DNA from: Savitreella phatthalungensis
Taxonomy: Eukaryota
Reading direction: 5' to 3'
Assembly (NCBI GenBank): GCA_051599415.1
Contig: AP039702.1
Coordinates: 186,001-250,000 of the forward strand
DNA length: 64,000 bases
Shown here: positions 1 to 64,000 of the stretch, piece after piece
Layout: every line of letters begins with the position of its first letter
How positions within the stretch are numbered: position 1 is the first letter of the stretch
The notes under the pieces: generated by a model
The model's input: only the letters and a program-made list of their open reading frames with translations
Databases searched by the model: none
What the model was told of the DNA's origin: nothing
Program-made: the position numbers and the translations under genes

Positions 1-1094
1 GACCGTGATTGACTGAGCAAAATCCGTCAAGCAAGCAATTCCTTCTCCTTGACTCAAATTGTGTAGATCGAGCGCGTACGAGGCTCTTGCTGGCAGGCTG
101 GCGGCAAGTGCTGGTGTCGTGGAAGCCCTTGCGAGAGCGTCAGGCAGCCTGCAAGGCAAGAAGCTCCAGACGAGTATCCAGCGCTTTGTGACGCCCGGCT
201 GAAAGTCAGCTATCCCATAGCTCGTCACACCAACCTCTTTGAGCACCTCTACCAGTGCAACAACGCTTGAACTCTTCCCGAGCAACGTCGTGTACCACAT
301 CGCCCCACCGCCACCATCCCGACACCGAACGCTCTCGTCGATCAAACGGCGTGTAAACCCAATCTCACCACCACCAGTCACAAGCTCGCAACTAGCAGCC
401 TGCAGCTTGCCTCTGGGTCCTCTAGACTTCCGAGACTCAAGCTCGTCCATCTCGTTCTGGGAACTGTAGAAAGGCGGATTGCACATGGTGAATGTGAGTT
501 GTCCGGGTAGATCGTGCATGCAAGCTAAGAACGGCTCATCAGCGGTCACTTTGTGGAGCGTGATTTGAGTCTGCAGACGATTGCGAGCGATACACTGCGC
601 TGCGTGTGCGTGTGAGCGGTCGTCGGCTTCAGAGGCGTGGATATGCCATCCTGGATTCCGACGGGCCAAGAGCGCAGCGTAGACTGCATAGGCTCCTGTT
701 CCGATGTCGAGTCCTGCGATTGACGATACAGGCAAATCAAGCACCGCTCTCGCAAATCCAACCAGGCACTCGATCCACCGCACGTAAGCCAGCCGGCTAG
801 GCACCGTCGGGCACAGTCGATCTTCCACCAGCTCAATCTCGAGATCAAAATCACGTCGTAGTAAAACCTTCGTCACCAACCTTCCCACCAAACCATTCCC
901 ACCTCCAAAATCCAGACGGCCTCGATCACCAGCACTACATCAACCGTCAGCATGAATACGCAGACAAGTAGAATTGGAGGTTGCTATGCATACAGGTCAC
1001 GGAGTTCCAGTTCTTCTTCTACCAGTTGGGCGAAATCCACAGGGGACGTAGCGTAATCAACATCACGAGCATGCAGCAGCCTCTGACGATCCAT
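1..1094 (-). CDS. METTL16: METTL16/RlmF-family SAM-dependent m6A RNA methyltransferase (U6 snRNA m6A writer, Mtl16-like); 3' end lies beyond the left edge; intron 935..993
   Basis: Manual minus-strand translation: ATG 1094 MDRQRLLHARDVDYATSPVDFAQL; 59-nt intron GTATGC..GCTGAC..TAG; then LLRRDFDLEIELVEDRLCPTVPSRLAYVRWI, SAM motif GLDIGTGA, catalytic FTMCNPPFY, GGEIGF, WYTTLLGK, TKRWILVWSF; frame open to base 1. Confidence 0.92.
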
Positions 1095-1234
1095 CGATAG
1101 AGATGAAGCTCTCTAATAAGCATGGCAAGTCACTGACTCAAGCAACTCCAAGGACATGAAGATTCTTTGTAGACCTGTTCAAGAAAGGTGGTAGCATATC
1201 GTGCATCCACAGTCCTGTTGACGTTCGGTCTCGA

Positions 1235-1345
1235 TTCTAGAAATGAATTTCTAAGAACTTCTGGAAAATTCATTACAAATTCATGAATTTCATCTACAGT
1301 TTCTAATAATTCTGGAAATTTTGTAATGAAATTCTATGAATTTTT
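1235..1345. promoter_or_regulatory. Heat-shock element cluster upstream of Hsp110
   Basis: Three-unit HSE TTCtgGAAaaTTC at 1259-1271, plus TTCtaGAA (1235-1242) and TTCtgGAA (1310-1317), about 430 bp upstream of the Hsp110 ATG. Confidence 0.75.
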
Positions 1346-1703
1346 CATCTAAATTATACATTTGGCAGATGCACGCAACGGTCACAGCCTCTGACACATG
1401 CGCCAGGATACACACTCACTGCTCACACGCAAACACACACAGGAAAAAAAGAGTTACGTCTACACAACCAAAGTCCTTACCACATAGACTAAAAAAGAGG
1501 GAGACTTCCATCTCTACGCTCATTCAATAATCAAAGGTCAACCAGGTGACTTTACCTCTAGACTTCAATCTCAGCATCCAGTCACATTCAAAAACTAGAC
1601 TGTCAGAGCACTCCTAACTCCCCTCGCATCACTTCTTCCCCTTCATCTTTCATCAGGAACGTAAACTTTTCATCGACCTTTACCCCTCAATCTACTGTTC
1701 GCC

Positions 1704-3893
1704 ATGTCTGTCGTCGGTATTGATCTCGGCTCGGCAACAACAGTCGTCGCAGTTGCACGCAACCGTGGTATCGACGTCATCACCAACGAAGTTTCCAACC
1801 GAGCAACACCTACCCTTGTCGGATTCGCTACAAAGAACAGGACACTCGGTGAGCCAGCAAAGACAAATGAGATCTCAAACTTCAAGAACACCGTCGGTCA
1901 GATGAAGCGTATCATTGGCAGGCGTGCAGACGACCCAGAAATCCTCGAGATCGAGTCAAAGTACATCTCTGCTCAGCTCGTCGATGCCGGAAACGGTCAG
2001 GTCGGCACAAAAGTACAGTACCTCGGTGAGGAGGAGGTCTTCTCTTCCGTCCAGGTGACTGCTGCCTTCCTGACAAAGATCAAGGAGACCGCATCGATCG
2101 CACTCAAGTTGCCAGTCTCTGACGTCGTTATCTCTGTCCCAGGATGGTTCGCAGACAACCAGCGTCGCGCAGTCCTTGACGCTGCCGAGGTTGCTGGTCT
2201 CAACGTCCTTCGCCTCATGAACGACACCACCGCCTCTGCCCTCGGCTACGGTATCACGAAGACCGACCTGCCCGAGGACAAGCCCAGGAACGTGGTCATC
2301 TGCGACATTGGCCACTCCAACTACTCTGTCGCCGTCGTTGCCTACAAGAAGGGACAGCTCCAGGTCAAGTCGACTGCCTACGACCGTCACTTCGGTGGCC
2401 GTAACTTCGACGCTGCCCTCGTCGACCACTACGCTTCCGAATTCTCAGCCAAGTACAAGATCGACATCGCCTCAAACCCGAAGGCGATGTTCCGTCTGGT
2501 GGCAGCAGTCGAGAAGATGAAGAAGATCCTCTCGGCCAACGCCCAGGCTCCACTCTCTGTCGAGTCCATTATGAACGACATTGACGTGTCGGCCATGGTG
2601 AAGCGCGAGGAGCTGGAAGCGATGGTGAAACCTCTGCTCGAGCGTGTGACTGCGCCCGTCGAGGCTGCCCTCGCAGAGGCCGGTCTGACCGTGGCTGACG
2701 TTGATGCGATCGAGATGGTTGGTGGATGCACACGTGTGCCTGCCATCAAGGACGCCCTCCAGAACTTCTTCGGTAAGCCGCTATCCTTCACGCTGAACCA
2801 GGACGAGGCAGTCGCCCGTGGTTGTGCATTCGGCTGTGCTATCCTCTCGCCCGTTCTCCGCGTCCGTGACTTCACCATCCAGGACATCCAGCCCTACCCG
2901 ATCAAGTTCTCGTGGGAGAAGACGGCAGACATCCCTGACGAGGATGACTCCCTCGTTGTCTTCCCAAAGAACAACCCAGCCCCATCGACCAAGATCCTCA
3001 CCTTCTACCGCAAGGAGGCCTTCGCCCTCCAGGCGACCTACACCGACCCGTCCTCTCTCCCAGGCAAGATCGACCCTTGGGTCGGCACCTTCACCATCAA
3101 GGACGTCACCCCGAACTCCCAGGGCGACTACTCGATCGTCAAGGTCAAGGCGCGCGTCAACCTGCACGGCATCCTCAACGTCGAGTCTGCATACATTGTG
3201 GAGGAGGTCGAAGTGGAGGAGCCTATTCCTGAAGAGGAGCTGACGAAGGACACTGAGATGAAGGATGCACCAGCAGACGGTGCAGAAGCTCCAGAGGCAG
3301 ACGCCGAGGCAGAGCCACCGAAGCCAAAGACCCGTCTGGTCAAGAAGCTCGTCAAGAAGGCTGACCTGCCTGTCGTCTTTGCGTCCTCCTCGCTCGACGC
3401 TTCCCAGAAGAACATCCTGCGTGAGAAGGAGCTTGCAATGGCCCAGACCGACAAGCTCGTCTCCGAGACAGAGGACCGGAAGAACGCTTTGGAAGAGTAC
3501 ATCTACGAGCTTCGCGGCAAGCTCGAGGATGAGTGGGCTCCTTTCGCATCTGAGCAGGAGCGCGAGAAGATTTCTGCACAGCTGATGGATACTGAGGACT
3601 GGCTTTACGGCGACGGCGAGGACGCGAAGAAGGCCAAGTACGTTGCCAAGCTGGAAGACCTCCAGCGCCTTGCAGGACCGATCCGCGGCCGCTTCTTCGA
3701 GGAAGCCAACAAGAAGATCGAGGCCGAACGCGCAGCTCGTCAAGCCGCAGAAGCCAAACTTTCAAAGGGTAAATCACAATCATCACAAGAAGCAAGACCC
3801 CAAGTCCCAACATCCGAACAAGTCAACACGGAAAAGACAAAGGTCGATCTAGAACCCAAAGAGTACGATCTCCGTGACGCAGAAAACATCTAA
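1704..3893 (+). CDS. SSE1: Hsp110 (Sse1/Pss1/Hsp88) Hsp70-family nucleotide exchange factor
   Basis: MSVVGIDLG...RNRGIDVITNEVSNRATP, LGYGITKTDLPE, TLNQDEAVARGCA, acidic insertion, ETEDRKNALEEYIY; strong codon bias. Confidence 0.97.
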   Translation: MSVVGIDLGSATTVVAVARNRGIDVITNEVSNRATPTLVGFATKNRTLGEPAKTNEISNFKNTVGQMKRIIGRRADDPEILEIESKYISAQLVDAGNGQVGTKVQYLGEEEVFSSVQVTAAFLTKIKETASIALKLPVSDVVISVPGWFADNQRRAVLDAAEVAGLNVLRLMNDTTASALGYGITKTDLPEDKPRNVVICDIGHSNYSVAVVAYKKGQLQVKSTAYDRHFGGRNFDAALVDHYASEFSAKYKIDIASNPKAMFRLVAAVEKMKKILSANAQAPLSVESIMNDIDVSAMVKREELEAMVKPLLERVTAPVEAALAEAGLTVADVDAIEMVGGCTRVPAIKDALQNFFGKPLSFTLNQDEAVARGCAFGCAILSPVLRVRDFTIQDIQPYPIKFSWEKTADIPDEDDSLVVFPKNNPAPSTKILTFYRKEAFALQATYTDPSSLPGKIDPWVGTFTIKDVTPNSQGDYSIVKVKARVNLHGILNVESAYIVEEVEVEEPIPEEELTKDTEMKDAPADGAEAPEADAEAEPPKPKTRLVKKLVKKADLPVVFASSSLDASQKNILREKELAMAQTDKLVSETEDRKNALEEYIYELRGKLEDEWAPFASEQEREKISAQLMDTEDWLYGDGEDAKKAKYVAKLEDLQRLAGPIRGRFFEEANKKIEAERAARQAAEAKLSKGKSQSSQEARPQVPTSEQVNTEKTKVDLEPKEYDLRDAENI

Positions 3894-3951
3894 GCCCCGC
3901 CGCAACCCAGCCTAGCCCACCCAATAGAAATCACATCCGTAACCCACTACA

Positions 3952-6393
3952 CTACATCTGTGTATGATCGAGTGCCGTCCTTGTCATGATGCTCCTGACG
4001 GCGTGCTGAACGATCGGTAGTACGATTTTGATATCGATCTGTGTGGGAATTGAGTGAGTTGCATGCCAAACTCCTTGGACCACATTAGCACAGTCTCCCA
4101 TCGTCATCGTTCCACCCTCACCTTCCATCATCATCGTCCTCAACCACCTACGCTCACCTTCGTCCTCCAACAGCCCGCCGCAAACAAGTAGACCTACAGT
4201 GTCGACGACGTGGGTGACACACGTTCGTCTCTGGTGGGTTACCGGATGCATCAATCCTGCGTATAACGCAAAGTACTCCGCCACGAGCGCTCGGCTTGAA
4301 AGTCTCCCGATTGCCAGCTTGCACTGTAGGAATAGCATGGCGAGCGCGGTGTAGCCAGGGTGGGTGTAGGCCCGATAACCGAATGGTGATAGTGCCACTT
4401 GTGCCGTCCCACCACTCGTCGTGTGCGGCTGGCGTGAGAAGGTCGATGGGTCACACAGGCGAGCGAATTGGGACTCGGCTTGGAAGAGTTGGCTCGAGAT
4501 GGAGTCAAACTCGCGAGCGATGGTGTCGTGGTATTTGGTGAGGGGAGGTTGATGACTTGGGTCGGAGAAATGATGATCTAGTCTGGCTGATTGGGAGACG
4601 AGGTCGAATGCGCGGCCACGTAGGAGGAATAGAGTACGCATCAGAAGGTCGTAAGGGGCGATTGGCTCTGGGAGGTCGTGTGGCAGCATTAGTAAAGGGG
4701 TTTGTGTGAGGAGGGAGAGCTGGGAGGAGAGTCTGAAGGTGACCTCTGTCAGGTAGAGGAGGGTATGTTCTTCTTTCGTATTGACGCCACGGTAGACGGC
4801 GCGGATGTTGGCTCCGCGGAAGCAGGAGATTGCGTTGATTAGGTGATACTCGGCAGCCGTGTAGCTACCAATCTCGATCGCCTGTGCGTACAAGAAGAGC
4901 GAGCAAGTCCATGATCGTAGCAGGTGGAACGATGAGCCGACCGTTCGTCGAAGGTGGTGGACTACGCCTTCCTGAAAGCACGCTAGCTGAAGAGGTGATC
5001 TGAATCGCGAGATGTCGTGAATCAGGAGAGTTGCACTTGGTTCCAGGTCACTAAGAACGGGGAGGACGACGAGGACGAAGAAGTTAGTTTGGGCTGGGGA
5101 TCCGAGTTTCTCGCCGTACGACAGCTCGAAGATGCCGCTTGTGAATCGGGTGAGCGCTGCCGACCGAAGTGCTGCGATTGTTCGATTGGGAGTGGAGGTT
5201 GTCGCAGGCACTTCACGTGCCCAGAGGACCAAATCCGTTGGTACAGAAGGCGCGCGTGTGGTGAACGAGTCTGTGAGAGGTTGCGGCTGGAGCGCTTTCA
5301 GACCAAACGCTGTGCTTGCGACGTACAACTTACTGCTCAGGGCAGACTCTGTCAGGTACTGAAGCGAGGTGCGCCTTGCCGGTGTCAGACAGGTATCAGC
5401 AGCGAGGTCTACCGGAGGGAGCGATGCCGGGGTCGCTGCGTGATAGTGCGGTGCTGACATCGTGTATGTAGAGCCATTTGGGCTTGGACGAACGAAGCTG
5501 GACCGGCGTTGATCAGGGGAGACCGCAGGCGTGTGTGGGATCGTGTACGCTGATGCGTGCGAGGCGGGTAAGGTGGTTTGTGGAGAGGCGTCGCTCGAGT
5601 TTGAGGGCCACTGGGCGTCTGAAACAGAAGCTCTGCGCGGCCTCTGGTTTACGGAGCTGCGAAACTCCGGAGATTCTCCGAGTTGGCGATGGCCGTTTTG
5701 GTCGGGCTCGAGACCGTTGTGCGATGAGCGAGGCCACGACTCGATTACTGCGCTCGAACTGTAGGCGCGGCTCATTGTCTGGGCGCCGGAGACATCGTTG
5801 ACTCGAGGCTGTAGAGACTGGATCTTGCCTGTGCGCGTGCCACCTTGCCACTTGCAGGTCCGGTCGTGCTCGGTGCACTGGGAACAGATAGGTTTGGTCT
5901 CGCTGCACTTGATTCGCTTCGCCCTGCACGTGAGACAGCCTGTCTTTGAACGCTGCAGCTTGACTTTTTGAGGAGACGAGCTGGCGCTCTCTGTGGACGA
6001 GGTCCGGGTCATTGGGCCTGTTCTCGATGACAGGCCGCCTGATGTGCGATGCGACGTCACGGAGGACGAGTGTGTATAGTATGAACCTGAGCGAGGATAT
6101 CTTTCTTCTGGCGAGGAAGGGAGCACCTGACCTGGCGGTGTTCTTGATGATGGGCGTAGTGGCAGATCAATCTCCATGACCACGTCACCTGCTTGCGAGG
6201 AGTGCGAGTCGATGGGAGATATGAGGGTATGCGATGTCGACTGGTCAGTGGGCGAAGACGTCCTCTTATCTTGGTGGAGGCTGTTGTAGGGACGAGGTTG
6301 ATGGTGATGCGAATGATCTGCTGGGCGCGACGGTGGCCCGCGCTGATCCATCTTGAAGCTCTCTTGATGCGTCTCCGGTGGAGTGTTGAGCAT
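3952..6393 (-). CDS. Zn(II)2Cys6 fungal transcription factor
   Basis: RSKTGCLTCRAKRIKCSETKPICSQCTEHDRTC binuclear cluster with a C-terminal helical domain. First ATG is at 6393; the frame stays open to 6747. Confidence 0.88.
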   Translation of the reverse strand: MLNTPPETHQESFKMDQRGPPSRPADHSHHHQPRPYNSLHQDKRTSSPTDQSTSHTLISPIDSHSSQAGDVVMEIDLPLRPSSRTPPGQVLPSSPEERYPRSGSYYTHSSSVTSHRTSGGLSSRTGPMTRTSSTESASSSPQKVKLQRSKTGCLTCRAKRIKCSETKPICSQCTEHDRTCKWQGGTRTGKIQSLQPRVNDVSGAQTMSRAYSSSAVIESWPRSSHNGLEPDQNGHRQLGESPEFRSSVNQRPRRASVSDAQWPSNSSDASPQTTLPASHASAYTIPHTPAVSPDQRRSSFVRPSPNGSTYTMSAPHYHAATPASLPPVDLAADTCLTPARRTSLQYLTESALSSKLYVASTAFGLKALQPQPLTDSFTTRAPSVPTDLVLWAREVPATTSTPNRTIAALRSAALTRFTSGIFELSYGEKLGSPAQTNFFVLVVLPVLSDLEPSATLLIHDISRFRSPLQLACFQEGVVHHLRRTVGSSFHLLRSWTCSLFLYAQAIEIGSYTAAEYHLINAISCFRGANIRAVYRGVNTKEEHTLLYLTEVTFRLSSQLSLLTQTPLLMLPHDLPEPIAPYDLLMRTLFLLRGRAFDLVSQSARLDHHFSDPSHQPPLTKYHDTIAREFDSISSQLFQAESQFARLCDPSTFSRQPHTTSGGTAQVALSPFGYRAYTHPGYTALAMLFLQCKLAIGRLSSRALVAEYFALYAGLMHPVTHQRRTCVTHVVDTVGLLVCGGLLEDEGERRWLRTMMMEGEGGTMTMGDCANVVQGVWHATHSIPTQIDIKIVLPIVQHAVRSIMTRTALDHTQM

Positions 6394-9300
6394 CGCGCTC
6401 AGAGGTCTCAGGTCGTCCGTCCGCGCAGTCTTCGCAGGGCGGCGAAGAGCAAAGCGGTCTGGGATGACGTCGATGTCGAGACGATTAGGGAAACGAATGA
6501 GCCTTGCGAGTGGTTGGAGAGTCGTATAATCGGAAGCTTGATAAAACCCTCCAAGTTGTACTAGCCCGCCGGGACCTCGTTCGACGCGCAGTGAAGCTGT
6601 TAGTGTTGCAGGAGGCGAGATAGGCGGCGATATGAAGCGGGATCTGCAGCCTGGACAAAGGGGCTCACACACTTGAGCAGGCCTGCTGGGAAGGGTTCTG
6701 CTTAGAGGCGCGTTCCTTGAGCTAAGGCCACAGAGAAGAGACAACAAGTGCTAGTTGAGGTAGCCTTGTGAGACGAGGACGTTGGACAAGAGCGGCCTCT
6801 TTAGGGTAGGTCCTGCAGGTTACTAATGAAGACGGAGGAGGCTAGGTTGATGAGGTGTTACGCTGTCGCGCGTGCTCGTGCTTATGGCGTGTCTCGTGTA
6901 TGCGTGCGCGAGCGTGTACTTGAGCGTGTGCGCGCGTGCGCGTGTCCTATGAGGCGTGGACGAATCGGCGCGTGGTAGATAGAGAGCCTAGCGAATAGCT
7001 GGAGAAGGTCAAGATGACCGAATGTCGCTTGTCTGAGGCAACGAACGTGTCGATGCGTCTTTAGCCGTGTCTGCGTCTGCGTGACAAAAGGTCGATCACC
7101 GCAGCACGTCACAAGGTCTACTTGCCTTTCGGGCTTGAGATAAGGTGTTCGCGCGTGAAAGAATCGTGTAGCCGAAGTAGAGTGCGCGAACCGACAGGCC
7201 AAAGATGGAACAACTGCGTCTGGCTGCTGGCTACTATATTCAGTACCTTCGGTAGCAATCGCCTAGCGAAGACGACTCCATGACGCGATCTTAAATTGAG
7301 GAGGCAAAGACTCTTTAGATCAGATGTTGTATATTGAACACCCTGTTAGTCTGACAGAAAATGAGGCGAGTCTCTCGGCAAGAGTGAAGCGGAAAAGAAG
7401 TCACACGGCCCGGATGATCGATCTTGAGCTTGGAATGGACTGCTGATAGTCAGGTGTGACGCTCAGGCTGAGACAGGACAAGTAAGAATGAGCGATATTG
7501 ATGTCGATGTCGATGTCGATGCTTCAGATTGAATGGTCGATAGTGTTAGAATAGAGACCGGTAACTTTGGGATGTTCGCGCTTGTCGCGTGGTGCGTGGT
7601 GCGGAAAGTCCTGCGTCAGTGTCGACGTGAAAGTGAGCGTGGTCGGAGGCGTGGACAGCACAGCAAAGGGATTTCGCTGTGAGAGAGAGAAAGGACTGCC
7701 AAGAATAGAATCGTCTTCGTCGTGCTGCGTGACCAGATGCTCTAGCCGTGACGACGTCGCTAAGTGAACGAATACGCACACGCGCTACAAAGTAATGGTG
7801 GTTGCTGAACCCGTCCAGAAGAATCTTCAGATTGATTGCGCGCGCGCGCGACTCGCACTGCTCGACGAGTGCACGCTCCTGCCTTGACCCGCGACTGATC
7901 TCGCTGGCAGGTGTTGTGTCCGTGAGGATGGACGATACTAAAGAGTATCTTGTGCCGGGATAGGAAATCGGTCGGGGCTTTGCGTTACAACGTCGTTCGC
8001 ACGGACGCGCGCGCAGGGGCGACCCAGCAGATGAGCCCAAATGTGGGGCTTCCTTATGAGCGAGGTGCGCGATCCAAGGTGAATGCCCGAATGTGATCGA
8101 AACGGATGGTGTATAGCCAGCGCATAGATTTGTGTTATGTGGAGGAGGATCGACGTTGAGGACGTCAAGGTAAATGCCTCATTTAGGCAGATAGAGCTGG
8201 GAAGAGATGAGGTGATCAGAAGCGAAGCGGGAAGAGTTGACCCATGATCGACTGTCTCGGAGATCCGGAGATCAAGTTCCGTAGAATGGTGTGAAGGCCT
8301 GCCGGCGTTTGGTGGAATCACATGTTGTACCCAGGCAGAGGTCTGGTGGTACCGTTGGCCGGGAAGAGCAAGACACTTTGAGAAGTCAATTGATCGCGTG
8401 ATGAAGACACAGGATAGGAAGAAGGCGATGCGTGAATGGGTGAGTCAAGAGAGCTGAGATGCTCGGTTGCTTAGACGAGATCGTGATGAAGTTCGATGAA
8501 CAGAAACGCGCGCATGCATTTGGGACTTGTACTCAGACGTACAAGTCAAAGTACAAGGGCCTAACACATCCTCAGGTGTCTTTCATCATAACAGGATCGT
8601 GGGTCACCCGATTCGTCAGCTAGCCGGTAGACCCTCCGCGCCTCTCGATCAGACCATGAATGCCAGTTTGAGAGCTTCCGGATAGTTAGGACCTCTAGAA
8701 GCATGAAGCGATGAGCATTAGCAGGTTTGGTCATGTCGATGTGGAGATGATCTTCCGAGGGATATTGCAGCACACGAATCACGCTTCATTTGTGTTGGCT
8801 GGAATTCCGTGGGGGGGATAGTGCCCGTGTGTGAGGGTGTTTAAGGATAGGCCGCGCCTTTGAAATGTCGTTGATAGGCGGGCAAGTGGAATGGGCGCGC
8901 ATAGTCCAATCAAGGGTATGAGAGAGGCATTGGTGGATGGACGTATAGGTGTGTAGACAGAAGCGTGGAGGTGAGACTGGTACTGAGACTGGCCGAAGTC
9001 GGATTTGAATAGAATGACCAGGATAGTGTCGCAACACTGTATCGCAGGCCAGCGCTGACAGCACAATTAGGAAGATACGAAGGGCGGCTAGTCAGATGGT
9101 GGTTATTCGTCACGATCGACATCTTGGAGATCTCATTTCTGCTCTGATGGTTATGAGATGGGAGCCTGGAAGGTTGGAAGGAATGTCGATCCTTTTGGTT
9201 GGGTGTCTGCTTTCACTTTTGGCTGTTACAGATCCTGGAATTGCGGCTCTCGAGCGGAAGCCCTTAAATCCCAGGATTCCACGTTCAGACTGCAGGCCTT

Positions 9301-9616
9301 TGAAGTAAATTAAATCACACTCTGCTGAAGGAAGACAGGAAGCTGGGAAGCAGAGACATGTGAACGCGTACGCGAGAGTAGACCGTCCAACGTGTGGATA
9401 GGTCTTACTTCTTCGTGGGTCGACATGTTTGTGGCAACGGAATAGTCACCGAAACAGCATAGAGCACAGATCACATACTTTACGAGGAATTTGCTGTGGA
9501 TATCCACTCCCAGAGTTCTTTCCATGGTGTACCATCATTTACTCTGCCTGTCATATACTACCCTGGTGCTGTAAACTCCTGTCCTGCATTGATTTGTGTT
9601 GTGTTGAGGTGAGGTG

Positions 9617-11677
9617 TTATCGACGACGTTCACGCGTCTCCGCAGCCCAACCTGGAATACTCTGTGTACCATTACTGCCGGGTGTCTCCTCATCGTTGTC
9701 CGCATTGTGCTTGGCGCCCGATGTTGGGCCGAGGCCGACTTGCTTGTCAACGTCGAGATCAGGGTCGTAGGCCCACGGGTCGTGCAGCTGTTTCTGTGCA
9801 GTTGCGCGGTGGTGCGGGTCTGTCTGGAGCATCGGGGAAAGGAAGTTCGACAGGGCTTCGGAGTCATTCCACGAGAGATGGTACTTGTCGTGGAGCACAT
9901 CCACCAATGACCACATGTTCAGCTTGTCGATTTTCCGCAACACACCTTTCCGATTGAACAGCTCGTTCGAGAACCGACCGCTAAGCGCAAGGTGCTTCGG
10001 CAATGTCCCTAGCAACTCCATAATTTGCGCCATGTGGTCATCATCCTTGTCGTACGACTTTCCGGACTTCGGATCAAACAGGTAGTCTCCAGTCAGGAGC
10101 TCGAAAATCATGCATGCAAAGCTCCAAAGGTCAGCACTAGCACCCCACTTGGCTCCGAGGATCACCTCTGGCGACCGATACTGCCGCGTCTGGATGTCGT
10201 TTGTGAAGTGGTGGTGCGTCCAGCAGGCATTTCCGAGGTCGGCTATTTTGACCGTGATACGGGACAGGTCGAGATTCGGCAGTTTTGACGAGCTCGGCAG
10301 CAGGTTGCTCACCACGCGAGGTCCCTCGAGTTTGGGTGCAGGAGTCTGGACGCCATGCGGTGCCGCCGTTAGCGACTCGCCTGACGCCGTCATGTGCGTC
10401 ATCGGTGGCGAGTCGGCAGTCTGCGATGATGAGTGCCCGCCGCCTGAAGGCGAGCCACTTTGCGATTCCAGAGAGATTGAAGATACATGGGAAGTGATGT
10501 GGTCGTCTGTTCGTTGCCGCGTGATGCTCGGTGGTGTTTGTGATTTTGCCGGTGACGTGCCAGACATGGAGACGTCTTTCGAAGCATTTGGACCGAGGTT
10601 GGATGCATGCTTCACCTGACTTGTGTCACGCGTCACAGGAGACCCGTTCGAGTTCGAGCCGATGTACGACGAAGCCTTCAAGTGGATGGAGCCTGCAGGC
10701 GAGGGTAGCGGCTGTGAGCCTGTGATGATACGCGAATACCGTGGTCTTCGTGCGCTGCCGCCACCACCGCCGGACAACCCAGGAGGAAGACGCATCTCGA
10801 GTGCAGTCTGTTGTGCTGCGGCCTTGGCCACCTCTTCGACATCCTCAATCGCGATCAGCACATTCTCTGGCTTCAAGTCTGTATGGATGATGCCACATTC
10901 ACGATGTAGGTAGTCAAGTGCAAGCAGAATCTGTCGTGCAATCTGCTTGACGACATTGATCGGGATACCGCGGTGCTCATATCGACGTATCAATCCGAGT
11001 AGGTTTTCTCCGAGCACCTCAAACACCATGCAGACGTGTCGTCCGTTGGGTCCCTCGTGCTCGAACTGATCCAGCAAGCCGACGACGTGGGCGTAGCCCG
11101 GATGATCTGGATTGGCCTCTGCTACACATTGACATAATTTGATCTCGTCGATCGCGGTCTCGGTGTAATGTGCAGCAGAACGAACAACTTTTAGCGCCAC
11201 ATGCCGTTGCTTTTCTGTATCTAGTGCAAGCCAGACTGTGGAAAAGTGTCCCCAGCCAAGTTTCCGCACCGTCACATAACGACCACTTTTGTAAGTCTCG
11301 TTGAGCTTGACGGGGTGATAGCCACCTGGACAGTAGTCCTCAAAGTCCTCTTCTTCTTCAGGCTCGCTCGCTGGATTGGAAGTCCCTGGTGTTGACTGTA
11401 GCGAGGTGGTGTTGCCTGAAGCTGCGGCTGCTGCGGCTTTTAGACCAGCTGCGGCTGCTGCAGACGGGTTCGATGCCAGCATGCTTCCTGCCGGTGCTGC
11501 CGCGGCGAGCTTGTCTGAAGAGATTGCGCCTCCTGACACGTTCCGAGGCGCGGACGAGCTGCTGCTCTGACTATGCGATGCACTACCCTTCACCTCAGCC
11601 TTCTTGCGTTTCTTGGCTGCTTGGACGGCACCTTTTGCCTTCTGTATCGCATTCTTCTTGACCTTCGCCGGGTCCAT
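9617..11677 (-). CDS. SKY1: SR-protein kinase (SRPK; Sky1/Dsk1)
   Basis: EDYCPGGYHPV, KLGWGHFSTVWL, IIHTDLKPEN, long spacer insert, KIADLGNACW, DIQTRQYRSPEV. Confidence 0.96.
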   Translation of the reverse strand: MDPAKVKKNAIQKAKGAVQAAKKRKKAEVKGSASHSQSSSSSAPRNVSGGAISSDKLAAAAPAGSMLASNPSAAAAAGLKAAAAAASGNTTSLQSTPGTSNPASEPEEEEDFEDYCPGGYHPVKLNETYKSGRYVTVRKLGWGHFSTVWLALDTEKQRHVALKVVRSAAHYTETAIDEIKLCQCVAEANPDHPGYAHVVGLLDQFEHEGPNGRHVCMVFEVLGENLLGLIRRYEHRGIPINVVKQIARQILLALDYLHRECGIIHTDLKPENVLIAIEDVEEVAKAAAQQTALEMRLPPGLSGGGGGSARRPRYSRIITGSQPLPSPAGSIHLKASSYIGSNSNGSPVTRDTSQVKHASNLGPNASKDVSMSGTSPAKSQTPPSITRQRTDDHITSHVSSISLESQSGSPSGGGHSSSQTADSPPMTHMTASGESLTAAPHGVQTPAPKLEGPRVVSNLLPSSSKLPNLDLSRITVKIADLGNACWTHHHFTNDIQTRQYRSPEVILGAKWGASADLWSFACMIFELLTGDYLFDPKSGKSYDKDDDHMAQIMELLGTLPKHLALSGRFSNELFNRKGVLRKIDKLNMWSLVDVLHDKYHLSWNDSEALSNFLSPMLQTDPHHRATAQKQLHDPWAYDPDLDVDKQVGLGPTSGAKHNADNDEETPGSNGTQSIPGWAAETRERRR

Positions 11678-12881
11678 GCAATGAGTCTATGTCCGTAGAC
11701 GAGAGATTTCCCTCTGACTGTCGCGCTATTGGAAGAGGACTCGGGTGTGCCAGGATACTGGAGCAAACGCTCGAAAGGATAGAAAATGTCGCGCGTCTAG
11801 GTTTCTCGAGTCGATTATCGGGAGATGGCGCACTCTGAAGTCAGAAGAAGATAGCCCAGAGAGAGACTGTGCCAAGAAGCTGAACAGCTAGGACCTACAA
11901 CAATAGGACACTGACGTGTACCGATGGAAATACAAGTCTGCCTGACTGGTGCTTATCGACCTGGCTTGCTCGACTCAGACTAGGACAAGAGCGCTGAGAA
12001 GAGTCGATATGCCAGCAGGAATACCCCTCTACTGTTACACCTGCTGATCTGATCGATTAGTTTGACGGCTTTGAAGATTAGATAGCGCGTATAGAAGTTT
12101 GTGTAGGGTTGAGTGTACGAGAGTTAAGGCAATGACGCAGAGGCTGTCATTCACGCGCAGTCTTCCATACGTGCCCGTAACGTACAATTAGAATGGCGTA
12201 CGTAGAATACATACATGCAGTGCAGTGCATAGATAGCTCTACCTAGACAAAGTGAGTGACTACAGTAGAGTGAATTAATTCAATCCAATTCAATTCAATC
12301 GATTAATTACATATAGCGCTGACTTTTGATAGTCAAATAAATCGATCGATCAGGAGTGAGTGTCATTAGTTCCTCCGGAGCCGTGTATTAGCTGAGTATG
12401 TGCATAGAAAAGGATGAATGAATCGAATTTTTTGTTTCGAGTTGAGAATTTCAAGCTGGGAAGGGCAAAGTATTCGAAATGTTCGGCATTTTCGTCATCG
12501 ATCAGATTTCAGCCACAAGAATTCTATTCGACTTCCATTTGTCAGAAATTATAGCCATGATGAACAGGCATGTAGACAATCTTCAGATATTTTTAGAGAC
12601 ATTTCGAGACATTTTGAGTGTCCATTGTACTAAAGCCACAAAGTGAATTATCAATCGATCCTAGCTGTACTCGAATTCGTAGGACGAGACTTTCACGTGA
12701 TTTGAAATCGTGCAAAGCACCGGTGGCAACAGTTCTCTCGCGCAGTCTATATATAGATAGCTATGTATGTGTTGCATAAGTAAGTAGAACACTGCGCATG
12801 CCACCACACAGTCTATTTCCCTGGAGACATCAACCAGCTCAAAAGCAATCGTGCCATCTTTTTAGTAGAAAATCTCTCTTC

Positions 12882-14025
12882 CTATGAACCACGCCGCCGA
12901 CGCTGAGGTGTAGCTTGAATCATAAACGTTGCTTGGGTTGGAAACCTCTCATGCTGTTGTAGTTGTTGTTGCTGATGCTGGAGCTGCTGCTGGTGAATTT
13001 GCTCATGCCGTGCTCTTGAATGCTGCCTGACAAGTCCAAACGCTGCGTTACTGATACCGAGCGAGCCAAAGAGGAGCAAGGCGCAGAATGCCATGGTCTT
13101 GTATGAGATTGGCTCAATAAATGAGTTGACAATCTCAGCAAACGTCTCTGCAGACACTCGAGCTCGACCGATTGTGCCTGGGTCGCGCTCCATGCACCGT
13201 TCCCACGCCTGACAAGCGAGCTGCATCGCCGGAACACGCTGATCCGGTGAGCATCTGTTCTCCAGGTACTCCTTTGAGCACTGTGAAATCTCTGCCAAAA
13301 TCTCAGCGCTGTACTCCTCCACCTTCTTGTTCACATCCGCCTGAATCGTCTGAATAAACACCACCACAAAGTACAGCACCACCCCTAGCACAAAGAGATT
13401 GAACCCAAGCTGCAGATACCCAGAAGCAATATACGGCAAATCACGATGATCCTCCATCGTCCACGATGGTGTCACTCCCGCAGAAGACGCCGACAGCGAC
13501 TTGCCCGCACGCTGATGTGACGATTCCTCATCATCCTCGCTCTCGGAATACAGCTCGTGATCACGCAGCATCTTCTGCCGCCGCCTTCTCAGCTTTAGCT
13601 TCGTCAGGTCTGCAAGCTTGTTCCGCTTCGCCTTTGGCTGTAAGGGTGCTGCTGGAGATTCCTGCTCGCTGACACCCGGTGTATCTGCAGGGTTATCTGT
13701 CTGTGGTGTGTCTTCCTGCTGGTTTGTCTGCGGCCTCCGCTGCGCTAGACTCTGTGGTGTGTTCCACGAGAACGCGTTGCCTGTGCTTCCGCCAACGCCG
13801 AAGCTGTTACCCTTGGTCGGACTGCTCGGCCAATCTCCTATTTCACATGTCAGCTTCAATCGCTCCTCCATCGATCAGATCACACTTACGCTTCAGCGGA
13901 TTACTTTCAACCTCCACACCGAGCTCCCTACCCAACCCAGCCAGCACGAACGGTGAGCCTGGAAGATTCCGAACCGGGTTGTCATACTGGAAATCCATTG
14001 GCGACTCATGTGAGCGCGACATCAT
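12882..14025 (-). CDS. BRR6: Brr6/Brl1 nuclear-envelope protein; intron 13838..13889
   Basis: Exon 1 MMSRSHESPMDFQYDN...NPLK joins via a 52-nt intron (GTAAGT..GCTGAC..TAG) in frame to RDWPSSP; LPYIASGYLQLGFN, four Cys (CSKEYLENRC..C..WERCM), AETFAEIVNSFIEPISYKT, two TM segments. Confidence 0.9.
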
Positions 14026-14360
14026 CACCACCTGGCCGTGACCCGCCCACTTTCTGGCACGACAGACTGGCCAGTTTGAGTTGATTTACGTCTGCTGTTT
14101 TTGTGCGTGCGTGTCTGTATCTCGTTGTTGCTCTGTGTACAGTACAAATCAGCCCAGTGTGTATGTGTGTGTGTGATCGAAATCAGAAAAATGCAGACTT
14201 GCATCCTCCACAATCGTCCCGGTACACGTGAGCCTCAAGTGCCCATCGTCATACACTATCAACATCTTCTTTCCCTTCATCTCATCTCACCCCACCCCAA
14301 TCACACCGTACCTAGTCCTCCACCTCATGCCGACATAGTTCTAGAGATCTCGCTAAAGCA

Positions 14361-15203
14361 ATGTCCGCGCCGGTGCTGCCACCGAAGCCGCGTGGGATGA
14401 CAAACGACCGCCCTGCACCTCCTGCATTACCCACCTCGACCGCTACTACCTCTGCGGCTTCTCTGGCCGTGGACCTTGACGACATGCGTGATCTTCCCCT
14501 GGACGCTCTCCGATCGCTGCTGTCTGACACGCGTCTGGTTGACGCAGTCTACCTGAGCCGACACTCGCTATCTCGCAAGCACGCTGCTGTGTTGGAAGGC
14601 GTCCGCCACGACATCCTCCTACTCCACCGTGACCTGCACTCGTCGACCGTGCGCACGCTCTCCGCCCTTCGCTCCCAACTACGCACTGCGTACGAGGGGC
14701 TGCGGGAGCGCGAGCGCGTCTGGGAGGATGTCGAGCGTCGGATGTACGGTGCGCTCAATACCCACACGCTCGATCTGTACCTGCCGCGGGTCAAGGCGGC
14801 TGCAGATGAAGCAGAGCGCGTGTCCGATACGCTAGCGACCACCTTTCTCGAACACACCACCCCATCTCCACAGACCACAAAGAAGTCACCACCTCATACA
14901 CCACCGGTGGACGATGATGCAGACGCGTTTAATTACTACGGGGTTGATGGCGGTGGTGGAGAGTCGTCGGAAGGCCAGGAGGGTGTGGATGAGATTGTTG
15001 CGCCGGCTAGTGGGGAGGAGAACACGGCGGGTGACGGAGAGCCTGGAGATGTGATCGAGGATAAGGACGAGCACGTGAGCAAGACCGATATCGATATAAG
15101 CGACTGGATCAGGGAGTACCGTACAGCGAGAGAGTTGTACCACAGCCGGCGAGAGCGGTTGGCCAGGTTGAGGGAAGGCCGAGTAGGTACGTTGCTTGGT
15201 TAA
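14361..15203 (+). CDS. VPS37: ESCRT-I subunit Vps37/Srn2-like (Mod(r) domain)
   Basis: Pro-rich N-terminus, coiled coil, ADEAERVSDTLATTFL and C-terminal WIREYRTARELYHSRRERL signature; acidic insertion inside the domain. Confidence 0.72.
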   Translation: MSAPVLPPKPRGMTNDRPAPPALPTSTATTSAASLAVDLDDMRDLPLDALRSLLSDTRLVDAVYLSRHSLSRKHAAVLEGVRHDILLLHRDLHSSTVRTLSALRSQLRTAYEGLRERERVWEDVERRMYGALNTHTLDLYLPRVKAAADEAERVSDTLATTFLEHTTPSPQTTKKSPPHTPPVDDDADAFNYYGVDGGGGESSEGQEGVDEIVAPASGEENTAGDGEPGDVIEDKDEHVSKTDIDISDWIREYRTARELYHSRRERLARLREGRVGTLLG

Positions 15204-15401
15204 GGATAGAACAACATGGGTGTGGTGGCAACGATGGAGAGAGGCGCAGTAATATATGTATCATATGATGTGGATGCGGGCGTATTTTGGCAGGCAGGAA
15301 TACAGAGAGGCGTGAGGATACGTATGCGCAGCTGTAAAGGGAAATGGCGCGTCTCTATGCAAGAATAGTGGAACATATAGTTTGACAGAGCACTGACTCG
15401 A

Positions 15402-16754
15402 TTAGAGCTTAGCGCTGCTCTTCTCGGAGAGGACGCGCTTGGTGCGTGCTTCGACGGCGTCTAGGAATTCGTCGGTGGTGGCGTAAGGCTGGTCCTTTGA
15501 GATGGCGATGGCGAGATCCTTGGTCATGATGCCGTCGACGTCGACGGTGTCGATGCAGGCCTGCTCGATCGACTGTGCAAACTTGACGAGGGCGGCGTTG
15601 CCGTCGAGCTTGCCACGGTGCTCGAGACCACGAGTCCAGGCGAAGATGGAAGCGATCGGGTTGGTGGAGGTGGGTCGACCCTTCTGGTGCTCACGGTAGT
15701 GGCGGGTGACGGTGCCGTGGGCAGCCTCTGACTCGATCGTCTTGCCGTCGGGGTGCATGAGCACAGAGGTCATGAGACCAAGCGAGCCGAAGCCCTGGGC
15801 GAGAATGTCAGACTGGACGTCACCGTCATAGTTCTTGCATGCCCAGACCATGCCACCGCTGCTCTTGACCACCTGAGCGACCATGTCGTCGATCAGTCTG
15901 TGCTCGTACCAGATTCCGGCCTTCTCAAAGTCAGGCTTGTACTTTGTCTCGTAGATTTCCTGGAAGATGTCCTTGAACCAGCCGTCGTACTTCTTCAGAA
16001 TCGTGTTCTTGGTTGACAGGTAGAGGGGCATCTTCTTGGCGAGAGCTGTCTGGAAGGAGGAGTGTGCGAATCCCTCGATCGAGGAGGTGATGTTGTACAT
16101 CGACATTGCCACACCTGACTCCTTGAAGGTGTAGACATCGAGAGTGGTGGCCTTGCCGCCGTCTGTCGGGGTGTAGACGAGCTCTAGCTTGCCTGGTCCC
16201 GGAACGCGCATGTCTGTGGCGCGGTACTGGTCACCAAAGGCGTGACGACCAATCACGATCGGCTCCACCCATCCTGGAATCAGCCTTGGTACCTTCTTGA
16301 GGAGGATCGGCTCTCGGAAGACTGTGCCGCCGATGATGTTACGGATGGTGCCGTTGGGCGATCGCCACATCTCCTTCAGGTTGAATTCCTTGACTCGTGC
16401 TTCGTCAGGTGTGATGGTGGCGCACTTGACTGCGACGTTGTGCTTGAGGGTGGCGTTGGCGGAATCGACGGTGACCTGGTCGTTTGTGGCATCACGGTTT
16501 TCCATCGAGAGGTCGTAGTACTCGATTGGGAGGTCGAGGTATGGGTGGATGAACTTGTCCTTGATCTTCTGCCAGATGATGCGGGTCATCTCGTCACCGT
16601 CCATCTCGACGATCGGGTTGTCGACCTTGATCTTTGTGAAGGAGGACATGGCTGCACGTGTGTGAAGGTGGAGAGCTGGGAATGTACTTGTGGTAGGTCT
16701 GAGGCTCGGTCTTGAGGCAGCGTATCTCAGGCTAGAAAGCTGAGCGGGGCGCAT
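15402..16754 (-). CDS. IDP1: NADP-dependent isocitrate dehydrogenase with N-terminal presequence and C-terminal PTS1
   Basis: [47 protein letters not shown]; ATGs at 16754 and 16649; ends SSAKL*. Confidence 0.97.
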
Positions 16755-16829
16755 GAGCGAGGGATATGAGTGGTGCAAAGAGGGGGGTTCAAATCAGACG
16801 TTGGGAGTGGTGTACCGGCGAGCGTAAGT

Positions 16830-16889
16830 GTGAGTGAGTGAGTGAGTGAGTGAGTGAGTGAGTGAGTGAGTGAGTGAGTGAGTGAGTGA
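16830..16889. repeat. (GTGA)n tetranucleotide microsatellite, about 15 units
   Basis: Perfect tandem repeat directly upstream of the IDH gene. Confidence 0.95.
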
Positions 16890-17820
16890 AGGTGTGGTAG
16901 GTAGGTATGTGTGAGTGTGTTAGTGTGGGTGTGCGTGTGGATGAGTGAGTGAATGAGTGAGTGAGTGTGGTAATGGTGGAGATAGACCTGGACTAGAATG
17001 GAAGGTATATTGGAGTGTGATAAATTTGTGGAAACTTTTTTCTCTTTTCTAGTTTAATTCTGTTTTTGGTTGCTTGCCGAGGCCTCCCGTGGATGTGGAT
17101 ATGGATGTGGATGTGGATGTGGATATGTGTGGATGGATGTGATGGATATGTACGCTAGACACCGATCAAATGAGCACTCAATCATCTCCGTACTTTGATC
17201 GAGTGGAGTGAGTCTTCTGAGTGAATGTGATGGGATTAGATAGTACTGCCAGTAGAAATCATCATCCGTAGATAATTTGAATTAAATTCAGATTTAGTAA
17301 TTGTTGTACGACACGGTTCTCGATCGATCTTAACTTGAGACTGGTTTCATCCTCGAGATCTGAATTGAATTTCCAGATAGAAGACCTACTACACATATAC
17401 GTACATGAATTAATGGCAAATTCCGAACCCAACTGCTCGACCGAGTGAAACTCCACACTGCATCGATTTCCATCGTTTATTGCAAATACCGTTGCACAAG
17501 ATTTCAATTGAATTCATTTGGTCGTTTGCATGTCTGAGCACGGGATCCTGACACCTGAGTCTGTCTGTGTATCCTAAGTGGGCGCACCTTGATTCCTTCA
17601 CGCGAATGCACACACACCCACACATCCAACGACCCAGGTCTGCTTTTCATTCATTCGACCCAGTCCTCACTTTGTCTCTCTCCAGAGGTCTGGCTCTCAA
17701 GGTGACTGACTGCCTTGATCACTTGTATCATTCCTTGAATTCATCTTGATGACAAGCACTCCTGCAGCAGGTGACTTCCATGGCAGCAGCAGCAATCCAA
17801 GGTGGTGTCAGCGTCAGCAT

Positions 17821-17949
17821 CAGCGTCAGAATCTAATTGAATACTCCCGTATCGTCCATTAACAAGCAGAAAAGAGGAAGTTATTATCCCTCCTTTCGCT
17901 CGCCTCAGTTTTAGCATGGAATAGAGATGATTGTGTTCTTCATCCGCTG
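17821..17949 (-). ncRNA. snR53: Box C/D snoRNA, snR53 homologue (guide for 18S Am796 equivalent)
   Basis: Minus strand: stem CAGCG, box C ATGAAGA (17943-17937), 13-nt element TATTCCATGCTAA complementary to 18S UUAGCAUGGAAUA, box D' CTGA (17908-17905), box D CTGA (17829-17826), closing CGCTG. The D'+5 rule selects the A of UUAG, as I recall for yeast snR53. Confidence 0.85.
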
Positions 17950-18260
17950 CTGCTGCTGCACTAAGAGGAGGGTCAGAATTCTATCTACCTGCTTCACCCC
18001 ACGATCCTTTCCCCCAAACATCAAGCGCGATGCATCAATCAGCAGATCACCCGTACAATCACCATCAGATCACGTGACACAAGCCCCAAAAGCAAGATCC
18101 ACCCCGAGCGAGTATCAGCACCGATGCGTTCTGTGAGCACCAACCCATTAGGTAGCCGTGTGGAAGACAATGCGTGCGGGCGAGCGAGCGAGCTAGCGAG
18201 AGAAATGGGGAGAGAGGTAGAAAGGTCTAGTGGAAATACCATAGAGATGACACGGATTGA

Positions 18261-18366
18261 TCAGATCTTGAGATTTGGCGTCTCGTGGGTGTAAGTACTC
18301 ACTCGCTCCTCCGGTTTGAAAAGAGCCTAGTATAGGGGCGAACACAATTTACCTCGTCATGTGTGT
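18261..18366 (-). ncRNA. Candidate box C/D snoRNA with LSU-rRNA antisense elements
   Basis: Box C ATGACGA (18360-18354), D' CGGA (18313-18310), D CTGA (18264-18261), 100 nt C-to-D; complements to conserved LSU segments GUAUAGGGGCGAA (13 nt) and UUUGAAAAGAG (11 nt). Confidence 0.6.
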
Positions 18367-18748
18367 ATCTCCCTTTATGGATCTCCATCCTCCAGACACT
18401 TCTTCCTCATTCCCTTTCTCTCACTCGTTCGCTCCCACCGGCCGTCTCTGGACCAAGAAACGTCTGGGTCTCAAAACGTTCACATCAACCGTGTCGTGTT
18501 TTTGTAAGGCACGAAAAACGAAGCAGGCAATTGATTGAGCTGCGTGTACACGTATGTATGCAGGGGAAATGCGTGAATTTCCAAGATTTCTGCTTTCACG
18601 TGGTTGATCAGTTCTCAAGCGCACAGGATGCAAGTTCATTGCTTCTCCATCCACATATCGAGCAGCTGTACACCGTTGCAATGCACATTAGATAGGATTC
18701 GTGGGCGAGCTTATAGTCTTGTCATGCTCTTCTTCACTAGGTCTTAGA

Positions 18749-21700
18749 CTACTTGCCGGAGGAGGCGTTCGGGCGCTGTGGTCCCATTCTGAACATGCTT
18801 CCACTGCGAAGACCTCCTTTCTGTCCTGCGACCATGCCTGTGGAGTACCTGATTGGATGTAGGTGTGAAGGTGATTGGTCTTCCTCGACGTAGTTGTCCT
18901 CGTACCTGATGACGAGATTCTTGATGGCTTGCTGCTCTGCACGCTCCTTTTCGCGCTCTTCCTGCTGCGACACTACCAGTCGCGAGTCCGCAGGCAGACT
19001 CACCACTCTCGCCTTGCCACGCCGCGCGAGCATCGTGAATGGCACAGCACCACCGTTCCCAAGTCCACCCACGCCAACCTCACTCGAAGTCTCCAGGTCG
19101 GGAACTCGTGCGACACCGCGACGTGGAGGCATCACGATGTCCATCGGCTTCCTGCCGCCTTCGCCGGCTTTCGCCATGCCTGACCCGCGTGCATCCAATG
19201 ACTCTGTCATGAGTTTGGCGAATTCCCGTTCCAGATCATCCTCTGCTGCCCTGTCGAGATCGTCTTGCGCCTTTTTCTTCTCAAGTAGGATGAAGCCTTC
19301 GTCCTCACCGTCGTCAGCGCGAGACTCGTTGTCGTCGTCTTCAGATGATGACTCTGATGCAGACTCGCTCTCGGATTCATCGTCGGTGCCACCTTGTGAT
19401 GACGAGTCCTCGTCGTCGGTCACTTCCTGGGCCACTTCTGCAGATTCGACCTCGTTGTGGGCGGGCATCGCTTTGAGCGCTTCCTCGAGTGATCGCGTCG
19501 CGCTCTCCGCCGACTCCTCCAGTGACACGTCCGGCTTGAACCGGCGGAGTGCACTAACGATCGCGTACTCGACGTCACGCGGAAGTTGGCGCTTCATCTG
19601 GATGTACAGCTGCAAACGCCCGACCACGACGTCGAATTGCTCCTTTCTCACCTTCGCGAGTGCGAAAGAGCAATTCTGAAGGAGTGTGATGGCAAGTCGC
19701 AGCCTGAACAGGTCTTCTGGCGCATCGTTGATATTGCCCTCGATTGTTGGTCGACCGTTGGGATGACCGTGTGTCAGGACGAGTTCCATGAGACGGAGTA
19801 CAAGTGTGGCGTCGATGAGGCCGGCGTTGTACAGCTCGGCAACATACCGGCACGTGGCTATCCGTCTCTGGTTGTCGCTGAAGGCGTTGGCCTCGAGCCC
19901 GAAATGGACGTGCTCGCACACTGCATCAATTACGCGGACGACGAAAGCACTGTGATGACGAGCCAAGCTCGCGAGCAGCTTCGCCAGCTCAGGCACCACC
20001 CCGTAATCAACCTTCCAGGGCTTTGAGAAGATCTTGAACATACAACGTTCCGTCCCCGGCTCTTTCCATGCAAACTTTCTCAATTTCACCGACACCTTGT
20101 CGACTGTTCGGCCCGTCATATCCCTCACGAGTCGCCGGGCGTACAAGTCCTCCGGAGAATGCTGCTTCTGCTGGATTTCCTGCTGCTGCGGTGGAAAGAT
20201 GTGGAGGTACGCGTTCTCGAGCAGAGCCTTTTGTGGACCGCCTCCGCCGGCCGATGCTCGGGCTTTCCGCATGATCAGCTCGAGTTGGGACTGCATCCGC
20301 GTGGATGTCGCCTCGTCCCGCGTCAATGCCCTTCCACATGACTCTAACATACCTGCAAGGACCTCTGCGTTGTTCTGGTCGAGCACGTCGCTCAGCGTCT
20401 TGAGCACGTGAAACGTGATAAGTGGCGGAACGAGCTTGAACTTGACGAGCTCAGACAAATAGCGAGCATTGAAGTTGCGCAGCGGTAGATCCTTGCTCAG
20501 ATTCTTGTGCTTCGCAAATCGGCGGAAGTCTTTGTGTAGCTGCTCGACCACGTTGGTGACTAGAGTCGGCATATGAGGGGCAAGTGTCGCAAGAAAGCGT
20601 CCGTAAAATGGCAGGCTGTAAGCGTGCGTGGGTGATAGCTCGAGCAATGTTCGCTGCAGCCTGTTGCGGGATGCCTTGCTATTCACAAAGGCAAATTCTA
20701 CAGCTGCAGAGTCGATCAGATCCTTGTTACTCAAGTCTGGCAAGCGTATGAGAAGTGCAGTCAGTCGAGCGCCATTCGAGCTGCTAGTATCGATCTCCTC
20801 GACCGCGATCGGAATCGCGATTTGCTCATCATCATCCACGTCGTCGTTGAACAGCGGCTCGGCCTCAGTCACAGTGGTATCGCTGATCGGCTCCTCTTCG
20901 ATCACTGGAGGCTTGCCGTCATTGAGAAGATCGCTCGGAACGAGATCTTTCAGACTCACAAGATGTGTGTAGAAACGGCGCTCGTCCTCGTCCTCCCAAA
21001 TACCGTCCTCGTCCAGCTCCTCCCGGGGACGCTGACCTGTGCCTACGCCGCGTATCATTGCCTCGTCAGATGAACCTGGCTGTGCTTTGTCCTCGAAGGT
21101 CAACTGCTCATGTCCCAACGCTTCGGCAAGTGTTTGTGCATAGCCGAGCTGCTTATCAAAGGTCTTGCGCATGTCTTGAAGCGCAGCTTCGCGCGTCGCA
21201 GAAACAGATCCATGAGCGATTGTGCTTTCCTCGAACCGAGCCGTCTCCCGGGCAAGCGCGCTGAACGAGCGCTCCAGGTGTCTCTTGAGCTCATCGAAGT
21301 ATGTTCTGACAAGTGTAAGTAGGAGTCGACGATCATCGAGAGATGCGAGATCAGATGCTGCTGCTTCGTCACTCTCTGGCAAAAGATAGCCGTAGTTCTT
21401 TAAAAATGCGGCGATGATGCTCACGTTCGTGAACGTCTTCGCATCCGAGACAGTAAGCTCTCTGATAACGAATAAGGGCACGCTCTCGTCAAGCTTTCGC
21501 TTTTTGACCTCTCCACCAGAGCCTTCTACGGCGTCCTGCACAGTCCGAATGACGTTGACTAGCCATAATTCGGTCACAAGCCGAAGCAGCGGTCGTTGAC
21601 GAACGACTCTGGCCTGTTCGTCGCGCTCCCTTTGCTCTTGCGGGAGTGTCTGCAAGTAAGCTTGTGGCGGGACAGCAAGGCCACGCAGCACTTGAAATGC

Positions 21701-22075
21701 GAGCGGAAAGGTGAATTTACTCCCAAAGCGCTGATGTAGTAAAGAGACAAGCTCGACGGCAGCACGAATATCCGCAGCGAGCTTGACTTTCGTCAAGCCT
21801 TCTGCTACGGCAGAGACGAGCTCCGACAGATATTTCTCAAGCGAGACTGCCTGCAGGTCCTTTTTCAAAGACTCCAGGTTTTCAGCATTCAGCGAGAGAC
21901 GTACCTTCTTGACGAAGGCTGTATTCTTCTTGAGTGAGGAGTCAAGTGAGGTATGAGCCCCTGTCCCTGCAGCAGATTCTGTTTCAGACCAAGCTTGTGT
22001 GTTGACCTTTCTTAAGGCGACCAGGACGGCGAGCTGCTGCTGGTGATGCTGCTGCTTCCGCGCAGTCTCCTCCAT
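18749..22075 (-). CDS. UPF2: Nonsense-mediated decay factor Upf2/Nmd2
   Basis: SLDSSLKKNTAFVKK, MIF4G domains, IWEDEDERRFY, NQRRIATCRYVAELYN, DAPEDLFRLRL, acidic tract and C-terminal Upf1-binding region; first ATG 22075 in GCCGCCATGG context. Confidence 0.95.
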   Translation of the reverse strand: MEETARKQQHHQQQLAVLVALRKVNTQAWSETESAAGTGAHTSLDSSLKKNTAFVKKVRLSLNAENLESLKKDLQAVSLEKYLSELVSAVAEGLTKVKLAADIRAAVELVSLLHQRFGSKFTFPLAFQVLRGLAVPPQAYLQTLPQEQRERDEQARVVRQRPLLRLVTELWLVNVIRTVQDAVEGSGGEVKKRKLDESVPLFVIRELTVSDAKTFTNVSIIAAFLKNYGYLLPESDEAAASDLASLDDRRLLLTLVRTYFDELKRHLERSFSALARETARFEESTIAHGSVSATREAALQDMRKTFDKQLGYAQTLAEALGHEQLTFEDKAQPGSSDEAMIRGVGTGQRPREELDEDGIWEDEDERRFYTHLVSLKDLVPSDLLNDGKPPVIEEEPISDTTVTEAEPLFNDDVDDDEQIAIPIAVEEIDTSSSNGARLTALLIRLPDLSNKDLIDSAAVEFAFVNSKASRNRLQRTLLELSPTHAYSLPFYGRFLATLAPHMPTLVTNVVEQLHKDFRRFAKHKNLSKDLPLRNFNARYLSELVKFKLVPPLITFHVLKTLSDVLDQNNAEVLAGMLESCGRALTRDEATSTRMQSQLELIMRKARASAGGGGPQKALLENAYLHIFPPQQQEIQQKQHSPEDLYARRLVRDMTGRTVDKVSVKLRKFAWKEPGTERCMFKIFSKPWKVDYGVVPELAKLLASLARHHSAFVVRVIDAVCEHVHFGLEANAFSDNQRRIATCRYVAELYNAGLIDATLVLRLMELVLTHGHPNGRPTIEGNINDAPEDLFRLRLAITLLQNCSFALAKVRKEQFDVVVGRLQLYIQMKRQLPRDVEYAIVSALRRFKPDVSLEESAESATRSLEEALKAMPAHNEVESAEVAQEVTDDEDSSSQGGTDDESESESASESSSEDDDNESRADDGEDEGFILLEKKKAQDDLDRAAEDDLEREFAKLMTESLDARGSGMAKAGEGGRKPMDIVMPPRRGVARVPDLETSSEVGVGGLGNGGAVPFTMLARRGKARVVSLPADSRLVVSQQEEREKERAEQQAIKNLVIRYEDNYVEEDQSPSHLHPIRYSTGMVAGQKGGLRSGSMFRMGPQRPNASSGK

Positions 22076-22480
22076 GGCGGCATCAGCAGGTATGGTAAAT
22101 ATTGATTGGCTGGACACCGAGAGAGGAGCGAGAGTAGAGGAACAGAGAAGCGGTCTGCCCTCTTGAGAACGCGTCTTCCAAAGCGCGAGGTTGACGTTGT
22201 TGAGGTAGACGTTGTTGAGGCTGAGATTACGCTGATATATGTATTGAGTACTGTCGACGTCTGAGATCAATCGATCAAAGTAGACCCGTAACCGAATTCG
22301 TGCAACTGAACATGCGCATGACCGGTTGAGCTTGAGGATGATCAATGATGGATAAAGTTTAATACAGGAAAGTTGTCATCGCTAGACACACTACCACGCA
22401 CACAACTTTAAAGTCAGCTTCTGTATGACTCATAAGTCATGGTTTTGACGGACTAGTTTACTTGCTCTAGGTAGCTGGTC

Positions 22481-24832
22481 ATGCAAGCTATCAACGCAGT
22501 CTATACAGCTCTTGATCAAGGACGCTTCACACAGGCACTCTCGCAATGTGAGCGTGCACTGAAGCGGACGCCCGGCAACAAGCAGCTCATTTACCTCAAG
22601 CTCGTCTGTCTTGTCAACATTGGAGACGTCGACGCTGCCCTCAAGACCGCACAGGAACACATCGACGCCGAACAGGCAAAAGGTCCGTCGATTGACACGC
22701 TGACAGCAACCGCAGATCTGTTGAAGCATTTGTCAGACGACCGTGTCGATACTTTCCTCATCGAAGCTCTGTCCAATGCCTTTGAGCGCTCAAAGCGCGA
22801 TGAGAAGATCGGCAGGCTCTGGTTCATGAGCTGTGCACGAGCGGGACGCCCGGTCGAGCAACGGAAAGCAGCTGTCGAGCTGCAAAAGACGTTCGTTTCA
22901 CGGGACTACTTCTTCTGGACTGTCGTCTCTTTGTACCTGCTGTATACCAGACGCATAGGCGGTAGTAATCAGACCGATAAGCTTCTTCCCATGCTTCTCC
23001 ATCGCATGGTCGTCAAGGCAGCCACGAGCACGGACGAGCCAAGAATCAACACTTCCGAAGAGCTCTACCTCGCTGCCGAAATCCTGCAAGCACTCGAGAA
23101 GCACGAGGACTTGCTACAGCTGCTCACAGGAGAAACAGCCAAGAGAATTGCTCTGGCACCGGACGTCGCTTTGCTACACGCCGAGGTACTTGCCAACCTG
23201 GGCAGAACAGAAGAAGTTGCCACATTCTGTGTTGAGCGCATCACTGCTGGTCAGGATGATTGGCTTTTATATACTCGGCTCATAGAAGCTTCTGGCAAAG
23301 ATGCTTACAGGACAATCTCAAACCTCGATGTATCGAAGAAAAGTCGCAACCATCTCTTGGCCTTGGTCAGAGCCTCAGACGGCCCCGAAAACATATTGGT
23401 CGCGCTTGACCTTTATTGGAATGGGCTGAGACAATCTGCCGTTGTCTTTGAGGACATCTCGCCATACTTGAACACGCTGCCTCGTGAGAGACTGAAGGAG
23501 CTTTTCTTCAGCATGGATGCTGTGAATCTAGCATCTGCTCAGGATGTCATTGCAGCTTGCAATGTCTTACGCTTACGCTTTGCCTTCCAGCTCAGTGAGA
23601 ACTTGCAGAAGCGCTGCCTGGAGGTCTTCAGTACGGGCTTGAAGCACGGAACCGAGCTGAAGACTACGGACAACCAACCAGGCAACGATGCACTGCTTCT
23701 GCTTGCAGAATCTCTGACAACAACTTCCTCCTCTCAGGATGATCTACTCAAAGCAGTGGTAATTCTAGAGCACGGTGCACGCTTCTCAGTTCACGATTTC
23801 CAGATACGTCTGCGTCTAGTAGCGCTGTACCGCCGGCTAGGTGCATGGAATCTGGCTGCCGCACACCTCAAATCATTGAGCCTCAAACAGATGCAGCACG
23901 ACACGCTAGCACACCATCTGCTCGATGGAGCAGAGCTTGAGTACTTGTCGCCGGCACAACTGAATATTCTCGTCGAGGGTCAGCGTATATTTTCCTCGAA
24001 TGCAGAAGAAACGCCAGACATGCTTGCACTCGCGTACACCCGCCGGACGTACTCGAAGATTCCTGAGTTCGTGGACTTTCGAGAACGGCTGAGCCTGAGT
24101 CTGTGGCGGCGGCGGTCACAGCTAGCAATCTGTAGGCTCGCTGTGATCCTCGACAAGATCGGCATCGAGGACTCCTCAGCCTATGACAACATTCCAGAGG
24201 TGCTTATCGATAATCGCGCAACGAACGTGCTCAAGACCGCGATAGTTCACGATGTTCCGGGAATTGAGTCAACGGCAGCCCGCAAGGCAAAGCTAGCGTC
24301 AAAGGAAGAGCATTCCGGCATTAAGAGGAACCTGATTATGGCAAAGCAGCTAAGAGAACTGCTGACGAGTGGTAAGAAGGTCAGCGAGCAAGTGGACGAT
24401 GCTCAAACAGTGGAGCAAGCATTCGTCGCTGGTCTGTCCGCAATTGCGCGTGGCGAGAAGGAGGCAACAGCGAAAGCTTCAGCTGTCATCGCGATGCTCG
24501 TGCAGCAGCTGCAAGGCGAAACCCCAATCATGAATCGAGATTTGGTCGTCCGACTGGGTGGGGCAGCAGAGATCGTCAAGATCTTTGCGCTTGTGTCGAC
24601 CAAGCGACCCGGCCCGATCAAGACTGCGCTACAAGCAGATATCAAGACACTGGCTCTGGCAGCCACATCTGTTTGCGACAGAGTCAGCAAGATGCTCGAC
24701 ACAGCGCCGCAAACGGACATCGTCCTAGATCTCGCTGATGTGCAAGCATTAGAGACCTTGACCAAACTTCGTCGCGCACAACAAGAGACACTTGTTTGCG
24801 TGTCTTCTCTCATCAAGTCCGCCAGAGTATAG
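22481..24832 (+). CDS. MDM20: NatB N-acetyltransferase auxiliary subunit Mdm20/Naa25
   Basis: TPR-like N-terminus (AVYTALDQGRFTQAL), QRKAAVELQKTF..RDYFFW, SLSLKQMQHDTLAH, AYTRRTYSKIPEFVDFRERLSLS. Confidence 0.88.
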   Translation: MQAINAVYTALDQGRFTQALSQCERALKRTPGNKQLIYLKLVCLVNIGDVDAALKTAQEHIDAEQAKGPSIDTLTATADLLKHLSDDRVDTFLIEALSNAFERSKRDEKIGRLWFMSCARAGRPVEQRKAAVELQKTFVSRDYFFWTVVSLYLLYTRRIGGSNQTDKLLPMLLHRMVVKAATSTDEPRINTSEELYLAAEILQALEKHEDLLQLLTGETAKRIALAPDVALLHAEVLANLGRTEEVATFCVERITAGQDDWLLYTRLIEASGKDAYRTISNLDVSKKSRNHLLALVRASDGPENILVALDLYWNGLRQSAVVFEDISPYLNTLPRERLKELFFSMDAVNLASAQDVIAACNVLRLRFAFQLSENLQKRCLEVFSTGLKHGTELKTTDNQPGNDALLLLAESLTTTSSSQDDLLKAVVILEHGARFSVHDFQIRLRLVALYRRLGAWNLAAAHLKSLSLKQMQHDTLAHHLLDGAELEYLSPAQLNILVEGQRIFSSNAEETPDMLALAYTRRTYSKIPEFVDFRERLSLSLWRRRSQLAICRLAVILDKIGIEDSSAYDNIPEVLIDNRATNVLKTAIVHDVPGIESTAARKAKLASKEEHSGIKRNLIMAKQLRELLTSGKKVSEQVDDAQTVEQAFVAGLSAIARGEKEATAKASAVIAMLVQQLQGETPIMNRDLVVRLGGAAEIVKIFALVSTKRPGPIKTALQADIKTLALAATSVCDRVSKMLDTAPQTDIVLDLADVQALETLTKLRRAQQETLVCVSSLIKSARV

Positions 24833-25122
24833 ACAACACGGGCACCGCAGAAGTGTACTGGTACATAATCATAGACGGGTAACCTGACTGGTCATAGCAT
24901 TCTGCATATCTTGATACTGGTCAGCCTTGACACACTCCAAGACACTCCTGACTATCTTTCTCCAGGAATATACAGCATTGTGTTTTTGGCTGCAATAGCA
25001 TAACAGACCCAGGTTGACGTATCCCACGTCGTAAAAAGAAAGCATGTGATCGACGAGACATATAGCAGAACAGATACCCTTGAGCGAGCTCTATTGCTGC
25101 CACTTGAGTCAGTAAGCTGCCT

Positions 25123-25804
25123 ATGGATCGTATCACCTTCGTCACAGGCAATGCGAATAAGCTTGCAGAAGTGGAGCATATCTTAGGTCCTTCCGTGTCG
25201 TTGCGCTCACAAGCCATCGATTGTAAGTCATCATCCAGAATTTGACATTGCCCTCTCGATGTGAGCATTAAGCTGATAGCTTTTCCTAGTACCGGAGACA
25301 CAAGGCACGATCAATGAAGTAGCTCGAGCGAAGTGCCTGGCAGCCGCAGAAATTGTCGGCGGCCCAGTCTTGACAGAAGACACCTCATTACATTTCCGTG
25401 CGCTGTCACCTCAAGCTACCGACGACCGTGGTTCGGAACTTCCTGGCCCGTACATCAAATGGTTTCTCCGTGACCTCGGGCTTGATGGTCTCAACACCAT
25501 GCTCGCTGGGTTTGACGATAAGCGTGCAGTCGCCATCTGCACCTTCGCCTACTGCGAAGGACCATCATCATTCAACGGAGTACAACACCCGGTCCTGCTG
25601 TTCAGGGGGGAGTGCGAGGGAAACATCGTCCGCTCTCGAGGCTCTACGGCATTCGGGTGGGACGCCATCTTCGAATGCCCAGAGCTAGACAACAAGACGT
25701 TCGGAGAAGCGACAAAGCAGGAAAAGGCGACGGTCAGCCATCGATATAGAGCGCTCGCTAAGCTTCGCGAGCACCTTGAAGCACAGACTCAAAATTCACA
25801 CTGA
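25123..25804 (+). CDS. HAM1: Inosine triphosphate pyrophosphatase Ham1/ITPA; intron 25223..25289
   Basis: Exon 1 MDRITFVTGNANKLAEV...QAID; 67-nt intron GTAAGT..GCTGAT..TAG; then LPETQG..AKC..GPVLTEDTSL, LPGPYIKWF, FGWDAIF, SHR motif. Confidence 0.95.
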
Positions 25805-25854
25805 GACAGAGTCAACAGCAGCAGGATCGTCTCTCATAAAATAGTGTACATACG

Positions 25855-26739
25855 TCATGGGTAAGGCCGGCTGCGCCGACTATTCTCATCAATCATCGCT
25901 CTCGCCCCAGCCAAGCGTTGCAGACTGCTGCCAGATGCCGCACTTGCTGTTACAGCCTTAGCAGAGGCATGTGCTGCATCTCTGGAGGAGCCGAAGATGC
26001 TGGTCTTTGGCTTAGATGGTGCTTCTACCGGACTTGCCATCGACTTCTTCAGGCCACCGAGCGATATCTTGATCTTCTGCTCGGGCGCTCGGGCCGATAA
26101 TAGTATGTGTTCAGGCTTGGCATCAGGCTGCTCCGCCGCGATGTCGTTGGCGCTCAAAGTATCTGACTCTCTATCTCTGACTGCCTTGTCGCGATTAGCC
26201 CGCGCAATCTGCTGTTCTATCAATGCTTGCGCACGCTCCTCATCTCCGCGCTCCATTCTCTCCTTCCGTTTGATGTAATCCTGTCTTGCTAGCGCCTCAG
26301 GGCTGTTGTCAATCCATGCGACAAACAACCCTCCCTTGTCATCCTCATCGACCCTGCAGATTCCTTCTCTGCCGAGACCTTTGATGAATTCTGATAGAGT
26401 CTTCCAATGGGTTGCATTCATGTGAACATGCTCCTTGTTCGCGATATACTCCTGGTAGAACTGGTTGGCGCCAACACGCTTCTCACCGTGACTCGTCCGC
26501 AGAAGCGACAGGAAATCGCTCTTGAACTGTCGGGAGTACTCGCTCAAGTGCCTACCCGGATTCTCTCCGATCAGCAGCATCTGACGGTAGTGAGGTTCAC
26601 TATTCACATGCATCTTGAAACCATTCTCATCACGCATCTGGCGTTCACAAGCCTGGCAGTACCAGCGCAGACGCTGCAGTCCTTTCGACCGCATTCGATT
26701 CGCCAAGTATTTAGGCGTACCAATCTCTGCCTTACCCAT
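25855..26739 (-). CDS. RTS2: Kin17/Rts2 zinc-finger nucleic-acid-binding protein
   Basis: MGKAEIGTPKYLANRMRSKGLQRLRWYCQACERQMRDENGFKMH, HVHMNATHWKTLSEF. Confidence 0.94.
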   Translation of the reverse strand: MGKAEIGTPKYLANRMRSKGLQRLRWYCQACERQMRDENGFKMHVNSEPHYRQMLLIGENPGRHLSEYSRQFKSDFLSLLRTSHGEKRVGANQFYQEYIANKEHVHMNATHWKTLSEFIKGLGREGICRVDEDDKGGLFVAWIDNSPEALARQDYIKRKERMERGDEERAQALIEQQIARANRDKAVRDRESDTLSANDIAAEQPDAKPEHILLSARAPEQKIKISLGGLKKSMASPVEAPSKPKTSIFGSSRDAAHASAKAVTASAASGSSLQRLAGARAMIDENSRRSRPYP

Positions 26740-26924
26740 CGTGACACCACAGTCGAAGCGACGATCAGCGAACCTCCAAAATGTCCAGTCAGGGTGGTTG
26801 CGCTGAGAGGAGATCACTTGGTAGAGTGAGGTACCTCTACTTGTACGTGACCGGTCACCAATTTGCTGAAGCATGTTGCTAAATTTGGATCACCAACCAA
26901 AACAGTTGGAGCACGTGCACATCA

Positions 26925-27905
26925 ATGACGTCGCTGTATCCAAGCAAGCATCAGTACAAGACACAGCAGACACAGAGTACACCTTACGCCTGCAGGAGGC
27001 CGCACAGATGGCTTCTTCATCGCAGGGATCAGGCCTTGGCTGATGAGATGGGATGTCTTCCATGCCGCCAGAGTTCCGGCATGATGCAGCATCGCGAAGA
27101 AGGACAAGACGATCAAATAGATGATCAGCCGCGGTTGTTTCATCTACTGCATCATCTCGCAAGGCTAGCCTTCACACAAGACGTGCTATTTGCGAGGCTA
27201 CCATGTGAGTTCTATCATACTTCGCTCCGAGACTTTGCTTGGGGATGCGGTTATCGAAATATACAAATGCTCCTATCGAGTCTGCCTCCTGGGTCCATCA
27301 AAGATCGTGAGCTGGCAAAGCGCGTTACCAATGCAACCGTCGCTCAGCTACAAATACTCATAGAAGAAGCATGGCAGGCTGGATTTGACGAAGAGGGAGC
27401 CCGGCATTTTCGTCGCACCTTGAAAGGTAAGCGATCATGGATCGGCACCACAGAAGTGTACGCTCTTTTGACGTATCTGTGGCTCGATGCAAGGATCGAG
27501 CAATTCAGCGGCGCTCATCGGGCTGATGGATTGCTCGGAGCTTGTCAAAGACATTTCTCCCAAGATGGAGTTACTGGTCCTCTGTACTTCCAGCATCAGG
27601 GTCACTCACGGACCATTATCGGCTACATTGAGAGTCGGTCATCGAATGGCGCCTCGCTAGTTGTTCTGGATCCAGCTAAGCGAGTAGGCGCGAAAGTGGG
27701 GGAACTGCTACTGCTTGAAACTCAGGAGCTCCACAGACTCGAGATCAGCCTGTCAGAGGCGCGTGACATGCTCGCACCGTTCCTCGTAACTGTGAAAGAT
27801 CTCAGACTGCGGGACTACCAGACGCTCAGAATTGAGCTACAGTCGAGCCCCTTGTCAGAGAGCCAGCGTGAAATTCGCAAGCACATTCCAGGGACTCGTG
27901 GATGA
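26925..27905 (+). CDS. ZUFSP/ZUP1-type deubiquitinase (peptidase C78; Mug105-like)
   Basis: Catalytic WGCGYRNIQML, EEAWQAGFDEEG, WIGTTEV, LYFQHQGHSRTIIG, VLDP. Start codon uncertain. Confidence 0.88.
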   Translation: MTSLYPSKHQYKTQQTQSTPYACRRPHRWLLHRRDQALADEMGCLPCRQSSGMMQHREEGQDDQIDDQPRLFHLLHHLARLAFTQDVLFARLPCEFYHTSLRDFAWGCGYRNIQMLLSSLPPGSIKDRELAKRVTNATVAQLQILIEEAWQAGFDEEGARHFRRTLKGKRSWIGTTEVYALLTYLWLDARIEQFSGAHRADGLLGACQRHFSQDGVTGPLYFQHQGHSRTIIGYIESRSSNGASLVVLDPAKRVGAKVGELLLLETQELHRLEISLSEARDMLAPFLVTVKDLRLRDYQTLRIELQSSPLSESQREIRKHIPGTRG

Positions 27906-28366
27906 ACTCGCTGACGCCGAACCAATGTATCACTAGTCATCATTCAGCATGAGAGCCTCTGTGCGAGAGTGTGTCAACTGTATGTATGTATAGCCATGCA
28001 TGCGGTGTAAGGTGTGATTGTTTTTGACAGCTGAATTAGACATTGGCACGTGAGATGTCAACAGTGGCGTTCTTCAATTGTGCAACGGAGCAACCATTCT
28101 CACGTCTTATCTTCCTCTTCCATTTACTCACTCAATCACTCAGTCTTCGGGAGTTGAGTCAGTCAGTGCGCCCTGCCTCTACCTCTACGCCAGCAATAGT
28201 CCTCCCAGTTATCCTCCTTACAGACCTTTCACTTTCCATATCCTCGAGAGCTCTTGCACTCTTCCTCTCGAGCCTACAAAAGCAGTCGGCATCTCTCAAC
28301 AACACAACAAAGAATCCATCAGCAATCACTTCATCCCTAGTCCCCAATCATCTTCTCTTCTAAAGC

Positions 28367-30292
28367 ATGTCGAGTCCATCATCTACAGCAGACAGTCCGT
28401 CCAACAAGTCTACTTGCAACGTCATCGAAGCCTTAGCCACCACCGACACCGAGCATATTACTCCACTGACACCTAGCGCAGGGTCAAAGTACCTTCAGCA
28501 TCAACAGCTTCAGTCAAGTGTTACCAAGTCCTCCCAGCAACTCAAAGATGAACTCCGAGCGCTGCGTAGCGCTGACACCTTGTTGGAGTCACCAACTCAT
28601 CAGCTGCGCCCTCGTTCGGATGACTCATCACGTCCAAGCCTCCTGACAGCATCCAAAGCTCACAATGACACTTCCACCAACACCCAAGCGGAGTGGAAGG
28701 CACTCCTCGGTACCCTTCCCACTCCTCAAAATCGTCTCTATATCGACCTCTCATCTGCCGAGAGCTCAGCCTTCGCTTCTAATTCAAATTATACTGGCAA
28801 ATCTTCATTCACCCGTTCCAGTCAGTCAGCGACAGTTGGTGGCTCTTCACCCTCCGCTCCGTCACTTGGTCCTCACACTCCCCCTCAGCTTTGGCCTGAC
28901 ACTTCCCCTCTCAAAGCACTTGACGATAATGTACCTTACGTTGCACCGACACTCCGCAAGACATTGCTGACTGGACGTGCACAGGACGTGGCGAGCTCCG
29001 ATCACAAGTCTGCGCGCCCACAATCGTCACGCTGGATCAAGATTGGTGGTATTCCCCCAAGTTTGAATCAGCCAACACTCATGCTTGCCTTACTCAACGA
29101 TTTTGGTCCACTCATTGGAATCTGGAGGAACGAAGCCGTTGCGGATGAAACATTTGCTGGCTACTACGACTTTCGTTCGGCCCGACAGGCGATGATACAG
29201 CTCGATGCCGGCGAGAACAAGGTAGGCGTCCCATTTCCTACTCGGTTCATGGAGTTCTCTGCCTTGCCGAACTACATTACGCGGCCTTGCAACAACATGC
29301 TCGAGTGTAACGATGGCATCATCCGCATCGATATGAGCAATAATCAAACTCGTGCATTCCCATCATTGCTGCAGCAGTTTTGTCTGGCTCACGGCGAACT
29401 GGCTTCCTTTGTTGTACAGCCTGACTTGACGGCGTGTAGCGTCGAATTCTTCGATTGCCGCGCTGCAGCTTCTTCCTTAGGACGCCTCCGAGCCGCGAAC
29501 ATCAGCTGTGACCTCAAAATTCGCACGCCACCCATCACAGCTCCTTCTGTCTCCTATTTTGCGCCACATGAAGAGCCAGTCACCCCGATTCGCCGTCCAG
29601 CCAATGTTGCCAGTGCGCCCGTGGCTCTCTCAGCTGCAATGACTGGGATTGCCCAGCGCCGGCCGCCGTCTGCCATGCAGCGGTCGGCCTCGCATGACTC
29701 GCCCAGCGATGGCACACCTTCACGCAGCGCAACGCCATCATCTCTCGGAGTCCGGCCGACAGAGCCGGCCAACCGCATCGGATACATGGATATCGTACGT
29801 TGTTTGGATTCACGGACAACCGTCATGGTCAAGAACATCCCGAATCGCATGACACAGCCTGAGTTCAAGGATTTTGTCGATCTCGAGTGCGCAGGTCAGT
29901 ATGACTTCTTGTACCTGCGCTTTGACTTCGCCAACAGGTGCAACGTTGGTTACGCCTTTATCAATTTCCTCTCGCCTATATCAATCATCCAATTTGCTCG
30001 CGCACGCCTCGGCGTTGCTTGGAATGTCCATGCCTCCGAAAAGATTGCGGACATCTGCTACGCCAATATTCAAGGTCGCGACCGTTTGGTCGAGAAGTTC
30101 CGAAATTCGAATGTCATGGACGTCGACGAGGCCTATCGTCCGCGCGTCTACAAAGATGGCAGGGAAGTGTCGTTTCCACGACCCAACAACATGCGGAAGA
30201 AAGAGATCTCAGCCAAACACGCTGCTGAAATGGGTCTCTTCCAAGCGACCACGACTGCCTCCAAGACCGTGTCATCAATCTCCCTTCGCTGA
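28367..30292 (+). CDS. mei2: Mei2-like RRM RNA-binding meiosis regulator
   Basis: Diagnostic RRM3 DSRTTVMVKNIPN..YDFLYLRFDFANRCNVGYAFINF..YANIQG..KFRNSNVM, two upstream RRMs (YYDFRSA, VEFFDCRAA). Confidence 0.92.
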   Translation: MSSPSSTADSPSNKSTCNVIEALATTDTEHITPLTPSAGSKYLQHQQLQSSVTKSSQQLKDELRALRSADTLLESPTHQLRPRSDDSSRPSLLTASKAHNDTSTNTQAEWKALLGTLPTPQNRLYIDLSSAESSAFASNSNYTGKSSFTRSSQSATVGGSSPSAPSLGPHTPPQLWPDTSPLKALDDNVPYVAPTLRKTLLTGRAQDVASSDHKSARPQSSRWIKIGGIPPSLNQPTLMLALLNDFGPLIGIWRNEAVADETFAGYYDFRSARQAMIQLDAGENKVGVPFPTRFMEFSALPNYITRPCNNMLECNDGIIRIDMSNNQTRAFPSLLQQFCLAHGELASFVVQPDLTACSVEFFDCRAAASSLGRLRAANISCDLKIRTPPITAPSVSYFAPHEEPVTPIRRPANVASAPVALSAAMTGIAQRRPPSAMQRSASHDSPSDGTPSRSATPSSLGVRPTEPANRIGYMDIVRCLDSRTTVMVKNIPNRMTQPEFKDFVDLECAGQYDFLYLRFDFANRCNVGYAFINFLSPISIIQFARARLGVAWNVHASEKIADICYANIQGRDRLVEKFRNSNVMDVDEAYRPRVYKDGREVSFPRPNNMRKKEISAKHAAEMGLFQATTTASKTVSSISLR

Positions 30293-30538
30293 ATCAATCA
30301 GGCTTCAATACACGTCATCTCACCTGTTCGTCTGCTATTGCGATAAGCTCAAATTTACTCAACACGACATGCCAACTCTTTTGCTACGCTTTTTGCCACG
30401 CTTTTTGCTCGACATTTTGCTCTCTAGCTCTCATATGTGCTCTACGCACACAACTGTGTTTGTTTCGCTGCTCTTTTTATGTCATCCAATCTTTATACTC
30501 CTGTCCATACAGTGCTCGTGTCAAAAACGTTCGTGGCT

Positions 30539-33487
30539 CTATTTGAGTAGTGATTTGAGCGACAGGAGCTTCTTTGCCAAGTCGTTACCTTGCTTCGACA
30601 GACTTCCACTGAGTGAGAGTGAGGCGAGATCGCGTTTCTGCTTCTGGAGGGCGAGCATTGTCTGCTCGATACTTCCCTCGATGATGTACCTTGTCGCGAC
30701 GACCTCTCTCGTCTGACCTATTCTATGCACACGGTCAATCGCCTGTGCCTCGACCGACGGATTCCAACTTGGCTCCATCACAAACACCCTCGACGCCCTC
30801 GTCAAATTCAACCCAACTCCACCAGCCCTCGTCGACACCAAAATCCCAAGCGTTCCATCGCCATCACCACTCAACCGCTCCAGCGCTCTGCTCCTCTCCT
30901 CGCGAGACATCCCACCTTCCAATCTCGCGTGCACCATCCCCCGCTCATCCAGCGCACCGGAAACGAGGTTCAAGAAACTCGTAAACTGGCTAAACACAAC
31001 CCACTTGACACCAGGCGAGTGATCGCGCAAGTACTCGAGATCCCTCATCAGCGCCGCCAGCTTAGTCGATTTTGCACTATCCTGACGACGGCGAGGTTTC
31101 TGAGTCTGGGGTGGACGGGGAACGATCGGCGTAGGAGCGAAAGGCGTAGGTGCAAGGCAGTCGCGCACAGGACACCGTTTCGGAAGGCGTTTAGCGAGGG
31201 CGTTGGCGTGGGAGATGCAGAAACAGTGCATGCAGCTCTCGTTGAACGTCGGAAGCCCGTTCTCCGTCTCAGAGTCAGAGTCGTCTGAAGCATCAGGTAT
31301 GTCGATAGCCGCGTCAATCACGGGGTCGCCACATGTTGCACATGTCTGTCCAGCGAACAGGTCACCGAGGTCTTGTGGTTTGTCGGTGGTATTGGGGTCA
31401 CCGTCCATGTCAGCCAAGATACCTGTATGTATGCAGATCTGGCGCAGCCGATTGATGCACTGAAGAACGTTCAGCGTCGATATCTTGTCTCCCTGAACAC
31501 GCATCCGGCGCTGGTATTGCTCGAGGTGGTCGTCGTACAGTTTCTTTTCCCTATCGTCGAGCTGTAGCATTCGAAGCTCCTCGGTCCGCGGAGGCAACTC
31601 CATCAGCCGCTCACCCTGACTGTCGCGCAGGTCTTTCGTCCGTCGGAGGCATGTCATCTTTAGAAGCGTCTGCAGCCGGTTTAGTGCGATGGGTTGGCCA
31701 CTCTTCATGGGACCTGTGATGTACTGCGCCCATACTGCTCGATTGTCGAATGGATCAAGGTGCAAGAAGGCAAACAAGGCAGCAAGATCGTTCAAGCTGT
31801 TGTGAACCGGAGATGCAGTGACTGCCCACCGATTGAGTCCACCGAGCTGTGCAGCAGCTTGTGATTGCTGGGTGGTGATGTCCTTGATCTGGTGTGCCTC
31901 GTCGAGGACGATCCGGTAGAAGTCGACCTCAGGCAATACATATGGCTTCTCACTCGCCGTCTTCCATCGCTTGAACTCATTCGCCACGAGCGCGTACGTC
32001 GTCAGAATCACGTCGTACTGCTTCAGCTCAGCTGCTTCGAACGTCCGTGTCTTCCCATGGTCAATCAGGATCGAAAGTGATCCCTTACTGTGCTCGTCAA
32101 TCTGACCAGCCCAATTCGACAGGACAGACAGCGGAGCTACGATCAAGGTGGCTTTCGTTCGCGGACGGATAGCATCAGCATGCTGTACAAATGCGTCTGC
32201 GCTAGCTTTAGATGCACAGATGAGCGAAATGATGCTGAGCGTCTTGCCGAGACCCATCTCGTCTGCTAGGATGCCTCCTCGCATCATTCTTGGCCGCTTC
32301 TGTAGGACCTGTGGAGTGATGACATTCCGCCAAACGGTTCTTCCTTCGTGAATGGCTTTGCGCCATACCTGGTGATCTTGCTGCTCGATCGTGTCCTGCT
32401 CGTGCTGCAAGCAGAATGTCAATGCCTGCCGCTGATGGCGGAGCAGCTGCGTCTTGAGTTCCTCGGGTGTCTCATGCTCAGGCAAATCGAGCGAGTCTCG
32501 CAGCTGATCGAAAAGTCCTTGTATCTCACTACTGAGCTCCTCTGCTGTCTTGAAGATTGAGGTACCCGTCTGCGATGAGCCAAGTCCATTCGCTCCAGCG
32601 GCAGGCTTGAAGCTGTGACGGACGTGGGGATTCGTGTAAGCCAAGGACGTATCATAGTTGACGGGCGTCACAAGGAAACAATTCTTTTGGGAAAGGATGA
32701 TACCGATCTTCTCAAGATTCATCGCATCACCGTACAGCACGAGCTCGAGCGACAGCACCATGCTCTTGCCTGATTCGCCTCCGACCTGCTCGTCTGGCTT
32801 TCGTGGACGTGTCGGTACTCGAGCTGATATGTCGACCAGCTTGAGATCCACCAATCGAGAAACAGCAGCAGCGCTCTCGCTTGTCAGCACGCCGAAGCGT
32901 GAGCCACGGGCAGACACAAAGATAATGCTGCCATTGCCTCTGGCAAGCTCGCAAGGGATTGCTGGCCACTGTGTGGGTAGAATAGCTTGAGCATGAGGGA
33001 CTGCAAAAGCATTGACATGTGCCTTGAGCATTCCAAAGCAGACACGTTGCTCGCTCTTGGTTGCAGCGCCAACGAGAATCAGATCGTCTTCGTCGTCATC
33101 GGAAACGGCGATCGTTTCTGCCTGCTTCCGCACATGCTTGAGACTCCGCCCTTGTCGGCGTGCCTCCTCTTCAGCTTTCTTGCTTGCCTCTTGCAGCTCT
33201 TTGCCGACAATACCTGTCGTGCGCGTCTGAACTTCTTTTCCGGGAGGTTTCGTGCTGTCCTTGACCCGTGGCTTCTCAGCTTCTGGCTTACGATCACGCA
33301 CTCCGTACAATCTCTCCAGTGATGTAGTCTGATTGATATCCTTCTCAGGACTGGACGTACGCTTTCTCAGGAGAGCAGCTTTAGGATTTAACAGTAGCTT
33401 GGGATCAAAGGCGCCATCTTTGTCTCCTGCTTTACCTCCACTCGAAGCCACTCTTGACTTGGCCTCACCATTCCTCGCACGCTTCAT
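30539..33487 (-). CDS. SNF2-family Rad5/Rad16-like ATPase with RING insertion
   Basis: GGILADEMGLGKT, RIVLDEAH, CLRRTK, RING-like CATC..SCMHCFC..CPVRDC, VVFSQF, GGVGLNLT, QAIDRVHRIGQ. Confidence 0.92.
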   Translation of the reverse strand: MKRARNGEAKSRVASSGGKAGDKDGAFDPKLLLNPKAALLRKRTSSPEKDINQTTSLERLYGVRDRKPEAEKPRVKDSTKPPGKEVQTRTTGIVGKELQEASKKAEEEARRQGRSLKHVRKQAETIAVSDDDEDDLILVGAATKSEQRVCFGMLKAHVNAFAVPHAQAILPTQWPAIPCELARGNGSIIFVSARGSRFGVLTSESAAAVSRLVDLKLVDISARVPTRPRKPDEQVGGESGKSMVLSLELVLYGDAMNLEKIGIILSQKNCFLVTPVNYDTSLAYTNPHVRHSFKPAAGANGLGSSQTGTSIFKTAEELSSEIQGLFDQLRDSLDLPEHETPEELKTQLLRHQRQALTFCLQHEQDTIEQQDHQVWRKAIHEGRTVWRNVITPQVLQKRPRMMRGGILADEMGLGKTLSIISLICASKASADAFVQHADAIRPRTKATLIVAPLSVLSNWAGQIDEHSKGSLSILIDHGKTRTFEAAELKQYDVILTTYALVANEFKRWKTASEKPYVLPEVDFYRIVLDEAHQIKDITTQQSQAAAQLGGLNRWAVTASPVHNSLNDLAALFAFLHLDPFDNRAVWAQYITGPMKSGQPIALNRLQTLLKMTCLRRTKDLRDSQGERLMELPPRTEELRMLQLDDREKKLYDDHLEQYQRRMRVQGDKISTLNVLQCINRLRQICIHTGILADMDGDPNTTDKPQDLGDLFAGQTCATCGDPVIDAAIDIPDASDDSDSETENGLPTFNESCMHCFCISHANALAKRLPKRCPVRDCLAPTPFAPTPIVPRPPQTQKPRRRQDSAKSTKLAALMRDLEYLRDHSPGVKWVVFSQFTSFLNLVSGALDERGMVHARLEGGMSREERSRALERLSGDGDGTLGILVSTRAGGVGLNLTRASRVFVMEPSWNPSVEAQAIDRVHRIGQTREVVATRYIIEGSIEQTMLALQKQKRDLASLSLSGSLSKQGNDLAKKLLSLKSLLK

Positions 33488-33950
33488 CTGACTACAAGGA
33501 AAGAATCATCGCTGTACGGCTGTGTATATAGATCCAGATTGCCTTCTGTCTATATGCATATGTGCGTGTCTGATGACGTAGGAGTATAGTGATGTATTAC
33601 TCTGTAGGTCGTGTCTGTGTGAAGTGAAATGAGTTTATCATTATAAGATGATGCTGATTCAGGCGTAACCTGATGAACACAGCAAACATGTGATCTCCAA
33701 AATGACTTCACTCAATACTCTGAAATACTACACACATACACCCAGCCAACAGACAACTCACCAACACACAGCTCCTCTCAAGTCAAGCCAGTCAAGTCAA
33801 GGAGCGACTGTCATTCACTCCGAGTCGCTCTCAGGCGCTCATACTCTTTCGACGAGCTGAATCCCGGTCAGTGGCATCCTAACAGGCTCCGTCCAAATCC
33901 CTAGCGACTCGAAAGCTGACAGATCACCTTGGTAGACGTCTGCTTCTGCC

Positions 33951-36900
33951 ATGTCCAAGCTGTTTAGCAAATCATCAGGCGACTTTGCAGATCTCTCTGA
34001 GGCCTTTGACCGTAGCGCTATTCGATTCGATGACTTTGGTCGGTATGGGCTCAAAGGAAGAGTCACAGCGACCTCTTTCGATCAAGTACAGTCTCTGCTC
34101 GCCGTGGCAACAGACACAGGTCTCGTCTATGTGCTTGGCCAGGACGGCGTCGAGGTCGTATATGAAGTGCCTTCTCATCAGCCTGTTGAACATTTGCATC
34201 TCCACCGCACTCACTTGACTGTCATTGATACACGTAATGCACTATATACTTGGAATATCGACGAACGCGCGGCGCTGAAACCTATTGCACAAGCATACAT
34301 TCGTGGGGTCGTGACAGCAAGTTACATCGAACCGTCACTGGATTGGCTGTTCCTTGGCTTCAAGGATGGCTCGATGCAGGCGTGGGATCTCGAGGCTGAG
34401 CAGCTCAATGACGACTTCCGTGTCAAAAACCTGTATTTCGAGAAGCAGGAGGAAGACAGAGTAATGGGCTACGATCACGCTCTCCCACGCTTCCACATCT
34501 CACCCATTGTATCAATCCAAATGCACCCTACAAACCTCGGCATCATGCTCATTGGATACCCAGATGGCGCCGTCCTCTACAGCGTCAAGCAGGGTGTGGT
34601 CAAGGACTACTACGACTTGTCCACGTTCAGACCGAGACCTCACTTGCGTCAAGCCACGTTTTCACCGAGCGGTGATCATATCCTCGCAGCCTACGACAAC
34701 GGCCTGCTTGCGTTCTTCGACATCAAGGATCCGGCGACTCCGGTGCAACTGCGGACGCTCGCGGAGACTCACATCACCACTGGATTGCGTTCGACAGATA
34801 TTCCGGATCCTGTGCACGATGTGCTTTGGGCGTGCAGAGAACAGGATCCGACAGATACCTACCTACTCGTGGCAGGCGGTAGTCCGGATGGGATCAAGGG
34901 TGTGACGATGCTAGACTATGGCCAGCCGCCAGTCAAAGCTACCGAGTATAGCGACTTCTTTGCCTCACCGCGCAGGCAGCGTCTCTTCCCCCTCGAGCCA
35001 CTCGAAGAAGTGATTGCCCTGCAAAGCTTGGCGACTGCGTCACCTTACTATAACAACCACGCACCTCGCGGCATCCTGCTCAGACATCTGTCCGGTCGAA
35101 TTCATTGCGTGGAACCGGACGCCGGTGCACCGCTGCCGACATTTGAGCTGCATCCGACGCTGAGATTCGTCGATCCTCCTGTCTACTCCTTCAGCGTTGT
35201 GGAGACAACACGTGACGTGTTCGCCTCGCTAGAAGACCCTCTGCGGACAATGCGGAGGACACAGCCGCTCCTTATTGGTGGCGCACCTGCCAAACGACGG
35301 CTGCGTCACTTCGACTCCCGCTCGCTCCTGTACTCGCTACACGGCAGAAGCGTCCGCATTTCAGATGTGTCCCACTTTGAGCTCATTGATCCACCGCTGC
35401 TTGAGATCGATCTCGGTCTGGTCATGCCGAGCGAGCAAAGACCTGTGCGCGTGGCCGGGGCAGGAAAAGAGTTTGTGGTTGTGTATGAGTCTGGCGCAGT
35501 GTCGATCCACACACTTGCTCTGGACGGCAGTCCAGAGATCGCTCCTGGTCCATACAAGGTCATGAGCGACGGGCTGCCGACTCCTATCGCAGCTGCACAA
35601 ACATGGCTGCTTCCGATCGACGAAGGGGCAGGCGACAACCCTTCCGCAGGAGCCATCTTCCCAAATTTCCTTCTGCGACCTCGACAAGGCGACGTGAGCA
35701 GTTTGACGCTAAGTCAGGTCGGATTTCTCGTCGTCTGCTATCAGACAGGAGTATTCTGCGTGGTCGATATGCGCGGACCTGCTGTCATCCACGTCGCAGA
35801 TGTCTCGCAGGTGCACAAGACAAAGGAGAAATCCCTCTTCCGCCGATCAGGTCCGTCAGCAGCTCAACAGGCAGGCGCAGGAGCTGACGAATATGTGACC
35901 AGCTCGTCCGTCCTCACGCAGAATGTCGAAGGGAGATTGTGTCTCGTGATCGTCCTTGGCACATCAACAGGCAGAATGTTGCGATACGAAATATTACGCG
36001 AGCCCAACGGCACCTTCAGTGTGGTGCTGATTGACTTCACGTCGAGTGAGATGCAGGGCGCAATCAAAACGCTGCTTGGCTGCTCGTCGACTGGCCGTCT
36101 TTCGGATGCAGTAGGAAGCGATCTCAGAGAACTCCAGTTGGCAGCTGATCACCAGGATGCGGTGATTCTAGTTAGCAAGGATGCTATCAAGTCGATCGTC
36201 GGACCGAAGCAAAAGCAGTACAAGGCCGAGCTGCGGCAAGGACATGTTCGCGATGCTGGACTAGTCAGATTGCGGGGCTCCACCGCAGCAGTCGTTCTTA
36301 TCGTTGTCACACCGGTTGGCGTAGCAGAAGTATATTCCGTTCCGCATCTGCGATATATCGGCAACAGCAAACTCCCTGCTTTTATCGATGCTGTGCCTTC
36401 ATTCATCGGAGCTAACGGCGACATTCTCACAAGCACTGACCGGGCAGAGTTAGGCTTGATGAACATCTTCGGAAGCGGCATCGGGCTGCGCGACGTCCCA
36501 CCAGACGCACTCTACGATGCCACAAAGCAGCCATCAATCGCTCGGCCTGTCATCACGACTTGGGCATGGCTGACTGGAACGCAGTACGTGCGCCCTGCCG
36601 ATTTCGACATGATTCTGACAGGTGGTCGACCACGTCCATTATCTCGTGCAGCTCAAGAGCGCGTCGATGCACAGGCGCGCCAGCAAGCCCTGCTTGAGAA
36701 GCGCGCGGAAGTAGAATCGCGCCAGCAGGAGCGCCGAACTGACGCCGCTGCACGAAATGCCGGCGGGTGGCTGCGTGGAAGCGGTGCAGGCGCAGGACGT
36801 AACGTCTACGGAGAAATGGAGCGCAACGTCGCAGAGCGCGGCGAACGCGTTTCCCAGCTCAACGACACAATGGACAACCTAGGCAAAGCCGCGAATGGCT

Positions 36901-36983
36901 GGCTAGGCGAAATCGACAAGTTCACACGCGACATGAAGAAGCAAGCTGCCATGACAGCAGCCAAGAGCTATCTACCATTCTAA
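33951..36983 (+). CDS. SRO7: Sro7/Lgl/tomosyn-family WD40 polarity and exocytosis protein
   Basis: FDQVQSLLAVAT..GLVYVLGQ, PSLDWLFLG, LSQVGF, VVDMRGPAVI and C-terminal R-SNARE-like VAERGERVSQL. Confidence 0.9.
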   Translation: MSKLFSKSSGDFADLSEAFDRSAIRFDDFGRYGLKGRVTATSFDQVQSLLAVATDTGLVYVLGQDGVEVVYEVPSHQPVEHLHLHRTHLTVIDTRNALYTWNIDERAALKPIAQAYIRGVVTASYIEPSLDWLFLGFKDGSMQAWDLEAEQLNDDFRVKNLYFEKQEEDRVMGYDHALPRFHISPIVSIQMHPTNLGIMLIGYPDGAVLYSVKQGVVKDYYDLSTFRPRPHLRQATFSPSGDHILAAYDNGLLAFFDIKDPATPVQLRTLAETHITTGLRSTDIPDPVHDVLWACREQDPTDTYLLVAGGSPDGIKGVTMLDYGQPPVKATEYSDFFASPRRQRLFPLEPLEEVIALQSLATASPYYNNHAPRGILLRHLSGRIHCVEPDAGAPLPTFELHPTLRFVDPPVYSFSVVETTRDVFASLEDPLRTMRRTQPLLIGGAPAKRRLRHFDSRSLLYSLHGRSVRISDVSHFELIDPPLLEIDLGLVMPSEQRPVRVAGAGKEFVVVYESGAVSIHTLALDGSPEIAPGPYKVMSDGLPTPIAAAQTWLLPIDEGAGDNPSAGAIFPNFLLRPRQGDVSSLTLSQVGFLVVCYQTGVFCVVDMRGPAVIHVADVSQVHKTKEKSLFRRSGPSAAQQAGAGADEYVTSSSVLTQNVEGRLCLVIVLGTSTGRMLRYEILREPNGTFSVVLIDFTSSEMQGAIKTLLGCSSTGRLSDAVGSDLRELQLAADHQDAVILVSKDAIKSIVGPKQKQYKAELRQGHVRDAGLVRLRGSTAAVVLIVVTPVGVAEVYSVPHLRYIGNSKLPAFIDAVPSFIGANGDILTSTDRAELGLMNIFGSGIGLRDVPPDALYDATKQPSIARPVITTWAWLTGTQYVRPADFDMILTGGRPRPLSRAAQERVDAQARQQALLEKRAEVESRQQERRTDAAARNAGGWLRGSGAGAGRNVYGEMERNVAERGERVSQLNDTMDNLGKAANGWLGEIDKFTRDMKKQAAMTAAKSYLPF

Positions 36984-37100
36984 TCCAGTCACCCAAGCAT
37001 CTCTCTCTACAAGGTTCGGGGGTCACTCCAGCTCAGCTCTCCTTCCTTCATTTACTCTCTTTTTCCTCTTTTTGCCACCTGACGACAGCCGAAGGATGAG

Positions 37101-37289
37101 ACGCGTCGGAAAATGCAATCAACAAATATACGCGCCACGCATCCACTACAAAATTCAACCAAATTCAAAAGGAAAAAGGTGAAATTTAAAAGAAGAAACG
37201 CGTATTGCAAATTCACCCACAGCCAGCCATCCAGCCATCCAGCCAACCAGCCAGCTGAATGCACGTTCAAGCTATGATTTCAGACGCGT
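37101..37289. promoter_or_regulatory. Three MCB (ACGCGT) elements upstream of Tos4
   Basis: ACGCGT at 37101, 37198 and 37284, 190-380 bp upstream of ATG 37480. Confidence 0.75.
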
Positions 37290-37479
37290 CTAAGGAAAAG
37301 GGTGTCATCACACCAAGTCAAAGTCAAAGTCTAAGTCTACGTCTACGTCTACAGGAGGCTGGTACAAGGCAACAGGAAGCACAATCCTTACAACGCACAA
37401 CATCCTCACACAGAGTCAAAAGATCCTACAGCTTCCACGGTCCTAACAAGCTCTTCAAAGATCGATCACACTCCTTACA

Positions 37480-39075
37480 ATGACAGATCTCGAGGCTCTG
37501 GCTAATCATTATGCCACTGCAGCCTCGACCTTTACACCTTTGACTCCACATCCATCTTCTGGAACTCAGTTCCTGCCTTCCAGTCCTTCTGTACAGCGGC
37601 TTCACAAGCGGACACCTCCAGCACTCCCTTCTAGGCAGATCGTATGCCCGCCAGTCGATGGGTCATGGCTCAAGATCGGTAGATCGAGTTTGAGCAGCGA
37701 CGTCGCACTTCCACCGAGCAACAGGTGGGCGTCTCGCGTCCACGCGTCATTACGTCGCATTCTACAGGACCCAGAACAGGAGCAGGAGCAAGACGTAAAG
37801 CGTGATACCACTTCCGTCGAGGTCAAATGCCACGGCTACAATGGTCTCACGCTCCATCTCGGTCATCAGACAATCCCAGTCAAGCGCGATAATTCCGTCA
37901 TTGTCCACATACACGCAAATGTCTCTGTGGGTATCGAGATCACAGGCTCACTCGTGCACATCGAGACCGCACGTGATGCAGCGGACGATTCTCGCGAGAG
38001 CTCTCCAGTGCAAGAAGATGATGCAGTCCTGGCAGCGCTGAAGGGAGTGGCGCCGCGATCGCCTCCGAAGAGCAAACATGGACTCGCGAGTCCGCGGTCC
38101 AGTCCGCGTAGCCACACGAAGCAAGATTCTTCTCCGCTCGGTGAGCGCTTCCACAACGCCCAGCCTCCCTCGAGGCCTTCACCGCTCGATCTGACTAAAT
38201 TCTCACGAGCGTCCTCGCCAGGGAAGGAGAACATCGATCCGAAGAGTTCGCGGCCACACACCAGACCTACAACCCCACGACGGCTCAGCTCTTCACCGCG
38301 TTCCCCATCGCTTCCCACTGTGTTGGAGGAGGATGAAGAATGCGTGCCCTCGGTGAGTCTGCCCGAATCAGTCGCTTCTCCCGCGGCAGCGAAAGAGGAG
38401 CAGACTGAGGAAATCACAATCGAGGCACCTTTCGCCGTCGCCGCACCCGAGCAGCCAGTCGTATCCGAGGAGCCTCCGTCACCAGTTGAAGAAACTGCGC
38501 CTGTGTCGAAAGATCAAAAGCCAGCCCCGAAGACTGTTATTGATGAGGCGCAAGTCGCTACTCCAACCAAACCAGCACGCATCGCCTGCCCTGAGATCAT
38601 CCAACCAGTAGATGATCTCCCTGCAGACACTGCACTTGAATCAGACCTTTCGCTTGAGCCTGAGACTGCCGCGGAGAACGAGCAAGATGGTTTTACAGAC
38701 GCCATCCTAACGGCACTCGCCTCGAGCACGCTCTCGCCAACACCTTTATCCTACCTTGCCCCTTTCTTCCCGTCCGAGACCTCTTCTGAATCGATCGAGG
38801 CCTTCCTTCGCGCTCAACCTGCTGTTGGGGAGGTGACGCGATCAGGCAAAGACGCCTCTGGCGCTGCGCTCCGATCGCAGTGGTACTACGCTCCGGACCT
38901 GGATGGCGATCGCCAGCGCGCTCCCAGACTCAAAGCACTCATGAAACCAATCAGATCAACGAGGAAACAACACAAGCAGTACTACTGGAAACCAATCCCA
39001 CCTGCAAAACGACTTGACCCATCAGGTCTCGTCGATCGGAAATCCTCAAAACGCTCGAAAGCAAACACACCCTAG
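37480..39075 (+). CDS. TOS4: FHA-domain protein Tos4/Plm2-like
   Basis: FHA core KIGRSS..SRVHA..GYNGL; C-terminal EVTRSGKDASG..QWYY.PD.D...IRSTRKQHKQYYWK. Confidence 0.85.
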   Translation: MTDLEALANHYATAASTFTPLTPHPSSGTQFLPSSPSVQRLHKRTPPALPSRQIVCPPVDGSWLKIGRSSLSSDVALPPSNRWASRVHASLRRILQDPEQEQEQDVKRDTTSVEVKCHGYNGLTLHLGHQTIPVKRDNSVIVHIHANVSVGIEITGSLVHIETARDAADDSRESSPVQEDDAVLAALKGVAPRSPPKSKHGLASPRSSPRSHTKQDSSPLGERFHNAQPPSRPSPLDLTKFSRASSPGKENIDPKSSRPHTRPTTPRRLSSSPRSPSLPTVLEEDEECVPSVSLPESVASPAAAKEEQTEEITIEAPFAVAAPEQPVVSEEPPSPVEETAPVSKDQKPAPKTVIDEAQVATPTKPARIACPEIIQPVDDLPADTALESDLSLEPETAAENEQDGFTDAILTALASSTLSPTPLSYLAPFFPSETSSESIEAFLRAQPAVGEVTRSGKDASGAALRSQWYYAPDLDGDRQRAPRLKALMKPIRSTRKQHKQYYWKPIPPAKRLDPSGLVDRKSSKRSKANTP

Positions 39076-39126
39076 AGAGTTCCGTCTTTGTATCCTTTCT
39101 CACATACGTAACCCTACCTCTACAGC

Positions 39127-40332
39127 TCACCGTCTTTTGAGCTGTCGAATCTGTGCCCTGAGTGCATCGTTCCCTGCTCGGACCAGTCGGATATAGTCGA
39201 TTGCCTCCGCTAGCATTGTCGACTTGCTCTCCTGGGTGCCTCTCAACTTGGGCACTCGGTTTGCAAGATCTGCAAACCCTTCCTTGATCTGATCACGTCG
39301 CTTCTGCTCGGATGATATGTGATTCTGCCGCTTCTGATCCGTCGTCAGTGGCTTCTTAGAAGATCCACCATCACCCTCCACATTCGTCGTCGTCGCTGTC
39401 GATTTCAAGGGCGTTCCTGACAACCGGCCTGACGGAGTAGGCGGTTGTCGATCGACCTTGCTAGCACGTTTCCGGTGCAGAGTCGTAGACTTGGCAGGCA
39501 CAGAGGCCGTCGTCGACACAGGAGTAGGTGGGTTTGGAGATTGTGGTCCAGGGTACATAGGAGGGCGATCGCCAGCGCGGGAGATGTAGCCCTGGTTGGG
39601 TAGACTGCCACCGCTGCCGCTGTGCGGAGCCCAGCTTGGCGGGGGTGGGTTCGATTGATCTGGTTTGTTGGAAGGCTGCTTGGAGGGACGTTCTGCGACG
39701 TTGTTGCTCGACGCTTTGCGCTTAACACTCTGTTTCGTGGTCTTCTGGCCGTTTGACGCCCCGGTCGCGTTGTCGCGCGAGCGATCATGTGAAGCAGGGG
39801 GACCAGGAGGTCCGCCGAACTGTGGGCGACCATCGGTCTGCACGGCATGATGACCGACCTGTTGTGGGTAGTGCTGAGGATGGGAGCTATCGACAGGACG
39901 CGCAGTGCCTGGGGTTGACGTCTTCCCGGCCGCTGCTGCAGCCTTGATTTCACTTGCAACAGTGTTCAGCCAGGGCTCCTGGAGGAGATGTCTGCTATGG
40001 GCCTGGTACGCGTGTTGCGTGTTAAATCCTGGATCGCTGCCAAAGTGAAGGCCTTCCCGCTTGACTTCACCAAAGGCTTCTGGAGCAGTGGTGGAGAAGA
40101 GCGGCGCGGGAATGCGGGGATTGAAGAGGTGTTGATTGTCTGTAGCTAGTTCATCAAGGAATTGCTCAAATGCGTGCCGCTCGCGAGGGTCGAAGATAGC
40201 ACCAGCAGAGACTGTGACTCCAAGCTGCTGATGTGGTGAGTCTGTCGGTGCAGGTGAACGGCCATTTCCAGGGACAGACGAGGTCTCTGGCTGCTGGAAA
40301 TAGAGTCCTCGTTGGGAGCGGATCGAGTCCAT
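39127..40332 (-). CDS. bHLH transcription factor (Ino4/Mlx-like)
   Basis: C-terminal LTTDQKRQNHISSEQKRRDQIKEGFADLANRVP..SKSTMLAEAIDYI. Confidence 0.88.
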   Translation of the reverse strand: MDSIRSQRGLYFQQPETSSVPGNGRSPAPTDSPHQQLGVTVSAGAIFDPRERHAFEQFLDELATDNQHLFNPRIPAPLFSTTAPEAFGEVKREGLHFGSDPGFNTQHAYQAHSRHLLQEPWLNTVASEIKAAAAAGKTSTPGTARPVDSSHPQHYPQQVGHHAVQTDGRPQFGGPPGPPASHDRSRDNATGASNGQKTTKQSVKRKASSNNVAERPSKQPSNKPDQSNPPPPSWAPHSGSGGSLPNQGYISRAGDRPPMYPGPQSPNPPTPVSTTASVPAKSTTLHRKRASKVDRQPPTPSGRLSGTPLKSTATTTNVEGDGGSSKKPLTTDQKRQNHISSEQKRRDQIKEGFADLANRVPKLRGTQESKSTMLAEAIDYIRLVRAGNDALRAQIRQLKRR

Positions 40333-40802
40333 GTTGTAAAGGGTGAAAAAGTCTGGCTATGGCTGAATCATGGCACTGCTGCAGACGCGCTAGACGGGAA
40401 TAGATCGATGTCAAGATTTCTGGATATGATGACTGAGAGCCAGTATAAGACGGTGCTTCTTGTGGTTGCTGAATGACCACTTAGCAGGATTAGTGACGCG
40501 GTCGATGGCTTACAACCCACACTGGGAATAGACTGTCTAGAGTGGTGGAGCGTCAAGTCGAGTGCACAGCAGCGTGTCTTGTGACCTCGTTGGGCTAGTT
40601 TTCAATGTGTAGTAGAAGCGGACACAGGAGAAATATGTGGTTGTATGTCGTCTTTGTTGTCTCACAAACTCGGAAACCCGTTCATCCATCGATCATGCAG
40701 AATACATACGAGCTCTTACGCATACATTGCTAGAACTCGCTCTAGCTATAGATATGGCCTATATTTTACCCCGCGATGAATCACTAGCTCTAATCATGAT
40801 GC

Positions 40803-40900
40803 ACATCCATCCATCCACTCATCCATCCATCCATACATCCACACATCCATCCATCCATCATACTTCCTCAATCCATCTATACATCCATCCACACATCCAT
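40803..40900. repeat. Imperfect (CATC)n microsatellite
   Basis: Repeated catccatc units between the bHLH gene and HAC1. Confidence 0.8.
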
Positions 40901-42418
40901 CTGTGCTGATGGATCTCAACCAGCTCCCACAGGAATAAAATCTAATTCAACTTTAGATGTTCTCCCTGTCCCCTGCAGTGGTAAATCTGATGACTCCCAC
41001 AAGATCAATCCTGATTTGATTTTGACAAATTGATGGTAGGAATTCAAGATAATCAAGGTCGATCCAAGCTGGCCTACTGACCTGTGAAAGCATGTGACGA
41101 TCACATCTGAATCAAATCACGTGTTCAGCTAGTCTACCAACTCCTCCAGTATACTCGATATCGATCCCATAATTGAAGCCGATATATGCATGCAGCTATA
41201 CAGCGCAGTCATTCAAGAGATCAAGTCCTATTCAGCAACAATGACTATCCAGAGTCAGTGACTGTCACGCATATATTCTACGCCAGTTGTTCGACATCAA
41301 TCATCGGATGCAACAAGACTGTGTTTGATTTGATAATCCATCCAATCGTCACATGTTCTCCTTAATCGACGATGATCGTTCCGCTCGGCATACTTTCTTC
41401 GCGCAGCAGGCTGTTCTCCCAAGTGGTTATTCTAGTGCAGACGCAGAGGCTTCAGCCCATCTTCCGCTCCGCACCTGTGCTTGAGCGAGCGTCATGCATG
41501 CTTGTTTCGTGTCCAGTTGCGGTTGGTGGAGTGTATGTACCATGGCCATCTGTTCACTGCTAAATATAGGTCTGAAGATGGGAGATCACACAGGATTTAA
41601 TCGTTCGACTGGCACTGCATAATCCTAGGTGAGTGAGATCTGACTGGCTCACCTTGTACAAAACTCCTAGATTCACATGACTTGCATCTGCAGAAGTGCT
41701 TCTTCGAAGTTCTATGAAGCCACGACCCATGATAGATACCTGCCAAGCAAACATTCACGCTAGCTCATCCAACATTATCTCCGCCCTCTCACCGATATCG
41801 CTTCTCTGCCGTTTCAGAATACTCATTGTGCCCAATCATGGACTTACTTTCACCCTGGACTGCCGACTGACATCCTATCTGAATCCAGTGTAAACGTTGT
41901 GATCGACCTGACACAATCTAAAAGAGTTCATCATTTCCCGCCTGGACATTCAATCTCCTACATATTCATTCCACCTCACACAGTCGTAATTGAATACATT
42001 CAGCACATATTGTAGATACTGTAGTCAATTCATCCCTTGCCCCAATAAATCTACCTTCAGTTCCAGGGAATTCCTTTACACATTCACTCCGCAAGCGCCG
42101 TCCTACAACAACTGGCCACGTCGCACTATTTCACCACACCACTTCCTCCACCTTACCCATCCAACCTTCTCTCAGACTCCCTCGATCGTATTACCTTCGA
42201 TCTCTGGGTCTCTCTGCGCACCTCCAGTCGCTCACTTTCTAGTGACTGACTCACGTTTGCGCGCTTTCACCCACTCACTCGCACTGTCGGACTCAGCCTA
42301 CAAGAACGGTCGACATTCCCACCGCCGTCGAGGTCTATACTTCATCACACATCGTTCATCTGCTTCAACACTACCATTTGCCTCAAGTCCTAGATCGTCT
42401 ACACCTGCACACTGAGAC

Positions 42419-43702
42419 ATGGCCTTTGAAGATATTGAAAGCGTCGTCGCAGCAGCAGCAGCAGCTTCAGATGGTGCACCTGCTCCCTTCTGCGACACGT
42501 ACGATAATGACCTCGACGGCGGACTAGTCAACCCTTCTGACCTTCACATCACAGCGCCTGCGTCGCCAGCATACACAACTTCATCCACATCTTCCCCGCG
42601 CGGCGTCAAGCGCGAGTACGACGAGGAAGATGAGGAAGACGATGACGACATTTCCAACGCAGACAAGTCGACAACCTCTGCCGTCACACCCAAGAAGAAG
42701 ACACTCCGGAAGCGTGCAAAGACGCAGGAGGAGAAGGAGCAGCGTGCGCACGAGCGTATCATGCGTAATCGGCTCGCTGCTCAGACTTCCCGCGAGCGCA
42801 AGCGTGAGTACGTCACGCAGCTCGAGTCTCAAAACACAGAATTAGAGCGCGATATCAAACGCCTGACGAAAGACAATGATCAACTACGTGGCACCGTCAC
42901 CGACCTCAACAAACGCCTTTCTCAACTCGAAAAGCTCCTGGCTGTTCTGACCCCTGCCACAGATAGTACGGCATCCTCCTCCCTTGGTAAATCTACTGCT
43001 ATTGCAACTACTTCGCTTTCCACCGAGCCCATCGGCCTGCGCAGTCCTGCAGTGACTGCCTCTGACCCGCAGCGTCGGTCGGTGAGCTCACGTCGGAAAG
43101 TAAGCAAGCACAACAGCAGCCGGAGCTACCAATCCAGGAGCAACTGTTTTCCCTGGAGCATATCGCCCCATTCGCCAATCTATCGGGCCATGGAGCAGGT
43201 CCTTCAGCTTCTCCTAGCATCCTCGATGATGACGACCTACTCGGCTACGGCTTTGTGGACGGGGGCTTTGGCAACGATCTCTACGCTGCCTACCTCGACA
43301 ACAACATCCAGCCGCAAGAGGACGCTGACCTGCCCTCAACTCCACTCTTCGCCCCTGCTGCAGCACTCTACAACACTGCAGCCGCACTCTCCTCGTCAAC
43401 ACCTACCAGTCAATCTATCACGACCTTCCCAACAAACAGTCTCCACCTCCATCAGCACCAACACCACGCTGGACGACCTGCAGGCCTCGCTACAGCCGTC
43501 TGAGCCAATCGACCCCGTCACTGGCGCATCATCACTTGCGACGGACGGGTCAGTCGTGGCTCGACGGCCAACGGGGCTTCAGCAGGATCAGTTTCAGTCG
43601 TCGGTCTACACGCTAGCGGGGAGGGATTCTGTCAGTGGAGGAGTGACTAGACCGATCAGAAGCACCAGGCACATTCACGCACTAGACAAGTGGATGATCT
43701 GA
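42419..43702 (+). CDS. HAC1: UPR bZIP factor Hac1/HacA/XBP1; unspliced ORF 427 aa, spliced form join(42419..43049,43070..43503) 354 aa
   Basis: RKRAKTQEEKEQRAHERIMRNRLAAQTSRERKR basic region characteristic of Hac1, leucine zipper, Ire1-type intron downstream. Confidence 0.95.
   Translation: MAFEDIESVVAAAAAASDGAPAPFCDTYDNDLDGGLVNPSDLHITAPASPAYTTSSTSSPRGVKREYDEEDEEDDDDISNADKSTTSAVTPKKKTLRKRAKTQEEKEQRAHERIMRNRLAAQTSRERKREYVTQLESQNTELERDIKRLTKDNDQLRGTVTDLNKRLSQLEKLLAVLTPATDSTASSSLGKSTAIATTSLSTEPIGLRSPAVTASDPQRRSVSSRRKVSKHNSSRSYQSRSNCFPWSISPHSPIYRAMEQVLQLLLASSMMTTYSATALWTGALATISTLPTSTTTSSRKRTLTCPQLHSSPLLQHSTTLQPHSPRQHLPVNLSRPSQQTVSTSISTNTTLDDLQASLQPSEPIDPVTGASSLATDGSVVARRPTGLQQDQFQSSVYTLAGRDSVSGGVTRPIRSTRHIHALDKWMI
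43041..43078 (+). other. Ire1-cleaved 20-nt unconventional intron (43050..43069) with twin stem-loops
   Basis: GCAGTC[CTG|CAGT]GACTGC perfect 6-bp stem and CTGAC[CCG|CAGC]GTCGG 5-bp stem; both 7-nt loops fit CNG|CNGN. Confidence 0.93.
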
Positions 43703-44216
43703 ACGAGGAAGGAAGGAAGGGGAAGAGTGGAAGCAAGGAGAGATTCGGTACAACATCCGCAAATAGGTAGACCAGGAACCCAGGATACATCTTTCGACTA
43801 GCTAGAGCTTCATCATGATCACGTTTTCAGATACCAGATACTTTGTCCATTGTCGATGTAGAGTGAGCGAGCCAGTGTGATGGAAGAGACGATTTCCAGT
43901 GGATCTCTGCATCCATCCTGTGCATCTGATGAAGTGTCAAAGTTCATTGTGCGGTGGTTGAATCTGTACAATCACGTGAAAAAGCATCACATCCCTGCCC
44001 TAGCTTCTGCCTCAAGTCAGTCGAGAATAAGTCCCCTCACAAAGGGTATGTGGTCGTAGGAGGATATGAAGATTTAAAATTATAATGAAATGTGCTATGC
44101 ACAATCGCAAATTTCCATCTTGATCCAGACCATGAATGCATGATATATCACGCATATCATACAGCAAGCTGGGCGATTAAAGAAAGGATTTGGAAGATTG
44201 GATTGATGGAAAGTAT

Positions 44217-44252
44217 GTGAGTGAGTGAGTGAGTGAGTGACTGAGTGAGTGA
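44217..44252. repeat. (GTGA)n microsatellite, imperfect
   Basis: gtgagtgagtgagt.. run left of an AT-rich patch. Confidence 0.85.
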
Positions 44253-44656
44253 GTGGTAGGAGTGAGTGAGCAAGAAAAGCAAAAGTGTCGTCATTGATCA
44301 AAATTTTCAAAGGTCGTTCAGCTGGAAATTCGATTGATTTAAGTTTAATAGATCAAATCCATTCTCATTAGCCCAAATTCAGATAACCCTTTTAAAACCA
44401 CTCTATTGCAATTCATCTGTACATAGTATGGACAATTTATCGGCAAAACGAGTCAAAACCCTAAAAGGCGCTTGCTAAATTGTTACGTAGTATAGATAGA
44501 TATACCGTCACCAGTGATCCCACTTCCATTAGCTCTAAGCATTGTACACTACAGGCGAGCAAGGGATCAGTCAACCGATTCAGTCAGCAACTGTCTGTCT
44601 GTCAGCCAGAACACTACTACCATCACACTCTGCACAGTACTGGAATCTGTCTGTCT

Positions 44657-44685
44657 CTCAGTCAGTCAGTCAGTCAGTCAGTCAG
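44657..44685. repeat. (TCAG)n microsatellite
   Basis: Tandem tcag units upstream of the DUF1769 gene. Confidence 0.85.
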
Positions 44686-45197
44686 TTACTACCTCTGAGT
44701 CTACAATCGGGTGTCTCACTTACTTGTTCACCTGTACACGCTCGACATCTCATCAACACTATACACTGACCTCCCTTTTGACACACGCACGCACACACAC
44801 CAACACACACACTCTATCTCGACTGTCAGTGGTCTTCTGTCAAGGATCAAATCCATCAACTGTCTCCCTTGACTCTCGTCGACGTCGACATCGACATCGT
44901 CATCGTCGTCAACCCAGAACCACACACCTGCATCTGCAGCTCGGCAGTTACCTCACATCCAGGAGACATCACACTAGTCACTTTCTCCATCCAAAGCCCC
45001 CTAAAGGCGCCCGCACCGACCGCCTCGACCAACACCTTCAAATCAACGTTTCACGTTTGACGGAGCGCTCATCACAAAAAACACGACACCTGTAAGGACT
45101 GAACAAAACAAGACAGGCCTTAGGGAAATTCTTCCTTTGGTGGACTACCGATCTTGGACTGCACCTCTTCTGATTTGTTTGTCGAACCACCGCAACG

Positions 45198-47552
45198 ATG
45201 ACAGGTAAGCTGCGGCTGCGCGTCCGTATCGGCACAAATCCAGATGACATGCAGACAGCCTGGGTAAACGTCGAAGACCGGCCGACAGAGATCGATTCTG
45301 AATTCTGGGTAGGCAGAGTGTTTGTAAGGGTACGTGATTTTGATGGATTCACACCTGATGGCTCTCCACCTCAGGCACATTCTCCCTACTTTGACGGTCG
45401 CAACAGACGCTTTCACATCCAGGCCGAAGGTCGCTTCAAGAAGGCCTACGACGGCGACAGCGTCTGGTTCGGTACGCAATTTGACCACATGATCAAGAAC
45501 TTCCCAGAGACTCTCTTCAACACGGGCATGCGCATCGCCAGATACATCGATCCCGCTGTGTTTTACGACAAGAACGCAGCTCGGCCATTCATCATGTCAC
45601 CATTCTTGGCTTGTGTCAATACGCTCTCGGCCTGGCCAGCGCCACATCGCGCCCACGACGCAGTGCTCACGCTCGAAAACGGCAATGCTATGACAGAATC
45701 AGATGACGAACACGTCGAAGACGACGTTCCCAGAGCCGAGACAGAGCAGTCTGGCAAGTCGACAAAGACAAAACCGATCCGATACTGGTCATTCGTCGGC
45801 TTTCGCGAGGACGAGGATGCTCACGAGCTCGAAGCCAAGCCAACCCAAGCGATGCTGCATGACGAGCGGGAACAGCAAACAGGCGAGGCGCGAGAGCCCG
45901 CAGCTAGCATGACCGGCAGTGGCTCGTCATCAACCCTAGCAGCGCCGCGTGAGCACTCCATTCGGACGGTCTCGACCAAGTACGACCCAGACAGTGTCGT
46001 TGTTTCCGGTCATCCGACACACAGAATCGCGCTCAACCGTCTCGGAAGCTACGGTCGCGACTCTGCCGTCCAGCGGCACTACCTCGCTAGTGACGGCGCA
46101 CGCAGCGGAGCTATTTTGACTCCTGTCGAGGATGAAGACACACATGACCAAGATTTGATCCCGAGTGACTCAGAGTCAGAAGGTGAGGAGGACGATAATG
46201 CTAGCTTCCACACCGCATTGGAGCAACAGTGGGAAGTTCACGACGTTCTTCAGCCTGACGGAACGATAATCCCGGTCAAGAAGAAGAAAAAAGGTCTTAC
46301 GGTCAAGAAGGTTCGTAAGTCATTACACATCCCGTCTGCCAAGACTGTGCAGAAGAACATGCGGTCTCTGTCGATTAAGCGCAAGGACCGCAGTTCCACT
46401 TCTGGTGAGAAAGAGGCAAAGGAGAAGAAGAAGGAGAAGAAGCGCAGTGGTGACAGCAGCCCACTCGTCGAAGGAGCAGGCTCCACTGACGATGAGGTCG
46501 TTTCAAAGCATCGCAAATCGCTCGACCTCATGCGTCCGTTCCGGTTCGGTCACTCCGATCACAGCTCGAAGCACAGAAGTTCGTCAAAGACTGGCAGTCG
46601 GCCAGGCTCTGTCTCGGACATCTCGCAAGTCGGCGGACCGGCAGCACGTACCGGCGCGGACGATGCAGTTTCCCTGCAAAGCGGCAGTACTGGCATGCGA
46701 CCAGTCCCCTCACAGACCCAGCAGGACCTTGGCGCCAACGGTACTACCGTAGCTCCACCGATTGTCGATGCCGCTGTCCAGACGTCCAACGATCCAGCTC
46801 CAGCTTCGCCCGCAGCCATCACGGTAGACCAGGCAGGGCCGCTGGTGGCTAGTGGAGCAGTGGCAAACACGCATTCGGGACGCGGCAGCGACGCTTTGCA
46901 GCGCGGCCCTGGCTCTACCGTTCGGACTGACTCGTCATACACGAGCGGCAGCGAGCAATCAAACACACGTCCGATCGCGCTCGCGTCCCTGCAGTCGATC
47001 GAGACGAAGAATCTTCATCAGCAGCAGCAGCAGCAGCAGCCTGAGAGCATCTCGTCCGTACTGACACCTACCAGTGGCGTGTCACGTCCAGGCAAGAGTA
47101 AGTTCCCGTCTCGCGAGGCAGGCCACGGGCACGAGATTCGTGGTGACGAGCTCTACTCTGATGAGGAAAGCTCCAAGCCAGGACTATCACACAAACTCGA
47201 CGACCGGCTTGGTCCCTGGCGATTCAGCAACCCGTCGATCGAGCCGATTGAGGACACGGCATTTATCTTTGGCGACAATACGCACACGGTGAAAGATCGG
47301 AGAAAGCACTTCGCCCGATCACCGGAAGTCAGGAAACTGTTTGAGTTCGATCCAGACATCGTCTACTGCATGTCGTTCTTCCTGCCCTACATGAATTTCA
47401 ACAGCTTTGACCTCCGATTCGGCGTCGTTGGCGCAAACCTACACAAATATGTCGAGGATCAGCCGGTCCGATACATGGCCAGATCCTCGACTGACGAGAA
47501 GGAAGTCTTCTTCATGGTCGAGTTCCAGCTAGAGGAGGATACCACCGCATAA
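45198..47552 (+). CDS. DUF1769-family fungal protein with large low-complexity insertion
   Basis: N-half IDSEFWVGRVFVRVRDF..SPYF..GRFKK..WFGTQFD..YIDP; C-half RRKHF..FEFDPDIVY..FFLPYMNFNSF..QPVRY..VFFMVEF. Confidence 0.7.
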   Translation: MTGKLRLRVRIGTNPDDMQTAWVNVEDRPTEIDSEFWVGRVFVRVRDFDGFTPDGSPPQAHSPYFDGRNRRFHIQAEGRFKKAYDGDSVWFGTQFDHMIKNFPETLFNTGMRIARYIDPAVFYDKNAARPFIMSPFLACVNTLSAWPAPHRAHDAVLTLENGNAMTESDDEHVEDDVPRAETEQSGKSTKTKPIRYWSFVGFREDEDAHELEAKPTQAMLHDEREQQTGEAREPAASMTGSGSSSTLAAPREHSIRTVSTKYDPDSVVVSGHPTHRIALNRLGSYGRDSAVQRHYLASDGARSGAILTPVEDEDTHDQDLIPSDSESEGEEDDNASFHTALEQQWEVHDVLQPDGTIIPVKKKKKGLTVKKVRKSLHIPSAKTVQKNMRSLSIKRKDRSSTSGEKEAKEKKKEKKRSGDSSPLVEGAGSTDDEVVSKHRKSLDLMRPFRFGHSDHSSKHRSSSKTGSRPGSVSDISQVGGPAARTGADDAVSLQSGSTGMRPVPSQTQQDLGANGTTVAPPIVDAAVQTSNDPAPASPAAITVDQAGPLVASGAVANTHSGRGSDALQRGPGSTVRTDSSYTSGSEQSNTRPIALASLQSIETKNLHQQQQQQQPESISSVLTPTSGVSRPGKSKFPSREAGHGHEIRGDELYSDEESSKPGLSHKLDDRLGPWRFSNPSIEPIEDTAFIFGDNTHTVKDRRKHFARSPEVRKLFEFDPDIVYCMSFFLPYMNFNSFDLRFGVVGANLHKYVEDQPVRYMARSSTDEKEVFFMVEFQLEEDTTA

Positions 47553-49376
47553 TCCATTCTACCTTGTTCACTCCCGAACCTTTCACGCACCTAAAACACG
47601 TTACAACCACACGTAATAGCAGGCGTACACCATCCACATAGGATCTTTTTCTTGGACTCACGCCACTAACATGATAATCAAATGCGCAAAAGGTCGCATA
47701 TCCTTCCACACCACCTTCTATGCGTTTTCCGTGCTTTGTGGCGACCTGAGTTATGGAAACACGTGGATTGTGCTGTGGAAACCGAAAGCGGTAATTTGTC
47801 GCTTGAGCGTTTTATGCAAATCCTATGATCGACCTCATTGTCAATCTCTTACCATTTCCATCCAGACGGATGCTAGCTATAGTCGAAACAACTTTGATAG
47901 TGAATCCATGCATATGCAAGCACAACCGTGAATCTATCATCCGTCACAATCACATTTTCCGTCATTGATCGGGTAAAAGGATTCGAAAACGAATTGGTTC
48001 GCTTTCTCACCTGTCTCATCATGCATACATGCATCCATCCACTGCATCCACTGCATTGCATACGTTACACAGCTTAAAACAGATTTTCAAATCCCTTGAA
48101 ATTCACTACTTTTCCTCCTTCTCTACTTCTAAGCGATAGAATTTGGTCATCGAATCTATTCTAAGAAGGAAGAGAAGCCCAATGTAGCTCGTCCCAGCCA
48201 AACTAACCGTATCTGGATTTTGTACTCTTGTCAAAATACTGTCAACCGTCGTCAGATACACACCGCTAAACCCTCCTCCCCGCAGAGCCAGCGAGCCTGT
48301 GTAACCGCATCAGGCTTCGGCAGATCTTTGTACCAGCTCATGCAGCCATCCACTTCGGACGGTACCAACCTTGGTGCAGCCGAACGGGAAAAAAGTCCTG
48401 CCTACCCAACCTGGAATCGAGCTAGCTCCTAACTCGTCTTTTCTACCTTCTCAACGGCTTTGGGGAGGAAGGGAGGACGTGGGCGGTAACAAACGGCCCG
48501 CTTTCTCTTCCAATCGTCCTCCTCTCCCCTTCATACACTCGCACGCGAGCTCATACAATGGAAGAAAGAGAGTGAGAGACACTCATCCTCTAGGGCGTGT
48601 TGGCCGCCCCTCCCCATCCACCCGATTAGGCCACCCACCCTGTTTTCCTTTCAGGCTGATCGTCCTGCCCGCACTGCCGGAGTTCGCGTAGACGGTCTGT
48701 CACCTTGATCTAATCCGGTCACCATCGCTTCTGAGACCATCCTTCCTCTCTCTTTCTCTCTCTCGGTGAGTGTGTGTGACTGGGCTCTCTCACTCTCACA
48801 TAGACGCAGAGGACCCACTCACTCGCTCCTGTCTCCTACATAGGACGAGGAGATGCGAGGGTGTCTCGTAAGCGTGAAAGTGAGGTGCGACCTCCCGTGA
48901 ATCACACCTTCTTTTTTTGAGACTCGGGACCCGGGGTTCGGGGCCCACATCGGAGGTATCCAGAGACGCATCTCTCCCCGCCTAAACCTCCTTTACCACA
49001 CCACCGTCTGAGTCAGACATCCATCCCATCACCTCCATACTCCTCCCTCTTGTTCCCGTCCTGACACAAAGGTCTCACCTACGACGACGACACCCACACC
49101 TTCACGCATACCTCAAAAGACATCACAACAAGGCGTTCTTGTCGCGTTTCATCATCGTCACCGCCCTTTCTCTCTCTCTCTCGTTCTCGTCTTCTGGCCT
49201 TGCGCGCATTCGCATCGACCGACCACCCCACGCTCGTTTCGATTTTCTGCTTCCTCCCAAGGACGACCGTTCTTCTCGCTCTCGACTCCTCTCCTCGACG
49301 ACCAGGACCTTAATCGCGTTCTCTGGTCAGACGCGCGCGGTGACTGTCAGGTGAGCTAGCTTCTACCCATTCGCCT

Positions 49377-51713
49377 ATGTCGTTCGAATACTCGTCCGCT
49401 GGACGGCCCACGGGACTTCCACAGGCCTCCGGTCCACAAACATCTTCACATATGCCATACCACCACCAACAGCGGCCCCACCACGTACCACGATACGACC
49501 CATCCTCCGCAGCAGCCGCCGGCCTCCCAGCCGTTCCTCCCTCACCACGATCAGCACTCCAGGTGCTGGGGTACTCGCCGCAGGCAGGGTCTGGCGGGAC
49601 GACGTTGTCAGTGCACGTGTCTGGACTGTCTGGCCAAGATGCACACCTTGTGAGGTTTGTGTTTGGGCAGCGTCGTGTTGGCGCGTTCATGGAGACGCCC
49701 TCTGGTGGTCGTGGGGGTGCGATGGTGCTGTCGACCCAGGTGCCGAGGTTTGCCGACGTGAGCTGGTGGTCGAGCAAGGTACCCGTGTACCTGCTGGTGG
49801 TCGACCCTGTGACTGGCGCAGACGCCAACAGTTTCCAGGTCGGCGAATTCACCTTCATCGACTCGCCACGCCAGCAGCAGCACTCCATGCCAGCAAAGCG
49901 ACCTAGGCACGAACACGAAGACATCCCACTCTCAGTCGACCCGCATGCCCATGCGCACAACCCGTACGCTCAGCAGCCGAGGAGGCCAGCGTCCCAGCCA
50001 GTGCCAGCATACGGGTCGCAGTTCGGTGCACCGCCGTCGCGCGGACACATGCGTATGGATACCTCCATGTCGGCGTCGTCCGGATACGGTGGCGAGATGC
50101 CGACGTCTTCAGGCTCGTTCAGCTCGGCGTCCGGTGTGGGTGGCCACGGCCATGATCACGACGGTCGATACGTTGCAGACTCACGCCAGCATCCTCCCCC
50201 GCCGCCTTCGTCAACAGCTGCCGCACCTTTCAGACCACCACCCTCACTCTCCTCCCAGCTCGCAGCCAATCCAAACTACGGCGCACAGCACTTTGAGCCT
50301 ACGTCGCCATTCGGCAGTGCCTCATTCTCATCCGCGAGCCGCGGCGTGGCTGGGTCGACGACGTCGTCGTCATGGCGGTCGCCTACGAGTGCCGGCTTGC
50401 ACGTGCCATCTCCTGCATCCACCCTCAACCGGAGCATCTCCGGGCCGGCAGGTTACGGCCCAGGGAGCGACTACCACCCACACCGGCCCAGCACCAACCC
50501 GGACGAGCCAGCCCTCCAACGCACCTCCACCATCCCAACCACCCACGCAGCTCACAGGACCACCCGCACAATCCACCCACACGGCGGCCCGTCCAGCGCA
50601 CCTGCCTCGAGCTCCGCCCCCTGGGCACCAGCCAACCGTGCACGTCTGGAGGTGATTGGCGACCTCGAGGACATGGCCCGCAACTGGAGTGCGGAGGAGT
50701 TTGGAATCCGCCGCAGGCTCGTACAGTTCTGGCGTAAGCAGGAAGGCAACGTGATCCGGATCAACTTCCGGCCAGTGGAACCAGGGTCGACGAGACCACC
50801 AAACGCCGTCATCATCTCGTGCATCTACTGGGAAGAGCGTCAGGAGTGTTTCTTCACGAGCGTCGACGCCATCTTCCTGCTCGAGTCCCTGGTTGGCAAC
50901 CGGTTCGTGGTCGAGGAGAAAAACCGGATCCGCCGTAACCTCGAGGGCTTCAGACCACTGACGGTGTCGAAGGGCAAGCACGACTCTGACAGCTTTTTCA
51001 AGCTCATCATGTCCTTCCCTCCCCCGAAACCCCGCAACATCGAAAAGGACGTCAAGGCGTTCCCCTGGCGAATCCTCACCTCTGCCCTCCGCAAGATCAT
51101 CAGCAAGTACTCCACCACCGGTGGCGGTGGCAACAACCCATCCACCCTCTCAGACCCGACGCTCGCCCTCGCCCAAACCCCAACCGACACCTCCTCCCGC
51201 CAACAACTCACCCCAGCCTCCACAACCACCGACATGCCACCACCACCACGCTCACACCCTTTACCGTCTCCGACCGCCCCCTTACCAGCAATGAGGACGG
51301 CGTCTCAGGACGGCACGCCTAACTCGAATCGATCGTCTCTGTCGATCCGGGTACCGCCAACGGATTCTGCATCGCTGCCGGCGCTCGATGGCGTGTCTGG
51401 TGGTGGTGGTGGTGGTGGGTTGTCTGCGTACTTTGCAGGAGCTAGGACGCCTGGAGATCGGCGAACGAGTGACGGTGTGACGCTGCCGGTGCCTGGGAGT
51501 GCCGGGTTCGGTGGGTTGGATTTCGGAGAGTTCATGTTCCAGTCGCCCGGGATGACACCGGCAGGAGCAAGCGGCTGGCCTGGAAGTGCAGGGGCCGGAG
51601 CGCAGTTGCCACCACTCCAGGTGGGAGTAGGCGCAGCTCAAGCTGGAGGGGTGACGTCCGCGCCGCAAGGGGGACCGGTTCCTCTGCCGCCCGTCGGAGC
51701 GGCTAAGGAGTAG
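49377..51713 (+). CDS. medA: MedA (medusa)/Ren1/Acon-3-like developmental regulator
   Basis: WSAEEFGIRRRLVQFWR..ISCIYW..CFFTSVDAIFLLESLV..EEKNRIRRNLEGFRPLTVSK..KPRNIEKDVKAFPW..ALRKIISKYS. Confidence 0.88.
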   Translation: MSFEYSSAGRPTGLPQASGPQTSSHMPYHHQQRPHHVPRYDPSSAAAAGLPAVPPSPRSALQVLGYSPQAGSGGTTLSVHVSGLSGQDAHLVRFVFGQRRVGAFMETPSGGRGGAMVLSTQVPRFADVSWWSSKVPVYLLVVDPVTGADANSFQVGEFTFIDSPRQQQHSMPAKRPRHEHEDIPLSVDPHAHAHNPYAQQPRRPASQPVPAYGSQFGAPPSRGHMRMDTSMSASSGYGGEMPTSSGSFSSASGVGGHGHDHDGRYVADSRQHPPPPPSSTAAAPFRPPPSLSSQLAANPNYGAQHFEPTSPFGSASFSSASRGVAGSTTSSSWRSPTSAGLHVPSPASTLNRSISGPAGYGPGSDYHPHRPSTNPDEPALQRTSTIPTTHAAHRTTRTIHPHGGPSSAPASSSAPWAPANRARLEVIGDLEDMARNWSAEEFGIRRRLVQFWRKQEGNVIRINFRPVEPGSTRPPNAVIISCIYWEERQECFFTSVDAIFLLESLVGNRFVVEEKNRIRRNLEGFRPLTVSKGKHDSDSFFKLIMSFPPPKPRNIEKDVKAFPWRILTSALRKIISKYSTTGGGGNNPSTLSDPTLALAQTPTDTSSRQQLTPASTTTDMPPPPRSHPLPSPTAPLPAMRTASQDGTPNSNRSSLSIRVPPTDSASLPALDGVSGGGGGGGLSAYFAGARTPGDRRTSDGVTLPVPGSAGFGGLDFGEFMFQSPGMTPAGASGWPGSAGAGAQLPPLQVGVGAAQAGGVTSAPQGGPVPLPPVGAAKE

Positions 51714-51972
51714 TAAGAGGAATTCGAAACATCAAAGGTGTATTGTGAAAGGAAGCTCATCATTATTTATTGTATGTAGTCTGATCAATCACGAACGTAC
51801 TGTATCGTCTATACCACACATGCATTTTTATGATCTTCGGAGAGTGAGGTGGGGCAGACACAAGAGCATATGATTTCTTGAGGAGGGTCTAAGGTGGAGA
51901 TATAATTCGGTGGACTAAGAGATGCTTAGATTAAGACAGGGTCCGAATGTCTGTGTGTAGAGCTGGATTGAA

Positions 51973-53736
51973 CTACTCCTGGTCGTCCAAGGCATCGACG
52001 GCTGAACGGTAACGACGCTGGGAGTCGGCCAGGTCTAGGAAGACCTTGTATTTTGTGTTGAGCAGGTTCATCTCTCGCTGGTCGTCTGATGGATGGACGA
52101 TTTTGCCTGACTTGGACATTCGTGCCATTACCGTCCACAGGTCGTCTTTTGTGGCTGCTTGGACACCGAGGAATGCTGCGCCGAGGACGACGGCGGCATC
52201 GATGTACTCTGGCATGACCACAGGCAGTCCAGTGCAGGAAGCGAGCAGGTGCATCAGCAACGGGTTCTTGCACTGGCCACCGCTCATGAAGATACTTGTG
52301 ATCTTGTGGCCTGCTGCGTTGAGCGAATCGACAATGTGGCGGGTCTGCATACCGATCGCCTCGAGCGCTGCATAGTAGTGGGTTGCGAGAGCGTCGATAT
52401 CGGCATCCATGCCGAGACCGACAATGACGCCGCGCATGTCAGGATCTGCAAGAGGTGAACGGTTGCCGTGGTAGTCAGGGTACAAGAAGGTGTGACGGAT
52501 GAGGTAGGCGATCGATGGGGCGTGTGTGTCCTGGCGGATCTGTTCGAGCCGCCGGTTGAGGAACTCGAAGATACCCATGCCCTGTTTTGATGCAGCCTCC
52601 TCTGCCTGCTTGTATGCGCCGTGTGTGGTGATGATGTGGTGGAGCAGAGCACCGGTAGCACTCTGACCGCCTTCTGCCATCCAGTAGTCCGGGATGAGTG
52701 CACCCTTGTAGGGTCCCCAGACGCCTGGCACGAATACGGGGTCCTTTGAGATGGCGAGGTGACATGTGGATGTGCCAGCGACTGCAGCCAGACGGTGAGA
52801 TGCTTCGTCGATGCCAGACGAGGCAGAAGCGGAGTTTTCACTACCGTTGATGGACAGACGCTGGATACCGCCGACGAGGTCCTTTGGCTCGACCTTGGCA
52901 CCGACTGTTCCAGCCCAGCCGGCATATGCATCAATCACACCTGAACCGACAGGCGTGCCAGCCTTGAGACCGAGCTGTGCAGCTGCTTTCTCCGTCAAAC
53001 CACCAACGAGCTCTCCTGCCGACAGAACACGTCCATTCTTTCCTGGAATGCCACCGATGGAGATGAAGTCCTCGTCGCAGAGCTGCTGTAGGCCGAGCTG
53101 CTTGCAAAAGTCGCGCGACCATCCCTCACGAGAGTCATCAACGCCCTGTGGGACGAATCCCATCTTGCAGACGAGGGAGCAATTTGAGCGGGCTTCGTTG
53201 CCGGTCGCCTGGAAAGTGAGGTAGTCTGGAAGGTCGTAAAACTTGCACTTGGCAAACAGGTCAGCAGGCATGTGCTCCTTCAGCCAGAGGATTTTCGGCA
53301 TCTCCATCTCGAGAGACATGGTGCCTCCTACGTACCGCAGGAGGTTGTGACCTGTGGCGTTGATGCGTTCTGCCTGATCACGGGCACGGTGGTCTGCCCA
53401 GAGGATGACTGAGTGGGTGGTGTTGGTGAAGTCTGGTCCCTGGACAGACATGGGGCCGTGTGTGTCCTTGTTGAGGACTGCAAGGGAGCAGGTCGCATCA
53501 AAGCCGACGCCCTTGACTGCTTCCGGGGAGATGGAACTCTCTGCGATGACCTTGTTGGTGCATTCGCAGATTGCTGACCAGATGTCTTCTGTGGATTGTT
53601 CGTAGATGTCTGGCCCTGCACGGAAGAGCTGTGTAGGTTTTGAGGCAATGGCTAGGATTTCTCCCTTGTCATCAATGATGCAGGCACGAGCTGAGCCTGT
53701 ACCTACATCAACGCCGACATAGTAATCGCCGGACAT
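51973..53736 (-). CDS. FGGY-family carbohydrate kinase (D-ribulokinase, Ydr109c-like)
   Basis: YYVGVDVGTGSARA, GFDATCSL, ILWADHRA, GTSTCH, EGGQSATG, PDYHGNRSP, SGGQCKN. Confidence 0.93.
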   Translation of the reverse strand: MSGDYYVGVDVGTGSARACIIDDKGEILAIASKPTQLFRAGPDIYEQSTEDIWSAICECTNKVIAESSISPEAVKGVGFDATCSLAVLNKDTHGPMSVQGPDFTNTTHSVILWADHRARDQAERINATGHNLLRYVGGTMSLEMEMPKILWLKEHMPADLFAKCKFYDLPDYLTFQATGNEARSNCSLVCKMGFVPQGVDDSREGWSRDFCKQLGLQQLCDEDFISIGGIPGKNGRVLSAGELVGGLTEKAAAQLGLKAGTPVGSGVIDAYAGWAGTVGAKVEPKDLVGGIQRLSINGSENSASASSGIDEASHRLAAVAGTSTCHLAISKDPVFVPGVWGPYKGALIPDYWMAEGGQSATGALLHHIITTHGAYKQAEEAASKQGMGIFEFLNRRLEQIRQDTHAPSIAYLIRHTFLYPDYHGNRSPLADPDMRGVIVGLGMDADIDALATHYYAALEAIGMQTRHIVDSLNAAGHKITSIFMSGGQCKNPLLMHLLASCTGLPVVMPEYIDAAVVLGAAFLGVQAATKDDLWTVMARMSKSGKIVHPSDDQREMNLLNTKYKVFLDLADSQRRYRSAVDALDDQE

Positions 53737-55432
53737 GGTCTATGTGGAGGGTGGAAGGTGAATGTGTTCGACTAGCGTGGTGGATGTGGGTCTAGATCAA
53801 GACTGAGAGTGAGAGTGAGAGTGAGATTGAGATTGTCGAGAGGATTCTGGAGAGAGTCGGTTGGTGGATGAAGGATGAGGTGATTGGACGAGTGTGTGAC
53901 TGTGTGTTGCTGCTGTGGTGGTGTGTAGAGTGTGAGTGTGTAGAGTGAGTATGTAGTGTAGGTGTGTAGAGTGTGTGTGTGGATCCAGAGACCAGCGTCA
54001 TAGGCGAACACTACCATCCTCTAGTATCCGGTAGCCTGGACGTATGCACAGTCTGAGATGATGCAGGAGCCGTGTGATCAGGATTGAATTTTGGCGCCAC
54101 ACCTGCAGAGTTGATCAAATCGAATCTAAAACCCTGGTCTGAAGGTGGTTGAATACTGATCGAATATCAATGACTGAAAATCAGCATCTCTCATGATGCA
54201 CTTCGATGCACAGATTCTGATGATCATACTTGAGAGGGATGAAATCTCGGATCAATTTTGAAAATGATCTGCAGTAGTCACGTGTATGTTGAGTGCGGGA
54301 TGAATACACGTGCTGTGGTCAGGGCAATCATGAACAGACTTCGACCATTTACATATCTGATATACCCTAGATGTCCTTTCCATTCAGTCGAGTCATGGTC
54401 ACAGTCAACGCCCATGTGACTCTCGACATGAGTCGTGGCGGTCTGACTGATGGACTCATCACACGACTGGCTCAGGGATGGTTGAAAAATGGTTGATCAG
54501 GAGCTGCATTTCCGATCTTGCCATTTCTGGTGCGGACAGACACAGTCATCGGACCTGATGAATTTCTTCTTGTATGGAATGGATGAATAGGGTTATCTGC
54601 CAATGTCAATCCACCACATTGCCTAGGGTGGGCGTTGAACTGTGATTCTGAATTGAATCTGAATTGTTGTGCTGATGGAACGTGCATCCACGAATTGCAT
54701 ATGTCGAAGTCAGTCAGGATTTGAGGTTGACCATCTCATAAGAGATCCATGGGGACTAGATGGAATAGATATGACTTGTCAATTGAGCTGATGATTCAAC
54801 GAACATACATATTTTCTATGTCATTATCTATCGGACTTCGCGTAGATTGAACACGTGCATTAGATGATGGCCTGTCAGATTGATACTGTATCAACTGTAT
54901 CATCTAGAAATCAATTCGTCTGAAGAATATCCGGACGAATTAAAACTGAATGTTAGATAATCGCTGCCGAAAGTCAACAGCAGTCAGACGAACTGATCAA
55001 CTCTGCACGGGCCTGGCCCAGGCTGACCTGACCTGGTTGCCCGATCATTCGGTCACCGTAAATCGCCTACCTGAATACTCGATCGTGCATGCGGAACAGC
55101 GTCACTCTCACTTCATCTCCCATCACTCACTCGATCTTTACACAACATTACAGTTGCCGCTCTCCAGATTGACATAAACACACAAAAAGAAGTCCTGCTT
55201 GGGTCAACGACTATCTTGTAGAAACATTTCTCAATTTAAGAGTCCACTCGCACTCGCGCCCTCTCGGACTTGTCTCATCCAGTGTGCTTGACACCCTCGC
55301 ACAGACACCCAATCCTTTTTTCTCATCTTCATCTTGTCCACTTCCTTGCCGAAGCGTCAGGGCGATATAGTCTTCACACGACCTTGCAGCTTGTAACGCG
55401 CAATTGTCAGCCTAACTCAAATACTTAGATCG

Positions 55433-56401
55433 ATGTCGGCCATTCGACGGATCTTCTTCACACGGGCAAAGGGCGTACCAGGTGATCCTGAAGCAGCCAG
55501 CGTCCATTCTGCAGCACCTCATGCGAAGAAACTACGTGAGCCAAGTACGCATCTGACCGCTCACCAGGCATTCTACCTGTTCGGAATGAACGGTGTCGGA
55601 TCGATGGTCATCTCCGGCGGCATCAACCTGGCGATCGCGTATGGCATGTACGCGAACCAGACCTCCCCGGTCAGGCTGTTCCGCCTGCCAAACACATTCG
55701 CCGGCGACGCAGCGGTGACCATCATCGTACAGAGTATCGTCACCTGGCTGCTGACGTGCGTGATGGTGAACGGGGATCTGCGCTCTGGTGGCGTCCAGCC
55801 GATCGGTTTCATCTCCGAGCCCCGACGACCGAGGATTTTGAGGTGGTACCTGTTCCTGGATGCAGAGCAGCCGACGGAGCGTAAGAACGGAAAGCAGTGG
55901 TTCACCTTCATCGTCACCCAGATCTTGAGGGGTTTCCTCTGGTCAGTGATGCTCTTCTTCCTCGTCTGGCCTGCAACAGTCGGCATCCTCACCTTCGGCG
56001 ACCACAGGGACAACGACTACTACTACCCTCGTCGCTGGACGCCTCAGATCTTCAAGCTGATTCTTGGCGCAGTCCTCGGTCTCCTGTGCTCTCCCTGGTT
56101 CGCTGGATTCTGGCTCGTCACCGTCGGCTGGCGGATCAAGCGAGAGGAAGCGGTGCTCGCCCGACGGAGCATCGAAGCAGGCACCGCCGGTCTGAACCCT
56201 TCAGAAGTCCCAGCAGCCCTGCCACAAAGCAAGGATGCCAACCCGATCAACGAAGAGAAGACTCACCGGAGACCACCCTCGTCCACCTCGACTGCAGATG
56301 ACACTGTCACCACAACCCAGTCAAGAGATAAGCCGGTCAAGGGAAATGACCACGCAGGAGCCAACGTCCTAGCACCACCGCTTGACGGCCGACAACTCTA
56401 A
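55433..56401 (+). CDS. Uncharacterised integral membrane protein, about 4 TM segments
   Basis: 322-aa ORF with coding-like codon use and four hydrophobic helices; no family recognised. Confidence 0.75.
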   Translation: MSAIRRIFFTRAKGVPGDPEAASVHSAAPHAKKLREPSTHLTAHQAFYLFGMNGVGSMVISGGINLAIAYGMYANQTSPVRLFRLPNTFAGDAAVTIIVQSIVTWLLTCVMVNGDLRSGGVQPIGFISEPRRPRILRWYLFLDAEQPTERKNGKQWFTFIVTQILRGFLWSVMLFFLVWPATVGILTFGDHRDNDYYYPRRWTPQIFKLILGAVLGLLCSPWFAGFWLVTVGWRIKREEAVLARRSIEAGTAGLNPSEVPAALPQSKDANPINEEKTHRRPPSSTSTADDTVTTTQSRDKPVKGNDHAGANVLAPPLDGRQL

Positions 56402-58331
56402 TTGGAGGTTCTGATTTCCATGGCAGAAAACCTGTCATTCACTGTATACTAGCAAGAAGACCTAAAGACCTAAAGAATGAAGACCGCTCGAGCAAATCAG
56501 CTTATTGATTCACGTGGAACATCAGGTGACTTGATGATACGAGACCTTGCACGTGCTTCCTAATCCAACGTCCACGTCACCATGTATCGATGGCCTCTGT
56601 CAACTGTCGAATGGCTTTACGTGTCTGTGCTACATTAATCATGTATGGTATGAGACGGGCGAATGATGCAGATCGTGCAAGGATATGATGTCAATCCTCG
56701 CATTCTCCAGCGTATCCTCTCCTGATCACCCCCGATCTACGTGCCAATGCATGTGGATCTGTTGAACAAATGAGGAGTCATTCCAAGAGGCGGGCAACGG
56801 ACGACGTATGGCAGGAGGAGGCTGACGTAGTCCATCCACAGGAATGAGAAATGAAGCCTTGTTGTAATTAGACCGTTGGAAGGAAATCTCATGACATCCA
56901 AGACTCTGCATATTCTTCAGATGGTCTCTCCCCATATGTGCAATACCCAACATACAACATTGACGAAGGCAAAGCGTCCGAGTTGCTCCATTTCAAGTGT
57001 TCCCGCAATCGGATTAGCAAAGGAAGGTGTGATTCCGCGTACACAGGATGATGACCCTATCTGCTGCATACACAATTGGCCGCAAGCGTTTCCATGCATG
57101 ATCGATGGAAGAGTAACATTAGAAACGGTCAATTCTACCGTAAACAGAGGCTGAGGCTTCGTCTATCTACAAAGGAAGAAAGAAACTGTTGTAGCTCTGG
57201 AGAAGGTGGAAATTCAATTGACTTGGGAAATTGGATGATGGTTAGTGGAATGGAAGCGTTCAAGCCATTAAAGTAACTAAACAAGGTGAAAGTCTGCATT
57301 CCTTACTCTCTTGCATGAACAAAATAATTCAATCCATGCCGCAACAGACTCTACTCGACCTGAGATAAGTAAAAAGGTCAGATTAAACAAGTACTAGATC
57401 TGAAATCACAGTCGAATCTTACTTTCGAGGGTAATTTAGTTGAAAGGTGAAATTTCAGAATTTCAAAACACGGAATCTCCGAAGTTTCTACCTTGGTCAG
57501 ATACAATATCTTCAGGGCTGCAGAAATGGAAATGACCCTCGTACAAACCAAGTTGATTGGACAATCCACGTGAGTATCCCCGAGACTCCCGAACAACCAC
57601 ACATACTCCATCCGCCCCTACCAAAACTACTGACCCTCGGACACAAGACGACAACAATGACAGCCATCAAAGAAGCCTTCCAGAAGCCATCCTCCCAGAG
57701 TAACAAGAGTCCCGAAATTCATCTCTCGCGATTGTTATGGGTGTTAAAATACAGAATCTTCCAAAGAGTCAGTGGACCCGGTTAGTGAGAGTGTGTGAGT
57801 GGTTGAGTATCCGGTAGGTAGCTCTAGCCAGCTCTAATGGAATGGATACCATCTATCCTGTCCACGGGATTGGGTTCGCGTGCAGACGTACGTGCTTGCT
57901 TGCCTGCCTGCCTGCCTGCCTGCCTGCTCGTGTCCAGAGTAACCACCATCTCCGAGCTCGGCAACATACCTGCCAACCATCCCCCTCCGACCTCACCTTC
58001 TCTTACACACACTCACCCTCTCACACTCTCTCACATCCACATCCACACTCCCACACACCTACTCTCCGTCCTCCGGGCTCTGACTCTCCGGCGCAGTCAC
58101 CGGTCAAGACAACTGTCCATCAGCTAGGCTATACAAAAACCCCTACGGACCCACTCCACACGCTCTCTACGCAGCTCCTTTCATCCTCGCTCTCTACCAA
58201 GTCGAGAAAACCGTTCGGTCCACTCTCTGCCGTCGGTTTCAACATTGATAGTCAGCAGCAGCAGCATCCTCAACTTACGCCCACGTACACACACTCTCTC
58301 TCTCTCTCCCTCCGATTAACACTCTCTGAAG

Positions 58332-59492
58332 ATGAAGTCTACGCTCCTCGCCTTGGCCTTGGCCATGTCTGCCGCTGCAGCACCCGCTCCGGCCTCTCAC
58401 GCTGACGGCCACCTCCGTCACTCCCACCACAAGCGCCAGTCGTACAACTTGGCCGGTGTCGACTGGTCAAAGATCGACTGGACTAAGGTCGACTGGAGCT
58501 CGCTCGACTGGAAGAACATCTTTGCCAACAAGGACGCTGGCGCTCTGTCATCCAAGCCCGGTGTCTTTGTCGGCGGTTCAGCCCCAGCAGCTTCTCCCGT
58601 CGCCGCAGCGGCTGCCCCTGCAGCTGCATCACCTTCCCCCGTCGCCTCCCCAGCAGCCGTGTCACCTGTGGCTGCTGCAGCAAAGCCCGTGGTCGCTGCA
58701 CCTGCGGTCTCATCCCCGGCTGCCGTTCCGTCGACGCCTGTGGTGCCACCGACGTCCGGTGTGTCTGGCGGGAAGCGTGGTGTGGCCTGGGAGCCTGCGA
58801 ATGGTGCTTCTGGTGCATCGCTGCTGGCTGGCGGTGCTACTTCGTGGTGGCACAACTGGGGTATGTCGCCGAACGTTGCTGCGTTCTCGTCCAAGGCGTA
58901 CGCGTACACGATCCGGACGCTCGGTGAGCTCGGGGCCGCCTCGTCCGTCCCACGGGGAGCCTACGTCCTCGGCTTCAACGAGGCCGACATCGAGGGCATC
59001 TCACCTGACCAGGCAGCGTCGATCTACAAGTCACAGCTCCTCCCGCTCCGCCAGTCCGGCCAGATCGGAACCCTCGCCACCCCGTCCATCACCAACGGCG
59101 GCTCTGGCCTGCCGTGGATGCAGGCGTTCATGGCTGCCTGCGGTGGTGGCCCCGCATGCGGGATCGACGTCGTCAACATCCACTGGTACGGTCCTGATTT
59201 CGGGATGCTGCAGTCGCAGGTCGGCGCCGTCCACGCTGCTTTCCCGAACTACCCGGTTGTGATCTCCGAGATCGCAGCCACGAACTGGAACGTCGCTACA
59301 AACCCGTCGGCAGCCGGTATCGCCGCATTCATGGCTCAAGCCACCGCATGGCTAGACTCACAGGGATGGGTCCAGAGGTACGCCTGGTTCAAGGGAGGTT
59401 ACATCGCTGACGACAACCTCGGTATCGCCAACTCCCTCCTCAACCAGGGACTCTCCCAACTGACATCCCTCGGATCGACCTACAACGCGTAG
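58332..59492 (+). CDS. Secreted GH128 beta-1,3-glucanase (Asl1-like)
   Basis: Signal peptide, KR site, Ala/Pro/Ser linker, KRGVAW, SWWHNW, VLGFNEAD, NIHWY, PVVISE, WVQRYAWF. Confidence 0.9.
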   Translation: MKSTLLALALAMSAAAAPAPASHADGHLRHSHHKRQSYNLAGVDWSKIDWTKVDWSSLDWKNIFANKDAGALSSKPGVFVGGSAPAASPVAAAAAPAAASPSPVASPAAVSPVAAAAKPVVAAPAVSSPAAVPSTPVVPPTSGVSGGKRGVAWEPANGASGASLLAGGATSWWHNWGMSPNVAAFSSKAYAYTIRTLGELGAASSVPRGAYVLGFNEADIEGISPDQAASIYKSQLLPLRQSGQIGTLATPSITNGGSGLPWMQAFMAACGGGPACGIDVVNIHWYGPDFGMLQSQVGAVHAAFPNYPVVISEIAATNWNVATNPSAAGIAAFMAQATAWLDSQGWVQRYAWFKGGYIADDNLGIANSLLNQGLSQLTSLGSTYNA

Positions 59493-59616
59493 AAGTCTTT
59501 CCCACCTCTCCAAACACCTCTACACCGTCTATACCACTCTCCTCTGTTAATCGTGACCTAGCTTTTGTTCTCTTCCAACCAAGTGCTCATTTCATCCATT
59601 CGTATCAAATTTCTCG

Positions 59617-61533
59617 CTACCTGATGATCGAGCCTTGATGAATTGCGGTACTGTCTTGGAAGTGGGTGTCGATATTGAGTTGGTGGTGTACGTCGTCTGG
59701 TGTGATTCTACCGCCTCCTAGACGGATTCCAGGATAGTGTAGTCGCCGATCCCAGTCCCACAGATTATCTGTTTTTACCATTCGTCAGTCTAATTTCCAC
59801 CCCCACAGAATCACACTTACACAGTTTCAATAGCTGCGTCGCAGTTCCCACCACCACATCACCACCCAATCCACGCACAGCGTGCAAGATCCTCCCTCCC
59901 GCAGGATCGCTCTTGATGGCAAGGACTGGGTGAAGGCCAGGGTAGGTGTAGACTGCTAGTTTAGTGGTGTTTGGATCGACTGTTGATTTCCTGTGGTGTG
60001 CGTTGGCGGTGGTGGTGGGGTTGAGGGTTGGCACGTAGCCTAGGGCGATACAGCACTCTCTGTACCTGGTGCTCCAGACGATGGCTGTGACTTGTGCGCC
60101 GACGTCTAGGACTGCGATAGGGAGGAGGGATGATGTGGGTGATGGTGAGGTCTCGGGGACTTGCCAGAACTTGACACACCGATCGGCCTGCCCGCCACCT
60201 GTCGCCAGCAGTCCTCGACGCCACGGACACCACCCGAGTGCCTTGACTGCAGCCTCGTGACCTTTCGTCCCGACGTACACGTGCGATAGCCCAGCCCTGT
60301 AGTCAAACACGTCCACGTCGTTCCCATTCGTCCCAGCCGCAAGCCACTGCCCTCGATCGTCCCACGCCAGCCCGCTTTGCAAAGTCAGTCGACGGGGGGT
60401 TTATCTCTCGGAATCTGACACACTCACCACACTTGGTCCGTGTGCGGACGCGCGTAGTTCACCAACCCCGCACTACACTTACCATCCTCCGACACCCGCA
60501 CGACAAAGTGCATCACCACCCCATCGCCCCTCCCCACACTCAGCAACTCACTACCGCCGTCCTCGTTGGGGTGTCCTGGCCTGAACACCATACACGCTGA
60601 ACGTCAGTCGTCGTATACGCTTGTGTTTGTGTTTTTGGTTTGTGGACGAACCTATTTCTGCGGCCGCGTCAGAGACGATGATGGTGGGAGGTTTGCGTTG
60701 GGGGAGTCCGTGGAGTGCGATGCGGCCGTTGCGCCTGGCTACGGCGACCAGGGATGCTGACGGGGTGATGGCGACGGCCTTGACGACGGCGTCGTTGTGG
60801 GAGTACATCTCCCCGTGCTGGTGTGTCAGCGCGACGTGACCCTGCCCAATCGACCACAGGTGTGCCTGCTCGCGTTAGCGTGTGGAGATTGAGATAGGGA
60901 TGGATGGAGAAGGGGTACCTCGTTGTCGAGGCCGACGGCAAGGGTACCGTCCCAGGAGAAACACAACGCACCGCTGTAGAAGTCATCACGCAGTCCAGCC
61001 TGGTCATCGCAGCGTCAGTCATCGACCAAACGAAGTGAGGGGTGGGAGATGCGTACAGCCGCGAGTACGCGCCAGGGTGGAACCTCAGGCAGGCGCAGAG
61101 CTGTAGGGGATGACGCAAGTTCTGTCGGAGGAGGTTGTTGGTTGGCAGATGCCGTGTAACGGTGGACGTCGCTCGTCGTTTGGATACCGAGCGCTTGTGC
61201 GATCGAGGCATCGAATGGTGATCGCGGTGGTGGCTGAGTCCGAGGTGGTGTGGTGGGTGCTCGACTGCGTGTGGGCGAGGGGACCGGAGTGGTAGTGGCA
61301 CTCCGATGTTGTCTGTCTGTCTCTCGAGGAGACGCCGTCGGAGATGATGACGATGGGGAGCGCAAATGGTACGACGGACGCGAGATGTTGGAGATGAAGC
61401 GATCAGGAGAGGTGTGGGGTGCACTAGAGCGCATACCACTATCGCGCGAGCCCAATGGACTTCCTGAAGAGCCACTAGAGCGACCTGAGGCAGGATTATG
61501 CGGCCGAGAAACTTGTGGAGGAGTCGATGTCAT
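59617..61533 (-). CDS. Cdc20/Fizzy-family WD40 APC/C activator (Ama1/Fzr-like), six exons
   Basis: C-box-like DRFIS; introns 61000-61056, 60866-60918, 60597-60651, 60375-60427 and 59769-59820 give a continuous frame: PWRVLAAAGLRDDFY..HTDQVCGLAW..HEAAVKALGWCPW..LATGGGQADRCVKFW..ending SIIR* (IR tail). Confidence 0.88.
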
Positions 61534-61913
61534 GGTGTTGGCTATTGTGAGGATCCACTTCTCAACATACTTTATCAATCAGCTCAATGGCACGGAGAAC
61601 AATATATCCGTCGAAATGATTGGCTCAACAGATTTCCTCGATCAAAGTCACAGCACACGGTCTGTTCAGCCGACTCGACTACTCGACCAGACTCAGTACT
61701 CGGGTATAGAATGGATGGTTCAGATGGAATTCTCTCAATGTATCAATGGTCTCGTGTGGTGCGGATCTGTGTATCCTCTCATATGCTCGCCTAGGCGCCG
61801 TCGTGTTGCTCTCATGGTCTCGTGTGTACGTGTGGTGTGGTGGAATGTGTATCGGTGTGTTGGGTTGTGTCGTGTGTTGTGATGTAGGCGAGTATCTCGC
61901 AGTAGGATCTTAC

Positions 61914-62696
61914 TTACAAAATGCCAGCAGCTGAAAGATCGAGCGTGGCGTTACTGCCCCGTCCGTGTTGACCAGGTCCATTGGTGTTATGGCCAGTGTA
62001 GAAGCTGGCCGGTGGCGACTGTGATAGACCTGCAAGCACTTCTGGCGACAAGCGTGGGTCGTCGTCGTCCAAAATGGCAGACTCACTTGCAGCTGCAGCT
62101 CCGCGGAGAACGGAATTCTGCCGAGCGGCACTCGAACTTGGTACAACGCCACCTTCGTCGTAGACTTCCGCCAGTTGGGTTTCTAACTCGGTGATGCGCT
62201 GGTGGAACGACTTGGCAATCTCATTCAGTCTGTCATTCTCCTCTTTCAGCTGGATGATGAGTGAATTGGCAATATCCAGCTCCTGTGAACGTAGCTCTAG
62301 ATCTTTGATGTACTTGTCCTTACGCTGGCGGAATGCTCGCTGTGCTTTTCGGTTTTGATCAGCTCGCTTGCCTGATGCCAGCTTCTTCTTGGCTGAACCG
62401 TTATTGTGGACGCCGCCGATGCCTGCCATGTTCATGTCCATCCGTACTCCTTGCTGTCCTTGGTGTATAAGTCCACCTCCGGCTGGTGCGATCGGGATCT
62501 GCTGTGGCTTGGCTGCTTTCGAGGTTTGTGACATACCCACGCCGTTAGACCTCGACGATACTGGCATGACTGTGTGATTGGTAGGAGATGTGTTGGATGA
62601 ATTGCTGTCATATGAGCCGACACTACCATTGCCAGAGGTAGCGTCAGAGTAGTATGGTTCGACCTTCATTGAGGCTCCTGACATTGATTTCATCAT
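61914..62696 (-). CDS. Yap/AP-1-type bZIP transcription factor
   Basis: KRADQNRKAQRAFRQRKDKYIKDLE plus leucine zipper; first ATG 62696; no Yap1-type Cys-rich domain seen. Confidence 0.87.
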   Translation of the reverse strand: MMKSMSGASMKVEPYYSDATSGNGSVGSYDSNSSNTSPTNHTVMPVSSRSNGVGMSQTSKAAKPQQIPIAPAGGGLIHQGQQGVRMDMNMAGIGGVHNNGSAKKKLASGKRADQNRKAQRAFRQRKDKYIKDLELRSQELDIANSLIIQLKEENDRLNEIAKSFHQRITELETQLAEVYDEGGVVPSSSAARQNSVLRGAAAASESAILDDDDPRLSPEVLAGLSQSPPASFYTGHNTNGPGQHGRGSNATLDLSAAGIL

Positions 62697-63782
62697 GATG
62701 AATGGATCCTTGATGGTGTAAATGGATTGGTCGACAATCTTGTAATTTGAGATGGATGTCCTGTGTAGGATTTGAGCACACGAGGGAGGTCGACTCTGCG
62801 TTACCTGCCACTTCTTGCTCTTGTGACTCAACCTATGAGAGTTGAAGCGTCTCGGACGACACGGGCACGAGACGTGTACGTCTCCTGAAAGGGCTGCAAG
62901 ACTGTAGATCCAATGATCTGCAGATTATGATAGACCTTGGAGAGATATTGTGCAGGTGCGTGCGAGCAGCCTTGGTAATAAAGTAGCGGTCCAAGGAACA
63001 GGACAGGGGACCGAACTGAGTCGAATTTTGTGTTCCTGTCTGCTTGAACTAGACCTGTATGAAGGAACGGGCTAGAACTTGTCGGCCAGTTTGCTTGCTC
63101 AGCTTCGTGGATGGGGACCCTTTCTAAATGATCGTAGAAGGAGAATTGTAGAGTTACGCGTGTTGTCGTCGCTAGAAGACCTTGTTGGACTCGGTGAATT
63201 GGCAGTATTGACGAGCGCTAGTAGTTCGCGAGGGTCAGCACAGTCTGCGAATCGCAGGTCGTCGTGGCTCTGAGCTTTTCACAGTCCGTGGATTGGAGCG
63301 GTTGAGATGGCAGGTTCGATCGTGTACACCTGGGAGCAGCAGTCAAAGCACTTCTGTGGGCTAAGAACAGTGCAGAGCGAGTTAGTTGAATTAGACTGTG
63401 ATTGGCTCTATGTGCTGGTGCGCGCTCGTGTTGTAGTAGGAAGCGTGCGCGTAAACGTGTGGGCGTGGATGTGCAGGAGTTGCGCGCGTGGGTGTGAGCG
63501 TGTGAAGTTGGACGTCAACGCGTGATCTGAACGTGTTGGTCTCTGTCAAGCTGGGAGTAATTCGAGCTACCGGCCACGCGACTCTGGCGTGAAATTAGCC
63601 TTGCGCGTGATCTGATCCAGTTGTCTTGATTTGGATTGCGTGTGCAGATGGAGGTCGCCGCTGATGAGAGTCGATCGTGCGACTGAGATCCTGCAGTGTT
63701 GTGTACGAGAGCGCGTGCGCAGGGAAAGGAAAATATGTCTGTTAAGAGAAGCGGTATAGAAGCACAGACTATGTCGTCCTCG

Positions 63783-63882
63783 GAGTGAGTGAGTGAGTGA
63801 GTGAGGGTAATACCAGCTGTGTATCAGGTATTGTTCGATGATGTAGTTTCTTAGATGTCACTCACTCACTCACTCACTCACT
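63783..63882. repeat. Inverted pair of (GAGT)n / (CACT)n microsatellites
   Basis: Arms 63783-63805 and 63858-63882 are reverse complements separated by about 52 nt. Confidence 0.85.
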
Positions 63883-64000
63883 TTCTTACTCGAGTCATTC
63901 ATTCAATTTTCTACGAGCTTTCTATTTACTACAGAGCATAAATGTGATAGCGGTAATTGTTGATCGTTGGAAATTTTGAATTCTACCCGATCCAGTTGGA

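Follow-up and report, generated by a model that had tools for sequence, protein, structure and literature searches.

The plus-strand gene at 42419-43702 of the window, the whole stretch of 64,000 nucleotides (64 kb) that was analysed here, is very probably the HAC1/hacA/XBP1 ortholog of Savitreella phatthalungensis, with an Ire1-type intron of 20 nt. It is an ordinary example of the textbook ER-stress switch. Savitreella phatthalungensis, a leaf yeast, is a relative of fission yeast and is classified in the Taphrinales of the subphylum Taphrinomycotina. The species was identified through its NCBI protein P0001, which matches the window exactly, and a placement in Taphrinomycotina, which had been raised as a condition in an earlier reading of the sequence alone, is thereby confirmed.

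The first exon of the gene is an uninterrupted open reading frame with the same start as P0001, and no conventional intron breaks the ORF further on. Its bZIP domain is recognised by two Pfam families, bZIP_1 (3.7e-8, 33.8 bits against a cut-off of 27.6) and bZIP_2 (3e-7, 30.9 bits). The gene was aligned by MAFFT with 17 relatives, 31-40% identical overall (alignment A1, 18 sequences), and the basic-region residues are unchanged in 18/18. Named relatives include a Candida protein called HAC1 as well as bZIP proteins of Pezizomycotina and Saccharomycotina, while the relative from Protomyces lactucae-debilis is annotated merely as an 84-aa fragment. A look-up of residues 85-300 in the ESM Atlas returned generic bZIP clusters only. 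As a side observation, the UPRE consensus bound by HacA, CAN(G/A)NTGT/GCCT, has one match in the window against 2.73 expected; this match, at 41065 and 1.35 kb upstream of the gene, was rejected as evidence since the count is below chance expectation. The features of the locus are collected in Table 1.

Table 1. Features of the HAC1 locus, in window positions (a slash marks the predicted cut in a loop).
Feature	Positions	Strand	Description
Exon 1	42419..43049	+	ATG at 42419; 210 codons plus 1 base; common to spliced and unspliced proteins
bZIP domain	42731..42913	+	Residues 105-165; Hac1-type basic region; Pfam
Ire1 substrate structure	43025..43089	+	Rfam RF04247; two outer exon-exon stems around two stem-loops with 7-nt loops
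Hairpin 1	43041..43059	+	Stem 43041-43046/43054-43059, 6 bp, perfect; loop 43047-53, CUG/CAGU
Predicted Ire1-type intron	43050..43069	+	20 nt; CA..CG ends, no GT-AG
Hairpin 2	43064..43076	+	Stem 43064-43066/43074-43076, 3 bp; loop 43067-73, CCG/CAGC
Exon 2, spliced frame	43070..43503	+	144 residues; ends ATAV, stop 43501-43503; presumed activation domain
Unspliced tail of Hac1u	43070..43702	+	217 residues, basic, S/T-rich; stop 43700-43702
Gap used as intron in NCBI model	43100..43119	+	20 nt; GTAAGC...CAG
Conserved unspliced-frame motif	43148..43195	+	Residues 244-259, FPWSISPHSPIYRAME; alignment A1
Most hydrophobic 19-residue stretch of unspliced tail	43199..43255	+	Residues 261-279; Kyte-Doolittle

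The sequence-only reading had described two adjacent hairpins with 7-nt loops that bound 20 nt without GT-AG, and both are present. The loops at the two intron borders fit the consensus CNG/CNGN and are enclosed by exon-exon pairing, with cleavage predicted after 43049 on the 5' side and after 43069 on the 3' side. Of 4227 Rfam families compared with the window, RF04247 (bZIP non canonical Hac1/Xbp1 intron) alone attains its gathering score, with a match that lies inside the bZIP gene. The match scores 42.3 bits (E 7.8e-5), only 1.3 bits above the gathering threshold of 41, and its cmscan alignment spans the full model (1-72 of 72) with one non-standard pair. The same structure occurs in a distant relative on the metagenome contigs L001 and L002, with an RF04247 score of 34.6 bits, which is below threshold. 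A comparison of this relative with the window through the two cmscan alignments shows, for the 21 base pairs of the model, 11 in which both partners have changed while pairing is retained, 2 with a change in one partner, 7 without any change and 1 that does not form in the window; this count leans towards the model because such alignments are fitted to it. The metagenome scan yielded three loci only, and the third, L003 (a Candida-like HAC1), gave no short-intron match at E <= 0.1.

Thermodynamic folding gives the outer exon-exon stems a pair probability above 0.97. The twin hairpins are not favoured when 43025-43089 is folded: the minimum free energy of -28.9 kcal/mol belongs to another inner fold, the twin-hairpin structure comes to between -22.3 and -26.5 kcal/mol, and pairing has a probability near 0.10 in hairpin 1 and near 0.04 in hairpin 2. 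Folded alone, hairpin 1 reaches -7.1 kcal/mol. Hairpin 2, whose stem extends to 5 bp when the flanking C-G and U-G pairs are counted, is weak (0.0 kcal/mol for the core, -3.2 with flanks). Additionally, the segment as a whole is no more stable than its shuffles (z -1.22), 20 of 200 folding as well. The bare motif CNGCAG-N14-CNGCAG occurs once in the window against 0.20 expected. A search of sequencing runs gave none recorded as RNA that contains the locus. Two runs from a single study, whose word shares are 0.16 and 0.08, each yielded one contig over 42300-43800 (42974-43236 and 42969-43125); both contigs match the window exactly and cross the intron with no joint; as the kind of run is guessed and the depth is 2-4, they have no bearing on splicing. 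On the sequence features above, 43050-43069 is predicted to be spliced by Ire1.

The length of the intron is not divisible by three, and its excision swaps the C-terminus. The predicted spliced product has 354 aa with no stop at the join, and the unspliced frame encodes 427 aa. As had been read from the letters earlier, excision leads into an acidic frame open over 434 nt, and the unspliced frame is likewise open to 43702. The spliced-frame tail holds 15 D/E, 2 K/R and 10 aromatic residues, with a net charge of -13, and is presumed from this composition to be an activation domain. Codon usage moves from the first to the second frame exactly at the intron. When 19 further ORFs of the window serve to train a codon-usage model, 42419-43049 scores +0.357 log-odds per codon in the first frame, and the remaining frames have -0.252 and -0.623. 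After the intron, the spliced frame scores +0.328 per codon, within the range of the in-frame control windows of 143 codons (0.279 +/- 0.139), whereas the first (unspliced) frame scores -0.097, a level attained by just 4 of 330 control windows in the +1 frame (-0.342 +/- 0.128). In a search of 1.84 billion representative proteins, the sole match to the spliced-frame tail was P0001, the gene's own NCBI model; since protein collections list the relatives as the unspliced ORF, this search says nothing on conservation of the activation domain.

Such codon usage would be unexpected if the second frame were never translated, and it therefore argues against a relic, that is, a HAC1 ortholog whose Ire1 sites are vestigial, whose mRNA stays unspliced and which makes only the 427-aa protein. 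A precedent for this state is given in the review PMC13703316, where Table 1 lists the HAC1 mRNA of Nakaseomyces (Candida) glabratus as not spliced, and the open and partly conserved unspliced frame and the thermodynamically weak twin hairpins would both suit it. Nevertheless, the consensus positions are kept in both loops, and a second frame that is open for 144 codons has in-frame codon usage just where that of the read-through falls, so that a relic is unlikely.

A further reading is that of the public gene model, in which a spliceosomal GT-AG intron of 20 nt at 43100-43119 shifts the frame and the loops at 43047-43073 are irrelevant. P0001 is reproduced letter for letter by joining 42419-43099 to 43120-43503. 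The gap has the GTAAGC start and CAG end of an intron and leads into the same second frame, likewise with a product of 354 aa, and it is what has been deposited at NCBI, but it contains no CTRAY branch motif, and fungal spliceosomes are not known to remove introns as short as 20 nt. Moreover, the gap falls in a segment (residues 223-241 of the unspliced protein) that is missing from 14-16 of the 17 relatives, and thus cannot be a conserved switch, whereas the residues of the Ire1 site are unchanged in 18/18 and Rfam matches that site and not the gap. A gene caller restricted to GT-AG introns would have to make up a gap of this kind in order to enter the second frame, which scores better. The deposited reading is thus highly improbable as a biological intron, and the gap is probably a device of the gene caller, i.e. 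a misplaced intron. A survey of GT..CTRAY..YAG patterns found 69 candidates in the window with no length bin enriched over Markov shuffles; the window is intron-poor and so offers no local length distribution with which the 20-nt gap could be compared. The NCBI model and the Ire1-spliced protein differ by 16 residues, and the public gene model of Savitreella phatthalungensis needs correcting.

A coincidence, in which an unrelated bZIP gene carries a pair of CNGCAG motifs at a spacing of 20 nt together with a long off-frame ORF, is scarcely credible, for although at least one such motif pair occurs in 17 of 100 shuffled windows and off-frame open runs of at least 143 codons occur in the other ORFs of the window (8/362 in the +1 frame, 7/431 in the +2 frame), the Rfam match (E 7.8e-5), the frame linkage, the codon-usage switch and the 18/18 site residues coincide here, in an intron about 40 residues past the zipper of a Hac1-like bZIP. 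The identification as HAC1 with an Ire1-type intron, first made from the letters, has been borne out by the RF04247 and Pfam bZIP matches, the joined frames and the codon-usage switch.

For a HAC1 gene with this intron, the following course may be proposed. In unstressed cells, the mRNA would be read through to 43702 and would yield Hac1u, a 427-aa bZIP protein with a basic, S/T-rich tail. The 7-nt loops would be the recognition and cleavage sites of Ire1, the kinase/RNase that senses ER stress. Upon ER stress, Ire1 would cleave behind G43049 and behind G43069, and the two halves would be kept together by the exon-exon stems on either side and joined by tRNA ligase. The resulting -20 shift would swap the tail for the 144-residue acidic activation domain, giving the 354-aa Hac1i, which would switch on UPR genes. 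From the sequence we infer the Ire1 cleavage, the ligation, the activation function and any role of Hac1u. A Pfam scan of 20 long ORFs in the window showed neither Ire1 nor Trl1; the earlier claim of an intact Ire1-Hac1 branch stands for its Hac1 side, namely the gene and the intron, and is limited to that side.

The claim of dual coding gains support from relatives, in which the unspliced frame is conserved. The unspliced tail aligns with the unspliced tails of relatives, and about 70 residues past the intron are conserved in the 17. P210 and A211, encoded at the 5' loop, and Q218, the CAG after the 3' cut, are unchanged in 18/18 sequences of the alignment. Further downstream, the conserved motif keeps P245 in 18/18, S249 and M258 in 17/18 each, and W246, P253 and Y255 in 16/18 each. 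The hydrophobic stretch that follows has a Kyte-Doolittle 19-residue mean of 1.22 against a maximum of 0.94 upstream of the splice site, and a similar stretch lies downstream of the site in most relatives. Of 23 sequences examined for hydrophobicity, one (P0036) gave no site; among the remaining 22, the tail maximum exceeds the upstream maximum in 18 (the exceptions being P0006, P0009, P0017 and P0008), and only three tails have a mean above 1.6. The far C-terminus of the unspliced protein resembles P0002 and P0006 (..L.KW..) in the MAFFT alignment; it was set aside, as no significant BLASTP match was obtained there.

Selection on the unspliced frame is suggested by its second codon positions, which coincide with wobble positions in the spliced frame, and by the retention of P245, W246, S249, Y255 and M258 in 16-18 of 18 sequences despite an overall identity of 31-40%. 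In animals, XBP1u is described as acting on the nascent chain, with roles for its hydrophobic region and a translational pause. By analogy, Hac1u could be a selected and functional product that acts through its nascent chain, by tethering or pausing, an idea that is offered tentatively and is more doubtful than probable. The FPW..S.SP.Y..M peptide and the hydrophobic stretch after it would then act on the nascent chain, either anchoring HAC1u mRNA at the ER membrane while it is translated or pausing the ribosome, so that Ire1 finds its substrate. The likeness to metazoan XBP1 and plant bZIP60 lies in the short intron, the frame shift, the overlapping frames and possibly a hydrophobic stretch in the unspliced tail; the stretch here is weak (1.22), and the comparison is one of architecture, not of sequence. 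FPW..S.SP.Y..M is common to the 17 closest relatives, whereas it is not seen in three Pezizomycotina proteins (P0021, P0028 and P0035).

Regulation through the 5'-UTR has been described for hacA of A. niger. As given in the review PMC13703316, hacA/hac1 of Aspergillus and Trichoderma have Ire1 introns of 20 nt and a long conserved unspliced frame in the second exon; in A. niger, A. nidulans, A. fumigatus and Trichoderma reesei the intron comes soon after the zipper, as it does in Savitreella (Saloheimo 2003 and Mulder 2004, cited via PMC13703316). In both groups, the frame shift leads to a new C-terminus. Savitreella differs from these Pezizomycotina in belonging to Taphrinomycotina and in having an ORF free of conventional introns. 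HAC1 of S. cerevisiae is alike in being a bZIP activator of the UPR, with the same Ire1 loop consensus and a C-terminus that is replaced on splicing. Its intron is much longer, pairs with the 5' UTR and blocks translation, a pairing that is not widespread according to the same review (PMC13703316). A translational block of this type is beyond an intron of 20 nt, and thus, by comparison, Hac1u is probably translated in Savitreella.

With this gene, a Hac1 switch that looks complete is found in Taphrinomycotina, to which S. pombe, the textbook eukaryote without Hac1, belongs. S. pombe and its genus have Ire1 and no Hac1/XBP1 ortholog, and operate by mRNA decay only (Kimmig et al. 2012, PMC3470409), while Savitreella, of the same subphylum, keeps the Hac1 substrate. 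A full-text literature search, with the key survey of Hooks and Griffiths-Jones 2011 outside its coverage, gave no report of Hac1 in Taphrinomycotina outside Schizosaccharomyces. The secondary loss in fission yeast proposed by the sequence-only reading is consistent with Hac1 in Savitreella, but it is not new as an inference: loss in the genus Schizosaccharomyces was already deduced in print by Kimmig et al., and what is added here is a narrower range for its timing. The loss is now confined to the Schizosaccharomyces branch, later than its split from Taphrinales, and the 20-nt dual-frame form looks like the more ancient condition in Ascomycota. If Hac1u does act through its nascent chain, delivery of the Ire1 substrate during translation would go back to the common ancestor of fungi and animals, and the solution of S. 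cerevisiae, with a long intron and a translational block, would be derived.

The HAC1/hacA-type gene carries twin stem-loops about 40 residues C-terminal of its leucine zipper. These read GCAGUC-CUGCAGU-GACUGC, a CUCU spacer and GAC-CCGCAGC-GUC; both 7-nt loops fit CNG|CAGN, and cleavage is predicted after 43049 and after 43069. Excision of the intervening 20 nt in silico yields a 354-aa protein without stops, the final 144 residues of which derive from a frame open to 43503. The sequence-only reading had described the hairpins, their 20-nt spacing, the coordinates and both peptide ends, and all of these proved correct on re-reading of the sequence and in silico splicing. As it had also claimed, the new tail is acidic, with 15 D/E against 2 K/R among its 144 residues, 10 further residues being aromatic. 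The read-through tail of 217 residues is basic and S/T-rich (10 D/E, 21 K/R, 65 S/T).

Coordinates of the HAC1/hacA-type gene, its elements and two further ORFs of the window
Feature	Position	Strand	Remarks
HAC1/hacA-type ORF	ATG 42419 to stop 43700-43702	+	uninterrupted, 427 aa
bZIP domain	residues 105-165	+	Pfam bZIP_1 33.8 bits (cut-off 27.6), bZIP_2 30.9 bits
Predicted intron	43050-43069	+	20 nt, CA..CG ends
Gap used as intron in P0001 (NCBI model)	43100-43119	+	20 nt, GTAAGC...CAG, 50 nt downstream of Ire1 sites
Read-through motif, first half (alignment A1)			F244 15/18, P245 18/18, W246 16/18, S249 17/18
Read-through motif, second half (alignment A1)			S252 16/18, P253 16/18, Y255 16/18, M258 17/18
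Second bZIP ORF	61917-62924	-	bZIP_1 E 2.7e-9; RF04247 match absent
INO4-like bHLH ORF	39130-40356	-	RF04247 match absent

Further long ORFs of the window are ordinary fungal genes, including the Hsp70 family, Upf2, SNF2 helicase, isocitrate/isopropylmalate dehydrogenase, FGGY kinase and others. Genes are also flanked by tetranucleotide microsatellites at about 44651-44723 and 63817-63881, which read (CTGA)n and (GTGA)n on the - strand and also appear as repetitive THS/LTHS-type translations in ORFs at about 44095-44700. In two sequencing runs of one study, the sole contigs falling on the 1.5-kb stretch around the gene span 42974-43236 and 42969-43125. They match the window without a difference and cover the splice-site region only, leaving the remainder of the gene bare, which may reflect low depth.

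The frame switch is supported by codon usage, scored by in-frame versus off-frame log-odds for which 19 further long ORFs of the window served as the training set (12,318 codons). Per codon, the scores upstream of the intron are +0.357 for the bZIP frame and -0.252 and -0.623 for the remaining two; downstream they are +0.328 for the spliced frame, -0.097 for the read-through frame and -0.423 for the third. The intron thus marks the exact point at which the main coding signal passes to the second frame. For comparison, 143-codon control windows give 0.279 +/- 0.139 when read in frame and -0.342 +/- 0.128 when read in the +1 frame. All 330 in-frame control windows lie above -0.097, and just 4 of the 330 +1 windows attain that value, the read-through score being unusually good for an off-frame one. 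Two simultaneously open frames are uncommon in the window, though they do occur elsewhere in it: stop-free windows number 13 of 330 in the +1 frame of the control ORFs, and a length of 209 codons is attained by 3 of 362 open runs.

At the RNA level, the whole window was scanned against 4227 Rfam families at gathering thresholds. The sole match is RF04247, 'bZIP non canonical Hac1/Xbp1 intron', at 43025-43089 (+), covering the full model with one non-standard pair and narrowly passing the threshold (42.3 bits against 41; E 7.8e-5). This family was reportedly built from the 2011 survey of Hooks and Griffiths-Jones. The bare loop-pair motif is weak evidence by itself, occurring once in the window against 0.20 expected and in 17 of 100 shuffles. 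Moreover, the twin hairpins are not favoured in predicted free-energy folds. The minimum for 43025-43089 (-28.9 kcal/mol) differs from them in its inner fold, the Rfam-like structure is placed at -22.3 kcal/mol as evaluated and -26.5 if enforced and completed, and hairpins 1 and 2 have pair probabilities near 0.10 and 0.04, respectively, with z = -1.22 for an 81-nt fold. The two outer stems, in which exon 1 pairs with exon 2, have predicted P > 0.97. As thermodynamics is unfavourable to the twin hairpins, the case stands on the structure-aware Rfam match and the context.

The public gene model offers a different intron. The best protein match, P0001, is NCBI's own 'transcription factor that binds to CRE motif [Savitreella phatthalungensis]', and its 354 residues are the exact translation of 42419-43099 joined to 43120-43503, which makes the window the assembly of this species or a sequence that cannot be told apart from it. 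It equals the Ire1-type spliced model in length and differs from it in 16 residues (212-227). Its GT-AG gap is read as a gene-caller's device, and the public intron as probably misplaced, because the gap is only 20 nt long, lacks a CTRAY branch motif and lies within a lineage-specific insertion (residues 223-241) missing in 14-16 of the 17 aligned relatives, and because the Ire1-loop-encoded residues P210, A211 and Q218 are invariant in all 18 aligned sequences. Spliceosomes are not known to work on fungal introns as short as 20 nt. Intron-like patterns are not enriched in the window and give no local intron-length distribution for comparison.

Word-indexed searches returned 11 relatives for the whole protein, 36 for region 92-232 and 2 for shorter proteins, the named ones being HAC1 of a Candida species and bZIP proteins of Nadsonia, Ascobolus, Lentithecium and Sarea. 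The 17 closest are read-through translations. A second named member of Taphrinales, the 84-aa 'partial' protein P0038 of Protomyces lactucae-debilis, is 57% identical across the bZIP and 85% identical to the 339-aa relative P0010. It is annotated as a bZIP fragment only, ending soon past the zipper. HAC1 gene models thus seem to be of low quality across Taphrinales, and this may explain the scant attention to Hac1 in Taphrinomycotina.

A metagenome scan yielded three loci. L001 and L002 share the window's RNA structure, with 34.6 bits for RF04247, under the threshold of 41; L003 is a Candida-like HAC1 in which a short-intron match is absent. Among the 21 model pairs compared by eye between the window and L001 in cmscan alignments, 11 are changed on both sides yet paired, 2 are changed on one side and 7 are identical, and the remaining one is mismatched (C.A) in the window. 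This count, from two distinct sequences aligned by fitting to the model, is no more than supportive of the putative RNA structure. The metagenome element (L001:935-999, identical at L002:575-639) belongs to a distant Hac1-like bZIP gene. Its CAG|CAG loops are just 17 nt apart (962-978), and with 17 nt excised the bZIP frame (142-1038) continues into an acidic one (975-1169). Site residues of P0010 and of another relative, P0016, imply the same spacing. Short fungal introns, where listed in a 2026 review on HAC1/hacA (PMC13703316), are of 20 and 23 nt only.

Dual coding of the region after the intron, likewise claimed from the sequence, is supported by protein conservation of the read-through tail. 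In BLASTP, this tail matches the read-through tails of relatives (P0012, E 8e-9 over 73 residues; P0002, 3e-5; P0006, 1e-4), and residues 244-259 hold a strongly conserved motif. Codons start at 43072 in the spliced frame and at 43073 in the read-through frame, so that the read-through second position is the wobble position of the spliced frame. Under selection on the spliced frame alone, drift at these positions would be expected to erase the shared P, W, S, Y and M residues among sequences of 31-40% overall identity. This comparison of proteins suggests constraint on the read-through tail, which may act at the RNA or the protein level. The spliced-frame tail matched only its own NCBI model among 1.84 billion representative proteins; since relatives are stored there as read-through ORFs, this result carries no information on conservation. 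After the motif, residues 261-279 are moderately hydrophobic (Kyte-Doolittle 19-residue mean 1.22 against at most 0.94 upstream); a similar pattern occurs in most of 22 sequences with a locatable site motif, exceeding 1.6 in only three.

The gene most likely works as the standard short-intron form of the Ire1-Hac1 switch. Without stress, HAC1 mRNA would be translated straight through into the basic tail. Under stress, by analogy with the family, Ire1 would cut in both loops, ligation would join the cut exons with a -20 frame shift, and the basic tail would be exchanged for a putative acidic activation domain. According to PMC13703316, hacA introns measure 20 nt in Aspergillus species, Trichophyton and Trichoderma reesei, the same length as predicted here, and those of Neurospora and Myceliophthora 23 nt; a HAC1 ortholog is described there as lacking in S. 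pombe. The mechanism, intron length, two-frame layout and fission-yeast loss idea were all published before. The sequence-only reading had made its evolutionary point conditional on Taphrinomycotina, where NCBI taxonomy indeed places Savitreella phatthalungensis (Ascomycota; Taphrinomycotina; Taphrinomycetes; Taphrinales incertae sedis). Its observation is confirmed and its interpretation supported as to an Ire1-type HAC1 switch in this lineage; the loss in fission yeast had already been inferred by Kimmig et al. (2012, PMC3470409). No report of Hac1 in Taphrinomycotina outside Schizosaccharomyces was found by full-text literature search, and an earlier mention may exist. The locus adds a Taphrinomycotina example and narrows the timing of the known Hac1 loss. 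Furthermore, the Ire1-type intron reading corrects the public gene model of Savitreella phatthalungensis, and the conserved unspliced-frame peptide is worth testing.
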